Assembly (NCBI GenBank): GCA_963745235.1
Contig: CAVUXE010000009.1
Span: 160,001 to 224,000, forward strand
From: an uncultured Spirochaetota bacterium
Lineage (GTDB): Bacteria; Spirochaetota; Spirochaetia; SZUA-6; Fen-1364
DNA: 64,000 bases
Direction: 5' to 3'
The translations under genes and the position numbers were made by a program. The notes under the pieces were generated by a model. It did not search any database and was not told the origin of the DNA. It saw only the letters and a list, made by a program, of their open reading frames with translations. Each line of letters starts with the position of its first letter. Positions within the stretch are counted from its first letter, which is position 1. This document shows positions 1 to 64,000 of this stretch, piece by piece.

Positions 1-946
1 GGGCGCTGAGGCCGCGGCGGCTCAGTACAAGGTGGACATCACCTTCGAAGGGCCCCCGACGGAAGCCGACATTCAGCCCCAGGTGCAGATGCTCGTGAAC
101 GACATGGCGAAGAATCCCTCCGCCATCTGTCTTGCAGCGCTCGACACGAACTCTGTCATGGATCAGCTGAACCAGGCGCTTCAGAAGCACATACCCATCA
201 TCGGGTTCGACTCCGGAGTCCCGAATGCGCCAAAGGGCGCGATCTACGCGACCGCCGCCACCAACAGCTATAACGCAGCGGCACTGGCCGCGGACAAGAT
301 GTTCGCCGTGATCAAGGACAAGATCGCAGCGGCAAGCGCGGCGCACCCGGTCACGATCATTGACTTCAACCAGGACGCCACAAGCATGTCCGTGACGCAC
401 CGCGGAAAGGGCTTCCGCGACGAGATGATCAAGCTCATCACGACTGATGGCGGCAAGCAGGCCACCGATATCAAGGTCACGGGAAACCCGGCCTACATCG
501 CGCCTGACAGCCCGACCAGCGGGAAGGCGATCATCATCGACGTGGTGGTCCCTGCTTCGCCCAAGGACACTGACGCCACCAACACGGCTCATGCTGTGCT
601 GGACACGGGTCAAGTCAGACCACATCCTCGGCATCTTCTGCTCGAACGAAGGGACAGCAAGAGCGATTCTCGCCGCCTCCAACGACGGCAGCTGCGCTGC
701 CCAAGCAGTATCCCGGCCTGGTGGTCGTCGGCTTCGATGCCGGCAAGGCTCAGAAGGCCGCCAGTGCGCAACAAGTACTTCCTCGGTTCCATCACGCAGG
801 ACCCCTACCAGATCGGGTTCAAGGCGGTGGAGCTTGCCGTCAAGGCCATCAAGAAGCAGCCGGTGGCGGACGTGGACACGGGAGCCAAGTTCTATGATTC
901 CACGAACATAGATAACCCGGACATTGCGCAGCTTGTCTACGATTGA
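1..946 (+). CDS. Sugar ABC transporter substrate-binding protein (RbsB/LacI-type periplasmic), 5'-truncated by the window edge, frameshifted around 605-765
   Basis: IPIIGFDSG, ATNSYNAA and GSITQDPYQIGFKAVE motifs. The missing ILGIFCSNEG segment is in the 447..911 frame and VVVGFDAG is in a third frame. Confidence 0.85.
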   Translation, partial: GAEAAAAQYKVDITFEGPPTEADIQPQVQMLVNDMAKNPSAICLAALDTNSVMDQLNQALQKHIPIIGFDSGVPNAPKGAIYATAATNSYNAAALAADKMFAVIKDKIAAASAAHPVTIIDFNQDATSMSVTHRGKGFRDEMIKLITTDGGKQATDIKVTGNPAYIAPDSPTSGKAIIIDVVVPASPKDTDATNTAHAVLDTGQVRPHPRHLLLERRDSKSDSRRLQRRQLRCPSSIPAWWSSASMPARLRRPPVRNKYFLGSITQDPYQIGFKAVELAVKAIKKQPVADVDTGAKFYDSTNIDNPDIAQLVYD

Positions 947-989
947 AATTTTCTCCGTCAGGTACGTCGCCTGAGCACATCAGGCAGTT

Positions 990-1015
990 GGCCCGCCGAA
1001 ATGGCGGGCCTTTTT
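990..1015 (+). terminator. Rho-independent terminator
   Basis: GGCCCGCC-GAAAT-GGCGGGCC perfect 8-bp stem followed by TTTTT, just after the SBP gene. Confidence 0.85.
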
Positions 1016-1042
1016 GTAGCCTCATATCTGCGGACAGCCGGG

Positions 1043-1087
1043 CTACAATTCGGTAGCTCGACAAATTTGAGATCTACAATCCTGTAT
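1043..1087 (+). promoter_or_regulatory. Putative tandem enhancer (UAS) sites for a sigma54 activator
   Basis: CTACAATTCGGTAG (1043-1056) and CTACAATCCTGTAT (1074-1087), 31 bp apart and about 100-145 bp upstream of the sigma54 promoter. Confidence 0.5.
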
Positions 1088-1185
1088 CGTTCGACGGCCC
1101 GCAGGCAAACCTTCCGTGCGGACTGCTTCTGCTCTTATTCCTTACGCCGTTAACAGTAGCGCCGAGGTGATGCGCGCGGCCTTTT

Positions 1186-1201
1186 TGGCATGCTCCTTGC
1201 A
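1186..1201 (+). promoter_or_regulatory. Sigma54 (-24/-12) promoter
   Basis: TGGCATGCTCCTTGCA matches TGGCA-N6-TTGCA and lies about 45 bp upstream of the P-II start. Confidence 0.75.
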
Positions 1202-1246
1202 ATATCACCAACGACAGGCGAGGGGAAGAAAGGAGTGGCGGCGGCG

Positions 1247-1588
1247 ATGAAAAGAATCGAAGCGATCATTCGGCCTTCCAAGGTCAACGACGTATATAAG
1301 GCCCTCGAGCGGGTCGGGCACCGGGGCCTCATGATCTCTGAGATAGAGGGGCACGGAATAGAGAAGGGAGTAGAGCAGCAGATACGCGGCAAGACGTACA
1401 AGGTGGACCTGATCACCAAGGCCCGCATCGAGCTGGTCGTGTCCGACGAGGAGGCGGAGCAGATCGTCATGGCCATCCAGAGGGCGGCCCTGACGGGCCA
1501 TATCGGGGACGGGAAGATCTTCGTCCATCCGGTGGACGATGCCGTGCGCGTGCGCACCGCTGAAAGGGGTGAAGCGGCCATCCGCTAG
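1247..1588 (+). CDS. glnB: P-II family nitrogen regulatory protein
   Basis: MKRIEAIIRP N-terminus, Y51 and K58 retained, TGHIGDGKIFV B-loop, RVRTAERG C-loop; AAGGAG RBS. Confidence 0.92.
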   Translation: MKRIEAIIRPSKVNDVYKALERVGHRGLMISEIEGHGIEKGVEQQIRGKTYKVDLITKARIELVVSDEEAEQIVMAIQRAALTGHIGDGKIFVHPVDDAVRVRTAERGEAAIR

Positions 1589-1671
1589 CACCAGCTTGTT
1601 GCCGTGCGCGGGAGTGATGTATAATCCCCGCATTCAATGCAAGCGTGCCGTGACTAAGAAGGAGGAGGAGT

Positions 1672-2877
1672 ATGAGAAACATCTTCAAACTGATCCTGCT
1701 GGTGGCGGCCATGGCCGTGGCTTCGACCGCCTTCGCGCAGGGGGCGCCCCCGGCCGCGGGTGACAGCCTGACCGTCGGCCTGCTCATGGTCGGTCCGTAC
1801 AACGACCACGGCTGGAGCCAGGCCAACTACGACGCCATGCAGTACGTCGTGAGCAAGGTCCCGGGCGTGCAGATGATCTACCTGGACAAGGTGAACCCGG
1901 CGGACCGCCCGGGAACCACCGCATCCCAGCTTGCCGAGAGCCTTGTCGCAAAAGGCGCGAAGCTGGTCATCTTCAGCTCGGACGACATGAGCGATGAAGC
2001 GGTGAAGTTCGCGCAGGCCCACCCCGACATCTTCGTGATCATGACCTCGGGCAGCCAGGTCTGGAAGGACGGCAAGGACTACAAGGACCTGCCCAACATG
2101 GTGAACATCATGGGGCGCATGGAGTACACCAAGATGATCGCCGGTGTCGCCGCCGCTCTCACCACGAAGACCGGTCAGATCGGCTACCTGGGTCCGCTCA
2201 TCAACGACGAGACCCGCCGCCTGGCCTCCTCCGTGTACCTTGGCGCGCGCTACGCGTGGGTGAACTATCTGAAGAAGGACCCCGCGAAGCTGAAGTTCAA
2301 GGTCACCTGGATCGGGTTCTGGTTCAACATCCCGGGCGTGACCTCCGACCCCACGCAGGTCGCTGATGACTTCTTCAACAGCGGCTACGACGTCGTCATC
2401 TCGGGCATCGACACCACGGAAGCCACCACGGAAGCCGTCAAGCTGGCAGGGCAAGGCAAGAAGGTATGGGCCATCCCGTATGACTATGCGGATGCGATCA
2501 AGGAAGGCCCGACGGTCGCCCTCGGCGTGCCGTATTTCAACTGGGGCCCCGCGTACGCAAAGACCATCAAGACCGCCATGGACGGCACGTGGACGTCTCA
2601 CTTCGAATGGAACGGCCCGGACTGGAAGAACATCAACAACCCGGACACTTCGGCGGTCGGGTTCAACAAGGGCGCCGCTCTCTCCAGGTTCGCTTCGAAC
2701 GGAGTGGACAAGTTCATCAAGCAGCTTGCCGGCGGACTGAACCTCTGGAAGGGCCCCCTCACCCTCCAGGACGGGACCGCCTATCTCAGCGCAGGCGAGG
2801 TTCCCACCGATCAGCAGATCTGGTACCTGCCCCAGCTTCTCATGGGCATGGAAGGCCAGAGCGTTTCCAAGAAGTAA
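1672..2877 (+). CDS. BMP-family ABC transporter substrate-binding protein (purine/nucleoside type)
   Basis: Signal peptide, GPYNDHGWSQA and WIGFWFN motifs; GGAGGAG RBS; followed by an ATPase and two permeases. Confidence 0.88.
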   Translation: MRNIFKLILLVAAMAVASTAFAQGAPPAAGDSLTVGLLMVGPYNDHGWSQANYDAMQYVVSKVPGVQMIYLDKVNPADRPGTTASQLAESLVAKGAKLVIFSSDDMSDEAVKFAQAHPDIFVIMTSGSQVWKDGKDYKDLPNMVNIMGRMEYTKMIAGVAAALTTKTGQIGYLGPLINDETRRLASSVYLGARYAWVNYLKKDPAKLKFKVTWIGFWFNIPGVTSDPTQVADDFFNSGYDVVISGIDTTEATTEAVKLAGQGKKVWAIPYDYADAIKEGPTVALGVPYFNWGPAYAKTIKTAMDGTWTSHFEWNGPDWKNINNPDTSAVGFNKGAALSRFASNGVDKFIKQLAGGLNLWKGPLTLQDGTAYLSAGEVPTDQQIWYLPQLLMGMEGQSVSKK

Positions 2878-2977
2878 GCTGTTCCTGGCCGCAGAAATGA
2901 CGGGGGGCGGGACGAACGCGTTTCGCCCCCTCCTCTGCGGGCTGGACTCTCGTTTCACCACGTGACAGAAGCTGTGC

Positions 2978-4471
2978 ATGCGGGTTGAGCTGCGAGGCAT
3001 CCACAAGACCTTCGGGCAGGTTCACGCAAACGCGGGAATCTCCCTGGTCATTCCTTCCTCGACAATCCAGGGGATCCTGGGAGAAAACGGCGCCGGGAAA
3101 AGCACGCTGATGAAGATCCTCTCGGGCTTCATTCTGCCCGACAACGGAGAGATCGCTCTCGACGGGACAGCCGTCGTCATCCATTCGCCGGCGGATGCGA
3201 TCAGGCGGGGCATCGGAATGCTCCACCAGGACCCGCTTGATTTCCCGCCCATGAAGCTCGTTGACAATTTCATCCTCGGCCGCGAAGGGTCCCTGTTCCC
3301 CGACAGGCGGGGAGCCGCCCGGGAGTTTCGCGAGCTGGCATCCCAGTTCGGGTTTGCCCTGGACCCGGATGCCTATGTCGATACGCTGACAGTCGGGGAA
3401 CGCCAACAGCTGGAGATCCTGCGCCTGCTCTGGCTGGGTGCCCGGGTGCTGATCCTGGATGAGCCGACCACCGGAATCAGTCAGCCGCAGAAGGAAAAGC
3501 TGTTTGCCACCCTGAAGACCCTTGCCTCCCGCGGCGTGACCATCATCTTCGTCTCCCACAAGCTGGAGGACGTGGAGTACCTGTGCTCGCAGGTGGCCGT
3601 GCTTCGGCAGGGCAAGCTGGTTGGCACGGCGTCCCCGCCCTACGAGACGCGGAGCTTCGTGCAGATGATGTTCGGCAGGGAGGTATCTTTCGGAGGCCGG
3701 CGGAGCGGGGTCGCGGGCCGTCCCATTCTCAGCCTGGAGCGTGTCTGTCTCGAGGGCGTTCGGCTGCAGATCCAGGACGTGACCCTGGACGTGCATGCGG
3801 GCGAGGTCATCGGCCTGGCGGGAATGGAAGGTTCGGGGCAGGCGATGTTTCTTTCGGCCTGCGGCGGACTGGCCCGACCGGTGGCCGGGAAAATCGGTCT
3901 TGACTCGCGCAACGTCACGGGGCAGTCCCACCACTCCTTCAAGAGGCAGGGCGTCGTGTACCTTCCCGCCGCGCGCCTGGAACGGGGACTCGTTCCCGGA
4001 CTGACGCTGACCGAGCACTTCGTTCTCTCCGAAGGGGCGGGCGGCTTTTTCATCGACCGGCGCGCGGCAGCGGGACTGGCGGCGGAGCGCATCCAGACCT
4101 TCAACATCAAGGGGACCCCGACGAGCACCGTGGAGTCGCTCTCCGGCGGAAACCAGCAGAGGATGTTGCTGGCGCTCCTTCGAACGCCCCTTTCCCTGAT
4201 CCTGCTGGAGCATCCCACGCGAGGGCTGGACATCGAGTCAACCATGTACGTGTGGGCGAAGCTCAAGGAGCGCTGCGCTCAGGGCACCGCAATCGTGTTC
4301 ATTTCCGCGGACCTCGACGAGATCCTGCAGTACAGCGACCGGGTGGTCGTCTTCTTCACGGGGCGCGTTTCCCCGTCGCTTGCGGCGGAGTCTTTGTCCG
4401 TGGCTGAGCTCGGCGAGCTGATCGGAGGCAAGGGGTGGGAGCGATTTGCCGGGGAGGCGGCGCGTGCGTAA
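2978..4471 (+). CDS. Nucleoside/sugar ABC transporter ATP-binding protein (two ABC domains)
   Basis: GENGAGKST Walker A, LILDEPT, LSGGNQQ. Confidence 0.93.
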   Translation: MRVELRGIHKTFGQVHANAGISLVIPSSTIQGILGENGAGKSTLMKILSGFILPDNGEIALDGTAVVIHSPADAIRRGIGMLHQDPLDFPPMKLVDNFILGREGSLFPDRRGAAREFRELASQFGFALDPDAYVDTLTVGERQQLEILRLLWLGARVLILDEPTTGISQPQKEKLFATLKTLASRGVTIIFVSHKLEDVEYLCSQVAVLRQGKLVGTASPPYETRSFVQMMFGREVSFGGRRSGVAGRPILSLERVCLEGVRLQIQDVTLDVHAGEVIGLAGMEGSGQAMFLSACGGLARPVAGKIGLDSRNVTGQSHHSFKRQGVVYLPAARLERGLVPGLTLTEHFVLSEGAGGFFIDRRAAAGLAAERIQTFNIKGTPTSTVESLSGGNQQRMLLALLRTPLSLILLEHPTRGLDIESTMYVWAKLKERCAQGTAIVFISADLDEILQYSDRVVVFFTGRVSPSLAAESLSVAELGELIGGKGWERFAGEAARA

Positions 4472-5513
4472 AGCCCGCCCCCTGAGCGCTCTTCTCCAGC
4501 TGGCCGCAGTTGTGGTGGCCCTCGCCCTCACCACGGCCGTGCTGGTCGTCACCAAGGCACCGCCGTTCCAGGCGTACAAGAACATCGTGCTCGGCGCGGT
4601 AGGTTCCTGGGACGAGATCTCCAACGTCCTGGTTTCCTGGGTCCCGTTGCTCCTGGTCACCGCCGGGCTGATCCTCACATTCACGGTAGGGCTGTGGAAC
4701 ATCGGGATCGAGGGCCAGATCATCCTCGGCGCCATCTTCACCACGTGGGCACTGCGCCTCCTCCAGTCAAGCGGCATGCATCCCGCCTTCATCATCACGG
4801 CAAGTATCCTGGCGGGCATGGTGGGCGGTGCCCTCTGGGCCGTGCTTGCCGGAGCGCTCAAGGCCTTTGGCGGCGTGAACGAGATCTTCGGGGGACTGGG
4901 GTTGAACTTCGTTGCCACGGCCCTCAACCTGTGGCTGATCTTCGGCCCCTGGAAAAGGCCCGGCGTCGCCTCCATGTCGGGGACCATGCCGTTCCCGCGC
5001 GCGCTCTGGCTGCCGACCCTCACGGCGCAGTCGCGCCTCAGTCCTTCCGCTCTCATCATCGCCATCGTCGCCATCCTGGTGGTGTACTTCCTGATCAGGG
5101 GCACGTACTTCGGGCTCAGGCTGAAGGCGGTGGGCAGGAACGCGAACGCGGCCTACCTCCTGGGAGTTCCCACCTGGCAGTACATGATGGCGTCCTTCGC
5201 GCTGTGCGGCGTATTCGCCGGGCTTGCGGGGGCAATCCAGGTGACCTCCGTCTACAACCGGCTGATCCCCGCGATATCCAGCGGCTACGGGTACATGGGG
5301 CTGATGGTGGCCATGATCGTGAACTACCAGGCTGCGCTTGCTGCTCCGGTTGCCCTCTTCTTTGCCGCTCTCAACGTGGGAAGCATCCAGCTTCCCATTG
5401 TCCTGAAGCTCGACTCGTCGCTCGCCGGAGTTCTGCAGGGGTCTCTCGTGCTCCTCGTCATCCTGGGGCAGGGGGTCCGGCAGCGCTTCTTCGGGAAAGA
5501 GCGCCCTTCATGA
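4464..5513 (+). CDS. ABC transporter permease (BPD_transp_2)
   Basis: GLWNIGIEGQ motif, multiple TM helices; GTG start overlaps the upstream stop. Confidence 0.9.
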   Translation: MRKARPLSALLQLAAVVVALALTTAVLVVTKAPPFQAYKNIVLGAVGSWDEISNVLVSWVPLLLVTAGLILTFTVGLWNIGIEGQIILGAIFTTWALRLLQSSGMHPAFIITASILAGMVGGALWAVLAGALKAFGGVNEIFGGLGLNFVATALNLWLIFGPWKRPGVASMSGTMPFPRALWLPTLTAQSRLSPSALIIAIVAILVVYFLIRGTYFGLRLKAVGRNANAAYLLGVPTWQYMMASFALCGVFAGLAGAIQVTSVYNRLIPAISSGYGYMGLMVAMIVNYQAALAAPVALFFAALNVGSIQLPIVLKLDSSLAGVLQGSLVLLVILGQGVRQRFFGKERPS

Positions 5514-6508
5514 GCCCGGACCTTCTCCTGGTCGGCCTGGCGGGCGTGCTCACCGCGGCCTCACCCGTGCTCTTCGGCGTCATTGGGGAGACGATCTCGG
5601 AGCGTGCGGGCGTCATCAACCTCTCCATGAACGGCACAATACTGCTGACGGCGATGGGCGGCTTCGCGATTGCCCTCGCCACAGGCAACGTTGCGCTCGG
5701 GTTTCTCGGCGGCATGCTCATCGGCGGGCTTGTCGCCCTTGTCGTGGCGTTTGCCAGCATCACGCTGCGGCAATCGCAGGTCGCCGTGGGGTTTGTCCTG
5801 GCGCTCCTTTGCAGAGACCTCTCGTATTTCCTCGGCAACCCGATCATGGGATCCGCCGGGCCCCGCCTGGGCATTCTGCCCATTCCGTTCCTGCGCGACG
5901 TTCCTGTCCTGGGAGTCCTTTTCTTCCGCCAGGACGTCATGACGTATATCAGCTTTCTCCTGATCGCACTCGCGTGGCTCTTCATCTTCCGAACCCGCCC
6001 GGGCCTCATGCTTCGCGGCATCGGGGAACGACCCGCCGCCGCGTACGTTCGCGGGGCTGACGTGAACAGGCTGCGGTACCTCTATACAGTGGTCGGTGGA
6101 GCCATTGCCGGTCTGGCAGGACCAATCTACTCGCTCTCAGTGAAGGCGGGTTGGAAAGGGACCATCACGGGCCTTGACGGGATCGGGTGGATAGTCCTTG
6201 CCATCACGATCTTCGGCGGCTGGAACCCCTTCCGCGCTGCCTTCGGCGCCTACCTCTTTTCACTGTTGCAGTGGCTCGGCATCGTGCTCCAGCCCGCGCT
6301 TCCCGGCGTGCCTTCCCAGGTGCTCCAGGTGGCGCCTTTTCCCCTCATGATCCTGACACTGCTTCTCGTGAACATAGGGAACGCGGAATGGGTGGAACGG
6401 ACCCTGGCCAGGCTGCCGGGCCCCGCCCGGCGCGCAATTGCGAGGACCCTTCGGGCCCTGAACGCCACCCCGCCCTCCGCCATGGGCACACCGTTCGAGA
6501 AGGAATAG
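5510..6508 (+). CDS. ABC transporter permease (BPD_transp_2)
   Basis: GETISERAGVINLSMNG motif; ATGA overlap with the upstream gene. Confidence 0.9.
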   Translation: MSPDLLLVGLAGVLTAASPVLFGVIGETISERAGVINLSMNGTILLTAMGGFAIALATGNVALGFLGGMLIGGLVALVVAFASITLRQSQVAVGFVLALLCRDLSYFLGNPIMGSAGPRLGILPIPFLRDVPVLGVLFFRQDVMTYISFLLIALAWLFIFRTRPGLMLRGIGERPAAAYVRGADVNRLRYLYTVVGGAIAGLAGPIYSLSVKAGWKGTITGLDGIGWIVLAITIFGGWNPFRAAFGAYLFSLLQWLGIVLQPALPGVPSQVLQVAPFPLMILTLLLVNIGNAEWVERTLARLPGPARRAIARTLRALNATPPSAMGTPFEKE

Positions 6509-6523
6509 CGCGCTCGCCCGGGG

Positions 6524-8326
6524 TCATGGTGACGGCCCCAGGACCCGGATTATGTTGAAGCTGCTCACGTCCACGAGCCCCATATCGGAGAGGCGAAGCT
6601 CCGGGATCACCACGAGGCCCAGCAGGCTCAGCTGCATGTTGGGGTTGTTCAGGCTGCATCCGCACTGCCGAAAGCCCGCCAGAACGGAGGAGGCGGCCCG
6701 GGCAACGGCGGACGCGGGCTCGCCTGACATCAGCCCCGCAATGGGCAGCACCACCTGGCCTATCACCGCGCCGTCCTTCACGACCACCTGGCCGCCCTCG
6801 GTGGCAGCCACCGTGTTCGCGGCAAGCGCCATCTGCTCCTCATCCGTTCCCGCCACCAGCAGCTGATGGCAGTCATGGGCCACCGTGGTTGCCACGGCGC
6901 ACCGTGCCGTGAACCCGAACCCGTGCACGAGGCCGACGCTGACTTTGCCCGTCGCATGATGACGGTCCACGATTGCAAGCTTTGCGATATCCTGCTTCAG
7001 ATCCGGCCTGACCTCTGCGCCTGTCACGGCGACGCTCATCTTCAGGTGACGGGTCGGGGCCTGGTTCTCGATTACGCCGATGACATGGGCGGCTGCCTCG
7101 GGGCCAAGATGACCCGCGGCGAGGCGGAAGTCCGCGGCGGCCAGGGGCCGCAGAAGGTGCACTGAATGCGTGGCCCACGCCGGGTAGGTGGCGGACGGCA
7201 TTTCCAGCAGGAGACGGCCGTCCTTTGCGGCCACCTTGCCCCGGGCGACAACCACCTCCGCGCGGAAGCTTTCCAGGTCCTTCACAAGAAGGACGTCGGC
7301 GTACCGCCCCGGGGCGATCTGCCCCATGTCCCTGCTGAGGCCGAAATGCTCCGCCGTGTTGAGTGTCGCCATCTGGATGGCCCGCAGCGGCGCAAGACCT
7401 TCACTGATGGCGTGACGCAGCACCCTGTCCATATGGCCTTCGGTCACCAGTGTCTCCGAGTGCGAGTCGTCCGTGCAGAGGATGAAATGCCGGGCATCCA
7501 ACCCGTTTTGCGTCAGCGCGGGAAGCTGGGCGGCCACGTCGTGCCACGCCGAGCCATAGCGGAGCATCACGCGCATGCCCTGGCGGATCCTGGCAACGGC
7601 GTCCTCCGCACGGGTGCCTTCATGGTCGTCCTGCGGTCCCCCGGCCGCGTACCCATGGAACGGGAGCCCCAGATCCGGTGACGGATAGTGTCCCCCGATC
7701 ACTTTCTCAGCCTGCCGGGTGGCCGACATCTCCGCATGGACCTTGTCGTTGCCGTTGAAGACGCCGGGGAAGTTCATCATTTCTCCCAGGCCGATGATCC
7801 CGGGCCAGGTCAGGGCTTCCTCCACGTCCGCGGGGCCGATGACCGCCCCCGGTGTCTCCAGACCGGGCGCGGAAGGGACGCAGCTGGGAACCTGGACGAA
7901 GACGTGGATGGGCTGCTGCGCGGCTTCATCCACCATCAGCCGCACGCCGCGGAGACCCAGGACGTTCGCGATCTCGTGCGGGTCCACGAACATCCCGGTC
8001 GTTCCATGAGGGACCACTGCCCTGACGAACTCCGTCACGGTGAGCATTCCTGATTCGACGTGCATGTGGCCGTCCAGGAGCCCCGGGACCATGCAGCGGC
8101 CGTCCGCCTCCAGCACCACGGTGTCCGGTCCGATTGCATGGCGCGCATCTTCGCCGACATAGGCAATCCGGTGTCCCGAGATCGCGATGTCCGTATGCTC
8201 GATGATTTCGCCGGACTGCACGCAGATCCACTTTCCGTCCGTGATGACGATGTCCGCGGGTTTCCGCCCGACAGCCACGTCCACGAGCTTGCGCGAGTCT
8301 TTCAGCCAGAAGGTTTCCATTCCCAT
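6524..8326 (-). CDS. ade: Adenine deaminase
   Basis: DGHMHVES, DPHEIAN, LGEMMNFPGV, DHEGT, CTDD and AHDCH motifs. Confidence 0.93.
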   Translation of the reverse strand: MGMETFWLKDSRKLVDVAVGRKPADIVITDGKWICVQSGEIIEHTDIAISGHRIAYVGEDARHAIGPDTVVLEADGRCMVPGLLDGHMHVESGMLTVTEFVRAVVPHGTTGMFVDPHEIANVLGLRGVRLMVDEAAQQPIHVFVQVPSCVPSAPGLETPGAVIGPADVEEALTWPGIIGLGEMMNFPGVFNGNDKVHAEMSATRQAEKVIGGHYPSPDLGLPFHGYAAGGPQDDHEGTRAEDAVARIRQGMRVMLRYGSAWHDVAAQLPALTQNGLDARHFILCTDDSHSETLVTEGHMDRVLRHAISEGLAPLRAIQMATLNTAEHFGLSRDMGQIAPGRYADVLLVKDLESFRAEVVVARGKVAAKDGRLLLEMPSATYPAWATHSVHLLRPLAAADFRLAAGHLGPEAAAHVIGVIENQAPTRHLKMSVAVTGAEVRPDLKQDIAKLAIVDRHHATGKVSVGLVHGFGFTARCAVATTVAHDCHQLLVAGTDEEQMALAANTVAATEGGQVVVKDGAVIGQVVLPIAGLMSGEPASAVARAASSVLAGFRQCGCSLNNPNMQLSLLGLVVIPELRLSDMGLVDVSSFNIIRVLGPSP

Positions 8327-8415
8327 GACATCGATCCCTCTTGGCAGGAGAGTGTAGGGAAGATCACGGACGCAATCAAGCAACTGTCGTCAGCAGCGGT
8401 TGTCCGTTGCCGTCA

Positions 8416-8937
8416 TCAGAGCCAGGTGACCTGTTCGATGATCGTCAACGACTTGATCCTGCAGCCGTCAAGCACCGCTTCGACGCTGAACGGATTGTAG
8501 GGCCTGCCATTGGGGCGAATCCTGTCAGGCTCCAGCATGAACTTCGCATCCTCTCCCGACACGTGGACCCGGGTCACGTGATAGACAGGGCCGTCAGGAG
8601 GAGAGTCCGGGAGGCGTCTGCCGAGCCCTCTGCCCTGGGGGAGAAACTTCCGCAACTGCTGCTTTCCCTTCAGGTGCCGCGGGACCATGATGTATCCTTG
8701 GACGCCGGACGCCCAGCTTGCAAACGCGATGTCGTCGGCAACGTACTTCATGCTGGCGTCGAAGTGTCCGGCGTCGTTTGAATCGTAGAAGGCCGTGACC
8801 ACCGCCATCGGATCGGAGCAGGGAGCTGCGGAGCCCTGCCCGTGCGCGGTGCATGACGTCATCAGCCCAAGGCAAAGAAACAAAGCGGAAGCGAGGATCC
8901 GTCTCATCTGCAGCAAATATATCCACCGCCTCCTCAT
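8416..8937 (-). CDS. Secreted/lipoprotein with SnoaL/NTF2-like fold (start may be 8907)
   Basis: Hydrophobic signal ending LMTSC; VVTAFYDS...YVADDI...LKGKQQLRKF pattern typical of SnoaL-like domains. Confidence 0.55.
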   Translation of the reverse strand: MRRRWIYLLQMRRILASALFLCLGLMTSCTAHGQGSAAPCSDPMAVVTAFYDSNDAGHFDASMKYVADDIAFASWASGVQGYIMVPRHLKGKQQLRKFLPQGRGLGRRLPDSPPDGPVYHVTRVHVSGEDAKFMLEPDRIRPNGRPYNPFSVEAVLDGCRIKSLTIIEQVTWL

Positions 8938-9037
8938 GGATTCAATTGCCGCGGTGCGGGCTGTGCGGCCCGGCCGCGGCGTTTTCCTTGACAGCGGCCG
9001 GCGCGGATGATACCGTCCCTCGAAACGGAGGCCGGAA

Positions 9038-9475
9038 ATGCTGAAGGGAATATCGCCGCTGCTTTCTCCCGAGCTGCTGAAGGTCATTGCGGAGATGGGC
9101 CACGGGGACGAACTGGTCATTGCTGACGGGAACTTCCCCGCGGTCAGCATGGCTCGAAGGCTCGTGCGAGCGGACGGGCTGGGCGTGCCCCCGCTCCTGG
9201 AAGCCATCCTGGACCTTTTCCCCCTTGATTCCTTTGTCGAGCGTCCCGCGGCGTTGATGGCCGTGGTGCCGGGGGACCCCGCGAAACCCGCAATCTGGGA
9301 AGAGTATCGAGCCATTGTCCGCCGTCATGAAACAGGTTTCAAGGACTTCGAGATGGTGGAACGCTTCGCGTTCTACGCGCGGGCCAGGGAAGCGTATGCA
9401 GTCCTGGCAACCGGGGAAGCCGCCCTGTACGCTTGCGTCATCCTGAAAAAAGGCGTGCTGCGGCCGCATGGATGA
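9038..9475 (+). CDS. fucU: RbsD/FucU family sugar mutarotase
   Basis: MGHGDELVIADGNFP, ERFAFY and ATGE...ILKKG motifs. Confidence 0.88.
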   Translation: MLKGISPLLSPELLKVIAEMGHGDELVIADGNFPAVSMARRLVRADGLGVPPLLEAILDLFPLDSFVERPAALMAVVPGDPAKPAIWEEYRAIVRRHETGFKDFEMVERFAFYARAREAYAVLATGEAALYACVILKKGVLRPHG

Positions 9476-10506
9476 CCTGATAGAGAGACTTCCGAAGGCG
9501 GAGCTGCATCTCCACCTCGAGGGGACCATATCCCCGGAGACTCTCTGGGCCATGGCGGCGGCCAACCATGTCGCGCTCCCGGTCAGCTCCTTTCCCGAGC
9601 TGCAGGGCCTCTACCGGTTCACGAGCTTCGATTCATTCATCGAGCTGTGGCTCCTCATGTGCTCATGCCTGCGGACCGGCGAGTGACTACGAGCGCATGG
9701 TGGACGGCTTTCTTGCGGAGTGCTCCCGGCAGAACATCCGCTACGCCGAAGTGCACTTCACCCCGTACAACCACGAAAGGCTCGGCATCGGCGGGCGTCG
9801 CGCCCTGGAGATTGTCAGCAGGAAGCTGATGAGCTCCGAATCGGCGGGAGGGCCCGTGGTGAGGCTCATCACCGACATTTCCGGCGAATCGGCGGCCACG
9901 AGCGCGCCTTATACAATTCAGCTGCTCGAACAGGAGGCGCACCCGCTCATTGTCGCCCTGGGGCTTGGAGGGCCCGAGGTTGGATTGCCTCGAAGCGATT
10001 TTGCTGCCTGGTTCGATCGCGCTCGCAGGGCCGGCTACGCCGTTGTGGCCCACGCGGGGGAAACCGGGGGCGCCGTGCACGTACGCCAGGCCGTCGTGGA
10101 TCTTGGTGTGCGCCGCGTGCAGCACGGTGTACGGGCAGCGGAAGATCCCGAGGTTCTTGACCTGCTTGCACAGAGGCGAATCTGCTGCGATATCGCCCTC
10201 ACCAGCAATGAGTGCCTCAAAGTCGTGCCTTCCGTGGCGGCCCATCCGCTTCCCCGCTTCCTTGCCGCCGGCGTGCCGGTCACCCTCTCTACCGACGATC
10301 CGCCGTTCTTCTCCACCGACCTCATCCGCGAATGGCGGCGAGCCCGTGATGAGGTGGGGCTGAGCACGCGCGAGCTGTGGCAGCTCAACCTGAACGGGCT
10401 TCGCTTCGGCCTTGCTGACACGGCCACCCGCAGGCGCCTTCTCCTTGAGTTTCAAGAGGCCGCTGCCCGCCTGGATTCCCAGCTCGCTCCCTCCCCATCC
10501 GCCTGA
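9468..10506 (+). CDS. add: Adenosine deaminase family protein, frameshifted near 9680
   Basis: LPKAELHLHLEG in ORF 9468..9686; AHAGE, RVQHGV and STDDP in ORF 9568..10506. Confidence 0.85.
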
Positions 10507-10580
10507 CCCATCCAACCCGTTACCCGCCGCGTATCTAGTACCCGGGCTTGCAGATGCAGGGCCCGAGGAGGTTCAAGAAC

Positions 10581-11066
10581 ATGAAGCGGACGATTGTCCT
10601 GTTTGTTTCGCTCCTGGTTGCTGGCGCGGCCTTCGCGTCAGGATCAGGCGGAGGAGGAGGCGCGGGGGGCGGCGGGATGGGGGTGAGCAAGTCGAGTGGA
10701 CCCAGCAGCGCAACTGACTGGTACAACGCCGGCTACTCGGCTTCAGACGCGGGCAAGTACCAGGAGGCAATCAGCGACTTCAAGACGGCCATCTCCATGA
10801 AGTCGGACTACGCGGAAGCCTACAACATGCTGGGGTTCTGTACGAGAAAGCTCGGCAACGTGAACGAGGCGTTTGCCTACTATGAGAAGGCCTTGAAGCT
10901 GAAGCCGAACTTCCCCGAGGCCCGCGAGTACTACGGCGAGGCGTATCTCCAGGAAGGCAATCTCGCAAAAGCGGTCCAGCAATACATCATCCTCGAAAAG
11001 GCGGGGAACAAGAACGCCCGCGAGCTTCTTGAAAAAATCGAGGAGTTCGTGAACCAGAAGTCGTGA
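10581..11066 (+). CDS. Secreted tetratricopeptide-repeat protein with Gly-rich linker
   Basis: Signal peptide; AEAYNMLG and PEAREYYGEAY TPR repeats; GAGGAGG RBS. Confidence 0.85.
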   Translation: MKRTIVLFVSLLVAGAAFASGSGGGGGAGGGGMGVSKSSGPSSATDWYNAGYSASDAGKYQEAISDFKTAISMKSDYAEAYNMLGFCTRKLGNVNEAFAYYEKALKLKPNFPEAREYYGEAYLQEGNLAKAVQQYIILEKAGNKNARELLEKIEEFVNQKS

Positions 11067-11080
11067 CGCAGGGAACCTTT

Positions 11081-11600
11081 ATGGGGCTTCGAAAGATACT
11101 GTTCGTGGTCCTTGCGGTCGCGGCGGTGACCGCCTGCCAGATGGGCGGCGGCATGTACGGGGGCTCGTACGGAGGCAGCGGTGGAGGAGGCACGGTGAAG
11201 GGACCCGGCTACAAGGGATCGAACATGGCCGGCATCGCGGTCTCAGGCTTCGCCTTCTCGCCGAGCTCCGTGACTTTCCAAGCAAAGTCGGGTGTCACCG
11301 TGACGTGGATGAACTATGACGGGGTCACTCATAACGTCACCGCGGATGGAGGCCTTTTTGGCGGCACCGGGACTGGCGACATGGCGCCGAACGGCAGCGT
11401 ACAGCTTTATGGTGCCAACTGGCACGGCGCCGGGCTCGTACACCTATCACTGCAGGATTCATACTTATATGACCGGCGTCATCAATGTTCAGTCAGGATC
11501 GGCCGGAGGAGCCCTCATCAGGCCTGCGGGCCGGCGGGCTCCTGGTCCAGGATGCGCTCATCGTTTCTGGAAACGATACTGTGCCCCGGCGGGACGATGA
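11081..11600 (+). CDS. Plastocyanin/cupredoxin-like lipoprotein, frameshifted near 11395; 3' end uncertain
   Basis: Lipobox VTAC, FAFSP and THNV in one frame; GSYTYHCRIHTYMTGVINV (C-x2-H-x2-M type-1 Cu ligands) in the 11316..11600 frame. Confidence 0.7.
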
Positions 11601-12342
11601 CGAAATCATCGTCCCACGGGCCATTGAAGAGCTTCTCAAGCAGCGACATGTTCCCCTTGCGGACCTCGAGCTGCCATCCCCGTTGCGCCGCGTCCCGGCG
11701 CGCGGCCTCAATGAAAGCCCCTTCGTTGCAGATGTCCATGTGCAGGTAAAGAAACCTGTCGTAGTTTTTCATCCAGTCTCCGAGGGTCTCGGAGAGGAAG
11801 TCCGCGTTTTCTTTTCCATACTTGCGGACCATTTCTTCGTAGGTTTCCGTCAGTCCGAGCTTGCCCATGACCCCCTGCTGGCCGTACGCGGGCCGGCCGT
11901 ACTCGCGCAGCCCCTGCGGATCTTGCGCGGACCAGCTCTGGTTTCGCTCTGACCACCCGGTGGACAGGTAGTAGGTGCCGGGATGCGCGTCGAAATAGGA
12001 GCGGTACACGTCCCGGGAACCGAACAGGAAGGTGATGCAGTCGTGCGCGCGGGGCACCACAAGCGGGATTCCGCGAGCGGTCACTCCCACAAGGCCGTCG
12101 TTGCATCGGGCATACCCCAGGAGGATGGCCTCATAGCCAGCGGAGGGGTCCACGGCGTCTATCGTCGCCTGGATCTTCGTGACCATGTCCGCCGTCTCCA
12201 GGTCATGGAGACCTTTTCGGAGGAACTCAACGTCCACCTGCGCGGAGGAGGTTGCCGCGAGGTAGCAGGCCTCGCGGTAGATGATCTCGCATCCGATGAA
12301 CTTGAGCTTGCGCGCGTCGAGGTTTCTGCCCATTGCGTTCAT
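11518..12342 (-). CDS. DUF1638 domain protein
   Basis: IGCEII, GLHD, LLGYARC, PRAHDCITFL and GTYYLSTGW motifs. Confidence 0.8.
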   Translation of the reverse strand: MNAMGRNLDARKLKFIGCEIIYREACYLAATSSAQVDVEFLRKGLHDLETADMVTKIQATIDAVDPSAGYEAILLGYARCNDGLVGVTARGIPLVVPRAHDCITFLFGSRDVYRSYFDAHPGTYYLSTGWSERNQSWSAQDPQGLREYGRPAYGQQGVMGKLGLTETYEEMVRKYGKENADFLSETLGDWMKNYDRFLYLHMDICNEGAFIEAARRDAAQRGWQLEVRKGNMSLLEKLFNGPWDDDFVIVPPGHSIVSRNDERILDQEPAGPQA

Positions 12343-12358
12343 TGCAGCTGCTTTCCCG

Positions 12359-13060
12359 TCAGGCAATTTCCAGCTTGATCCGCTTGTTGATCCTGCCCTT
12401 GCTTTCGTAGCCGGTGACCTTGATGGTCCCGACCTCCGTGGTGTTGGCGACATGGGTGCCGCCATCCGCCTGGAGGTCCAGACCGCCGATCTCCACGATG
12501 CGGACCTCCCGGATCCCTTCCGGCAGAAGGTTTATCTTGGTGCGGATCAGGTCAGGTATCTGGAACGCTTCATCACGCGGCAGGACGCGCACCAGGATCG
12601 GGCGCGCGGCGGCCACCTCGGCGTTGATCCTTTTCTCGATCTCAGCCACCAGCTCGCGCTGAAGGGTCTCGAACTCGAAATCCATGCGCCCTTTCAGAGG
12701 CTCCATGTTTCCACCGGTCACCTGGGCCTTCCAGTCACGCCAGACCACGCCGCACAGGATGTGAAACGCGGTGTGAGTCCGCATCAGCTTGTAACGAAGC
12801 TCCCAGTCCAGCTTCCCCCGCACCGGGCTTCCGGCCGCCGGGGGCGCCCCATCCAGCCAGTGCCACACCATGTCTCCCTGCCTGGCCGTGCGCGTCACCG
12901 GGATATCGTTCAGCCATCCCCGATCGCGTGGCTGGCCTCCCCCGCCGGGAAAGAACGCGGTCCTGTCCAGGGCGACGGCCCGCTCTGCGTCGTTGGTCTC
13001 GACCACCAGCGCTTCAAACTCCTTCAGGTACGAGTCGCGATGGCACAAGAGCTCCGTCAT
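12359..13060 (-). CDS. alaX: Free-standing alanyl-tRNA editing protein (AlaX)
   Basis: LDRTAFFPGGGGQP, HTAFH and QADGGTHV motifs. Confidence 0.9.
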   Translation of the reverse strand: MTELLCHRDSYLKEFEALVVETNDAERAVALDRTAFFPGGGGQPRDRGWLNDIPVTRTARQGDMVWHWLDGAPPAAGSPVRGKLDWELRYKLMRTHTAFHILCGVVWRDWKAQVTGGNMEPLKGRMDFEFETLQRELVAEIEKRINAEVAAARPILVRVLPRDEAFQIPDLIRTKINLLPEGIREVRIVEIGGLDLQADGGTHVANTTEVGTIKVTGYESKGRINKRIKLEIA

Positions 13061-13076
13061 CTGGCTTCCCGCATTC

Positions 13077-14054
13077 TCAGCCGTAGTGCTTCATGAACTG
13101 CACCCGTTCATATGCCGCCGGATCCTCGCTCTCCGCCTGGCTCAGCTTGCCCCGGAAGTCGGACAACGCCCGATAGCCGTGGCGTTCCATCCAGTCCGAG
13201 AGGTCCCGCAGCATGACAGCCGCGTGGCCAGCCCCACGTCTGCTCAGGGAGGAGGCAACCTGGACTGCCCTTGCTCCAGCGAGGAGCATCTTGACCAGGC
13301 CCGCGCCATCGTGGACCCCCGTGGACCCGGCAAGATCGCACTGGACGCGTCGGGCCATGAGGGCAATCCATCGAAGCGGCAGGCTGATTTCCTCAGGGGA
13401 GCTCAGGTACGCTTGAGAGGTCACGGCGAGCTTTTCGATGTCGAAGTCGATTGCGTAGAAGCGGTTGAAGAGGACCAGGGCAGAGATGCCCGTGCGGGAG
13501 AGCTGCTGGATCATCTGCGCCAGGGTGGAAAAGTACGGGCTGATCTTCAAAGCCACGGGAATCTTGACCTGCGCAAGGACCCGCTGGATGACAGCAAGGT
13601 AGTCCCTTTCCCGCTCTTCGCTGGTGCGCTTCAGGTCTGAGGGCAGGAAGAACATGTTGAGCTCAAGGCCGTCCGCCCCGGCCTCCTGCAGCTCCTTCGC
13701 GAACGTCACCCACTCATGGGAGTAGGTGCAGTTGATGCTGGCAATGACGGGGATGGCAACCGCCTCTTTTGCCCCCCGTACCAGCTCCACGTAGGATGCG
13801 ATGCGGTCCCCGCGCACCTCGTAGTCATAGTATTCGTAGGACTCCAGGCTCATGCCCTTGGCCTTTGCCTGGGCGACGGCTCCCTCGTATTCCGCCGCGA
13901 TCTCCTCTTCGAAGATCGACTTGAGCACCACGGCCCCCACTCCCCCCGCGGCTGCCTTTTTCACACCGTCCACGGTGGCCGTGAGGGCAGAGCTGCCCGC
14001 AACCAGGGGGTTGGCGAGCGCAAGTCCCATGTACTTAGTTCCCAGGTCGAGCAT
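13077..14054 (-). CDS. Dihydroorotate dehydrogenase-like protein
   Basis: LANPLVAGSS, VLKSIFEEEI, LKISPYF, VLFNRF and YERVQFMK, typical of the DHOD-like family. Confidence 0.85.
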   Translation of the reverse strand: MLDLGTKYMGLALANPLVAGSSALTATVDGVKKAAAGGVGAVVLKSIFEEEIAAEYEGAVAQAKAKGMSLESYEYYDYEVRGDRIASYVELVRGAKEAVAIPVIASINCTYSHEWVTFAKELQEAGADGLELNMFFLPSDLKRTSEERERDYLAVIQRVLAQVKIPVALKISPYFSTLAQMIQQLSRTGISALVLFNRFYAIDFDIEKLAVTSQAYLSSPEEISLPLRWIALMARRVQCDLAGSTGVHDGAGLVKMLLAGARAVQVASSLSRRGAGHAAVMLRDLSDWMERHGYRALSDFRGKLSQAESEDPAAYERVQFMKHYG

Positions 14055-14092
14055 CAGTTTCCCCCATGATCAGTCCGCGCCCGAAGACGGGC

Positions 14093-14584
14093 TCAGGTCC
14101 TTTTTTCCTCGAAAACACCCAGCTCGCGGTTCTTCCGCACGCGATCCCAGGCGAACAGCCGGCCGTTCATGGCGATGTAGACCCCTCGGGGAACCAGCTG
14201 CACCGCCATGAGCGAACAGCCGAGGTTGAACACGGCATCAGAGTTGCTGAAGACATAGGGCACCATGGCGCCCGTCATGACGATGGTCTTTGCAAGACCG
14301 GCGCCGCCAAGCACCTCCGCGGTCTCCGCCATGGTATCCGTGCCGTGCGTGATGACAATCCGCTCCTCCGCAGCGCGGCGGCACGATTCCAGGATGGAGA
14401 GCCTGTTGGCGGTCTGCATGTCCAGGCTGTCGATGAGCTGGTTGAGCTCCAGCTCGATGGGGACCGTGCAGCGCACGAACTTCAGGATCTCCGGCAGGTG
14501 GGTGTCCCGGAAGGTGAGGCTGCCGCGTATCTCGTCGTACGCCTTGTCGAAGGTGCCGCCGGTGATGATGATCCGGATAGTCAC
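14093..14584 (-). CDS. Short asparaginase-domain protein
   Basis: TGGTFDK, THGTDTM and SDAVFNLG motifs. Confidence 0.88.
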   Translation of the reverse strand: MTIRIIITGGTFDKAYDEIRGSLTFRDTHLPEILKFVRCTVPIELELNQLIDSLDMQTANRLSILESCRRAAEERIVITHGTDTMAETAEVLGGAGLAKTIVMTGAMVPYVFSNSDAVFNLGCSLMAVQLVPRGVYIAMNGRLFAWDRVRKNRELGVFEEKRT

Positions 14585-14747
14585 GTGACCTGATGGTGAC
14601 GGAAGAGGCCTTTTTTTTCAAGCGCGGCGGTCGCGCACCCGCCATTGAACGCAGGGCCGGAAGTTCCTGTACAAGCCCATCTGCTGGAATTGTCGTCTTG
14701 CCCGATTGCCAAAGGTGAATCTGTCTACTAAGCTGTTGCGGACGCCG

Positions 14748-15734
14748 ATGAAACAACCCCGTGTCGTACAATTCCCTCGGGCTCGCAGGGTAGACGGTTG
14801 GTGGAAAGACCAGATAATCTGCGGGGATTCGCTCGAAATCCTGAAGGCAATGCCGAGTGAGACAGTTCATCTGGCTATCACTTCACCCCCGTACAACGTT
14901 GGCCTGGATTACGATGCACATAACGACAGGATGCCGTATGACGACTACCTGAGCTGGCTCGCTGAGTTCTGGAAGGAGCTTCATCGCGTTCTCGTCAATG
15001 GAGGGAGATTCGCGCTGAACATCGCTCCCACCAGCATCAAGGACTTCCGTCCAATTCACTACGACATGGCGCGAGACCTCATGAAGCTCGGATTCATCAT
15101 GCGCACGGAAATACTCTGGTACAAGCAGACAATGCGGCGCCGTACGGCTTGGGGATCATGGAGAAGTCCTCGTAATCCCCACATGGTGCCAAGCTGGGAG
15201 TACGTGCTCGTATTCTGCAAAGGATCCTGGACCCTCGAGGGAAACAAAGAGGATGCGGATATTTCCTCCGAGGAGTTTATCAAGTACTCTGATGCATTTT
15301 GGACGATCCCACCTGAGACTCGGGGTCGACAACCTTTCCTCCGTAGTCTCTACCCGCCTCGACGGGGAAGGAAGGCTCCAGAAGAGAAGTCCGAAGGACA
15401 TCCCGCCCCCTTCCCCGAAGAACTGATAAAACGGCTTATCAAGTTCTATAGCTATCGCGGAAATGTAATAATGGATCCCTTCGGCGGGACAGGCACGGTT
15501 GCCGCAGTGGCTAAACGACACGGTCGTCACTTTGTACACATGGATATTTCCAAGAAATACTCGTTGATCGCTGCTGAGCGAGTCGCAGCCGAGACTATAC
15601 CCCTGTTCGACAATTTATCTTCAACGGGTGTTGAGGCCGAACCGGTACTTCACCGAACCGAAGAAAGACCCGCGATTCACCGCTTTCTTAGCCGACTCAA
15701 AAGGCGTGATCCACTCCCCGAAGAAAGCGGATAA
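14748..15734 (+). CDS. Site-specific DNA methyltransferase, beta class (probably N4-cytosine)
   Basis: TSPPY (motif IV) precedes HPAPFP and DPFGGTGT (motif I). Confidence 0.92.
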   Translation: MKQPRVVQFPRARRVDGWWKDQIICGDSLEILKAMPSETVHLAITSPPYNVGLDYDAHNDRMPYDDYLSWLAEFWKELHRVLVNGGRFALNIAPTSIKDFRPIHYDMARDLMKLGFIMRTEILWYKQTMRRRTAWGSWRSPRNPHMVPSWEYVLVFCKGSWTLEGNKEDADISSEEFIKYSDAFWTIPPETRGRQPFLRSLYPPRRGRKAPEEKSEGHPAPFPEELIKRLIKFYSYRGNVIMDPFGGTGTVAAVAKRHGRHFVHMDISKKYSLIAAERVAAETIPLFDNLSSTGVEAEPVLHRTEERPAIHRFLSRLKRRDPLPEESG

Positions 15735-16534
15735 TGACGGTCTCTGATTCCTACAGAATCATCAAAGATCACTTGAAAGACTTCGGCGAAAATCCAGTGG
15801 CGGATGTAGGGAAGATTACCACGCTCGTTCAGGGCATCGGGATTCCTCCCAAGGAGGTCATGAAAACAGTCCAAGAAGTCTATATTGCTCATTACCTGGC
15901 GGTGAAAGGCGGTGACGCAAACAAGGCGCGACAAAGTTGGGTTGCCGCGAGCGGAAACAACTTCGAGGAGTTCATGCGCTTCTTCATCAACGTTGCCCTC
16001 AACCCCGAGGGCATTCTCGCCGTGAAGGGAGATCGGCTGCGGCAAAAGCCTTCCGCCGCAAATATCGTGGGCTTTCTGACTCTCAAGGCCAATCGTCGGT
16101 GTACTCAGACAACGACCGGAGTCTGGCCGGATTCAGACATCGTAGTCCTCACCAGAGAGAAGGAAGGCACCCTCAAAGCCTTTGCGCTGCTCAATTGCAA
16201 GACCAGCGATCATAGTCGAAACGATGCCGTGTTGTTCTGGGCTTTGGCGTTGAGAGACAACAACATCAGGTACTGCCTGCTGACTCAGGATCTTGACAAT
16301 AAGTTTGTCAGAGGCGACGAGGATCCGCGGACCAGCAGTCTTCGAAAGAAGGCTGAAGCGTTTCTGGACAGGGTGTATTCGACCAACCCTGCCACAGTGG
16401 AATGCTCCCAGGTCAGGCGACTTGACTTCAAGACCCCCGGCGGCGCGGAGTCTCTTCTCAGTGATCTTCGTCGTTGGCGCCAGGATGTGGTGCCGGATTT
16501 CACTACTGGAGTGCTGAAAGAAGACTTGATCTAG
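15734..16534 (+). CDS. Putative type II restriction endonuclease, BsaWI/Cfr10I-like PD-(D/E)xK fold
   Basis: QSW...GNNFE, PDSDIVV and NCKTS motifs; TAATG coupling to the MTase; both genes visibly AT-richer than the flanks. Confidence 0.7.
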   Translation: MTVSDSYRIIKDHLKDFGENPVADVGKITTLVQGIGIPPKEVMKTVQEVYIAHYLAVKGGDANKARQSWVAASGNNFEEFMRFFINVALNPEGILAVKGDRLRQKPSAANIVGFLTLKANRRCTQTTTGVWPDSDIVVLTREKEGTLKAFALLNCKTSDHSRNDAVLFWALALRDNNIRYCLLTQDLDNKFVRGDEDPRTSSLRKKAEAFLDRVYSTNPATVECSQVRRLDFKTPGGAESLLSDLRRWRQDVVPDFTTGVLKEDLI

Positions 16535-16597
16535 CCAACAGGACGGTATTCCCAGCTCGAGAGCTATTTGGAGGGAGGGACGAGATTATGGTGTCCT

Positions 16598-17326
16598 TCA
16601 AAGACCTCGGAACACCGGACCATCCATGCACACGAGCCTTCCTCCGTGCTCGCATGCCCCGCAGAGCCCTATCCCGCAGCGCATATACGCCTCATGGGAC
16701 ATCTCCGCAGCCACCCCCGCGCCCCGGCACGCCGCAGTCAGCGCTTCCAGCATGGACTCCGGCCCGCAGGCGCGCACGTGGGAGAAACCTTCCGCGGACA
16801 GGAGTGGAGTGACAATATCCGTGACGAGTCCACGCGTGCCTTCGGTGCCGTCCTCGGTTGCCGCGTGGACGGGCACGCCGAGTGAGGAAAAGCGCCGGGT
16901 GAAAAGAAGGTCCTCCGCGGTTCGGGCGCCCAGAGCGGCCTCGACGCGGCATCCCGGGCTGGCCGCCAGGAGCCTCTCCGCCAGAAACGCAAGGGGCGCC
17001 GCGCCATAGCCTCCGCCCACAAGAAGGGTGCTTTCCCGCTCCAGGGAAAAGCCCGTCCCGAAAGGACCGCGAACCCAGAGGGTATCGCCAGGCCTGAGAG
17101 CGTGAAGGGCGTCGCTGAAGGGCCCCACCCGGGAGACAGTGAACATGAGAGGGTCGCCCCCGGAGATGCTGAAAGGCTTCTCATCCGCGCCGGGAAGCCA
17201 GAGCATCCCAAACTGCCCCGGCGCGCAGGCCATTGATCCGTCCAGAACAAGGGAGATCGTCTTTGCGTTCTCCGAGATCCTCTCCCGGATCCGAAAAGGC
17301 CGGGGGGCGCCGCCGGCCCTATCCAT
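16598..17326 (-). CDS. pyrK: Dihydroorotate dehydrogenase electron-transfer subunit
   Basis: [21 protein letters not shown] and CGIGLCGAC...VCMDGPVF motifs. Confidence 0.9.
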
Positions 17327-18326
17327 GAGGCCTCTCCCAGTCGGGAATGGGGGGAGGCGTCGTGACAACCGCACCGTGTCGGAGCGCCCGGGTTCTCCCC
17401 CGAATCTGCTCCAGGCAGGTAGTGCCGCGCTTATCCAGCCAGGCGGAAAGCTCCTCTCGGATCAGGGAGAAGACTTCACCGCCGCGGTAGAAGACCGCTG
17501 ACCCGACGCCCACGGCCGTTGCGCCGGCGGATATCATCTCAACCGCATCAAGGCCGGTGAGCACTCCACCGGTCCCGATGATGGGGACGCCGACCACGGA
17601 CGCAATGTCGAACACGCAGCGCAGCGCTATGGGCTTGAGGGCGGGCCCCGAGATCCCTCCGGTTTCGTTGGCAAGCACCGGGGCGCCTGACTCCGCGTCG
17701 ATCAGCATGCCCGGCATGGTATTGATGGCGGTGATTGCATCAGCGCCGGCTTCCACCACCGCGCGCGCAATCTCCCCGATATCGTGCACGTTGGGTGACA
17801 GCTTCACCAGGCAGGGCAGCGACGTCACCTTCTTGACCGTTGCCGTCACCTCCGCAGCCGCCGACGGTGAGGCGGCGAACATCTCCCCATGCTCGGCTCC
17901 GAGGTTCGGACAGGACACGTTCAGCTCGATCATGTCAGGGCTCGCCTGCGCGAGCAGCGCGGCTGCCTGCGCGAAGCCTTCCGCCGTGTCCGCGGAAAGG
18001 CTTGCGATGAGCGGGACCCGCAGCGGCCGAAGGCGTCGCGATGCCTCCCGCAGCAGCTCCAGCTCCTCCATCACGCCAGGATTGGGAAGCCCCATGGCGT
18101 TTATCAGTCCCTGCCCCCAGTCCACTGCGGTGGGGTTTCTGTGACCGCGCCGGGGCGCGGGAGTGCATGTCTTGGCGGTGACGGCACCCGCGCCGCTTCG
18201 CGCGGCGCGCTCCAGCAGGGAAGGGGAAGTGCCCCAGATGCCGGAGGCAAGGACAAGCGGCGTGGGGAGCCGGATGTCAGCGATCCGGCAGGAAAGGTCA
18301 GCGGATCCCGAGGGCCGAGCGCACAT
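17319..18326 (-). CDS. pyrD: Dihydroorotate dehydrogenase class 1B catalytic subunit
   Basis: [26 protein letters not shown] and GGISG motifs; adjacent to pyrK. Confidence 0.9.
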
Positions 18327-19707
18327 CCGAGCGTACCGCCTCAGCAATCCGTCCGTGGCGCACCAGGACGTCCAGGAGCGCGCTGACGGTCATGACGGAA
18401 TGAAGCTCGAGGCCTTTGGCGGCGAGCTCGCTTTTTCCTCCCTGTTCCCTGTCCACGAGCACCACCACGTCGTTGATTTTCAGCCCCGCTGACACCAGCG
18501 GCTCCATCGCCTCGATCTTGCTGGCCCCGGTGGTGATCAAGTCGTCCAGCACCACCACCGTGTCCCCGGCGGCGTAAGCCCCCTCGATCCCCTTCCTGGT
18601 TCCGTATTCCTTTACCTCCCTGCGAGGGTAGAGGAGGGGCCGACCACAAGCCATCGCCACCGCCTGTCCGATCGGCAGACCGCCGTACGGGATTGCCGCA
18701 ATCCTGTCGAATCTCAGCCGCGCAAGGACCCCAGCCATCGCGGCGGCCACGGTTGCCATGAGCCGAGGATCGCTCACAAGAAGTCTTAAGTCGATGTAGA
18801 TCGGAGACGTCTGCCCCGATTTCAGCGTGAACTTCCCCACTTTGACCGCGCCCAGCTCATGCAGGCCCAGGGCAATCTGCTCCGCAAGGCCGCCGTGTCT
18901 CGGCGTCGCATGGTCCTTTCCGTGGGCTGAAGCTCGGCAGGAGTTTATCCTGTCAGACAACTCCCGGGCAGCCGCCCCGGGGTCCGGAGCATTCCAGACC
19001 GCACGGGAGACATTCACCAGCACCCGGCCGCCATCCTGGTCCAGCCCTTCCCGGAGGCTTTCCTCGAGGTCCCCGCCCTGGGCGCCCACGCCGGGGAGGA
19101 GGAACCACATCCCGGGAGCGACTCTCCTGACACCCGCAAGCAGGTGCGGGTATGTTGCGCCTACCACCAGGCCGATATTGCCCTGGCCGTTCCAGTCACA
19201 CGCCATGGCGGCAATCTTCTCATACAGCGGCGCGCCGTCCACGGACAGCTCCTGCAGGTCCCGGGCTCCGGGGTTCGAGGTATGGCAGAGGAGGAACACT
19301 CCCTTGTCTTTCCGGGAGGAGAAGCTTTCCACGCTGTCCCTTCCCAGAAGCGGGCTGGCAGTCACCGCATCCGCTTCGAGCACGTCGAAGCAGGCCTTCG
19401 CGTACGCGTCCGCGGTGGAAGCGATGTCACCCCTCTTTGCATCCAGGATGACGGGCAGGCCTCGGGAGTGCGCGTGCCTGATCGTTTCCCGCAGGATCTC
19501 CAGGCCGGAAGCGCCGCGCGCCTCGTAGAAGGCGGCGTTGGGCTTGCAGGCGCACGCGCTGTGCGCCGCGGCATCGATGATCTTTCGGTTTGTCGGGAGG
19601 ATGTCCTGGGCGGGCACGTCCAACGGAGGATCCAGCCCTATACACAGGAGGGAATTGTTGCGGCGCGAGACATCTGACAGGAACGAAAAGAAGCCTTGCG
19701 TGCTCAT
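18298..19707 (-). CDS. pyrF: Bifunctional OMP decarboxylase / orotate phosphoribosyltransferase (PyrF-PyrE fusion)
   Basis: [17 protein letters not shown] and PGVGAQGG, then FTLKSG...YIDLR and [10 protein letters not shown], in one ORF. Confidence 0.92.
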
Positions 19708-19925
19708 GCCGTTGACTCGGAGGATACGGGGATGAGCTGTCTTGATCAAGGCCATCGGGCCGGCCACCGGGCCGGCCGCTCGCTCGGAACAGGAAACGCT
19801 TGTGCAGGGGACGCCCGTGCCGTACTGTAGCATGATTTTACAAAAGCCTGCCCGGCAATATACAAGACGGGCGCACCCGCCGCGCCCATACTTGCCGCGC
19901 GACACCGAAGCTGGAGGTTGGACTG

Positions 19926-21692
19926 ATGCAGACCCTGGACCCGAAGACCATGAAGGATTGGCAGATTGCGGAAGCGGCGGAGGCCGGCATGAAGCCGGTG
20001 ACCCGGCTCGCAAAGGAGCTGGGCCTGGAGGACAGGGAGCTTCTCCCCTACGGCCACTACGTCGCAAAGCTCGACTATATGAGCGTCCTGAACCGCCTGA
20101 AGGACAAGCCGGACGGCAAGTACGTGGAGGTCACAGCCATCACGCCGACGCCGCTCGGGGAGGGCAAGTCCACAACGACCATGGGGCTCGTGGAGGGCCT
20201 CGGGAAGATCGGAAAGAAGGTCATTGGCGCCATCCGCCAGCCGTCCGGCGGTCCGACCTTCAACATCAAGGGATCAGCGGCGGGCGGCGGCCTCGCCCAG
20301 TGCATCCCGCTCACGGATTTTTCCCTGGGGCTGACGGGAGACATCGACGCAATCACGAACGCCCACAACCTTTCCATGGTTGCCCTGACGGCGCGGCTGC
20401 AGCACGAGTTCAACTACGGGGACGCGGGCCTCAAGAAGCGCGGCCTGGAACGCCTGGATATCGACCCGCGCAACATTGCGCAAGGCTGGGCAATCGACTT
20501 CTGCGCGCAGGCCATGCGGGAGATCATCATTGGCCTTGGCTCGGACATGGACGGGTTCATGATGAAGAGCGGGTTCCAGATCACCGTCTCTTCGGAGATC
20601 ATGGCCATCCTGGCGGTTGCCTCCTCCCTTGCGGACCTCAGGGAGCGCATGGGCAGGATCGTCGTTGCCTACAGCAGATCCGGCAAGCCGGTGACGACAC
20701 ACGATCTGCAAGTGGACGGGGCCATGACCGCGCTCATGGCCAAGGCCATCAACCCCAACCTGCTGCAGACAATCGAGGGACAGCCCGTCCTTGTCCATGC
20801 CGGACCCTTCGCCAATATCGCCATCGGGCAGTCCTCCATCATCGCGGACCGCGTGGCGCTGAAGCTCGCTGACTACCACGTGACGGAGAGCGGTTTCGCC
20901 GCGGACATCGGCTTCGAGAAGTTCTGGAACCTGAAGTGCCGCTTCAGCGGCCTCACACCGAGCTGCTCGGTGCTCGTGTGCACGATCCGTGCGCTGAAAA
21001 TGCATGGCGGAGGGCCACGGGTGGCCCCGGGAAAGGCGCTGGACAAGGCCTACACGGAGAAGAATGTTCCCCTGGTGGAGAAGGGCCTGGAAAACCTCGT
21101 GGCCCACGTGGAGACGATCAAGCTTTCCGGCATCGAGCCGGTGGTCTGCATCAATCATTTTTACACCGACACGGATGAAGAGATTGCCGTGATCCGAAAG
21201 GCCGCTGAGAAGGCGGGTGCCCGCGTGGCAGTCTCACGCCACTGGGAAAAAGGCGGCGAGGGCGCCGTGGAGCTGGCGGAGACCGTGGTGGACGTGTGCA
21301 GGACTCCGCCGAAGTTCAAGTTCCTCTACGAGCTTTCCACTCCCCTGTCGGAGCGGATCCGGCTCATCGCGACCAAGGTTTACGGAGCGGACGGCGTGTC
21401 ATACACCCCCCTTGCGCAGGAGAAGCTCAAAGCGATAGAGGCGGACGCAGAGCTTGCAAAGCTCGGGACGTGCATGGTGAAAACGCACCTCAGTCTCTCC
21501 CATGACCCGACCATCAAGGGCCGGCCGCGCGGGTGGACGCTCCCCATTCGCGACATCCTGCAGTACCGGGGGGCCGGTTCGATTGTTCCCGTGGCAGGGG
21601 ACGTCAAGCTCATGCCGGGGACGGCTTCGGAGCCGGCGTTCCGCAATATCGACGTCGATGTGAAGACCGGGAAGGTGCGGGGGCTTTTCTAG
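19926..21692 (+). CDS. fhs: Formate--tetrahydrofolate ligase
   Basis: [28 protein letters not shown] and ALKMHGG motifs. Confidence 0.96.
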
Positions 21693-21847
21693 AGGTAGCC
21701 TTCCAGCTCCTCCATGGGCAGGTATCCCAGCCTCGCCAGGATCTCGCCCAGCTTTTCACTGGGATGCTTTTTCTGCTCCGCGAGCGCTGTTTCGAGCTGC
21801 TTTTTTGTAATGACCCCGTTGTTGACCAGCGTCTCTCCCAGCGGCAT
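21689..21847 (-). CDS. Stand-alone MshEN-like (c-di-GMP receptor motif) microprotein, 52 aa; absent from the ORF track
   Basis: Hand translation [52 protein letters not shown]; AGGAGG RBS overlapping the dus stop; tandem LGxxLxxxG motifs. Confidence 0.8.
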
Positions 21848-21859
21848 GAAGACTTCCTC

Positions 21860-22882
21860 CTATATCGCTACCTGCTCCTCCTGGTCGCCGGGGGGAAGGG
21901 CCTTCCCGAGCCAGGCGTCCAGGACATCCAGGGCTTCCGCGTACCTCCGAGTATGCATGACTTCGTCGATCAGGTCTCTGGCCCCCGCAAACGCCCGCAG
22001 GTAGGTCTTCGCGAACTTTTTCAGCACGTTGAAGTTGCCCCTTTCGCCCCAGGCCTCGCGATGGAACGCCAGGTGGCGGCGGAAAGAGAGGACTTTCTGC
22101 TGAGGCGAAAGCAGTGAGTACTGGGCTTCCTCTTCCCCCCGGATTGCGCGAAAGAGGTAGAGGTTCTCGAATATTCCCCGGCCGACCATTATCCCGTCCG
22201 CCCCCGTTTGCGCCAGTCTCTGGTGGAAAACCTCCGCGGAGCGCACGTCTCCGTTTCCGACGATACGCGTGGGAGCCCCCGCCTGGTCGCGGAGGCGGAC
22301 TGCCAGGGAAACCGAGCTCCAGTCCGCCTCCCCGTTCGACTGCTGCGAGACGGTGCGCCCATGGATGGTGAGGGCGCTCAACCCCTGGGAGAGGAGGAAG
22401 GCGATCCATTCCTCCGGGTTCGCCCGAGTGACACCGATCCGGGTCTTCACGCTGACCGGCATGCCGCCTGCCCCCTCCCGGGCCGCGGCAATGAGCTCTC
22501 CCGCCAGGGTCGGGTTGCTGATCAGGGCCCCGCATCCGCCGCCCTTGATGATCTTGCGCACGGGACAGCCCATGTTGATGTCCAGGCCGTCGAAGCCCAT
22601 CTCCCGGACCTCGTTCGCCACGCGCCGAAAGCTCTCCGGCCTGGTTCCCCAGACCTGCGCAATGAGGGGTCGCTCCTTCTCGACGAACCTGAGCCGGCCC
22701 ACCACCTTCTCCCGGGCGCCCGAGCACAGCCCGTCCGTGCTCGTGAACTCCGTCATGAGCAGGTCCGGCGGGCCCGCCTCCCGCACGATCTGGCGAAACA
22801 CCGTATCGGTGACGTCCTCCATGGGCGCAAGGACAGAGAATCCCCTCCGCAGCTCATTCCAGATTCCCATGGAGATTTCCAT
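21860..22882 (-). CDS. dus: tRNA-dihydrouridine synthase
   Basis: LAPMEDVTD, DINMGCP, SVKTRIG, HGRT, GNGDV and MVGRG motifs. Confidence 0.92.
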   Translation of the reverse strand: MEISMGIWNELRRGFSVLAPMEDVTDTVFRQIVREAGPPDLLMTEFTSTDGLCSGAREKVVGRLRFVEKERPLIAQVWGTRPESFRRVANEVREMGFDGLDINMGCPVRKIIKGGGCGALISNPTLAGELIAAAREGAGGMPVSVKTRIGVTRANPEEWIAFLLSQGLSALTIHGRTVSQQSNGEADWSSVSLAVRLRDQAGAPTRIVGNGDVRSAEVFHQRLAQTGADGIMVGRGIFENLYLFRAIRGEEEAQYSLLSPQQKVLSFRRHLAFHREAWGERGNFNVLKKFAKTYLRAFAGARDLIDEVMHTRRYAEALDVLDAWLGKALPPGDQEEQVAI

Positions 22883-23019
22883 CTGAAGACAAAGATGGTG
22901 GAAGAACGGACGTCCGTCCAGGCGTTTTTCCTTGACGCTCCGAAGGACCGGATGTTATGCTGGCGCGCAGAAAAAAACGGGCCGGCACCGCACGTCCGTG
23001 ACGCGTTAGGGGAAGGTTG

Positions 23020-23595
23020 ATGAAGCTCATCCGGGTCGCGGCAACCGCGGCCCTCGCCCTGTTCGTCGTGGCCGCCGCGCAGGCGCGCGCGGACTCCTCC
23101 GACATTGGTGAGCCTGTGGCGCTCGGCCTGGATGTCGGAACCTCCGCAATCAACGCCGTCATGGGCACGGCGGCCGTCAGCCTGTCTCTCGACCTGCCCC
23201 TCGGGCACCCGCTGTCGCTGACCCTCCAGACTGCGGCCTCCTGGGCGCCCGGCACCGGGAGCAGCGTTTTTCAGCTCGCGTTGATCGCCCAGGCGCGGTT
23301 CTACTTCATTTCACTTTTCGTGCCGGAGAATGGGCAGGCCAACTGGGGACCCTTCATGGCGGCGGGGGCTGACGTTGCCTGGACCCGCCAGCTGAGTGAC
23401 TCCACGCTGGACGCTGTTTCATTCGGCCCCGACGTCGAAGGCGGATACCGGCTCGTCTTCGGTGACCGCGGGATCTTCATTGAGCCGACCTTCGGATGGA
23501 TTGCGCTGTATGGCGCCAGGTTCGATGTGGAAGGGCCCAGCCCGGTGACCAGCAGCGGGTACTCCGCCGGGCTGACCGTGGGGTACCGCTTCTAG
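23020..23595 (+). CDS. Putative outer-membrane beta-barrel protein
   Basis: Signal peptide, alternating beta-strand pattern, C-terminal GLTVGYRF. Confidence 0.6.
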   Translation: MKLIRVAATAALALFVVAAAQARADSSDIGEPVALGLDVGTSAINAVMGTAAVSLSLDLPLGHPLSLTLQTAASWAPGTGSSVFQLALIAQARFYFISLFVPENGQANWGPFMAAGADVAWTRQLSDSTLDAVSFGPDVEGGYRLVFGDRGIFIEPTFGWIALYGARFDVEGPSPVTSSGYSAGLTVGYRF

Positions 23596-23620
23596 GGCCT
23601 CAGGTTCCCGGGCCGCAAGC

Positions 23621-24466
23621 TTATTCCTTGATCCCGCCCGCCGTCATTCCCATCACGATGTACTTCTGAAAGATGATGGCAATCAGCACCGGGGGAAGGG
23701 CCGCAATCACGCCGCCCGCCGCAATCATCTCGTAGTCCACGTAGTGCTTTCCGCTGAACTCCGCGATTGCCACCGATATTGTCTTGGCGTCCAGGGTCGA
23801 GGTGAAGATGAGGGCAAAGAAGAACTCGTCCCATGCGATCAGGAAGGAAAGGATGGCCGTCGCGATGATGCCCGGTCGGGCCATGGGGAAATAGATGTGC
23901 CAGAGCACCTGCAGCCGGCTGCACCCTTCTATGGAAGCAGACTCCTCGTATGTCTTGGAGAGGGAGCTGAAGTAGCTCTGCATGACCCAGATCACGAACG
24001 GCAGGGTCATGGTGAGATACAGGAGCACCAGGGTGGGCTTGGCGTTGAGCATCCCCAGCCTGCTCAGGAGGAGGTACAACGGCATGACCACCACCACCGA
24101 GGGAATCATGTAGGTGAAGAGAATCAGGTACATGATATTGTTTTTGAAAGCAAAACGAAGGCGCGCGAACGCGTAGGAGGCGAGAGACCCGATCACGAGG
24201 GAGATGATGGTGACCGAGCCGGCGACGATGAGGCTGTTGCGCATGGCAATCTCGAAAGCGTGCGCAATCTCGTTGTCCGGGTTCGTGAACACATCCAAGT
24301 ATCGCTGGAGGGTCGCGTGGCGCGGGATGACCTTCAAGGGGACCGCAATGATGTCACGGTGAATGGCAATGCTCGTGATGAACATCCACGCTACGGGCGC
24401 TATAACGAAAAGGAATACGAGCAGGCCGAAAAAGTACTGGGCAATCGGGAAAGCCCTGTTCTTCAC
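23621..24466 (-). CDS. Carbohydrate ABC permease (MalG-like)
   Basis: NSLIVA, ASYAFAR, EAA-like loop EESASIEG and AWDEFFFA. Confidence 0.92.
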   Translation of the reverse strand: MKNRAFPIAQYFFGLLVFLFVIAPVAWMFITSIAIHRDIIAVPLKVIPRHATLQRYLDVFTNPDNEIAHAFEIAMRNSLIVAGSVTIISLVIGSLASYAFARLRFAFKNNIMYLILFTYMIPSVVVVMPLYLLLSRLGMLNAKPTLVLLYLTMTLPFVIWVMQSYFSSLSKTYEESASIEGCSRLQVLWHIYFPMARPGIIATAILSFLIAWDEFFFALIFTSTLDAKTISVAIAEFSGKHYVDYEMIAAGGVIAALPPVLIAIIFQKYIVMGMTAGGIKE

Positions 24467-25362
24467 GAGTCACTCGCCTCCCCGCGTTTCAGCAACCGAA
24501 CGTAGGCAATGGTGAATGCCAGGACCAGCACGGCAATCAGGTAGGACAGCGTCGAGGAGATGGAATACTGGAGGTTGCTGAAGGCCTTGAGGTACGCTTC
24601 ATAGACAAGGACCTTCGTGCCGTTGGCGGGACCCCCCCGGGTCATGACGTAGAACACGTCGAACGCCTTGAACTTTTCCATGGTGCGCATGACCACGACC
24701 ACGGCCATGGTTGGCACCAGGTACGGCAGGGTGATGTGCCAGAAACGGGAGAAGACCCCTGCGCCATCCACCGTTGCCGCCTCGTAAAGGGACTTGTTGA
24801 TGAACTGCAGGGCAGCCAGGAAGAAGATGACGGCAAAAGGCGTCATCTTCCACACGTCCGCCACGATCACCATGTTCATCGCGAGGAACGGGTCGCTCAG
24901 CCACGCCCGGTACTGTCCCAGGATGTGCAGCCGCGTCAGCACGGCATTGAGCACCCCATACTCAGGATTGTAGATCCATTTCCAGATGCTCGCGGTGACG
25001 ATCCCCGGCGTAGCCCAGGGAATGATGACGAGCACGCGCAGAAGGCCCACCCCGTGGAAGCGCGTGTTCAGCAGAAGCGCTATCAGGAGGCCGAGCACCG
25101 TCTCCACGGTCAGGGAGACGACGGTAAAGTACATGGTGCGTCCCAGGGCCTGCCAGAACCAGGCGGACCGCAGGACCCGCAGGTAGTTCAGCAGGCCGAG
25201 GAACTTCCCCTTCTCCGCGGAGATGAGCTCCATGTTCTGGAGGCTGTAGATGAAGGTGGTCACGAGGGGGAAAAGCACTACGCCGAAGATGACGACAGCG
25301 GCAGGAAGGAGAATGAGAAATGCGAAGCTTTGCTCTGAGAGTCCCTGCCGCCGAAGTTCCAT
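24463..25362 (-). CDS. Carbohydrate ABC permease (MalF-like)
   Basis: LYEAATVDGA and MTRGGP motifs. Confidence 0.92.
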   Translation of the reverse strand: MELRRQGLSEQSFAFLILLPAAVVIFGVVLFPLVTTFIYSLQNMELISAEKGKFLGLLNYLRVLRSAWFWQALGRTMYFTVVSLTVETVLGLLIALLLNTRFHGVGLLRVLVIIPWATPGIVTASIWKWIYNPEYGVLNAVLTRLHILGQYRAWLSDPFLAMNMVIVADVWKMTPFAVIFFLAALQFINKSLYEAATVDGAGVFSRFWHITLPYLVPTMAVVVVMRTMEKFKAFDVFYVMTRGGPANGTKVLVYEAYLKAFSNLQYSISSTLSYLIAVLVLAFTIAYVRLLKRGEASDS

Positions 25363-25374
25363 TCTGTGCGACCT

Positions 25375-26614
25375 CTATTTCCTGCTTGCCAGCTCGAGGG
25401 CTTTTGCCTGGACTTCCTTGAGGGCCTGGTCACTCGTCTTCTTGCCCTGCAGGACTTCCTGGATCCGAACCTGCAGGTCCGTGGAGAACTCGCTGTAGAA
25501 GGGGACCACCGGCCTGTTCACCAGGTAGTTGTACTGTTCCTTGGCGACCTTCACGACCTCGGGGTTGCTCGCCATGACGTCCTTGTCATCGTAGAGGGAT
25601 TTCCAGATCGGGAGAGCGTTCTTGGGGAACTTCTTCTGGAAGTCCTTGGACGACATGTACAGGATGTACTGTCCACGCTTCCGCGGAGTGCTTGCTGCCG
25701 GCGGAGATGGACAGGGGCTGCCCGCCGTTCACCGTTGCGCTGCGGACAGAACCGGATCCGGGGATCAGAGCGACCCCCGTCTGCCCGACGATGGCCGACT
25801 TGGAAGCGTCCTGGCCTTCGCTGAACTGGAACGTCCAGTTCAGGGCGAACGCGGCGTCCCCCTTGATGAACGTGGAGTCGACCTCGTTCTCCGTGAACTC
25901 GAGTGAGTTCGGGTTGGTCAAGCCGTCCTTGAGCGACGCAACCATGTAGTCAAGCGCCTTCTTGTTGCCGGCCGCCGTGAGAGTGGGGTTTCCGTCCTTG
26001 TCGAACATGGCGCCGCCGAAGGCAGCTGACAGAACGGTGTAGTCGCAGGTGAGGCATTCGGCCTGGGCCCAGCTCCACACGATGGGGAACTTCACGAGCT
26101 TCTTGTCCTTGATGACCTTCGCCTGCGCGGCAAGCTCCTCCCAGGTCCTGGGGGGATTTGCGAACCCGGCGGCCTGCAGGATCTTCTTGTTGTAGAAGAG
26201 GTACTTGCAGTCGTTGAGCCAGGGCATGCCGTAGCTCTTGCCCTTGTACACGGTGGAGGACAGGGCCCCCTCGAAGATGTCCTTCTGATCCGCCGGGGCC
26301 AGGGGCGGAACCGACTTCACGATCCCGGCCTGGGCGAACTTGGCGGTGAAGGGGCCGTCGCTCAGCACCACGTCATAGCTTCCCGCCTGCGCGGAGGTGA
26401 TGATCTTCTCCTCCAGCTGCTCGTAGGGAACGAACGTGAGGTTGACATTGATCTCGGGATGGGCCGCCTGGAAATCCCGGGTCCCCCCGATGATGTCTTC
26501 CTCCTGGTAGCCCGCCTGTTTCATGAACAGGGCGTTGATCGTGACCGTATCCGCGAAGGCTGCTGCCGCCACGGCCACGAGCACGACCATGATGATGAGA
26601 CTCTTTTTTGTCAT
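25375..26614 (-). CDS. Carbohydrate ABC substrate-binding protein, frameshifted near 25665
   Basis: Signal peptide, LFYNKKIL...PPRTWEEL; C-terminus in ORF 25375..25656. Confidence 0.85.
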
Positions 26615-26657
26615 GACACCACTCCTTCTTCGTGATTTTTGGAAGCAGCCCTGTTCA

Positions 26658-26673
26658 TGCAAGAAAGGTGCCA
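26658..26673 (-). promoter_or_regulatory. Sigma54 (-24/-12) promoter of the ABC operon
   Basis: Minus strand TGGCACCTTTCTTGCA matches the consensus TGGCAC-N5-TTGCA; the adjacent gene is a GAFTGA activator. Confidence 0.85.
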
Positions 26674-26771
26674 CGCGGACGACTTCTCATGGGAAGTCGT
26701 TAACTGCTTGCCATGGAAGAAGAAGGGTCTCCGTCCTGGGTCAGGGGGCGCCCGGACGATTCTGATTCGAA

Positions 26772-26808
26772 TGGGGCAAATCCCCCAACCAGTGGGTCAC
26801 ATCACCCA
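26772..26808. promoter_or_regulatory. Tandem palindromic enhancer sites (putative UAS of the NtrC-family activator)
   Basis: TGGGG-CAAATC-CCCCA (26772-26787) and TGGGT-CACATC-ACCCA (26793-26808), 21 bp apart, about 100-135 bp upstream of the -24 box. Confidence 0.65.
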
Positions 26809-28151
26809 ACATCAATGCCGTACTTCCTGATCCTGTAGCGCAGCGTGTCTCGGGAAATGCCCAGCTCGCGGGCGGCGGAGGATACATTTCCGCCGTTCCT
26901 GCGCATCACGTCGAGAAGCATCGTCCTTTCCATCTGTTCGATCTTGTTGTCCGCGCCCGCTTGTTCCCCTGCCGCTGATCCCAGCATCTGTCGAGGCAGG
27001 CTCTCAGCGGTGATCACATCCGTGCTGGAAAGCACGACGGCCCGCTCGATCACGTTGCGAAGCTCTCTCACGTTGCCCGGCCAGGAATACGCGCACAGCG
27101 CGTCTTTCACCTGGCCCGCGAAGCCGCCTGGCAGCTTTCCGAGAGTCATCGAGTAGTGGCGCAGGAAGTGCTCCGCCAGGGGCAGGATATCCTGGCGGCG
27201 CTCCCGCAGAGGAGGCACGCGAATGGTGATTGTGTTTATCCGGTAGTACAGGTCTTCGCGGAACTTCCCCTCGCGAACAAGGACGTCCAGGTCCTTGTTG
27301 GTTGCGCAGATGATGCGCGCGTCCACCTTTGTCTTGGCCGTGCTGCCCAGGGGCTCGAAAACCTTCTCTTCGATGAACCGAAGGAGCTTGGCCTGGGTGG
27401 GAAGAGGGATCTCCGCAATCTCGTCCAGGAAGAGCACGCCGCCTCGCGCCTGGCTGATCTTCCCGCTGAAGTTCTGCGACGCCCCGGTAAAGGCTCCCTT
27501 CCTGTACCCGAAAAGCTCGCTCTCGATCAGCGTGTCCGGAACGGCCGGACAGCTGATGCTGACGAACGGCACACTGAAATCCCCCTTCTTCTTCTCCGCT
27601 GTTTTTGCATGAATGGCCCGGGCAATGACCTCCTTGCCCGCGCCGCTTTCCCCGAGGATGAGGACCGCGGAGGGGGCGCCGGCCACCTTCTCGACGAGCT
27701 CCACGATCTCCCGCATGCCGGCGCTGTGCGCGATGACCCCGGGCACCGGGCACGCCTGGCGAAGAAGGTCGTTCTCCTTTCTCAGGTCTTCGGCTTTGAG
27801 CAGCTTGTGCACGACATGGCGGATCACGTCCTTGTTGAACGGCTTCGTGATGAAATCCGCCGCCCCGCCCTTCATGGCCTCAACGGCCTTTTCGATGGAT
27901 CCGTAGGCCGTTATCATGACCAGCGGGACCTCCCGTCCCGCCTGCTTCAGGTGGCGCAGCAGGGCAAGGCCATCCGCTCCCGGCATCTTGAGGTCGGTTA
28001 TGACGAGGTCCAGGTCAGGACCGTCATCTATGGCGGACATGGCCCGCTCCCCGTTTTCCGCCGTCAGGACCTCGTACCCGTCGTCCTCCAGGAGCATCGT
28101 GAGCACCGTGCGGACGTTCGGCTCATCGTCTACCACAAGAATCCGCTTCAT
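26802..28151 (-). CDS. Sigma54-dependent response regulator (REC-AAA+-Fis HTH)
   Basis: LVVDDE, DLKMP, GESGAGKE, GAFTGA, WPGNVREL and C-terminal HTH. Confidence 0.95.
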   Translation of the reverse strand: MKRILVVDDEPNVRTVLTMLLEDDGYEVLTAENGERAMSAIDDGPDLDLVITDLKMPGADGLALLRHLKQAGREVPLVMITAYGSIEKAVEAMKGGAADFITKPFNKDVIRHVVHKLLKAEDLRKENDLLRQACPVPGVIAHSAGMREIVELVEKVAGAPSAVLILGESGAGKEVIARAIHAKTAEKKKGDFSVPFVSISCPAVPDTLIESELFGYRKGAFTGASQNFSGKISQARGGVLFLDEIAEIPLPTQAKLLRFIEEKVFEPLGSTAKTKVDARIICATNKDLDVLVREGKFREDLYYRINTITIRVPPLRERRQDILPLAEHFLRHYSMTLGKLPGGFAGQVKDALCAYSWPGNVRELRNVIERAVVLSSTDVITAESLPRQMLGSAAGEQAGADNKIEQMERTMLLDVMRRNGGNVSSAARELGISRDTLRYRIRKYGIDVG

Positions 28152-28161
28152 GGACCGCCCT

Positions 28162-29895
28162 TCACAGAAAGATACGGAACGTGGTTCCCCCGCCGGGCGC
28201 GGAGCGCACGTCAATGGTGCCTCCATGGCTCTCTATGATGCGGTGCACGATGGAGAGCCCGAGGCCCGTCCCGGATTCCCGGGTGGTGAAGAAGGGGTTG
28301 AACATGTTGCGCTCCGTCTCCTTGTCCATTCCTTCTCCCCAGTCCTGCACCTCCACGCACAGCCTCCCGTCAGTCATTGCCGCCCGGACCTCCACGCACC
28401 CGCCGGCCCGAGATGCCTGGAGCGCGTTGAGGATGAGGTTCGACACCGCCTGGCCGAGAAGGTTACGGTCCAGGGAGAGCTCGGGGAGGCCCTCCGGGAC
28501 GCACCGGCGCACCGAGATGCCCTGGAAGCGCTCCAGGGGGAGGCTGTCGAGACAGAAATCAACGACGCTTGCGATTGAGGTCGGTGTCCTGCTGATCTTG
28601 CGCGGACGCGCGAAGTCGAGGAAGTTGGAGACGACGAGGTTGAGGGAGTCCGCCTCGTCGATCATGAGGCTCGTGAGCTTCTGGTACTTCTCCCGATTTT
28701 CCGTCACCGCGTAGTTGTCCCGCAGCATTTCGGCGGACACCTTCATGACGACCAGGGGGTTGCGTATCTGGTGAGCGACGCCGGCGGCCATTTCCCCGAG
28801 CGCCGCGAGCTTCGAGGACAGGGCAAGCTTCTCCCGCAGCTGGGACAGCTCTGTTTCCCGCACGAGCAGCCTGCGGCACATCTCGTCGAACGCGGAGGCA
28901 AGCTGCCCCAGCTCGTCCCGCCATTCCAGCTGGAACGGGGGATTGAAATCCCCTCCAGAGATTCTCGTGATGCCCTGGAGAATGAGCTGGAACCGGCGGG
29001 AGAACGTGCGTCGAAAGAAGGCGAACCCCGACAGAAGCGCAAGGGACAGGATGAGCACGGTGGACACCAGGGAGATGAGGTTGTAGCGGCCAATGAGGCG
29101 CGCCGACTCACTGGTGTCCAGCAGGCAGAAGATCCTGCCGCCCGGAAGGCCCAGCTTTTCCAGCTCCACTGTCCCCACGATGGCCCCGCCGGCCATCATG
29201 ACCTGGCCGTCTCCTCCGGCGCGGTGTCCATAGGCGGCCAATACGTGCTGCACTCTCTTGTCCGTGAGGGAGTCCCCGTGCAGGAAGACGTCCTGGAACT
29301 GGAAGACAATCCCCGCGCCGCTCGTCTTCTCGATGCGGGACACGAAGTCTGCATCCACCCTGAGGCTCAGGGACAGCACGCCAATGATCGCGTCTGCCCG
29401 CCGCACGGGTGACAACACGAAAAGCAGCGTGTCTGATCCAGTCTGCGAGACATAGAGCCGGCTCTCTCCCTTGAAGGCCTGCGCCAACTCCTCGCGGGAG
29501 AGCTGGTCACTCGGGGCGAACTTCTCCGTTGACGCGAAGGGGTAGCCGGGGTCGGTGAAGACGGAGATCGAATCGATTCCCAGGGATTCCCGGAATACCA
29601 CCAGCTCCCTGGCAAGGAGTGTCTTGAGCCCGAAGTCCGTGTACTCGATGGTCTTCTTCTGCCCGGCGATCAGCTCCCCCTTGACCCGCAGGTCCCGAAA
29701 CGTCTCCCCCAGCAGGCTTTCCACTCCCTGGAGCGTGGAGGTCATGCGGGACTTCAGCGAGTCGAGGTTCGTGCGGGAGATGATGGTGGTGAGGATGGCA
29801 AGGGAGACGAAGAACTGGCACAGGACGAGCGCGGCGAAAAAAAGGATCATCTTTCCGGAGAGCTTCATGTCCCGGACACGCTTGATCAGCTTCAC
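28162..29895 (-). CDS. Membrane sensor histidine kinase (periplasmic domain, HAMP, HisKA, HATPase)
   Basis: Two TM helices, DELGQLASAFD, AHQIRNPL and GTGLGL. Confidence 0.93.
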   Translation of the reverse strand: MKLIKRVRDMKLSGKMILFFAALVLCQFFVSLAILTTIISRTNLDSLKSRMTSTLQGVESLLGETFRDLRVKGELIAGQKKTIEYTDFGLKTLLARELVVFRESLGIDSISVFTDPGYPFASTEKFAPSDQLSREELAQAFKGESRLYVSQTGSDTLLFVLSPVRRADAIIGVLSLSLRVDADFVSRIEKTSGAGIVFQFQDVFLHGDSLTDKRVQHVLAAYGHRAGGDGQVMMAGGAIVGTVELEKLGLPGGRIFCLLDTSESARLIGRYNLISLVSTVLILSLALLSGFAFFRRTFSRRFQLILQGITRISGGDFNPPFQLEWRDELGQLASAFDEMCRRLLVRETELSQLREKLALSSKLAALGEMAAGVAHQIRNPLVVMKVSAEMLRDNYAVTENREKYQKLTSLMIDEADSLNLVVSNFLDFARPRKISRTPTSIASVVDFCLDSLPLERFQGISVRRCVPEGLPELSLDRNLLGQAVSNLILNALQASRAGGCVEVRAAMTDGRLCVEVQDWGEGMDKETERNMFNPFFTTRESGTGLGLSIVHRIIESHGGTIDVRSAPGGGTTFRIFL

Positions 29896-31136
29896 GGCGC
29901 CGTTCCGGTCACCCTGTCGATCTGCGTCTGCGCTTCCCGCAGGGCCTCAGCCGCCGGGACCTGGCCGCGCAGGGCTTGCGAGATCCAGTGCTGCAGGATT
30001 GCGCTGATCTGCCGGTAGCGCGGATGCACGGGCCTGTACTGGAGGCCGGCAATCTGTCTCTGCTTGATGGACAGGAAGGGGTCCTCTCTCTGCGCTTCCT
30101 CCCGGCCCCAGACTTCTTTCCACACCGGCATGAACTCCAGGTGCCGGGACTGGAAGTCAGGGGAGGCAAGGTACTGGGCGAACTTCCAGGCGGCAGCCTT
30201 GTGAGCGGAGCCGCTGAGCACGGTGAGTCCCTCGAATCCGCAGATGCTGGAGGTGGCCTTCCCGTCACGGGAAACAGACTGGGACACCGGTATGGGGCTC
30301 ACGCGCCAGTCCTTCACTCCCGGCTGGTCATTCTTCATCAAGAGGCGGATCTGGAAGCCCCAGTTCGTGGTGAACATGCAGTCCCCCGCAAGGAAGACTT
30401 CGGAGACGAAGTTTTCCTCCGACTCCAGCGAGTAGGGGCTTGCGAGCCCCTCACCGAGGAGGCCAATCATGAACCCCAGCGCCCGCAGGGCCGGCGGGCT
30501 GTCGCAGTGGATTCTCCCAGCCCCATCCACCAGAGACCCGCCGAAGGCCCCGACGAGCCAGGTGAACTCGCAGGTGAGCACCTCCTGCTGCCGCCAGGAA
30601 TCGAAGAAGGGGTATTTCACCACTCCCGCGGCCTTGGCCCGGCGCGCCAGGCGAACCAGCTCTTCCAGCGTTCGCGGCGGGTCGCGCGCGCCGATGCGTT
30701 TCATGTCGTCCATGTTCGTGTAGAGCATCTGGAAGTCGATGTGGAACGGGACTGCCCACAATCGGTCCCGCCAGGTGAAGGCGGAATAGATCTGGGGCAC
30801 AATGCCGTCCCGCACCTGCTTGTCCACGCCCTGCGGCAGGGGATCGATGATTCCCTTTTCAGCGAAATCCGCCACCCAGATCAGGTCAACCAGGATCACA
30901 TCCAGGTCCGGGACGGTCCGCGCGGCGGATTCCAGGATCAGGTTGTAGCGGTCCTCGTACTCCACGAACACGGGGCTCACCCGGATGCCCGTTGCCTGGT
31001 GGAAGGATTCCGCCCGCTCCACGATGTCCCCCAGGTCGTAGCCGGACTGCTTCATGTAAAGGAACCGTATCTGCTGTCCAGACAGGGGGAACGCGAGAGC
31101 GATGAGGAGGAGGGAGGCGGCCGGGATCTTTCTCAC
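29892..31136 (-). CDS. Extracellular solute-binding protein, probable sensory partner of the kinase
   Basis: SBP family 1 motifs; overlaps the kinase start; paralogous to the downstream transporter SBP (YMKQSGY vs FMKQAGY). Confidence 0.85.
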   Translation of the reverse strand: MRKIPAASLLLIALAFPLSGQQIRFLYMKQSGYDLGDIVERAESFHQATGIRVSPVFVEYEDRYNLILESAARTVPDLDVILVDLIWVADFAEKGIIDPLPQGVDKQVRDGIVPQIYSAFTWRDRLWAVPFHIDFQMLYTNMDDMKRIGARDPPRTLEELVRLARRAKAAGVVKYPFFDSWRQQEVLTCEFTWLVGAFGGSLVDGAGRIHCDSPPALRALGFMIGLLGEGLASPYSLESEENFVSEVFLAGDCMFTTNWGFQIRLLMKNDQPGVKDWRVSPIPVSQSVSRDGKATSSICGFEGLTVLSGSAHKAAAWKFAQYLASPDFQSRHLEFMPVWKEVWGREEAQREDPFLSIKQRQIAGLQYRPVHPRYRQISAILQHWISQALRGQVPAAEALREAQTQIDRVTGTAP

Positions 31137-31212
31137 TGAAAGGACAGTCTACGTCCGCCCGCGCGAGCTGTCAAACATTCTTGACCACCGACGGCAATTT
31201 CCGTAGGCTCCC

Positions 31213-31848
31213 TTGCTTGTGGAACCCTTCGATGTCTCTCTGGAAGCTGCCGCTCTTGTCGTGGTGGACATGCAGAACGATTTCGTTCGCGTCGGGGCGC
31301 CGCTGGAGGTTCCCGACACGCGGATCACAATCGCGCCCATCCAGCGGGTGCTGGAACGGTTCCGCCAGGCGGGGAGGCCTGTCGTCTTTACCCGTTTCAT
31401 CGCAACTCCGCGTGAGACGCTGCTGTGGAAGTGGTCTCCGCAGATCTACCCCCCGACCAACTGCTGCCACAGGGGCTTCCGCCGGAGGTATGCGGATATC
31501 CCCTCGGAGCGGGAGTGCATCGCAATCATCGACGAGCTTTCCCCCCGACCGAACGAGTATGTCGTTGACAAGTTCGGCTATGGCGGCTTTTTCCGGACCA
31601 ACCTGGAGGATATCCTGCGCGCGGAGCGGGTGGACACCGCGGCGGTCTGCGGCACGGTGACCCAGATCTGCGTGGAGGAAACGGCTCGAGAGTCTTTCCA
31701 CCTCGGCTTCAAGACCATAGTCCTCTCCGACACCGTGTCCTCTTTCGATCCCGAGCTGCAGCACGCCACGCTGAGGAACTTCGAGATGAAGTTCGGAATG
31801 GTCATGGACTCTTCCCGGTTCCTGGAGCTCACCGCCGCCCGGGATTGA
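31213..31848 (+). CDS. Isochorismatase-family cysteine hydrolase
   Basis: VVDMQNDF, DKFGYGGF and TQICVEETAR provide the D-K-C triad. Confidence 0.9.
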   Translation: MLVEPFDVSLEAAALVVVDMQNDFVRVGAPLEVPDTRITIAPIQRVLERFRQAGRPVVFTRFIATPRETLLWKWSPQIYPPTNCCHRGFRRRYADIPSERECIAIIDELSPRPNEYVVDKFGYGGFFRTNLEDILRAERVDTAAVCGTVTQICVEETARESFHLGFKTIVLSDTVSSFDPELQHATLRNFEMKFGMVMDSSRFLELTAARD

Positions 31849-31913
31849 CCGGCTTCAGAGCTTGCGGATCTCATGCGGGCATGAGGTCGGCGGCCGTCAC
31901 CTGCGGGTCGTGC

Positions 31914-32681
31914 TTATCGCACCCGCCCGATCAACCGAAGAAGGCCGTCCAGCAGCGTCAGCGGGTGCGGCGGACATCCCGGGACGAACAGGTCTACGGG
32001 CAGAACTCCTGCAACACCGTTGTACACTTCCGGCAAGTCGATATAAGGTCCGCCTGAAATTGCGCACGCGCCGGAGGCGATGAGGATTTTCGGCTCAGGC
32101 ACGGCCTCCCAGGTCTTTTCGAGCGCCAGCCTCATGTTTTTCGTCACGGGCCCCGTCACGAGCAGTCCGTCAGCGTGGCGAGGGGAAGCGACGAACTGGA
32201 TGCCGAACCTCCCCATGTCCCATCCCACCGTGGTGAGGACATTCGCATCAGCTTCGCAGCCGCTGCACCCTCCCGCGCTCACCTGGCGGAGCCGCAGCGA
32301 CCTTCCCAGCAGGCGCTCGAGATCCCGGCCGAGGGACTCAGCAAGCCTCAGCTTCCGGCCATCCCCGATCAGGAGATCGCGACGCTCGCGCGCGGCAAGT
32401 CGGTAGTCGTTTGTGAAGGAAACCGCGCCGCGCTTGCAGGCCGCCTCGCATTCTCCGCAGAACAGGCACTTGCCCAGGTCGAGCTTCAATCCCGTTCTGC
32501 TGGTGAAAGAGAGGGCTCCCGTCGGGCAGGCTGCAACGCATTCCGAGCAGCCGTCCACGCACCGCGAGGAGTCCAGGACGGGCAGCCCTCGAAAGCGCGC
32601 CGGGAGGGCAGGAGGCTCTCCCCTGGGGAACCGCATGGTTCGATATTTCTGGCGAAATCTCTCTCTGATGATCCGCAACAT
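31914..32681 (-). CDS. Ehr/hydrogenase-4 small subunit: 2x[4Fe-4S] ferredoxin fused to a NuoB/HycG-like domain
   Basis: CVDGCSECVAACP, CLFCGECEAAC, GCSGCE, SPRHAD, GAC and PGCPP. Confidence 0.88.
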   Translation of the reverse strand: MLRIIRERFRQKYRTMRFPRGEPPALPARFRGLPVLDSSRCVDGCSECVAACPTGALSFTSRTGLKLDLGKCLFCGECEAACKRGAVSFTNDYRLAARERRDLLIGDGRKLRLAESLGRDLERLLGRSLRLRQVSAGGCSGCEADANVLTTVGWDMGRFGIQFVASPRHADGLLVTGPVTKNMRLALEKTWEAVPEPKILIASGACAISGGPYIDLPEVYNGVAGVLPVDLFVPGCPPHPLTLLDGLLRLIGRVR

Positions 32682-32696
32682 ATCCTTGTCCCTGGC

Positions 32697-34225
32697 CTAC
32701 AGATCGTGGCCGCAGTACGAAAGGTTGAAGCTCTTGTTGCACAGCGGAAAGTCCGATATGGGCTGCCCGCGCATTGCCAATGCAAGGCCGAACCAGTTCC
32801 TGAAAGACGGGTCAATCACCTTGTACCGGCCGAACCTGCCTTCGCTGTCGGTGATGATGACGTGGCAGATTGCGCCTCGCCATCCTTCCACGAGGCTCAC
32901 CCCCAGGGCCCCGCGGGCGGGCCGGGGAGCTGGAGGCGGATGTCGCCTGCGGGCAGCGAGCCCAGCTGGTCCTCGATGAAGGCGAATGACCTCTGCACTT
33001 CCAGCCACCGAACGTACGCCCGGGCAAAGACATCCCCCGTGCGCCACGTGGAGACCGGGACGTGTGAGAAGCGCCAGATGCCGGAGGGCAGGTCGGAGCG
33101 GCAGTCCCGGTCCACGCCGCAGGCGCGCGCGGCGGGCCCGGTGAGACCGATCTCCAGCGCGGTCCGGGGGCTGAGAGCGCCCGTGCCTTCGAACCGGGCA
33201 AGGACGGAGGGCGTGGTCCACAGGAGCCCGCAGGCGCCGGCGGCGTCGCGCGCGCCTGCGCGGATGCGGTCTTTCAGCTCGCCGACCATCCTGTCATCCA
33301 CATCGAATGCCACGCCGCCCGGCCTGCGCCAGTCCCCTGCCGAACCTGCTCCCGCAGATGAGCGCGCTCATGTTCAGCACGTCGCCGCGGATGCGTCCGC
33401 ACCAGGATGAGGTGGGAAGGAACCCGACGTCCCCCGCAAGCGCTCCGAGGTCCCCCACGTGGTTGGCAATGCGTTCCAGCTCCAGCGCGATTGCCCGCAA
33501 GGCCTGCGCGCGCGGCGGGGCCTCACGGCCGCAGAGGGCTTCCATCGCTTCACAGTGCGCGGTGGCGTGGCCCACCGTGGTGTCCCCGGCAAGGGTCTCC
33601 GCGTAATGGATGGACCTCTTGTCGGGTCCGCCAAGAAGCGCCTGCTCGACCCCCCGATGCTGGTAGCCCAGGGAGATCTCCAGGTGCAGGACGGTCTCAC
33701 CGTGGCACTGGAACCGGAAGTGGCCCGGCTCGATTACACCCGCGTGAACAGGGCCCACGGCCACTTCGTGGACTTCCTCCCCCTCCACCCGAAAGAACTG
33801 TGCGTCCCCCGGCTGCGTCCGGCCCGGGCAGCCGCGGCTTCCCGGGCCCCGGACATCGCGGGGGAGAACCTGAGCGGTTTCAGCCAGGGGTGGCCGGGCA
33901 CCGCCAGGTTCCACTGCTCCGCAATCTCCCTCTCGAAGAGGTGGGCCGATGGGCACTCCGGCGTGATGGACGGCCAGGAATCCGTGAGCCGCGCGGAAAG
34001 GGCGCGAAGCGCTCCCTGGGAATGATCGATGAGGACCGCAAACAGTTGAAAGCCGCCGGCGCTCCGTGTCGCGCCGGCGGACGGCTCGGCGAAGAGCGCG
34101 GCAATCTCCGCTCCCTCCTTCACGGCGCCAATCACCCGCTGCCGCAGCTCTTCCACGGGAAGCACGGGGACGCGGGAAACAGGAACGCTTTCTCCGTTGT
34201 GAATGGGGATGGCCGTGGTCTTCAC
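32697..34225 (-). CDS. Ehr large subunit (NuoC+NuoD/HycE-like, lacking Ni ligands), several frameshifts
   Basis: FEREIAEQW...GHPWLKP, VGPVHAGVIEPGHFRF, LGYQHRG, VEGWRG and NKSFNLSYCGHDL spread over four ORFs; no CxxC Ni motifs. Confidence 0.85.
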
Positions 34226-34226
34226 T

Positions 34227-35684
34227 CTAGACCCCCAGGAGCATCACGGCGCGCCACAGCGCCCGGTCAAGGAAGCCGGGGATGAAGATTCCCAGAGCCG
34301 CGGAGGCCGCAAGGAGAGAGAGCGGTGCGACAAGGCTGAGGGCGGGCTCGGGGGCGCGCTCGACCGACTGAGCCCCCTGCGCCGTGCGCACCAGGACGGT
34401 TATCATTCCGGCGAACACGGCGGCCAGGAGAAGAGAAAAAACGACAACGACCGCCCATGACCCCGACTCAACGGCGGCCCGGAGGATCGCGAGCTCGCTG
34501 GCGAACGCTCCGAAGGGTGGAGCACCCAGGATGGCAAAGAAGCCTGCCACCCAGAGGGCTGCGGTCACGGGGACCGCGCGCAGGGCTCCGCGCACATCTG
34601 CGATCCTCTTGGTGCCATACACCGCGAGTATGTTGCCCGCCAGGAGAAAGAGGGATGCCTTGATGAGGGAGTGGTTTACCGCGTGAAAGAGGGCTGCCCA
34701 GTCTCCCAGGCCGCCGAGCCCCACCCCCACAGCCAGGATCCCCATGTGCTCCACGCTGGAGTAGGCGAGCATGCGCTTGTAGTCGGGCTGGCCGATGATG
34801 AGCCCCGCGGCCACGGCCATGGAGACAAGCCCGAAGACCAGGATGGTGTGCCGGCCGAACTGTCCAAGGCCGGCGGCAGCCGTCACGGAAAGGATGCGCA
34901 GGATGGCCAGAAAGGCGCAGTTCAGGAGAGCTCCAGAGAGGAGGGCGGAGACAACGGACGGCGCTTCGCTGTGAGCGTCCGGAAGCCACGTGTGCATGGG
35001 AGCAAGTCCCATTTTCGTTCCATATCCAACAAGCAGGAGGAGGAAGCCGGCCTTGAGCCACCGGGTGTCCAGCCGGGAGGCGTTCGCCACCAGGCTGCTC
35101 AGCGTCATTGAGGTGAGCCCTCCCGCGGGAATGGACGCGGCGAGGAAGTAGGTGCCCAGAAGCGCGAAGGCGATTCCCACCGAGCAGACCAGCAGGTATT
35201 TCCAGGTCGCCTCCAGGGACCGGTGGTGGCGATGGTAGTGGATGAGCGGGGCGCTTGCCAGCGTCGTCCCTTCGATGGCGACCCACAGGAGGCCGAAGTG
35301 CTGGCTCGTGGTGACAAGCGTCATGGTGGAGAGAAACCCCAGCAGGCACGCGGTGAACAGCGCTTCCGGGGTGTTGTCGAAAAGGAACCCTTCCTCGGGG
35401 TCGGCGCGCGTCGTGCCGCTTTCCCTCTTGAGAAAGCTCACGGCTGAAAGGGAAACAGCAAGGAAGAGAAGGCTCGTGATTCCGAGGAATACCTGTCCGA
35501 GGGCGTCCACCGCAAGCCACGCTCCCAGGGGCGGGAACCAGGCGGGATCTATCCACAGCCAGCAGACCAGCGCGGCGTGTGCCGCGGACACAGAGACCAG
35601 GAGCACGCGGCGAACCCGGTCCGAGCGGATGAGGTACGCGGAGACGGCGGCACAGGCGGGCAGCAGCACGAGGATGAGGATCAT
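34227..35684 (-). CDS. hyfF: HyfF-like antiporter membrane subunit
   Basis: SLEATWKY, GYGTKMGLAPMHTWLPDAHSEAP and KRMLAYSS. Confidence 0.88.
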   Translation of the reverse strand: MILILVLLPACAAVSAYLIRSDRVRRVLLVSVSAAHAALVCWLWIDPAWFPPLGAWLAVDALGQVFLGITSLLFLAVSLSAVSFLKRESGTTRADPEEGFLFDNTPEALFTACLLGFLSTMTLVTTSQHFGLLWVAIEGTTLASAPLIHYHRHHRSLEATWKYLLVCSVGIAFALLGTYFLAASIPAGGLTSMTLSSLVANASRLDTRWLKAGFLLLLVGYGTKMGLAPMHTWLPDAHSEAPSVVSALLSGALLNCAFLAILRILSVTAAAGLGQFGRHTILVFGLVSMAVAAGLIIGQPDYKRMLAYSSVEHMGILAVGVGLGGLGDWAALFHAVNHSLIKASLFLLAGNILAVYGTKRIADVRGALRAVPVTAALWVAGFFAILGAPPFGAFASELAILRAAVESGSWAVVVVFSLLLAAVFAGMITVLVRTAQGAQSVERAPEPALSLVAPLSLLAASAALGIFIPGFLDRALWRAVMLLGV

Positions 35685-36334
35685 TGCGGTGTGTCCTTCA
35701 GGCTGGAGAGTCTTTCGGAATCGATGTGGTCGAACTCCCTGTTGATATGGAAGATCGTGATCCCCATGACGAAGACCGCCACGAACGCATCCAGCAGGGT
35801 CCCCATCTCCACCAGAAGCGGTTCCTGCTCCGCAAGGGCCATGCCGAAGGCGGCAATCCCGTTCTCCATGGCCAGGTACGCGAGGGCCTGCACGATGGCG
35901 GACCGCCTTCCCACGATCACGAACAGGCCGGTGAGAGCCGTGAACAGGGCGGCGGGGACGAGGAGCACCGGGGTGGCGCCGCCGGGGATGGGAAGGCGAA
36001 GACCCGTGTACAGGGAGACCGCCAGGAGCACGACGCCGATGAGGAGGGAAGCGGAGTATCCCACCAGGGGCTCCACTTCGCGCCGGGCGTCAACGGAGCG
36101 GACGGCGCGCAGGAGGAGGATCGGGAAGATGATTCCCTTGAGGCCGAGGCTCGCCCCCGCCTGGAGAAGCAGGCGCCAGAGCGGCGCGTCGATGCGGATG
36201 ACGAGGGGAAGAAGGCCCAGGAGCACGCCCTGCACGGACACGGCCGCGATGCAGGAGAGGAGACGGCTCGAGCCCAGGAGCCAGAGATTGGTGAGCACCA
36301 GGACCACCAGGAACCCTTCCACCCAGACTGTCAT
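35681..36334 (-). CDS. hyfE: HyfE-like membrane subunit
   Basis: YLAMENGI, PLLVEMG-LD and INREFD...LSSLKD. Confidence 0.85.
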   Translation of the reverse strand: MTVWVEGFLVVLVLTNLWLLGSSRLLSCIAAVSVQGVLLGLLPLVIRIDAPLWRLLLQAGASLGLKGIIFPILLLRAVRSVDARREVEPLVGYSASLLIGVVLLAVSLYTGLRLPIPGGATPVLLVPAALFTALTGLFVIVGRRSAIVQALAYLAMENGIAAFGMALAEQEPLLVEMGTLLDAFVAVFVMGITIFHINREFDHIDSERLSSLKDTPQ

Positions 36335-36339
36335 CTGCC

Positions 36340-37254
36340 TCACCTCACCAGGGAAAGCGCCAGGGCGAGCGCCGCCATTGCCCCTCCTGCCACCAGCAGC
36401 TGAGGCACGCGGGCCAGGCGCAGCCGGGCGATGAAGGACTCCACACGCCCGGTTGCAATTCCCACGCACAGCATCCCTCCCAGGCCGATGGCACAAGTCC
36501 GCCATCCACATGCCCGGTCCTCGGTCTCAGGATCCCCACGATCAGCCCGCCCAGCGCCCACAGCTTCAGCGTTGAGCCGTACTGGATATAGGCGAGGTCG
36601 ACGCCGCTGTGGTCCAGGACCATCACCTCGTGGATCATCGTGAGCTCCAGGTGCGTCGCCGGATCATCGACGGGGATCCGCGCGTTCTCGCTGAGAAAGA
36701 CGATGAAGACGGCTCCCGCTGCCAGGAGCACGGCGGCGCCTCGGCCTCCGCCGATCCCGGGGCCGGCGAGAACCGCGGCCAGAGAAAGGCTCTGAGCCTT
36801 GCCGGCCAGGGAGGCAAGCGCGAGCAGCAGCGCGGGCTCGGCAAGCGCTGAGAACCACGCCTCCCTGCTTGCCCCCATGCCCTCGAAAGCCGAGCCGGTG
36901 TCCAGGGCGGAAAGGATGGTGAGAAACCGCATGAGCCCGAAAAGGCCGGCAAAGAGGATGAGATCTCCTTCGAAGGAAAGAAGGCTGGCGTCCGCCCCCC
37001 AGGGGAGAACGGCAAGTGCCACCATGGCCGCGGCGCATCCCAGGGCAGGGCCCGCGCGGAACACCCAGGTCGTGGTCCTGCTGTAGACCGAGCCTTTGAG
37101 GAGAAGCTTTGCGATGTCATGGTAGGCCTGGAGGAGGGGCTGTCCGCGCCTCCCCGCGACAACCGCCTTGACCCGGTTTGCAATGCCCGGCACCAGGGGA
37201 GCAAGGACAAGAGGAAAGCGCAAGCTGGAGCACTGAAATGCCCGCCGTGCCCAT
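36340..37254 (-). CDS. hyfC: HyfC/HycD (NuoH-like) membrane subunit, frameshifted near both ends
   Basis: GRRGQPLLQ-Y-DI-KLL, GSAFEGMGASRE and RIPVDDPATHLELTMIHE. Confidence 0.85.
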
Positions 37255-37256
37255 GC

Positions 37257-39299
37257 CTAGGACAACCTCCAGACCAGGACGGCAAGAAGGGCCGCGGCCA
37301 GGTACAGCACGTAGAGCTGAAGCCTGCCGTGCTGGAGCCACGCCATGCGGGAGAGCGCGGCGCCGGCCCCCTTGAAGACGGGACGGAAGAAGCGCTGCGC
37401 AAAGAGGTCAGGTGTTTCTGAGGCAAAGCTCGCCTCTTTCGGGAAAGGCTCCTCGATGGGGCGCCAGCGGCGCGTTGTCCGCAGGAGCGTGCCGAACATG
37501 CCGGTGAGCGGCTGCGCGAAGGAAGAGGAGGTGTACTGCATGCGGGCATCGGGCTTCACGTACCCGCAATCCCAGGTCCCGGACCGGATGACGGCACGGC
37601 CCCGCTGCAGGAGCACGCGGACAAGGGCCATGGCCCCGCTCAGCGCGGCAACACATAGGGCAGCCAGCACCACGCTTTGCAGCCCGGCCCGGGCGGGCCC
37701 GACAAGACCGGCCGCTGCCCCCGGCTCCAGGCCGGCCAGGACCCCAACCACGGGAGCAATGAGTGACAGCGCGTAAGGTCCCGCCAGCCCGATTGCGGCG
37801 CATGCCGCTGCCAGGAAAAGCACGGGAGCGACAAGAGAGACGCCGGCCTCCACCGCTTTCGCTGCTTCGGGAGCGCGCGGCTCGCCCAGGAAGGTGATAC
37901 CGAAGGCTTTTGTAAAGCACGCGGCAGCCAGGCCGCCAATCAGGGCAAGCGCGCCGACTACCACCGCTCCAGAGACGGCAAGAGGAATGCCGGGAAGGGC
38001 GAATCCGTGAAAGGCCCCCAGGAAAATCAGGAGCTCACTCACGAAGCCGTTCAAAGGCGGGAGCCCGCTGATTGCGGCGGCTCCAACCAGGAAGCCCAGG
38101 CCGGTGAGAGGCATTCGCCGCAGAAGCCCGCCCAGGCGGTCCATCTCCCGTGTGCCGGTGGCGTGCGTGGCGGCCCCTGCCCCCAGGAACAGAAGACCCT
38201 TGAAGATCGCGTGGTTGAGCACGTGCAGGAGCCCGCCCGCAAAGCCGAGGACCGCCACCACCGGCGCGTTGTAGCTCACGCCAAGGAGCCCGACGCCCAG
38301 GCCCAGGCAGATGATCCCGATGTTTTCCACGCTGTGATAGGCGAGCAGTCTCTTGATGTCGTGCTGGGCCAGCGCAAAGAGCACGCCCACGATCCCGGAG
38401 ACGGCCCCCACCGCAACCAGCGTCCACCCCCACCACGCCACGGGCGCTCCGAGAAATGTCAGTACCCGCAGGATCCCGTAGATCCCCGTCTTGATCATGA
38501 CACCGCTCATGAGAGCGCTCACGTGGGACGGAGCAGCGGGATGCGCCTCCGGCAGCCAGACGTGCAGCGGGACGATCCCGGCCTTCGTGCCGAAGCCGAC
38601 AAGGCTGAGAACAAAGACGATGCCGGAAACGGCGCCGATCCCCGTCCCTGATCCGGCTGCAAACCTGGCGAAGTCCAGCACCGCCCCCTGCTCCTGCCCC
38701 GCAGGGCTGGCCGCGGGAGCACCCGCGCTCCCTGCTGCGCCGAGGATCAGGAACATCACCATGAGGAAGGCGGTGCCGATCTGCGTTGCAACCAGGTAGG
38801 TGATGCCGGCCTGCCGGACTTCTTCTCGTTCGTGCTCGTGCGTCACAAGGAGCCATGAGGAAAGGGACATGATCTCCCAGGCCATGAGGAACAGCACCGC
38901 GTTGCGCGCAAGGACAACGAGCGCCATGCTTGCCGCAAGGACACAGAAAAAGAGCCACGAGGACCCGAGGCTCCTTTCGCGGGAGCCATGCCGCAGGGAG
39001 CCGAACCCGAACACCGCACAGACCGCGGAGAGGCCGTAGATGGGCAGCAGGAAGAAACCGCTCAGCGGATCGAACCCGATGGAAAACGATGCGCCGATTG
39101 ACGTGTTCCAGGGAAGGGAAACCGTCTCCCAGCGGGCATTCAGGAGCGCCGCAATGGTGATGCCCAGACCGATCAGGCTTGCACCAGTAGCTCCCGCCGC
39201 GCCAAGTGCGTGGGAAAGAGCTCCGCGCCGGCCGGCAAGCACGGCGCAGAATCCGACAACCACTAGGAGCGCGGGAGGCAGCAGAGACAGCGGAATCAA
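37257..39299 (-). CDS. hyfB: HyfB-like antiporter membrane subunit
   Basis: WEIMS, GFGTKAG-VPLHVWLPEAH, KRLLAYHSVENIG and TWDCGY. Confidence 0.9.
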   Translation of the reverse strand: MIPLSLLPPALLVVVGFCAVLAGRRGALSHALGAAGATGASLIGLGITIAALLNARWETVSLPWNTSIGASFSIGFDPLSGFFLLPIYGLSAVCAVFGFGSLRHGSRERSLGSSWLFFCVLAASMALVVLARNAVLFLMAWEIMSLSSWLLVTHEHEREEVRQAGITYLVATQIGTAFLMVMFLILGAAGSAGAPAASPAGQEQGAVLDFARFAAGSGTGIGAVSGIVFVLSLVGFGTKAGIVPLHVWLPEAHPAAPSHVSALMSGVMIKTGIYGILRVLTFLGAPVAWWGWTLVAVGAVSGIVGVLFALAQHDIKRLLAYHSVENIGIICLGLGVGLLGVSYNAPVVAVLGFAGGLLHVLNHAIFKGLLFLGAGAATHATGTREMDRLGGLLRRMPLTGLGFLVGAAAISGLPPLNGFVSELLIFLGAFHGFALPGIPLAVSGAVVVGALALIGGLAAACFTKAFGITFLGEPRAPEAAKAVEAGVSLVAPVLFLAAACAAIGLAGPYALSLIAPVVGVLAGLEPGAAAGLVGPARAGLQSVVLAALCVAALSGAMALVRVLLQRGRAVIRSGTWDCGYVKPDARMQYTSSSFAQPLTGMFGTLLRTTRRWRPIEEPFPKEASFASETPDLFAQRFFRPVFKGAGAALSRMAWLQHGRLQLYVLYLAAALLAVLVWRLS

Positions 39300-39300
39300 T

Positions 39301-40002
39301 TCACACCCCTCCCGACGCGGCTGATCGAGGAGCCGCCGCGAGGTCCACTGCCCCGGCGCCCGCCAGGAGAGCGTCCCGCGTGTGCTGTCCCTCCACGGGT
39401 CCGCGGAACTGGGCCATGCGGAGACCGTAGGTGAGCCGGGAAAGGAGGTGCAGGTGCGCGCGCACAGTGGGGCTCACGAGGGTGAAAAGCGTATGGACGG
39501 GCAGGCCGTCAATTGCCCCGAACTCGATGGGTGTCTCCAGGAAGCACAATGTGATCATGGGTCGTGGGATGTGAAGGACAATCGGGTTACGAACATGGGG
39601 GATGGCAATCCCGCCGCCGAATCCCGTCGACCCGAGGGATTCCCGCGCAAGGATCACGGAAAGCAGGAACTTCCTGTCCACCTCGTCCGGGAGCCTCATC
39701 AGCTCGACAACCGCAGCCAGCACCTCGGCCTTCGACATCCCGCCCACGCGGTAATGGATCCCGCCGGCCTTGATTGCCTGCTCCAGCCCCGGCAACGGCT
39801 CTTCTTCCCCGCCGCCGTCCCCGAAGATCTCCGGAGACACTCCGACCCTCTTCGCGGTTGCCCATTCAAGGAGCTCCGCTCGGTTGAAGCGGTACAGGTC
39901 GTTCACCCGGTAGGCGGGCAGGTCCCCCTTCTTGATCCAGCGGTAGACGGTTTTCTCGGATACTCCGAGGAGTCTCGCGGCTTCCTTGACGTCGATCTGC
40001 AT
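39301..40002 (-). CDS. Excisionase/BldC-like HTH fused to a PTS EIIA (Fru/Ntr) domain; first gene of the Ehr operon
   Basis: VKEAARLLGVSEKTVYRWIKKG HTH; RESLGSTG...IAIPH phospho-His motif. Confidence 0.88.
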   Translation of the reverse strand: MQIDVKEAARLLGVSEKTVYRWIKKGDLPAYRVNDLYRFNRAELLEWATAKRVGVSPEIFGDGGGEEEPLPGLEQAIKAGGIHYRVGGMSKAEVLAAVVELMRLPDEVDRKFLLSVILARESLGSTGFGGGIAIPHVRNPIVLHIPRPMITLCFLETPIEFGAIDGLPVHTLFTLVSPTVRAHLHLLSRLTYGLRMAQFRGPVEGQHTRDALLAGAGAVDLAAAPRSAASGGV

Positions 40003-40017
40003 TGTATGAGCTTTACG

Positions 40018-40072
40018 TGTCTCAAGTTGAGACAACGCAGGGATAATGTCCAAAGATGTCAGATCAAGTCAA
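40018..40072 (-). promoter_or_regulatory. Putative promoter/operator region of the Ehr operon
   Basis: Perfect inverted repeat TGTCTCAA-G-TTGAGACA (40018-40034); three 10-bp-phased GTC repeats (40041-40070); minus-strand TTGACT-N18-CATTAT. Confidence 0.5.
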
Positions 40073-40087
40073 GGGCCGAGAAGACGA

Positions 40088-40834
40088 CTACTTAGCCTTT
40101 CCCTGGCTCTTCACTGACGCCACCGCCTTCTGGAGCTCAGCCTCATCAGCAAGATAGTAGTGCTTGATTGGCGACAGCCTGTCATCCAGCTCATAGACGA
40201 GGGGAATGCCTGTGGGGATGTCCAGGCCGGCAATGTCCCTGTCCGAGATGGAGTCCAGCATCTTCACCAGGGCGCGAAGGCTGTTGCCGTGCGCCGCGAT
40301 AATGACCTTTTTTCCCTTCTTCAGGGACGGGGCGATGGTGTCATGCCAGTACGGCAGGGCGCGCGCCACGGTGTCCTTGAGGCACTCAGTGAGCGGAAGG
40401 TCCTTTTCCGCCAGGTCGCGGTAACGCGGGTCGTTCGAGGGATGCCGCCGGTCACTCTTCTCCAGCTTCGGAGGAGGAACGTCGTAGCTTCTGCGCCACT
40501 CGTGCACCTGCTCCTCTCCGAACTTCGCCGCGGTCTCAGCCTTGTTCAGGCCCTGCAGCGCGCCGTAGTGGCGCTCGTTCAGCCGCCAGGTGTTGATGAC
40601 GGGGATCCACATCAGGTCCATCTCATCCAGGGTCATCCAGAGGGTGCGGATGGCGCGCTTCAGGACCGATGTGTAGGCAAGGTCGAAGACGTACCCGTCA
40701 GCCTTGAGTCTCTGTCCGGCGCTTTTCGCCTCCGCCCTCCCCTTGTCGGAGAGATCCACGTCGGTCCACCCGGTAAACCTGTTTTCCTTGTTCCAGACGC
40801 TTTCACCATGTCGAAGCAATACGAGTCGGATCAT
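40088..40834 (-). CDS. gpmA: 2,3-bisphosphoglycerate-dependent phosphoglycerate mutase
   Basis: LRHGES-WN, LNERHYG and AAHGNSLR. Confidence 0.96.
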
Positions 40835-42033
40835 GCGCGTACTATATCGCCCGGCGCGCCGGCCTGCAATTGGGCCGCGAGCTTCAAGACTCCCTCGCGG
40901 AACACAGGGCCGGGAGTCAGGAGACTGAGAACGAGATGGCTTCCCGACGGGAAGTCGTAGAAATACCCGGGATGCACCACGACGCCATCCCGCTCGATGC
41001 ACCGCACGCAGATCTCCTCATCCGAGACCTCCTCAGGGAGCCTGACTACCGCGTACCAGCCGCCCTCCCGCTTCAGGATCCGGCAGGAGGGGACCACCCT
41101 GAGCGCCTCCTCAAGGGCGCGCTCGTTCTCCTCGAGCCGCTTCAGGATCTGGGCCTGGATTGCCTTCCTCTGACCGAGGATGATCGAAGCCCCGAGCTGG
41201 ACGGGCGTGGACACGGACAGGTAGGCATCAGCTATGAACTCCAGGCCCTCCGCGGCCCTGAGGCGCAGGTCCCGCGGGCCGTTCACGTGGGTCCATGCGA
41301 GCTTCATCTGCGGCAGGCCGACGATCTTGGAGAGCCCGTTCAGGACAAAGGTCAGCGCCCCGTTTTCCCCGGCAGCGCTGGAGACTCTGGTGGCATCCGC
41401 GCCGCGGCCGTAATCGCTGAACACCTCGTCCACGATGAGCGCCAGGTCGAACCTCCGGCAAAGCTCAGTGATCCCCGCAAGCTCGTCCTTTTTCAGGAAT
41501 GCGCCGGTGGGGTTGTTGGGGCTGACCACCACGATTGCCCGCGTCCGGTTGCTGATGGTGTTCGCAAGGCGCTCCAGGTCAACCATCCACCCCCGCCTGT
41601 CGTCGTAGAGGCTCCGATAGGGAACAAGTCGCACCGCCTCCAGCGTGGTCAGGACTTCCAGGAGCGGGTATCCGGGCACCGGGACAAGGATCTCATCTCC
41701 CGGGTCGGTCAGCAGCTTGAACAGGTACCCGTAGGCTTCACTGGTGCCCGAGGCAAGGACCAGGAAGTCCGGGTCCACTGCAACATCGCGTTCGCTGTAG
41801 TACAGGGAGACAGCTTTGCGCGCGGCCAGGAGCCCCTGGGGGTGAGGCTCATAGAGCATGGCGCCCGGCTGGACAAGCGCCCCGGAAATAGCGGCCTGGT
41901 CGTAGAGGATTGCGCTCCGCGTGGGGTTTGACTCCGTGAGGTCCAGGAGCGCCGCGCCGGCCTTCCTCCTGCGCTCCAGGGCCTGGGTGAGCCTGTTCGT
42001 GGTCGTGTTTTTCGAAATTCGATTGGAAAACAT
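40831..42033 (-). CDS. PLP-dependent aminotransferase class I/II
   Basis: SPNNPTG, DEVF and GLSK motifs. Confidence 0.9.
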
Positions 42034-42109
42034 TGCGCGGTTTGCCCGCTCGGGCGAAGCCCGGAGCGCTCAGGAGGCGCCCCGGGCTTTGGGTTTCAGG
42101 TGTTTGTGC

Positions 42110-43122
42110 TTAGAACTGGATCCGGGCGTTCACCATCCCGGCAAAGGATCCGCTCAGGAACTCGTACTCGGCCCCCAGGCCGATTTTCAGGATGAAGAGA
42201 TTGAACGAGAAGCCGCCGAAAACCCGGGTCGCGAACCCGTTTGCCCCCGCGGTGACGGCGAAGGTCTGGTTTGCGGTGGTGTAGTTCGTGCCGAGCGCGG
42301 AGTTCATCTGGTTGAGCTGCGTCTGGGTGGGCGCTACACCGTTGAGAAGGATTGCGGACTGCATGCCGCCGCCGGCATTCGATATACCAAACGACGCGCC
42401 GAGCCCGATATACGGCGTTATGATGAACAGCGACTTGCTGAGCTGAACCTTGAGATCGATCACGTTGGAGTTCCAGAAAAAGTTGAGCGAGGGATTCTGG
42501 AACTGAATGTTGTATGTGCTCCCTCCGAAGGAAACGCTTTGAATGGTCGGGTTTCCGTTCAGGACCTGCGGGATGGAAACGTTGCCTCTCATGTACGTGT
42601 ATCCGATCCCCACGGAGATGCCGGGCGCAAATCCGCTGTCCTTGACGAGCGCGTACCGGACGTCGCCGCCCAGGAGGAGGTAGTCAGCGGAAAAGTTGTT
42701 GATGTTCAGCGAGTTGGGCGATATGTAGCTGAACTTCAATCCGATATCGAAGGGCAGAATGAAGCCACCGATTCTCAAATCTATGGTATACGCGGGAACC
42801 GGTATTCCCAGGTTCTGCAGGAAGCTGAGGTTCGAGGGAATGTTCGGTGCGCCTCCCCCTGGAAAGTGCTGATTGCCCCTTTTATCGCCGAGTAGGGGAG
42901 AGTCGCGGCTCCTACAGTCAGCCCGAGGCCGAAATGCGGGAATTGCCCGATGTAAGCATCGGACCAGTTCAGTCCCACGGAAGTCTCCAGGGGGAGGGCA
43001 CTGGCGGTGCCGCTGGCGAAACCTTGAATTGCGCTCTGGAAAGCGGCAAAACTGGGGATGTTCTGTGCGAAAAGGGAACCGCCAACGACCACCAGCACCG
43101 CTACGAGGAGAAGCCTTTTCAT
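42110..43122 (-). CDS. Putative outer-membrane protein of spirochaete type, frameshifted around 42780-42850
   Basis: Signal peptide and WSDAYIGQFPHFGLG in ORF 42781..43122; RIGGFILPFDIG through a terminal F in ORF 42110..42778. Confidence 0.65.
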
Positions 43123-43170
43123 CTCTTTCCTCCTGACCCTCTGAAGGATACCTCAGCGGCAGCTTTTTTC

Positions 43171-43740
43171 CTATTGTTGCAGCTTCAGCCGTACGGAGCT
43201 CCGAAAGAAATGGCGTTCGGTCAGGTCCTTCCGCTGCCCCATTGCGAAGATGAGATCGAGGTGGCTTTGCCCCGAACTGATGTACGCGGCCGACCTCAGC
43301 GCGATCTCCAGCGTGGTCTTTCCGTCAGCCTCTTTCATGGCGTACGCGACTACCGTGGAGGGCACATCCCCGTAGACATCCCCGTGAGTGTGGGCTGTTC
43401 CCGTCTGGGGTTTGAGCCGGACCGTCCCGTCCGGCTCGATGACCCCCATGAAGATGGTCGCGCCGTCCATTTTCAGCGAACCAAGGCCAACCGCCACCCA
43501 GCCCGTCGTATGTGCGACAACCCCGAGGTACAGGGTGTCGACGGAGCGGTTTGCGTACAGCTTCAGGAAGCCGTAGTCATGGGAGTAGCTGTACTCATCT
43601 TCATGGACCACGCCGTCAACAGTCGTCGCGATCGAGCTAACGAGCAGCGGTTGCTGCTCCTCCCCCAGGCCGGCTCCCCCCAGGGCAAGAACCACCGCGG
43701 CAAGGAAAGCCGTTCTTCGAAGGGTTTGCCATGCTTTCAT
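43171..43740 (-). CDS. Secreted DOMON-domain protein
   Basis: Signal peptide; GWVAVG...MDGATIFMG; TTLEI; C-terminal His. Confidence 0.7.
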   Translation of the reverse strand: MKAWQTLRRTAFLAAVVLALGGAGLGEEQQPLLVSSIATTVDGVVHEDEYSYSHDYGFLKLYANRSVDTLYLGVVAHTTGWVAVGLGSLKMDGATIFMGVIEPDGTVRLKPQTGTAHTHGDVYGDVPSTVVAYAMKEADGKTTLEIALRSAAYISSGQSHLDLIFAMGQRKDLTERHFFRSSVRLKLQQ

Positions 43741-43753
43741 CGTCTGAATCCTC

Positions 43754-45073
43754 ATGAAACAATACAGAATTGCGATGCCCGCGGCGTTGTGCGTCTTTGC
43801 GCTTGCCGGCGCAAACCTCCTGTGGTCCCAGGCCGGGCCGGTTGCTGAGTCACAGCCCCCCGCGCCTCTGCTTGCCACTCCGTGGTATCAGACGCGAGTC
43901 ATGGGAGACCGCATCCTTGACCAGGTCCTTCTCTTCTACCTGGCAGAGGTCTGGCAGGGAAGCTCGGACGTCGGTGAGGTCCTGGATACCGCAAGCAGGA
44001 TCCGTTCGGAGGATGAATACAGCTGGACACGGGAATGGCAAAAGACCGCGGAAAGGCTCAGGCTGCTGGCCAGCACCAGCGAGCAGGCCGGCCACTCCTT
44101 CAGCGCAGGGCAGGCCTATCTCAGGGCGGCCACCTATTACCGCGCCTCGCTGCACAGGTATCCAACGCCCTCGGACCCGGCAGTCCGGGAGATGAGCGCG
44201 CTGGAGGCGGCATGCTTCACAAAGGCCCTCCGTCTGCTTCGGATCCCGGCGCAGCCCGTGAGGATTCCCTACGAGGGAACGACGCTTCCCGGGTACTTCT
44301 TTCGCTCCCCGGGTGCCGCAAAGAGGGCACCGGTGGTGATCGTGCACCAGGGGCGGGACGCATGGGCGGAAGACTGCCTGTATATCGCCCAGGAGGCGAT
44401 GCGCCGCGGCTACCATGCTCTGCTCTTCGACGGCCCGGGCATGGGACAGACCCTCAGGCTGCAGGGGCTCGCCTTCCGTCCTGACTGGGAGAAGGTCATA
44501 ACGCCCGTGGTGGACTTCGTGATCAGGGCTCCCGGCGTGGACCCCCGGCGGATCGCGTTGATGGGGCTCAGCATGGGCGGCGCTCTGGCTCCCCGGGCCG
44601 CGGCTTTCGAGAAGCGCCTGAAGCTCCTGATCTGCGATCCAGGAGTATACGAGTGGTCGCGCATCTACACGGATTTCCTCTCGCACGGAAACCCGGAGCT
44701 TGCCGAGATGCCGCGCAAGGACCCGGGGCGCTTCAACGCCCTGATCGAGCAGGCCGCCCGGGCGGATCCCGTCATCAGGTGGGGCATGGTGGACAGCATG
44801 TGGAAACACGGCGCGCGGAGTCCCGCGGAACTCCTCATCGCCATGGAGCAATACACGAACAAGGGCTTCGCGGAAAAGATCACCGCCCGGACGCTCGTGG
44901 TCGACGGCGAGGAGGAAGAGTTCGGCCAGGCCCGGGAGCTCTTTGATGCTTTGCGCTGTCCAAAGGACTACCTCCTTTTCACCCGGGAAGAGACGGCTCC
45001 CCTTCACGTGCAGGTCGGCGCTCTTGCGGTCTCCAGCCAGCGCATTTTCGACTGGATTGACGACTCCATCTGA
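43754..45073 (+). CDS. Secreted alpha/beta hydrolase (FrsA/DUF1100-like)
   Basis: IPYEGTTLPGYF, FDGPG-G, GLSMGG nucleophile elbow and C-terminal His. Confidence 0.88.
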   Translation: MKQYRIAMPAALCVFALAGANLLWSQAGPVAESQPPAPLLATPWYQTRVMGDRILDQVLLFYLAEVWQGSSDVGEVLDTASRIRSEDEYSWTREWQKTAERLRLLASTSEQAGHSFSAGQAYLRAATYYRASLHRYPTPSDPAVREMSALEAACFTKALRLLRIPAQPVRIPYEGTTLPGYFFRSPGAAKRAPVVIVHQGRDAWAEDCLYIAQEAMRRGYHALLFDGPGMGQTLRLQGLAFRPDWEKVITPVVDFVIRAPGVDPRRIALMGLSMGGALAPRAAAFEKRLKLLICDPGVYEWSRIYTDFLSHGNPELAEMPRKDPGRFNALIEQAARADPVIRWGMVDSMWKHGARSPAELLIAMEQYTNKGFAEKITARTLVVDGEEEEFGQARELFDALRCPKDYLLFTREETAPLHVQVGALAVSSQRIFDWIDDSI

Positions 45074-45126
45074 AGGGGCACCGCGAATCATGGCGTGCCG
45101 GGGAATGCAGGGTCCGAGGCTGGGTA

Positions 45127-45155
45127 TTGACAGATTTCAATCGTGAGTTTATTCT
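45127..45155 (+). promoter_or_regulatory. Sigma70-type promoter of the hyd maturation operon
   Basis: TTGACA-N17-TATTCT in an AT-rich patch. Confidence 0.75.
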
Positions 45156-45161
45156 CGATTC

Positions 45162-45246
45162 ATACCTGCGGTAAGGAGCTTCTCTGAAGCCAAGGGTCGC
45201 TGAATCAAAGCGCCTGCCTGTCCTCATCGCGGACGGGCTTTTTTTT
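45162..45246 (+). ncRNA. Candidate structured 5' leader (riboswitch/attenuator) or sRNA
   Basis: Lies between the promoter and the first gene; two hairpins closed by GCGG/CUGC, then an intrinsic terminator. Confidence 0.5.
45216..45246 (+). terminator. Intrinsic terminator inside the operon leader
   Basis: GCCTGTCC-TCATCGC-GGACGGGC stem (one G-U pair) followed by 8 T. Confidence 0.85.
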
Positions 45247-45324
45247 GGCGCGCCGCCTGAAAAGCCGCTTCCGCGCAGCACGACCTTCCGACCCTCCCTT
45301 ACCCGCCAGCAAGGAGACCATGCC

Positions 45325-45576
45325 ATGGAACAGAGAGCGGTCGGAGTCGTTGCGGTCATCGTGAAACAAAGGGCCACGGGAGCGCCGGAAGTGAACGAGG
45401 TGCTCACGCAGTTCGGAGACATCATCCTGGGGAGAATGGGCCTGCCCTACGCCGCGCGGGACCTGAACATCATCACGCTGATCGTGGATGCCACAACGGA
45501 CCAGATCGGTTCCCTCACGGGGAAGCTGGGAATGATCAGGGACGTCACGGTCAAGTCCACCCTGGCGCGGATCTGA
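45325..45576 (+). CDS. TM1266-family iron-only hydrogenase system putative regulator (ACT-like)
   Basis: VNEVL...ILGRMGLPY...LTGKLG...VKS; first gene before hydG. Confidence 0.85.
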   Translation: MEQRAVGVVAVIVKQRATGAPEVNEVLTQFGDIILGRMGLPYAARDLNIITLIVDATTDQIGSLTGKLGMIRDVTVKSTLARI

Positions 45577-45587
45577 GGGAGAGAGAC

Positions 45588-47093
45588 ATGCAGCACATGA
45601 CAACCCTGGAGCGGCGCTGGAAAGACAGCGTGATCAAGACTGATCAGATCAGCAGGTACCTTCATGATGGAAGGGATTTCATCGACGATGCTCTCATCGA
45701 GACGCTCCTTGTGCGCGGACGAGACCCTGACCCCGCGTTGGTCCGTGGCACCATCGCGAAGGCCCTTTCCATCGAGACACTCCTCCCCGAGGAGACCTCT
45801 GCCCTCCTGAACGTGACGGACCCCGGTCTGTGGGAGGAGATCTTCGATGCAGCCGCACGGGTCAAGAACGCCGTCTATGACAACAGGGTGGTGACCTTCG
45901 CCCCGCTGTACTGCGCCAACCGGTGCGTCAACCGCTGCGTGTACTGCGGCTTTCGGGCGGACAACGGCGCGGTGCAGCGCCGGGTCCTGTCCTTCGAGGA
46001 AATAGAGCGCGAAGCGCGGGTCCTTGCCGGGGAGCTGGGTCACAAGCGGATCGTTGCGGTCTACGGCGAGCATCCTTCCACGGGCGCCGACTATATTGCG
46101 GAAAGCATCCGGCGCATCTACTCGGTGAAGGTCCCCGTCCGCAAGGGTCGCGGTGAAATCCGCCGGGTGAACATCAACGCGGCCCCCCTGTCGATCGAAG
46201 ACCTCGTGACGATCCAGGAGGCCGGCATCGGGACCTACCAGGTCTTCCAGGAGACCTATCATCACGAGACATACCGGGGCGTGCACCCGGCGGGGACCGT
46301 GAAAGGCGACTTCGGGTGGAGGCTGTACGCGCTGCATCGGGCCATGGAGGCCGGTATTGATGACGTTGCGATCGGCGCCCTCTTCGGCCTGTACGACTGG
46401 AAGTTCGAGGTCATGGGCATGCTGTTCCACGCCCGGGACCTGGAAGGGCGCTTCGGAATAGGCCCTCACACGGTTTCCGTGCCCCGCATCGAGCCCGCCG
46501 TGAACACGGGCTTCGGCTGGCTGACTCACAAGGTCACGGACACGGATTTCAAGAGGTTGATTGCCGTTCTTCGCCTCAGCATCCCCTACGCGGGCCTCAT
46601 CGTCACGTGCCGTGAAAGCCCCGAGCTGCTGCGGGACGTGATCCCCATGTGCACGCAGCGTGACGCCTCCAGCCGTATTGGCATCGGCGCATACAGCGAC
46701 GAAGGGGGGGACCAGCAGGAGAGAAAACAGCAGTTTCTCCTCGGGGACACGCGGTCCCTGGACGAGGTCATTCGGGAGCTGGCTTCCCTGGGCTACATCA
46801 CCTCATTCTGCACGGCAGGTTATCGCTGCGGCCGGACCGGCAAGAACATCATGAACCTCCTGCGCACGGGGAAGGAGGGGTGCTTCTGCAAGCTGAACGC
46901 TGTCCTCACGTTCCAGGAATGGCTTGAGGATTTTGCGTCACCCGAAACACGGCGCATCGGAGAGGCGATCATCCAGAAGGAGATGGAGGAGATCAAGGCG
47001 AGGGAGCCCGTGGATTTCACTCCCGCAATCGTTCGCACGCTTACGGACTACCACGGCCGCATCAAGTCCGGTGAGCGGGACCTCTGCTTCTGA
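45588..47093 (+). CDS. hydG: [FeFe]-hydrogenase maturase HydG (radical SAM)
   Basis: FAPLY...CVNRCVYC, FQETYH, GPHTVSVPR and C-terminal CX5CX19C. Confidence 0.95.
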   Translation: MQHMTTLERRWKDSVIKTDQISRYLHDGRDFIDDALIETLLVRGRDPDPALVRGTIAKALSIETLLPEETSALLNVTDPGLWEEIFDAAARVKNAVYDNRVVTFAPLYCANRCVNRCVYCGFRADNGAVQRRVLSFEEIEREARVLAGELGHKRIVAVYGEHPSTGADYIAESIRRIYSVKVPVRKGRGEIRRVNINAAPLSIEDLVTIQEAGIGTYQVFQETYHHETYRGVHPAGTVKGDFGWRLYALHRAMEAGIDDVAIGALFGLYDWKFEVMGMLFHARDLEGRFGIGPHTVSVPRIEPAVNTGFGWLTHKVTDTDFKRLIAVLRLSIPYAGLIVTCRESPELLRDVIPMCTQRDASSRIGIGAYSDEGGDQQERKQQFLLGDTRSLDEVIRELASLGYITSFCTAGYRCGRTGKNIMNLLRTGKEGCFCKLNAVLTFQEWLEDFASPETRRIGEAIIQKEMEEIKAREPVDFTPAIVRTLTDYHGRIKSGERDLCF

Positions 47094-47108
47094 GGGCGGG
47101 ACCCTCGA

Positions 47109-48506
47109 ATGGACCATCGAACAGAAAAGGACCTCCTGGGAAACGTTCAAGTCCCCGCGCCGGCATACTGGGGCGCCCATACAGAGAGGGCCCGGGCAAA
47201 CTTCCCCTTTACCGGCTACCGCGTGCATCCCGACATGCTGCGGGCGTATGCGCTCGTGAAGAAAGCGTGCTGCCTCGCCAACGTGGAGCTGGGCCTCATG
47301 GCCGCAGAAAAGGGCGCGGCTGTCATCCAGGCATGTGAGGAGATTGCAGCCGGAGGGTTCGCTGACCAGTTTCCCGTCGACGCCTTGCAGGGCGGAGCGG
47401 GCACCTCGACGAACATGAACGTGAACGAGGTGATTGCCAACAGGGCAATCGAGATCCTCGGCGGAGCGCGGGGAGAGTACTCGCGCGTGCATCCCATCGA
47501 GGACGTCAATCTCAACCAGTCCACCAACGACACCTACCCCACGGCCCTCAAGGTGAGCGCAATCACGGGCCTGCGCAGGCTCAGCGAAGCCATCGCCGGC
47601 CTGCAGGGCGCGTTCCAGGAAAAAGAAAGGCAGTTTGCGGCCATCGTGACCATCGGCAGGACCGAGCTCCAGGAAGCAGTCCCCATCACCCTGGGGGCCG
47701 AGTTCTCGGGCTTCGCCGAGGCGGTGAGCCGCGACAGGTGGAGGACCTTCAAGTGCGAAGAGCGCCTGCGCGTGGTCAACATCGGCGGCACTGCCGTGGG
47801 CACCGGCATCAGCGCGCCCCGAAGCTACATCTTCCTCGTGATCGAGCGCCTGCGGGATGTCACGGGCATGGGGCTTGCCCGGGGGGAGAACCTCCTTGAC
47901 CAGACCGCCAACGCGGACTGCTTTGTCGAGGTCTCGGGGATCCTCAAGGCGCATGCGGCCAGCCTGGTGAAGATCTGCAGCGACCTGCGCCTCCTGAGTC
48001 TCCTGGGGGAGGTGCGGGTGCCCGGCGCGCAGGCAGGCTCTTCCATCATGCCGGGGAAGGTGAACCCCGTCCTGCTGGAAGCCGGCATCCAGGCCGGAAT
48101 GAAGGTCATGGCCAACGATGCGCTGATTGCGGACGCCTGCTCACGCGGCAGTCTTCAGATCAACGAGTTCCTGCCCCTGGTCAGCTTCGCCCTGCACGAG
48201 TCCCTGGACCTCCTGGCCCGGGTTGACGTCCGGCTGGCCGCGCACATCCGGGGATTCGAGGCGGATGAAACGCGCTGCCGCGCGTTTTTCGAAAGGAGCC
48301 CCATGATCATCACTGCCCTTCTTCCGCACATCGGTTACGACAAGGCCACGGAGCTGGTTCAGCAGTTCGCAGCATCCGCAGAGGAAAACGTAGTGGCGTT
48401 CCTCCGCGGGAAGCTGGGAGATGATCTGGTAGCGTCCGTATTCAGCGCGCGGAACCTGGTCGCGCTGGGGTACAAGGACACTGAGATCAAGGGCGGCACG
48501 GCATGA
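47109..48506 (+). CDS. aspA: Aspartate ammonia-lyase
   Basis: QGGAGTSTNMN, QSTND-YPT and GSSIMPGKVNP. Confidence 0.9.
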   Translation: MDHRTEKDLLGNVQVPAPAYWGAHTERARANFPFTGYRVHPDMLRAYALVKKACCLANVELGLMAAEKGAAVIQACEEIAAGGFADQFPVDALQGGAGTSTNMNVNEVIANRAIEILGGARGEYSRVHPIEDVNLNQSTNDTYPTALKVSAITGLRRLSEAIAGLQGAFQEKERQFAAIVTIGRTELQEAVPITLGAEFSGFAEAVSRDRWRTFKCEERLRVVNIGGTAVGTGISAPRSYIFLVIERLRDVTGMGLARGENLLDQTANADCFVEVSGILKAHAASLVKICSDLRLLSLLGEVRVPGAQAGSSIMPGKVNPVLLEAGIQAGMKVMANDALIADACSRGSLQINEFLPLVSFALHESLDLLARVDVRLAAHIRGFEADETRCRAFFERSPMIITALLPHIGYDKATELVQQFAASAEENVVAFLRGKLGDDLVASVFSARNLVALGYKDTEIKGGTA

Positions 48507-49795
48507 CGCAGGCGCCCAAATCTCTTCGGCTGCACATTGGCCTCTTCGGCAGGACCAATGTCGGCAAGTCCAGCTTCCTGAACATGATTGCGGGCCAGGA
48601 CGTTGCCATCGTCTCCCCCCTGCCGGGCACCACGACGGATGTCGTGGAAAAACCGATGGAGCTTCTGCCCCTTGGGCCCGTCGTCTTCCTCGACACGGCC
48701 GGGATGGACGACTCCTCGCAGCTTGCCGCGCTTCGCGTCGCGCGCGCCAGGAAGATCTTCGACCGCGCGGACGTGGTCCTGCTTATCCTGGAGCCGGGCA
48801 CCTGGACAAGCTACGAGGAGGACATCCTTTCCCAGGCTGAGGCCCGGAAAGCCCCCGTGATCTTCGTCATCAACAAGACCGACATTCGCGACCCCTCCCC
48901 GGAGTTTCTCGAAATGCTCCAGGGAAGATCTCCCCGGGTGGTTGCGTGCTCCAGCATCCGCGCGGCAGGACGGGAGGCGTGCCTCATCCAGCTCAAGCAG
49001 TACCTCCTTGATGTCTGCCCGGAGGAGTTCCTGGCACCGCCGCCCCTGATCGGGGACCTTCTTTCCGCGGGAAAGGGAGTGGGTCTGGCCGTGCTCGTTG
49101 TCCCCATCGACCTGCAGGCTCCGCGCGGGCGCCTCATCCTGCCCCAGGTCCAGACCATCCGCGACACCCTGGACTGTGACGCGGCTGTGGCGGTGGTGAA
49201 GGAGCGGGAGTACGCCGCGTTCCTGCAGCAGCTGCGCGCGCCGCCTGACATCGCCGTCTGCGATTCCCAGGTGGTCCTCAAGATGACGGGAGATACTCCC
49301 CGCGAGGTGCCGTGCACGACGTTTTCCATTCTCTTTGCCCGCAACAAGGGAGACCTCGTGGAGCTGGCGCGCGGCGCCGCGGTCCTCACTGACATCAGGC
49401 CTGAGGACCGCATCCTCATTTCGGAGGCGTGCAGCCACCATGCCATCGAGGACGACATCGGCCGGGTGAAGATCCCCCGGTGGCTGCGCCAGTACGTCGG
49501 GGCGGACGTGCACATCGACACGTGCGCGGGAAGGGACTACCCGGACAACCTGTCGCAGTACCGGCTGGTCATCCACTGCGGCGGGTGCATGCTCACCCGC
49601 AGGGAGATGCTCTCCCGCATCGCAAGGGCCCGGCAGGCGGGGGTGGCCATCACGAACTATGGCGTGGCAATATCCGTCCTTCAGGGCGTGATCGAACGGA
49701 CCCTTTCTCCTTTCCCCGCGGCGCTGGATGCATTCACGCGGGAAAAGCGCCGCCTGGAGGGCAGGGCGCAGCCCGCCCTGGCGCGAGAGAGATGA
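48503..49795 (+). CDS. hydF: [FeFe]-hydrogenase maturation GTPase HydF
   Basis: GRTNVGKS, DTAG, NKTD, EACSHH and HCGGC. Confidence 0.96.
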   Translation: MTQAPKSLRLHIGLFGRTNVGKSSFLNMIAGQDVAIVSPLPGTTTDVVEKPMELLPLGPVVFLDTAGMDDSSQLAALRVARARKIFDRADVVLLILEPGTWTSYEEDILSQAEARKAPVIFVINKTDIRDPSPEFLEMLQGRSPRVVACSSIRAAGREACLIQLKQYLLDVCPEEFLAPPPLIGDLLSAGKGVGLAVLVVPIDLQAPRGRLILPQVQTIRDTLDCDAAVAVVKEREYAAFLQQLRAPPDIAVCDSQVVLKMTGDTPREVPCTTFSILFARNKGDLVELARGAAVLTDIRPEDRILISEACSHHAIEDDIGRVKIPRWLRQYVGADVHIDTCAGRDYPDNLSQYRLVIHCGGCMLTRREMLSRIARARQAGVAITNYGVAISVLQGVIERTLSPFPAALDAFTREKRRLEGRAQPALARER

Positions 49796-50865
49796 GCGTG
49801 CAGACAGTGAAGGAGACCCTGGCGCGAGTGGCGGCCGCGCCGAGCCCTGATGTCGAAGACCTCAGGTACCTCCTCGCCCGGGAGGCCGATGCGGAGGTTC
49901 AGCCGATACTGGATGCCGCTGACAGGACCAGGCGGCAGTTCATGGGAAACGGAATCCTCCTCCGCGGAATTGTCGAGTTTTCAAGCTTCTGCCGCAACAC
50001 CTGCTTCTACTGCGGCCTTCACGCGGGAAACACGCGCATCACACGGTACAGGATGAGCGCGGAGGAGGTCCTCGAAAGCGTTCGAAGAATCTCATCCCAG
50101 GGAGTTCAGACGGTGGTCCTTCAGTCCGGGGAGGATGACGGCCTGGACCCCGCGTGGCTCGCGCAGGTTGTGCGGGACGTGAAGAAGCGTTTTGGCATTG
50201 CCGTGACGCTTTCCGTCGGAGAGCGGCCGCGGGAAGACTATGCGCTGTGGCGGGAGGCCGGCGCTGACAGATACCTCCTGAAGATCGAGTCGTCTGACAC
50301 GGACTTGTATGAATCCCTGCACGCGGGACGCAGGCTCGAGACAAGGCTTCGCTGCATCTTCGACCTCACGACGCTCGGTTACCAGGTCGGCTGCGGCATC
50401 ATGGTTGGGCTCCCCGGCCAGAGCCTGCGGCACATCGCGGGGGACATCCTTTTTTTTGCCGAAAGGCGGTTCGACATGATCGGCATTGGGCCGTTCATTC
50501 CTCACCCTGAAACGAAGCTGCGCGGCCTGCCGCCGGGCAGCGTCCCGCTGACACTGAGGACAGTCGCCCTCACGAGGATCGTCACGAAGGCTGCCCACCT
50601 CCCGGCCACAACGGCCCTGGGGAGCATGGGCCGCGACTATCGCCTGGATGGCCTCAGGGCAGGCGCGAATGTCCTGATGCCGAACTTCACTCCCGTGGAA
50701 TACAAGACGCTCTACGAGATCTATCCCGGCAAGAGGTGCGTGAGCGAGCCGACGGGCGCGTGCGCCCTGTGCATGGAGGGGCTTGCCGAGGGCATTGGCC
50801 GGATAATCGACTATTCCCGCGGGGATTCCCTGGTAACGCAAACCGTCACGCCAGAGCGCCCATAG
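49792..50865 (+). CDS. hydE: [FeFe]-hydrogenase maturase HydE (radical SAM)
   Basis: RGIVEFS-CRNTCFYCG, GIGPFIPHP, GANVLMPN and YEIYPGK. Confidence 0.95.
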   Translation: MSVQTVKETLARVAAAPSPDVEDLRYLLAREADAEVQPILDAADRTRRQFMGNGILLRGIVEFSSFCRNTCFYCGLHAGNTRITRYRMSAEEVLESVRRISSQGVQTVVLQSGEDDGLDPAWLAQVVRDVKKRFGIAVTLSVGERPREDYALWREAGADRYLLKIESSDTDLYESLHAGRRLETRLRCIFDLTTLGYQVGCGIMVGLPGQSLRHIAGDILFFAERRFDMIGIGPFIPHPETKLRGLPPGSVPLTLRTVALTRIVTKAAHLPATTALGSMGRDYRLDGLRAGANVLMPNFTPVEYKTLYEIYPGKRCVSEPTGACALCMEGLAEGIGRIIDYSRGDSLVTQTVTPERP

Positions 50866-50904
50866 AAGGCACGACACTTCTCCTGGCTCCCGAAACTGGG
50901 CAGC

Positions 50905-50925
50905 CTCAGTTTGACTCAGTTTGAC
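50905..50925 (+). repeat. 10-bp tandem repeat CTCAGTTTGA x2 in the aldo/keto reductase promoter region
   Basis: Read directly from the sequence. Confidence 0.7.
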
Positions 50926-50966
50926 CCGACCGTTGGACAATGTGTTATCTTACCCGAGGAGGTGCC

Positions 50967-51968
50967 ATGGAATATCGCCGTCTTGGGAGCGCGGGGCTGA
51001 AGGTGAGCCTGCTGTCACTCGGCTCGTGGGTCACGTACGGAAAGCAGGTCGATGTGAGCGCCGCCGAAGCGCTCATGAAGGCCGCCTGGGACATCCGGGG
51101 TGAACTTCTTCGACAACGCGGAGGCCTACGAAGGCGGGCAAGTCCGAAGAGATCATGGGCGCCGCGCTGAAAAAGCTCGGCTGGCGACGGGCCAGCTACA
51201 TCGTGTCCACGAAGATCTTCTTCGGCATGCACGACGGGGTGAACGAGAGGCAGACTCTCAACCGGAAGAAGCTGCGGGAGGGAATTGACGGCGCGCTGAA
51301 GCGCTTCGGGCTGGACTACATCGACCTCGTGTTCTGCCACCGCCCCGACCCGAATACCCCGGTCGAGGAGACGGTCTGGTCCATGCACATGATGGTGGAA
51401 ACCGGCAAGGCCCTGTACTGGGGAACCTCCGAATGGAGCGGCGGACGAGCTTCGGGAGGCGTGGGCAATTGCGGAGAAGCACCACCTGCACAAGCCGCAG
51501 ATGGAGCAGCCCCAGTACAACCTGTTCGTCCGGCACAAGGTGGAGCAGAATTATGCGCGCCTGTATTCGGGCATCGGCCTTGGTCTCACCACCTGGAGCC
51601 CGCTCGCCTCAGGCATCCTGACCGGCAAGTACAACTCAGGCGTTCCCAAGGATTCGCGGCTGGCGCTCCCGGGCTACGAGTGGCTTCGCAAGTCAGCAGT
51701 GACTCCGGAAAGGATCGAAGCGGTGAAGAAGCTGGAGCCGATTGCGAAGGAGATGGGGGCCAGCCTGGCCCAGCTGTCTCTTGCCTGGTGCGCGCACAAT
51801 CCGAACGTGAGCACCGTCATCACGGGCGCAAGCAGGCCCGAGCAGGTGAAAGAGAACATGAAGGCCCTGGACATCCTCCCCAGGCTCACCCCGGATGTGT
51901 TGAAGAGGATGGACGAGGCGGTGGCGGGAGTCACGGACCTGCATCCGACCTGGGGGCCGCCGAGCTAG
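50967..51968 (+). CDS. Aldo/keto reductase (Kv-beta-like), several frameshifts
   Basis: [35 protein letters not shown] and WSPLASG spread over four ORFs. Confidence 0.87.
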
Positions 51969-52025
51969 GTCGCGAAGGCCGAGCTGGTTAGGGGGGGCCG
52001 AGCCAGGCTGGAGAGCCACCCCGGG

Positions 52026-54962
52026 TCAGAGGGCGGGGTCCCCCGGCGTCTTCCGCACCAGCTCGGAAACCCGGCGCAGGAGCTCTTCCGGCTGGAAGGG
52101 CTTGGGAAGGAAGGGGAGCGAAGCCCCCGCCATGCTCGCTGTCAGGCGGTCGTCCTCGGTATACCCCGACATGTACAGCACGGGCAGGCCTTGCCTGGTG
52201 CGCGACAGCCGCTCCCCCATCTCCAGCCCGCCCATCCCTCCCGGCATGACGACATCCGTAACGACCACATCGATTGCGGCAGAACCTTCAGCAATCAGGA
52301 GGGCGTCCTGAGCCGAGGATGCGGTGAGGACTCTGTATCCTCCCTGTTCCAGGAGCCTGCGGGTCAGCAGCCGTACGTCGGCCTCGTCTTCCACCAGGAG
52401 CACTGTTCCCGATCCCGCCGGGACGTCACGTGCGCCTTCCTGCTTCTCCGCGCACGAGTTGTCCTTCGGAGCGCGCGGGATCCAGATGGTGAACGTGCTT
52501 CCCTGCCCGGGTGCGCTGTCCACCCTGATCCTTCCGCCCGTCTGCGTGATGATCCCGTAAACGATTGAAAGGCCGAGCCCCGTTCCCTTTCCGTGCTCTT
52601 TCGTTGTGAAGAAAGGTTCGAACAGGTGCAGCCGAACATCCTCTGACATCCCGGCCCCGGTGTCCTGGACGCACAGCACCGCATACGCGCCCGGCGGCAG
52701 GTCCACCGGGACGGCAGGACAGTCGGCGTCCTGGCAGGACTGTTGCATGTCAACCTCCGCGGCCTGCAGGACCAGCCGCCCGCCGTCCGGCATGGCGTCA
52801 CGGGCGTTGACCGCGAGGTTGATGATCACCTGCTCCAGCTGGTAGGGGTCTGCGAGCACGCACACCGGGGCCCGCGTCAGGCGCACCTCCAGCTCCACGT
52901 CCTCCCCGAGGAGCGGGCGCAGGAGCGTTTCCGCGCCCGCAACCACGGCGTTCAAGTCCATGACAGACGCCTGGGTGATCTGCTTGCGGCTGAAAGCGAG
53001 GAGGCGTCCCGTGAGGCCGGCCGCGCGCTTGATGGTGCTCTTGATTTCCTCCAGGTCAGACAGTGCAAGGGAGTTGCCCGCCACGGACTCCGTAAGAAGG
53101 CTCGCGTATCCCGAAATGACCGTGAGAAGGTTGTTGAAGTCGTGCGCAATGCCGCCTGCCAGTCTCCCGATTGCCTCCATCTTCTGCGAGTGCAAGAGTT
53201 GCTCCTGGGCCCGGCTGAGCTGCTGGAGGCTGCTCTGCAGGTCCTGCACGAGCCGCGCCTTGCGCATGGCAGCGGCAGTCTGGAACGCGAAAGCCCGAAA
53301 CATCGGGATGTCCTCTGCTCCCAGGTTTTCACCGCGGACGCACAGCAGTCCGATGAGCTCATCCATGGCGGAAAGCGGGGAGAAGATTGCCCGGCGGGAA
53401 TCTTTTCGCGCGCGGGAGCGCAAGGACTCCAGAGGCGGAAGGGACCTGACCATGGGCTGGTCCAGCTCCAGGGACAGCGTCACCTGCCTCTGCAGGGCTT
53501 CCGCCAGGGTGGGAACGCCGTCCAGGTCGTACCATGTCGCATCTTTTCCCCCGGCCGCAATCTCCACCCCTCCGCTTTCGCTGCTGCGGCAGGCCAGGGA
53601 GAGCCTCTTCCCGGTGGGGTCGGAAATGAAAATGGCGCAGGACAGTCCAAGGGCGGTGAGCTCACGGATCGCAATCGGGAAGATCTCAACGGGGTTGAGG
53701 GCCTGCTCCATGGCAAGGGCCGCCGCGTTCAGGGAGTGGAGGAAACGCTCCGTGCGCTGACGCGCGATGAGCTCCCGACGAAGCTTTTCGTAGAGGCGGG
53801 CGTTCTCGATGGAGCTGGAAAGCTGGTCCGCAACCGTCTGCTGGGCGGCCACGTCCGCGCCCCCGAAGGCTCGCAGGCTCGGGCTCTGGATGTCCAGCAC
53901 GCCGATCACTTCCCGTCCCCGCCGGATCGGAACGGCCATCTCGGAGCGCGTGCTGACCGCCGCGGACATTGAGGCGTACCGGGGCTCCTTTTCCACGTCC
54001 GCCACGCACAGGGGCTGCCCCGTGGCGGCTACCCAGCCGCAGATTCCCTCCACGCCGATCTTCAGGCGGAACTTCCCCGCAAAGGAGTGGATCAGCGGCA
54101 TGGAAGACGCGCGGAGCACCAGCTCATCACCTTCGATCAGCAGGACGGCCACCGTCGAATAGGCGAAAGAGTCCTTGATGAGGTCAACCGCCTCCATGAG
54201 CAGCTCCTCCAGCTCGAGGATGGCGGTGGTCCGGCGCCCTACGCGCGCAATCAGGGCCTGGCGATGCGATCTTTCCTGCAGGTGGGCGGTGAGCTCACGC
54301 AGCGGGTTGAACAGCTGCCGCCTCATGATACCCCTGCCAAGGATGCCCACGCAGACTGCGGTGGTGATGGACATGACAGGCACCATGACGGCGGTGAAAG
54401 AGCCGACCAGGTATCCGGCCAGGAGCGCCAGAACGCTGACACTGATGAAAGCCTCCGTCACGCGCGAGCGGTGCCGGAAGATCAGAAGCAGGCAGGACGC
54501 GAGCAGCGCCGCGGGAAGCGCGCCTTCCCAGTATCCGAGCTTCGAAAGAAGGAATCGCGTGATCCCCGAGGTCTCGAGCCAGGGGTGATACACGATCTTC
54601 CCGGAGAAAAGGAACGGTCCAAGAGCAGCCAGCAGGGCAAGCGCCGCCGACGCCACCGCCAGGGGCCAGCCCTTTCCGAGCTTCAGGTAGCGGGCCACGA
54701 AAAGGAAGAGAAACGGGATCATGATGAACAGGCATGCGGCGGCAAGCTGGAGGAGTAGCTCGGGATTGCCCGCGTGGTAGAACAGGGACAGGCGGAGGAG
54801 CAGCGCGAAAGCGCAATGGGCGCCGGCAAAGAGAACGAAACCGCAAAAGCTGCGGTTGAGAGGCTTGCGCAGCCCCGCCGCCCCCACCGCGACTGCAAGA
54901 GTTGCGGAGAGGAGAGTGGACAGCCCGAGGGCTGCAATGTCCAGCGCGAGAAGGGCAGGCAT
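52026..54962 (-). CDS. Hybrid histidine kinase (N-terminal multi-TM sensor, GAF domains, HisKA, HATPase, REC)
   Basis: About 7 TM helices, GICGWVA GAF, AHDFNNLL, NARDAM, GTGLGL and LVEDE...DVVMP. Confidence 0.93.
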   Translation of the reverse strand: MPALLALDIAALGLSTLLSATLAVAVGAAGLRKPLNRSFCGFVLFAGAHCAFALLLRLSLFYHAGNPELLLQLAAACLFIMIPFLFLFVARYLKLGKGWPLAVASAALALLAALGPFLFSGKIVYHPWLETSGITRFLLSKLGYWEGALPAALLASCLLLIFRHRSRVTEAFISVSVLALLAGYLVGSFTAVMVPVMSITTAVCVGILGRGIMRRQLFNPLRELTAHLQERSHRQALIARVGRRTTAILELEELLMEAVDLIKDSFAYSTVAVLLIEGDELVLRASSMPLIHSFAGKFRLKIGVEGICGWVAATGQPLCVADVEKEPRYASMSAAVSTRSEMAVPIRRGREVIGVLDIQSPSLRAFGGADVAAQQTVADQLSSSIENARLYEKLRRELIARQRTERFLHSLNAAALAMEQALNPVEIFPIAIRELTALGLSCAIFISDPTGKRLSLACRSSESGGVEIAAGGKDATWYDLDGVPTLAEALQRQVTLSLELDQPMVRSLPPLESLRSRARKDSRRAIFSPLSAMDELIGLLCVRGENLGAEDIPMFRAFAFQTAAAMRKARLVQDLQSSLQQLSRAQEQLLHSQKMEAIGRLAGGIAHDFNNLLTVISGYASLLTESVAGNSLALSDLEEIKSTIKRAAGLTGRLLAFSRKQITQASVMDLNAVVAGAETLLRPLLGEDVELEVRLTRAPVCVLADPYQLEQVIINLAVNARDAMPDGGRLVLQAAEVDMQQSCQDADCPAVPVDLPPGAYAVLCVQDTGAGMSEDVRLHLFEPFFTTKEHGKGTGLGLSIVYGIITQTGGRIRVDSAPGQGSTFTIWIPRAPKDNSCAEKQEGARDVPAGSGTVLLVEDEADVRLLTRRLLEQGGYRVLTASSAQDALLIAEGSAAIDVVVTDVVMPGGMGGLEMGERLSRTRQGLPVLYMSGYTEDDRLTASMAGASLPFLPKPFQPEELLRRVSELVRKTPGDPAL

Positions 54963-55012
54963 GATCCGGGAAACTTTCCTCGCTTACTGACCGGCGTCCC
55001 GCGGATCCGGGC

Positions 55013-55483
55013 TCATCCGGTCTGGTCTCCCAATCTCCTCCCCATTATATCGTGAATATCTATGGCAATTACAGAGGTCCGCGACAGTGATGAGGGCTTG
55101 TACGCGAAGCTGTCCGCCCCCCCGCGTGCGGCGTAATGGCGCATGATGAGGTCAAGGCCGTGCAGTTTTTCCGCCTCATCCCGGAGGATTCTCGCGATGC
55201 CGCTCCCGACAACGCTCTGGGAGCGCACGGAGAAGTCGCAGGCCGTCTCCCCTTCCACGATCTGCACCCCGGCGACCGCGGTGAATCCCACCCGGGCATC
55301 CGCCCGCAGCAGATCGATCTTGGTGCCGCCCGGAGCGCTGTGAACATACAGCGTGCCTTCCTCGTATCCAAAAAACATTGGCACGGCGTACGGGGCGGGC
55401 TCCCTGTGGATAACGAGGAAAAGGACGCTGGACTGGTCGAGAATTCCTGCGATATCCGCCGGGTCGCTCACCGTCTCATGCAA
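55013..55483 (-). CDS. Pyridoxamine 5'-phosphate oxidase-like / NimA-family flavin-binding protein (start uncertain)
   Basis: PYAVPM, YVHSA-GGTKID and SVVGSG. Confidence 0.8.
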   Translation of the reverse strand: MHETVSDPADIAGILDQSSVLFLVIHREPAPYAVPMFFGYEEGTLYVHSAPGGTKIDLLRADARVGFTAVAGVQIVEGETACDFSVRSQSVVGSGIARILRDEAEKLHGLDLIMRHYAARGGADSFAYKPSSLSRTSVIAIDIHDIMGRRLGDQTG

Positions 55484-56450
55484 AGCGTTCTTCGCTCCCA
55501 TCCTCATCAAGGAGCAGGCCGTCCAGCCTGCGGAGCGTCGTAAAGTAGTCCCGGTCCTCGAAGCGGCCTCCGAAATGGAACAGGCCCGCAAACCGCCGGG
55601 GCAAGGCGTTGTAGACTGCCCTCGAAATCGAGACGCATCCGGGGCGTGTGGATTTCTTTTCCAGGTGCGCCGCGAAGTTGATGACGTCCGAGACGATCTT
55701 TCCCGTCTCGGGGTTGAACCGGATCCTCCCCGCGTCTATCCCGAGGCGAAGGGAGATATCCGCGGGCCAGTCCGCTGCCGCGGTGAGGTTGAAAACGGGA
55801 ATGGCCGTCTGGACCTCAATGGAGAACCTCACCGCCCTGCGCGCGCCATCCTTGAGAGCGAAGGCAATGATGCCGCCGTCCCCCGCCCAGGACCACACGC
55901 GGCCGTCAGTGGCTGCAAGCTTGTCCCGCAGAAAGCTCCAGAGGTTGAAGTACAGCCTCTCCATCTTCTTGAGGCCATACTTGCGGACCAGGACGGAGCT
56001 GTTGGCGATGTCGAGGCTGATCACCGCGGTATCGTACTCGCGCCCCTCCTTGAGGCACCCCCAGTTGGCAAGCTCGCCCGGATCCTTGCATGAGCTGAGG
56101 ATCCTGCGCGTCTTGAAATCGTAGCGGATCCCGGTTTTCAGGAGCTTGCCGAGAAACCGTTCCAGTCCGTCCACCCGCACGGCGCGGCCATGCACCACGC
56201 CGTCATCCACCTCCACCACCAGCTTGAGAAGCGCCTGCAGCTCACCACCTTGATCACAACGCTCCACCAGGAGCTTTGCGCTCTTGCGCGATGAGAGAGA
56301 GATGTGATTCTTTGTCCCCGCGGCTTCGTTCGAATCGAAGCTTCCCAGAACGAGCTTTCCGAGCTCATTGACCTCGTCGGTCTTGAAATTTGACGCGATG
56401 AGCTCCACCAGATCGTTGCGCAGTGCTGGTTCCAGCACCATTCCCGTCAC
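55476..56450 (-). CDS. Class III nucleotide cyclase domain protein with helical N-terminal domain
   Basis: SLDIANSS, AGDGG, LRLGIDAG and INFAAHLEK. Confidence 0.8.
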   Translation of the reverse strand: MTGMVLEPALRNDLVELIASNFKTDEVNELGKLVLGSFDSNEAAGTKNHISLSSRKSAKLLVERCDQGGELQALLKLVVEVDDGVVHGRAVRVDGLERFLGKLLKTGIRYDFKTRRILSSCKDPGELANWGCLKEGREYDTAVISLDIANSSVLVRKYGLKKMERLYFNLWSFLRDKLAATDGRVWSWAGDGGIIAFALKDGARRAVRFSIEVQTAIPVFNLTAAADWPADISLRLGIDAGRIRFNPETGKIVSDVINFAAHLEKKSTRPGCVSISRAVYNALPRRFAGLFHFGGRFEDRDYFTTLRRLDGLLLDEDGSEERFA

Positions 56451-56554
56451 CTCGAAGATAATTTCGCTACATGTTGTATCCTGGCAATGGCCGACTTATT
56501 ATGTAAGAAATTGAAGAGAATTCATCAAAACATGGATACCCTTGGTTGTCAAGA

Positions 56555-57778
56555 ATGACCACGCTGTTCGATAACGCGAGGCTTGTTCTTCCCGACCGCG
56601 TCGTTTCGGGCTCACTCGGCGTGGAGGGAGCGCTGATCAGCGAAGTCCGCGAAGGGGCCCACGCCGCGCCGGCGGGAAGCCGTGTCATCAACGCAGACGG
56701 CCTGTACCTTTCTCCGGGGTTCGTGGACATCCACACGCACGGCGCGGGTGGGGCTGATTTCATGGACGGCACCGAGGAGGCCGTGCTCACGGCCTGCCGG
56801 ACTCACCTTCGCCATGGAACAACGACCATCGTTCCGACCACTCTCACCAGCACATTCACGGAGCTGCGCTCCATCCTCGAAGTCGTGGGACGAGTGCGCC
56901 GCGGCCAGGGCCTGCCCCCGGGCGCCGCGAGTCCCGCGATATTCGACGATCTGCCCGAAATTCTCGGCGTGCATGTCGAAGGTCCCTACTTTTCCCCGGA
57001 GCAGAGAGGCGCACAGGACCCTCGATTCCTCAAGGACCCGGATCCCGAGGAATACGCGAGGGTCCTGGACGCGTGTCCCTGGATCGTGCGATGGACCGTT
57101 GCCCCAGAGCTGCCAGGGGCTCTCCCCATGGGAAGGGAGCTTGCGCGCCGGGGAATCGTCGCGTCCATCGGGCATTCCAACGCCGTCTACGAACAGGTGA
57201 CAGAGGCGTGCCGCAACGGCTACACGCTCGTGACACACCTGTACAACGGGATGTCGCGACTGGTGCGCAAGGATGCGATCATGCATCCGGGAGTCGCTGA
57301 GAGCGCCCTTGTCCTGGACGAGCTTGCCGTGGAGGTGATTGCAGATGGCATGCACCTGCCCCCCGCGCTTCTGGAGCTGACATTCAAGGTGAAAGGACCG
57401 GACAGAATCTGCCTGGTGACGGACTCCATGCGCGCCGCCGGCCAGGAGGTGAAAGAGAGCATCCTGGGAAGCCTCTCAAGCGGCAGGCGGGTGATTGTTG
57501 ATGACGGCGTGGCCTGGCTTCCCGACAGGTCCTTCTTTGCGGGAAGCGTCGCAACCGCGGACCGGCTTGTGCGTACCATGAGCCGCGTGCGGGGGGTCTC
57601 TCTCCCGGATGCCGTTCGCATGATGACTCTCACCCCGGCCCGGGTCATGGGGGTGCACGCGCGCAAGGGAACCCTCTGGGCCGGAAAGGACGCCGACATT
57701 GTCCTGTTCGACGACGACCTCAGGATCCGGCTCGTGATGGCTCGGGGGAGAATAATCGTGGACGAGCTTACAGCTTGA
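56555..57778 (+). CDS. nagA: N-acetylglucosamine-6-phosphate deacetylase
   Basis: PGFVDIHTHG, HVEGPY, THLYNGM, ADGMH and VTDSM. Confidence 0.92.
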   Translation: MTTLFDNARLVLPDRVVSGSLGVEGALISEVREGAHAAPAGSRVINADGLYLSPGFVDIHTHGAGGADFMDGTEEAVLTACRTHLRHGTTTIVPTTLTSTFTELRSILEVVGRVRRGQGLPPGAASPAIFDDLPEILGVHVEGPYFSPEQRGAQDPRFLKDPDPEEYARVLDACPWIVRWTVAPELPGALPMGRELARRGIVASIGHSNAVYEQVTEACRNGYTLVTHLYNGMSRLVRKDAIMHPGVAESALVLDELAVEVIADGMHLPPALLELTFKVKGPDRICLVTDSMRAAGQEVKESILGSLSSGRRVIVDDGVAWLPDRSFFAGSVATADRLVRTMSRVRGVSLPDAVRMMTLTPARVMGVHARKGTLWAGKDADIVLFDDDLRIRLVMARGRIIVDELTA

Positions 57779-58823
57779 CTTTGACCGGGTGACCGCTCTC
57801 GGAAGACTCCACGCTCGCTTCCAGGTACGCCTGCACCTTGGCTCCGTTTCTGAAATCCGAAGCATCGTCCTTCCCCGTTCGGATGCACGTGATGAACCGT
57901 TCGTACTGCGTCGGCGTCCGCCCGCTTTTGACCACTCGCCATTGGGCCGCGCGGGCCGCTTTCCTTCCTTTCACGAGGCGGTAGCCGGAAGGGTCACGAT
58001 CCAGGTCCACTTCCACCGCGCCATCGTCCCCGTACACGCGCACGCGAAGGCTGTTCTGGTGGCCTGGTGCCCAGCGCGTGGCATGCACCGTGCCGATCCC
58101 GCCGGTTTCCAGTTCGATGGTGGAGACGAAGCTGTCGTTGGCATCCAGCACGTAGGGCCCGATCCGGTTTCCCTTCACGCCTTTGGGGAATGTCCGCAGG
58201 AGGCAGGAGATCCGGCGGATGTCGCCGCAGAGAAGCCCCACAAGGTCGTAGATGTGGCAGCCGATGTCGCCAAGGGTCCCCGCGCTGCCATGGCGGGTGG
58301 ACAGCCTCCACGTGAAGGAAGGCTTGGTGCGCCAGTCCCCCCAGGCGTCCTGCGCGAGCCAGCTCTGCAGGTAGCTCGCCTCAACGTGCATGATCCTGCC
58401 GATCCCGCCGGACCTGAGGAGGTCCGCCGCCGCTTGCGCGCCCGAGGAGTTGCGGTAGCTGAAATTGACCATCCCGATGGTCTTGCGCCGGGCCGCCGCG
58501 TCCCGCATCCTGCGCGCGTCCGCGAGCGTGGTGGCAAGGGGCTTCTCGCATAGAACGGCTGCTCCCCTGGCAATTGCCGCAAGGGTGATGGGGGCATGCA
58601 TGATGTCCGTCGTGACGTTGGCTACCCCGTCCAGCTGTTCCTTTTCAAGGAGCTCGCTGGAGTCCGTGTACCACCGGGGGATCTTCCATGCGCGGGCAAA
58701 CGCGCGCGCCTTGTCCGCGTCGATGTCGCAGCACGCCGCAAGCGTCACGCCCCGCATGGCCCCGAAGCTGCGCGCGTGCGCTCCCGCCATGTTGCCCGTC
58801 CCGATGATGCCCAGCTGGATCAT
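57768..58823 (-). CDS. Gfo/Idh/MocA oxidoreductase
   Basis: GIIGTG, CEKPLA and DIGCH. Confidence 0.92.
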   Translation of the reverse strand: MIQLGIIGTGNMAGAHARSFGAMRGVTLAACCDIDADKARAFARAWKIPRWYTDSSELLEKEQLDGVANVTTDIMHAPITLAAIARGAAVLCEKPLATTLADARRMRDAAARRKTIGMVNFSYRNSSGAQAAADLLRSGGIGRIMHVEASYLQSWLAQDAWGDWRTKPSFTWRLSTRHGSAGTLGDIGCHIYDLVGLLCGDIRRISCLLRTFPKGVKGNRIGPYVLDANDSFVSTIELETGGIGTVHATRWAPGHQNSLRVRVYGDDGAVEVDLDRDPSGYRLVKGRKAARAAQWRVVKSGRTPTQYERFITCIRTGKDDASDFRNGAKVQAYLEASVESSESGHPVKVKL

Positions 58824-58842
58824 GGGGGAGACTGTAGCGGAG

Positions 58843-59181
58843 CTATACCTGCCAGTCCAGCACGTACTTCCCGTCGAAGTCCGTGAACCCGCCGACCACG
58901 ATGGTGATGAAGTCTATGACGACCCAGATCCCGAAGCCTCCGGCGGTGATGAGCATCAGGACGCCCGTCCCCACCTTGCCGACGTAGAAACGATGGACGC
59001 CAAGCCACCCCAGGAAAATGCAGAACAGGAGGGTCGCCAGCCGGCTCTTCGGGCTTACCGTCTTGTCGCTGCGAAAGCCAGGGGCCATGCCGGGCGAGCG
59101 CACCGGGTGCCCGCAGTTGGGGCAGTACACGGCCTGGTTCGAAAGCTCTTTGCCGCAGTTCACGCAGAACATGATGGTCAC
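58843..59181 (-). CDS. Zinc-ribbon plus TM2 domain protein
   Basis: CVNCG...CPNCG and LGWLGVHRFYVGK. Confidence 0.9.
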   Translation of the reverse strand: MTIMFCVNCGKELSNQAVYCPNCGHPVRSPGMAPGFRSDKTVSPKSRLATLLFCIFLGWLGVHRFYVGKVGTGVLMLITAGGFGIWVVIDFITIVVGGFTDFDGKYVLDWQV

Positions 59182-59221
59182 CTCCGCTCCCCATTCAACA
59201 CCGACGGGAGCGCACAGCGTT

Positions 59222-60419
59222 CTAGTAGTCGTACTTCTTTGCGATGGCCACCAGCAGCTCGTCCATCTTCAGGAAGATGCTCACCAGCTCGGGATCGAAC
59301 TTCTTGCCGGCCTGGTAGCGCATGTAGCGAAGCGCGTGCTCCTGCCGCCAGCCCTTCTTGTAGGCCCGCTGCGAGACAAGGGCGTCGTAGACGTCCGCGA
59401 TGGTGACTACCCGCGCGGAAAGGGGAATCTCCGTGCCCCGCTTGCCCGGCCCCATGTAGATCTTGGGCGCGTAGATGTTGTCGATGCGGCCGGGGTACCC
59501 CGTGCCATCCCAGTTCTCGTGGTGGTTGAGCGCCACCTCCGCGGACATGTAGTCCCAGAATGAGGTGGTGCGGCGTGAACAGGCGGGCGCCGCGGACGGT
59601 GTGCTCCCGCATGATGAGCGTCTCGTCATAGGTGAGGCCGCCCGGCTTTTTCAGGATGATGTCGCTCACGGCGATCTTGCCCACGTCGTGAAGGATGGCC
59701 GCGGTGCGAAGCACGTCGCGCACTTTGCGGATCTCCCGGGGGGAAATGCCCCGACGATGGGCCCACTTCTCGTACAGCTCCACCGCGTAGGCGCCGACCC
59801 GCTTTGCGTGCTGGCTCGTTTCGTAGGGGTCGCGCAGCTCCGCGAGCTCCACCATGCGCAGCACCATCTCCCGGGACAGTCGCGCCTTCTCGATGGCATC
59901 CGCCGCGTTCAGGGCGAACTGCGATATGAACAGCTCGTCCTGGACCGAGAAGGCAACGACCTCTCCCTTCTCGTTCTTCGCGTTGATGAGCTGGAGGACC
60001 CCCACGATCTCGTTGTCCCGGGTCTTCAGGGGCACGCAGAGGATGGAGGCCGTGCGGTAGCTCGTCTTCTGATCGAAGGCCGGGTTGAACGTGTACGAGA
60101 CGCTGCTCTGGATGTGGTAGACGTCGTCGATGAGGATCGTTTCCCCGGTCTTGGCCACGTACCCGGCCAGGGAGCTCTTGTCGATGGCCAGCGCGGCGCC
60201 GCTGGGGATGTACTTGTCCTTTGTCTCCCCGCGGAAAAGGGTGTCGTTCTGCACGAAGCTGAAGTACAGGTAGCCCCGGGCGGCCAGGTAGATGGTGCCG
60301 GCGTCCGCGTTCACGAACTGCCGCGCCTCGGTGAGCACCCTCTCCAGCAACGAGTCGAGGTCCCTGATTGAATAGAGGGTTTCGATGGTGCGGAACAACT
60401 TCAAGCTATCGCGCTTCAT
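59222..60419 (-). CDS. GAF plus HD-GYP c-di-GMP phosphodiesterase, frameshifted near 59570
   Basis: LHDVGK in the upstream frame; HHENWDGTGYP and IADVYDAL in ORF 59222..59629. Confidence 0.88.
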
Positions 60420-60459
60420 GGGGCGTAATTCACTAGTATAGTAACAAAGAGGCTCACCC

Positions 60460-61152
60460 TCAAGTCTGAGGTGAGAAAAGGAAGGTTCGCAGGTCCTCTA
60501 TGCGGGAGAAGTAGGCAACGGCGTTCGCCCTCATGTAGCTTTCGATCTCCGGCACCCTGTGGCTCCACCCGGCGGCCGCGGCCGGCACGCCGGTGGCGCG
60601 GGACATGAGGATCCCCGGCTTCAGGTCGTCAAGGATCAGGGCCTGCGAAGGGGCGCAGCCCAGTTGACGCAGGGCCTCCTGGACCGGCCAGGGGCTTGGC
60701 TTGCGCCGGTTCTCGTCGTGGTCCCAGCCGAAGACGAGGTCAGGAAGGAAGGGCGGATCCTGCGCGGCCCGGTAGTGGCCCTGGATGACATCCTTCTCGG
60801 AATGCGAGATCACGACCACTTTCCCGCCGTCATCCCGGTAATCCTCCAGCAGCTCGATGAAGCCCGGGAAGAAAGGCGGGGTGCGGCTCGTCGTCCATCT
60901 CCGCCAGATCACGAACTCCTGGGCCAGCTCGTCACGGGTCATCTTCAGCTCCCCGACCAGGTAGTCCATGATGCCGTGGAAATTGTGCAGGAGGAACTGC
61001 TCCTGCGAGGGCGGCCTTCGCCCTGGGCGCAGGGTGGCAAGCGCCTCCAGGTGGGCGGGGTAATGAACCACCGACATGCTGTCAACGGCAGTGTCATCAT
61101 GGTCCACCAGGAGACATGCGTAGCGAAGGGCGATTGCGCTTGGAGACCCCAT
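60460..61152 (-). CDS. HAD-family hydrolase
   Basis: DHDDT motif I, KPSP and LDD motif IV. Confidence 0.82.
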   Translation of the reverse strand: MGSPSAIALRYACLLVDHDDTAVDSMSVVHYPAHLEALATLRPGRRPPSQEQFLLHNFHGIMDYLVGELKMTRDELAQEFVIWRRWTTSRTPPFFPGFIELLEDYRDDGGKVVVISHSEKDVIQGHYRAAQDPPFLPDLVFGWDHDENRRKPSPWPVQEALRQLGCAPSQALILDDLKPGILMSRATGVPAAAAGWSHRVPEIESYMRANAVAYFSRIEDLRTFLFSPQT

Positions 61153-61168
61153 TCCGTATATTATAGCC

Positions 61169-62113
61169 ATGCCAAGGGAAAAAGTCGCTCGCGCCCTCCT
61201 GTCCTGCGCAGGTATCTTTCTCCTTGTGGCACTCACCTCCTGCACCAGCCTTGCAGTGCGGGCAGTGGCGGGAGTCCTCTCCGGAGGAGGGGAGAGCAAC
61301 GTCTTCTCCACGGATGATGATACCGAGCTGGTCCGTGATGCGCTTCCCTTTGCGCTGAAGACCTACGAGGCGCTCCTCCAGGCGGACCCTGAGAATGCGC
61401 AGCTAGCCCTGGCCACCGCACAGGCGTTTGCCGGCTACACGTTCGCGTTCGTCGAGATACCCGCGGACGAGCTTCCCGTGGACCGCGTGGACGACCAGCT
61501 GGCCATGCATAACCGGGCCAGGAAGCTGTTCCTTCGCGCCCGTGACTACGCCCTCAAGGGCCTGGAAGTCCGGCGTCACGGATTCCGCGCCGCGCTGGAG
61601 ACCAAAGGTCCCGAAGCCGCGCTGAAGCTGGCACGGCCGGAAGACATCGACTACCTCTACTGGGCCGGGGCCGCCTGGCTGGGGGCGTTCAGCGCGGAGC
61701 CGTTCGATTTCTCCCTGATCGTCACGCTTCCGCGGGCCACGGCGCTGCTCGCGCAGGTGCAGGCGTGGAACGATTCCTACGGCAACGGCGCGGTGCATGA
61801 GATCTTCATTTCGTACTACGCCTCGGCGCCCGTTGACCTCGGGGGAAGCGAGGAGAAGGCGCGGGCGGAGTTCGCGCGCGCCGTGGAGCTTTCACGCGGT
61901 CACTCGGCCGGCCCGTACGTCGCCCTGGCCTCTTCCCTCAGCATCAAGACGCAGAACGAGGCGGAGTTCCGGGATCTCCTTGCCAAGGCCCTTGCCGTTG
62001 ACGTGAATGCCGTCCCTTCCCAGAGGCTCACCAACACCATCAACCAGCAAAAAGCCCGCTGGATGCTTGACCACATTGATAGATTCTTCCTGGAAGGACA
62101 GGACGGCCAATGA
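61169..62113 (+). CDS. TRAP transporter TatT (TPR) lipoprotein component
   Basis: Lipobox LTSC, DDD-ELVRDALPF-LK and GGS-EKAR-EF-RA; upstream of a DctP-like gene. Confidence 0.85.
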   Translation: MPREKVARALLSCAGIFLLVALTSCTSLAVRAVAGVLSGGGESNVFSTDDDTELVRDALPFALKTYEALLQADPENAQLALATAQAFAGYTFAFVEIPADELPVDRVDDQLAMHNRARKLFLRARDYALKGLEVRRHGFRAALETKGPEAALKLARPEDIDYLYWAGAAWLGAFSAEPFDFSLIVTLPRATALLAQVQAWNDSYGNGAVHEIFISYYASAPVDLGGSEEKARAEFARAVELSRGHSAGPYVALASSLSIKTQNEAEFRDLLAKALAVDVNAVPSQRLTNTINQQKARWMLDHIDRFFLEGQDGQ

Positions 62114-63114
62114 AAGCGCCTCGACTATTGATTGTCATTCTTCTCCTTGCCGCCGGTTACGCCGCTGCAGGGGCCCTCACCATCAAGCTGGGGACCCTCG
62201 CGCCCATCGGCTCGCCGTGGGAAATAGGGCTTCGCCGGATTGCTGCGGATTGGGACAGGATCTCCGGCGGCACGGTGACCCTGCGGATCTACGCCGGGGG
62301 AATAGCCGGAGACGAGCCGGACATGGTGCGCAAGATGCGCATCGGCACCTTGAACGCGGCCGGGATCACCGTGAGCGGACTGCAGGGAATCTTCAAGGGA
62401 TTCAAGACTCTCAGCTACCCTCTTCTGGTAAGGAATGACGACGAGCTCTCCGACGTGCTGGACCACATGAAGCCGTTCTTCGAGCAGGAACTGGAAAAGC
62501 GGGGGTTCCACGCCGTCATGTGGTCTCCGGGAGGGTGGGTCTACATTTTCTCCCGCCGGCCTGTCGTGTACCCGCAGGACCTCAAGAGCCAGAAGCTCTG
62601 GGTGTGGTCGGATGATCCTGACGAGGTCCAGGCCTACCAGCGGGCCGGCTTCCAGACAGTGTCCCTTGCGGTCACGGACCTCATGATTTCCCTCCAGGGC
62701 GGGATGATAGATGCTCTGGTCACCAGCCCGCTCCTTGCCGCCTCCAACCAGTGGTTCGGCATTGTCAACAACATGAGCACCATCAAGCTGGGCCCCCTGT
62801 GGGGCGCCACTCTTGTCACCGAGAAGACCTGGTCGGAGGTCCCGGCGGATCTGCGCCCGAAGCTGATGGAAGCGGCGCAGAAGGTCGCCGACTCCCTGGC
62901 CCCTGACCTGGCCAAAGCAGACGACCAGGCCATCGCGATCATGAAGAAATACGGCCTGACCATCAACAAAGTCCCCCCGAAAGCGGAGGCAGAATGGGCG
63001 GATCTCCTGGACAAGACTTTCTCCGGGCTCGTCGGGACGACATACGATAAGACAAGCTACGACATGGCCGTCAAGTACCTGAATGAATACCTCGCAGCCC
63101 ACCCCCGACCCTAG
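62110..63114 (+). CDS. dctP: TRAP substrate-binding protein DctP/TatP
   Basis: IKLGTLAP-GSPW and GDEPDMVRKMRIG. Confidence 0.9.
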   Translation: MKAPRLLIVILLLAAGYAAAGALTIKLGTLAPIGSPWEIGLRRIAADWDRISGGTVTLRIYAGGIAGDEPDMVRKMRIGTLNAAGITVSGLQGIFKGFKTLSYPLLVRNDDELSDVLDHMKPFFEQELEKRGFHAVMWSPGGWVYIFSRRPVVYPQDLKSQKLWVWSDDPDEVQAYQRAGFQTVSLAVTDLMISLQGGMIDALVTSPLLAASNQWFGIVNNMSTIKLGPLWGATLVTEKTWSEVPADLRPKLMEAAQKVADSLAPDLAKADDQAIAIMKKYGLTINKVPPKAEAEWADLLDKTFSGLVGTTYDKTSYDMAVKYLNEYLAAHPRP

Positions 63115-63118
63115 GACG

Positions 63119-64000
63119 GTGGACCGCGGGGGCAGGAGGACTCTCGCCCGCGCAGAGGACGTTTTTTCGGTCGTCCTCATTGGCCTCATGGCAATCCTTT
63201 CCCTCACGCCGGTGGTGTCGCGGCTCTTCCTGGTGGCGGACATCAGAGGGTCCACCGACTACATCCGGCAGCTGGTCCTCTGGATCGCCTTCGCCGGGGG
63301 CGCCATCACCTCCCGAGAGGGACGCCATCTCGCGCTGAGCTTCGGGTATGACGCGTTGGGCGCCAGGACAAAAGAATGGGTGAGGGCGGTCACCTCGCTG
63401 ATCGACGTCCTGTTCCTGACGATCCTGACCCTCGCCAGTCTCTCTTTCTCCCTGGTGGGGTTCGACCCGTCTGCGATGGTGGGGATCATACCCTCCTGGA
63501 TTCTCTCCCTCGTCATGCCTGCCGGTTTCCTGGTCATGATGGCGCGCGCCATCCGCGGCTCCGCCGAACGCCCCGTTCTGCGATGGATCGCCGCGGCGGG
63601 GATCCTGCCGGGACTGGCCTTCGGGCTTGCGCCCCTCTCCAATCTCCTGGCATCTGCCGGCGCACTAGGACAGGCAAGCGCCGCGGCGCAGGCGGCTCTT
63701 GCTCCGGCCCTGGGAGCGCTCTTCCTGCCCCTGATCCTGCTGCTGGTGGTGTCCACGGTGCTTGGCAGCCCCATCTACATCCTCCTGGGGGGCCTGGCTG
63801 TCCTCTTCTTCTTCCACTCCGGCGGCGCGCTGGAGGCGGTGCCCAACGAAGGGTACGTGATGCTCTCCGGACCGCTGATCCCCGCGATCCCGCTCTTCAC
63901 GCTCGCCGGCTTCATCATCTCTGAAAGCAAGGCGGGGGAGAGGCTGGTGCGGCTTTTCCGCGCGGTCCTGGGCTGGCTTCCCGGCGGGGCCACGATCATG
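63119..64000 (+). CDS. Fused TRAP permease DctQ-DctM, runs off the window
   Basis: Hand translation from GTG 63119 gives LVLWIAFAGGAITSREGRHL (DctQ); IPAIPLFTLAGFIISES (DctM) is near the window end. Confidence 0.85.
   Translation, partial: MDRGGRRTLARAEDVFSVVLIGLMAILSLTPVVSRLFLVADIRGSTDYIRQLVLWIAFAGGAITSREGRHLALSFGYDALGARTKEWVRAVTSLIDVLFLTILTLASLSFSLVGFDPSAMVGIIPSWILSLVMPAGFLVMMARAIRGSAERPVLRWIAAAGILPGLAFGLAPLSNLLASAGALGQASAAAQAALAPALGALFLPLILLLVVSTVLGSPIYILLGGLAVLFFFHSGGALEAVPNEGYVMLSGPLIPAIPLFTLAGFIISESKAGERLVRLFRAVLGWLPGGATIM

Follow-up and report, generated by a model that had tools for sequence, protein, structure and literature searches.

An uncatalogued, conserved leader RNA upstream of [FeFe]-hydrogenase maturation operons is probably a new genetic switch

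Introduction

Among the closest described systems is the adenine riboswitch pbuE (ydhL) of Bacillus subtilis, which acts on transcription and is of the ON type. Its aptamer, a three-way junction of ~70 nt, lies immediately behind the transcription start; the P3 and P1 3' strands of this aptamer also belong to the terminator, so that the folded aptamer prevents termination. In the PyrR/pyr leader, BglG-SacY/RAT and HutP systems, attenuation is mediated by a protein: a leader with an intrinsic terminator and a competing structure comes before a small regulator gene, which is the first gene, and the pathway genes come after it. The HMP-PP (thiS motif) riboswitch is reported to have a small aptamer that shares nucleotides with the intrinsic terminator (PMC6478431).

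The regulation of the HydE/HydF/HydG maturation machinery is essentially undescribed, and a conserved RNA switch in front of its genes would (i) add an orphan riboswitch or attenuator class, whose sharply defined regulon usually eases ligand identification, (ii) suggest a function for the TM1266 family, and (iii) offer a natural control element for the engineering of hydrogenase expression. The structure of TM1266 was solved in 2006, and its function is still unknown. Rex boxes in Clostridia are the only control of hyd maturation found in the papers searched; in Clostridium thermocellum, a Rex operator is reported to control hydG and the TM1266-like gene (PMC8457756). The words "regulator" and "riboswitch" are absent from a 2024 survey of hyd operons (PMC11736057). 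We describe here a leader RNA that precedes such an operon, compare it with its relatives, and weigh what it may sense.

Results

The window, i.e. the whole 64-kb stretch of DNA analysed, had been given a first-pass annotation that proposed an unassigned cis-acting RNA switch gating a TM1266-hydG-aspA-hydF-hydE operon (Table 1). All five genes exceeded their NCBIfam cut-offs, in agreement with that assignment. The product of the first gene scored 103.4 bits against TIGR03959 (cut-off 60.8), and also matched PF21699 and PDB entry 2nzc (E 1e-10). Its structural model (pLDDT 93.5) had the NikR C-terminal and ACT domains as best fold matches past 2nzc, and no RNA-binding relative was among the matches listed in this fold comparison. 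R37 is invariant, R16, K67 and K77 are kept in at least 90% of rows, and a count on the sequences makes the proteins of the AT-rich lineages net basic. A NikR-type metal site was ruled out, there being no conserved His or Cys.

Table 1. Positions of the leader elements, as proposed here, and of the genes behind them (window numbering)
Feature	Position	Strand	Sequence or remark
Sigma-70-type promoter	45127-45155	+	TTGACA 45127-45132, 17-nt spacer, TATTCT 45150-45155
Imperfect palindrome over the -10 box	45140-45159		ATCGTGA-N6-TCTCGAT; 0.06 expected by chance
P1, 5' strand	45165-45171	+	CCUGCGG; partner 45227-45233
J1/2	45172-45174	+	UAA; with the next two G, first AAGG box (45173-45176)
P2 hairpin	45175-45185	+	GGAG-CUU-CUCU; pairs G75-U85, G76-C84, A77-U83, G78-C82
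J2/3	45186-45191	+	GAAGCC; family consensus GAANCC
P3, 5' strand	45192-45197	+	Conserved AAGGGU box = second AAGG box
Hairpin within the P3 loop	45198-45212	+	CGCU-GAAUCAA-AGCG; lineage-specific
P3, 3' strand(s)	45216-45224	+	GCCUGUCCU; identical bases to terminator 5' arm
Intrinsic terminator	45216-45246	+	GCCUGUCC / GGACGGGC, 7-nt loop, then U8; 8-bp stem 45216-45238, T8 at 45239-45246
P1, 3' strand	45227-45233	+	UCGCGGA; covers the end of the terminator loop (4 bases) and the start of its 3' arm (3 bases)
Unconserved spacer	45247-45324	+	RBS AAGGAG at 45311-45316
TM1266-family protein	45325-45576	+	83 aa; predicted ACT / NikR-C-terminal-like fold
hydG	45588-47093	+	Above NCBIfam cut-off
Aspartate ammonia-lyase (aspA)	47109-48506	+	Above NCBIfam cut-off
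hydF	48503-49795	+	Above NCBIfam cut-off
hydE	about 49792-50865	+	Above NCBIfam cut-off

The annotated promoter was recovered by a scan of positions 44000-46500 as the 1 promoter-like site (0.3 expected), with 10/12 consensus matches, and transcription is predicted to start at ~45162, 3 nt ahead of P1. The ribosome-binding site placed downstream of the terminator was likewise found, ahead of the ATG at 45325. As for the terminator, which also proved real, the scan returned one terminator-like site where shuffled sequence would give 1.5; it is conservation that vouches for this terminator, and the scan does not. No promoter-like site was found by consensus scan between 45246 and 45325. One contig from an RNA library (X1; 214 nt, 0 differences) corresponds to positions 45182-45395 and hence bridges the leader, the terminator and the start of the TM1266 ORF; such contigs may be DNA carry-over and show no transcript ends, and their cover is absent from 45100-45181 and beyond 45430, making those parts uninformative.

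A palindrome lying outside the RNA, over the -10 box, is retained in most copies of genus g1; its half-sites are Rex-like (GTGA..TCAC), and it may serve as an operator in the DNA. A Rex-type gene was found in genome G000. The idea of a Rex-type regulon motif matching this palindrome was dropped, as just 2 strict sites occur genome-wide.

The leader was compared with the 4227 models of Rfam 15, which include the SAM, SAH, TPP, cobalamin, Moco, ZTP, c-di-GMP/AMP, purine, NiCo and Mn families. There were 0 matches in the 64-kb window and, at gathering thresholds, 0 in 10 diverse loci of the family described below (93 kb); in E-value mode the matches stayed at chance level (best anti-hemB, 14.7 bits vs a threshold of 49.5, E 0.74). 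The first-pass annotation, by eye, had likewise seen none of the signature sequences of several known aptamers. Nor was the leader described in the literature searched on TM1266 and on hydrogenase maturation riboswitches; motif lists in the supplements of discovery papers lay outside this search and might hold a match.

Relatives of the leader were sought at increasing distance. Within genus g1, BLAST showed a block of 78-91% identity, running from the -35 box through the U-run, in 12/20 genomes; the matches begin at query position 8 (window 45127), exactly at the -35 box, and the flanks are not kept. The spacer between terminator and gene varies from 60 to 230 nt and is unalignable among genus members, three of which (L074, L080 and L013) are without terminator or without P1 3' strand. 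When a 22-mer with up to 3 mismatches was searched in 400 other Spirochaetota genomes, the 4 matches (all with 3 mismatches) equalled the 4 obtained with a reversed control, and are therefore due to chance. A linker-anchored pattern with 20 linker letters fixed yielded 75 metagenome loci, from which a covariance model (R1) was built. R1 matched 91 places in 99 sources and left unmatched all 8 loci that had looked coding-like by eye; 77 loci among L047-L131 carry the RNA according to the covariance model. The family thus assembled comprises 17 sequence clusters at loci of 29-68% GC and, judged from these sequences, is not genus-specific. No match to R1 turned up among 71 further members of the order that lie outside genus g1, among 150 further genomes sampled from the phylum, or among 151 genomes each of the class and the phylum of G492, a genome reached via the chance match L049. 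Genome G000 holds no further copy, the motif occurring once per genome.

The genes that follow the RNA form a coherent set. Of the 68 loci with 350 nt or more of downstream sequence, 66 have a gene for a TM1266 homologue in first place, no further than 300 nt away. The genes hydG/E/F come after it, in at least 4 different arrangements, and TM1266 identity goes down to 41%. In diverse organisms, the RNA thus lies in cis, ahead of genes that belong together by function. At one locus, L103, it stands directly ahead of hydG, with no TM1266 in 5.9 kb. Conversely, G483 and G039 (spirochaetes of another family) have TM1266 operons, again with TM1266 as first gene, upstream of which no RNA was found even with filters off.

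Taken together, these leaders point to a conserved three-way junction, although its helices differ from those drawn in the first-pass annotation. In alignment A2, made with MAFFT and without fitting to the proposed model, 92-93% of cells pair, vs 37-59% with slid partners. P1 columns 2-6 are paired in 52/52 rows and column 7 in 47/52, changes on the 3' side being always C/U facing G or A/G facing U, and RNAalifold recovers the P1 helix and one P3 unaided. The partner first drawn for P1, CUGC at 45214-45217, is replaced in relatives by ACAC, ACGC or CCAC; the conserved partner lies further downstream, at the positions given in Table 1. Similarly, the annotated P2, GCUUC-UCU-GAAGC, is confined to the spirochaete lineage and destroyed in L107 and L013/L092, whereas the family-wide P2 (GGAN/N'UCU) survives in these same loci through compensatory G-C to A-U changes. 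Its closing pair N-N' is canonical in 61/64 parsed distinct copies and alternates among G-C, A-U and U-A (GC 47, AU 6, UA 4, GU 4, GA 2, AA 1), A-U or U-A being found in 9/17 sequence clusters; its loop is variable (3-8 nt). The CGCU...AGCG hairpin once taken for P3 is a lineage-specific element enclosed by the real P3, in its loop; L011/L056 have GUUUG-CACAGU-CAAAC instead, and the AT-rich lineages have no such hairpin.

P3 itself pairs as GGG-CCY in 98.5% of A2 cells, and the adjoining pair N40-N'67 covaries (GU 16, UG 12, AU 8, UA 7). Its AAGGGU box may pair with UCCU at 45221-45224 (model A) or, through GGGU, with GCCU at 45216-45219 (RNAalifold), and the register of the junction is ambiguous: models A and B score alike on A2, the two identical AAGG boxes, ~20 nt apart, can each pair with the single CCUU box, and L057 and L062 use a different pairing partner. 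J1/2 is UAA in 63/64 parsed distinct copies, these letters having been preset by the search pattern for the metagenome loci. The N of J2/3 tends to match the bases following the G-run (mean best helix 3.31 bp vs 2.68 for the control), tentatively suggesting an alternative hairpin. The linkers UAAGGA and CAAGGG(U), picked out by the first-pass annotation, are indeed the most conserved letters of the leader; because the search pattern preset UAAGGA, CCAAGGG and the P1 5' strand, their apparent conservation in the metagenome set is ascertainment. By this comparison, the junction holds the invariant letters and the peripheral loops are variable. The stems covary, with most base pairs invariant and two-sided covariation limited to 2-3 pairs. 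The pairing pattern, in which many positions were preset by the search pattern, is that of a conserved, structured putative aptamer. Taken alone, the leader of the window shows no unusual folding stability (z = -0.99; 29/200 shuffles fold equally well).

Two coding interpretations were rejected: (i) a leader peptide starting at CUG after the SD-like AAGGAG has no conserved frame or start, the frame being broken or shifted in 7/10 relatives, and (ii) the UGA/UAA/UAG-like variation of J2/3 as a stop codon was dropped for want of a start codon.

A hairpin followed by a T-run was detected in 53/63 evaluated distinct family members, and in 53/53 of these its 5' arm begins inside the aptamer, so that by sequence the expression platform and the aptamer exclude each other. 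In the window, the 3' strands of P3 and P1 coincide with the 5' arm, the loop and the first 3'-arm bases of the terminator, which makes it highly likely that junction and terminator are mutually exclusive. Calculated energies for the window are -19.8 and -23.0 kcal/mol for the terminator conformers and -11.4 kcal/mol for the junction conformer; the unconstrained MFE structure (-30.1 kcal/mol) contains the terminator, and P1 is present in the predicted fold of the nascent transcript that ends at 45233.

Discussion

Positions 45165-45246 of the window very probably represent one copy of a widespread family of cis-regulatory leader RNAs placed before [FeFe]-hydrogenase maturation operons. The absence of Rfam matches, the conserved homologous leaders and the consensus scan, which showed no second promoter, all support the switch proposed by the first-pass annotation. 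Since many unrelated bacteria have this uncatalogued RNA ahead of the same genes, a new genetic switch is the probable interpretation.

We propose the following course of events. Once transcription has begun, the first ~69 nt could fold into the three-way junction of P1, P2 and P3, the last formed on the CAAGGG box, and this junction would compete with the terminator. By default, the terminator conformer, being far more stable when left alone, would form and transcription would stop at 45246, whereas an effector holding the junction folded during the passage of RNA polymerase would allow read-through into the operon. We have moderate confidence in regulated termination of this kind and in its ON direction, i.e. 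an effector-stabilised antiterminator. The effector may be a small molecule or an ion to which the RNA binds directly; the leader would then be an orphan riboswitch. We adopt this view tentatively, as we do the whole reading, that of a terminator-coupled ON-type orphan riboswitch. An RNA-only sensor is suggested by locus L103, which does without TM1266, and by the lack of a recognised RNA-binding fold in that protein.

Alternatively, TM1266, with or without a ligand on its ACT/NikR-C-like domain, would itself bind the leader, set the balance between junction and terminator, and autoregulate the operon. This possibility, which we regard as somewhat less likely, draws on the first position of TM1266 despite the varying order of later genes, the twin AAGG boxes, the conserved basic residues and net basic proteins, a fold of the small-ligand sensor type, and a layout (leader terminator, small "regulator" gene, structural genes) like that of PyrR and BglG. 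It has to face the facts that TM1266 possesses no known RNA-binding domain, its nearest folds acting by oligomerisation or ligand binding, that the RNA is found without TM1266 at L103, and that G483 and G039 carry TM1266 without the RNA; as TM1266 comes first there too, its position may reflect operon architecture. An RNA sensor whose sole task concerns the building of a metallocofactor active site, here the H-cluster, would be the first of its kind, and it is likely that the leader is one, be it as an orphan riboswitch for a pathway-specific or iron/redox signal or through TM1266 as a new kind of RNA-binding antiterminator; either form would give a direct handle on when cells build [FeFe]-hydrogenase.

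Another RNA-binding protein, such as CsrA acting on GGA boxes, or an attenuator that senses nothing and responds to polymerase pausing, NTP levels or temperature, is improbable. CsrA is encoded in G000 (85.6 bits), and UAAGGAG resembles its site. A leader under CsrA control would be expected to carry at least two GGA motifs, as a rule exposed in the loops of hairpins; this one offers one AAGGA box, the second being AAGGG, and both boxes lie in helices or junctions. Moreover, an RNA found once per genome and only before hyd maturation operons is unlike the targets of a global regulator.

It is more improbable still that the leader is an independent sRNA, or that it simply ends transcription of the hydrolase gene upstream, and that a separate downstream promoter drives the operon. 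The conserved block does span exactly promoter to terminator, and a terminated product of ~85 nt would exist anyway, but across the 17 clusters the RNA always lies immediately ahead of the TM1266/hyd genes and shares their strand; the terminator follows its own promoter, 143 nt past the hydrolase stop codon; and the region behind it has no promoter-like site, is unconserved, and is bridged by contig X1 (weak evidence). That conservation reflects a DNA operator, bound by a transcription factor behind the start site, is highly implausible, for although GCTTC-TCT-GAAGC is a DNA palindrome and a second one overlaps the -10 box, L107 and L092 have lost the former but preserve the RNA pair through compensatory change, wobble changes (C/U facing G, A/G facing U) are tolerated on one strand only, an RNA and not a DNA signature, and the coupling to the terminator is conserved.

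Returning to the orphan riboswitch that we tentatively prefer, its small size (about 65-70 nt) makes the RNA suited to biochemical and structural work, and its relation to known systems can be stated as follows. With the Rex case of C. thermocellum it shares an operon type under dedicated regulation; Rex, unlike the leader, is a DNA-binding repressor sensing NADH/NAD+, and thus shows only the signal used in other lineages (PMC8457756). A spirochaete TM1266 operon devoid of the RNA motif (L149) carries a site that fits exactly the Rex consensus quoted there. From PyrR, BglG-SacY and HutP, which it resembles in layout, the locus differs in that TM1266 is without PRTase, CAT-PRD or HutP fold, being modelled as ACT/NikR-C-like, and that several helices meet in a junction in the leader RNA, in place of one hairpin or a triplet repeat. 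The HMP-PP riboswitch has another fold, sequence and gene context, the leader being without Rfam match, and is alike in the sharing of aptamer nucleotides with a terminator (PMC6478431). Finally, the leader has no sequence or model similarity to pbuE (the Rfam purine family does not match it), and its P2 and P3 loops are variable, hence without a conserved loop-loop contact; it nevertheless resembles pbuE in the size, junction fold and promoter-proximal place of the predicted aptamer, in the 3' strands shared with the terminator and, if our reading holds, in the ON logic.

Promoter, terminator and gene context

The promoter claimed by the first-pass annotation was recovered as the sole sigma-70-like site between 44000 and 46500 (1 site versus 0.3 expected in a consensus scan). 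The terminator claimed together with it is present too, with its stem and U8 tract, although the single terminator-like site seen, against 1.5 expected from shuffles, is not above chance in number. The folding energy of the 91-nt leader was no better than that of shuffled sequences (z = -0.99) and, with both measures at shuffle level, the window sequence alone is insufficient for the claim. The position of the aspartate ammonia-lyase gene between hydG and hydF fits the proposal, in the available text of PMC11736057, that AspA in hyd operons is the ammonium source for the dithiomethylamine bridge.

Features of the leader RNA and its operon (window coordinates)
Feature	Sequence or form	Position	Basis
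Alpha/beta-hydrolase-like ORF		upstream of leader, end at 45073	
Sigma-70-like promoter	TTGACA-N17-TATTCT	45127-45155	sequence and consensus scan
Imperfect palindrome	ATCGTGA-N6-TCTCGAT	45140-45159	
P1		45165-71 with 45227-33	RNAalifold on unfitted alignment
AAGG boxes (identical)	AAGG	45173-76 and 45192-95	
P2	GGAN-loop-N'UCU, loop of 3-8 variable nt		
Intrinsic terminator, stem	GCCUGUCC / GGACGGGC	45216-45238	
Intrinsic terminator, T-run	U8	45239-45246	
RBS-like site	AAGGAG	45311-16	
TM1266-family protein gene		45325-45576	above NCBIfam cut-off
HydG, aspartate ammonia-lyase, HydF, HydE genes		3' of TM1266, in that order (aspartate ammonia-lyase 47109-48506)	each above NCBIfam cut-off

Conservation within the genus and beyond

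The leader is single-copy in the genome carrying the window (5.8 Mb, 104 contigs). BLAST against 40 related genomes found it in 12 of the 20 belonging to the same genus, the sole match outside the genus being a chance-level one of 27 nt in another family. The genus matches (78-91% identity) start exactly at the -35 box and stop at the U-run (query 8-126), while the spacer of 60-230 nt up to the TM1266 start is unalignable; the first 33 nt past the predicted start are almost invariant, and compensatory variation is seen in the terminator stem and in the hairpin at 45198-45212.

A search pattern in which only the two purine-rich boxes were fixed (13 + 7 letters), with 11-17 free letters between them, returned 75 metagenome loci, 8 of which resembled chance matches in coding sequence, the others having further, unconstrained features in common. 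The covariance model R1 (68 positions, 15 pairs), built from 52 copies aligned in A2, gave 91 matches across 99 sources, with the 8 suspect loci all unmatched. Overall, the RNA is carried by 77 of the loci L047-L131, with a locus GC of 29 to 68%, and clustering of its distinct copies at about 80% identity yields 17 clusters. Among the 68 loci having at least 350 nt downstream, a TM1266 homologue is the first gene within 300 nt in 66; these homologues are 41-98% identical, and the gene orders include TM1266-hydG-aspA-hydF-hydE, TM1266-hydG-hydE-hydF and TM1266-aspA-hydF-hydG-hydE. The two exceptions are L103, in which hydG directly follows the RNA and TM1266 is missing, and L048, which has lost the operon by deletion. 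At L131 (60-250), either a deletion or an assembly chimera has joined the RNA's 5' half to the middle of a TM1266 frame (residues about 24-82). Many AT-rich loci (L075, L079, L088, L098, L106, L112, L113, L116, L119, L123-L125) share a conserved block of ~35 nt, GCATTATAAGGC.AGGCCGATTTACG.AAAATAA, starting some 15-60 nt before the leader; this block could be a gene end, a terminator or another element.

Within the order, R1 matched 11 of 92 genomes, all of the same genus, and TIGR03959 (TM1266) occurs in 12 of the 92, including 10 in the genus, all 10 with the RNA. Two genomes of another family in which TM1266 is present (G483 and G039) gave no trace of the RNA with filters off, and 150 additional genomes from the phylum were likewise without an R1 match. 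Some species of the genus show decay of the maturation operon: L008 (G016) and L009/L015/L048 (G001) have the promoter and 5' leader part fused to a 3' hydE remnant, and L012 (G014) has lost P3/terminator and carries a truncated TM1266.

A proposed conserved three-way junction

In A2, P1 columns 2-6 are paired in 52/52 rows, and all changes on the free 3' strand place C/U opposite G or A/G opposite U. Because the search pattern prescribed the P1 5' strand and both boxes, ascertainment accounts for part of the invariance they show among the metagenome copies; the genus copies, obtained by BLAST, are free of this constraint. They include one variant, L007, whose P1 strands read CUGAGG (5') and CCGAGG (3'); pairing these would produce a tandem G-A mismatch. 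The N-N' pair of P2 was GC in 47, AU in 6, UA in 4, GU in 4, GA in 2 and AA in 1 of 64 parsed distinct copies; 9 of 17 clusters contain A-U or U-A versions, in two cases within a cluster that is otherwise G-C. The GCUUC/GAAGC hairpin, earlier drawn as P2, is destroyed in L107 and L013/L092 by compensatory P2 change, and is thus a lineage-specific alternative rather than the helix of the family. P3 starts in the CAAGGG box, where GGG is paired with CCY in 98.5% of cells, and its next pair covaries (GU 16, UG 12, AU 8, UA 7). The letters at 45186-45188 and their family equivalents, when the reading starts at the final U of UCU, are only UGA-, UAA- or UAG-like and never UGG, probably by chance or purine preference, since no start codon lies upstream.

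A CCUU/UCCU box just 5' of the P1 3' strand is able to pair with AAGG and, as there are two identical AAGG boxes, two registers are possible: (A) a three-way junction with UAA as J1/2 and GAANCC as J2/3, or (B) P1 extended by AAGG/CCUU. Both pair alike (92.4% and 92.9% of cells, respectively, versus 37-59% with slid partners). A single contiguous AAGGGC/GCCCUU helix is favoured by L066 and L103; in L057 and L062, CCUU is replaced by GGUUU, and this GGUUU pairs with J2/3. J2/3 also tends to complement the nucleotides that follow the G-run (mean helix length 3.31 bp versus 2.68 in the control), which might tentatively be read as an alternative, terminator-permitting hairpin.

Overlap of the junction with the terminator

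Using a hairpin followed by a T-run as criterion, 63 of 71 distinct copies were evaluated (8 were unparsed) and a terminator was detected in 53, its 5' arm starting inside the aptamer in all 53. Of the remaining 10, four keep a stem but have a T-run that is broken up or lies farther away, and the terminator has been lost in six, which are rearranged copies or belong to the spirochaete lineage. In the window, the P3 3' strand(s) (45216-24) form the terminator 5' arm, and the P1 3' strand covers the terminator loop and the first three 3'-arm bases. The terminator conformers (-19.8 and -23.0 kcal/mol) are lower in energy than the junction conformer (-11.4 kcal/mol), which makes termination the default; the unconstrained minimum (-30.1 kcal/mol) includes the terminator, and the nascent RNA to 45233 is computed to fold with P1. 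The conserved fold would act as an antiterminator needing help to persist. Two metatranscriptome runs of one study contain parts of the stretch: a 214-nt RNA contig with 0 differences (45182-45395) joins leader, terminator and ORF, and a second covers 45237-45429. These contigs, which lack ends and could reflect DNA carry-over, fit read-through from the leader promoter.

Redox state and possible DNA-level control

Rex targets in the available text of PMC8457756 include hydG and a TM1266-like gene. L149 (genome G039, about 1735-1860, minus strand), a TM1266 operon lacking the RNA in another spirochaete family, carries at its promoter TTGTTAAATATTTAACAA, which exactly matches the Clostridiaceae Rex consensus given there. 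The NADH/NAD+ redox state is thus among the signals used for the TM1266 operon elsewhere. Between the L149 promoter and RBS are two 18-nt repeats in tandem (TGACTGAnGCGGAGGTC). In the window, the imperfect palindrome overlaps the -10 box and recurs in most genus copies; its GTGA..TCAC half-sites are Rex-box-like, a Rex-type protein is encoded on contig C48 of the same genome, and strict matches in the genome number only 2. It may provide a second, DNA-level control of the operon, so that the RNA may, speculatively, respond to a different signal, for instance iron or a metabolite of the pathway.

Candidate effectors

We propose that the leader would be an effector-stabilised antiterminator, i.e. 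an ON switch. A small molecule or ion bound directly by the RNA is our tentative choice, held at a little under even confidence, because the junction is compact, with an invariant core and variable peripheral loops, and because L103 has the RNA without TM1266, a protein with no known RNA-binding fold. These last two points weigh against TM1266 itself being the RNA-binding regulator, a rather doubtful though serious candidate given its place as first gene, a layout resembling PyrR or BglG, the two AAGG boxes and conserved basic residues in the protein. In fold, its model (pLDDT 93.5) comes closest, after PDB 2nzc, to ACT domains and the C-terminal domain of NikR; since no His or Cys is conserved, it is unlikely to have a metal site of the NikR type. 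CsrA (encoded in the genome) or another factor, a stand-alone sRNA and a DNA operator share the small remainder of probability, with evidence against each.

Relation to known systems

Rfam 15 at gathering scores gave no match anywhere in the 64-kb window, with chance-level matches only around the leader, and none at 10 diverse family loci. The leader RNA belongs to no Rfam family, in line with the first-pass annotation, which had called it a candidate unassigned element. The literature searched, supplements excluded, holds no description of such an RNA before TM1266/hyd genes, and the words "regulator" and "riboswitch" are absent from the available text of PMC11736057. We rate the leader as a new family within a known kind of system, with an unusually sharp regulon and an unexplained link to TM1266. 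Closest in design is the pbuE adenine ON riboswitch, in which, as in the fold proposed for the leader, a three-way junction has its 3' half in common with the terminator, while PyrR/BglG-type attenuators are closest in gene layout.
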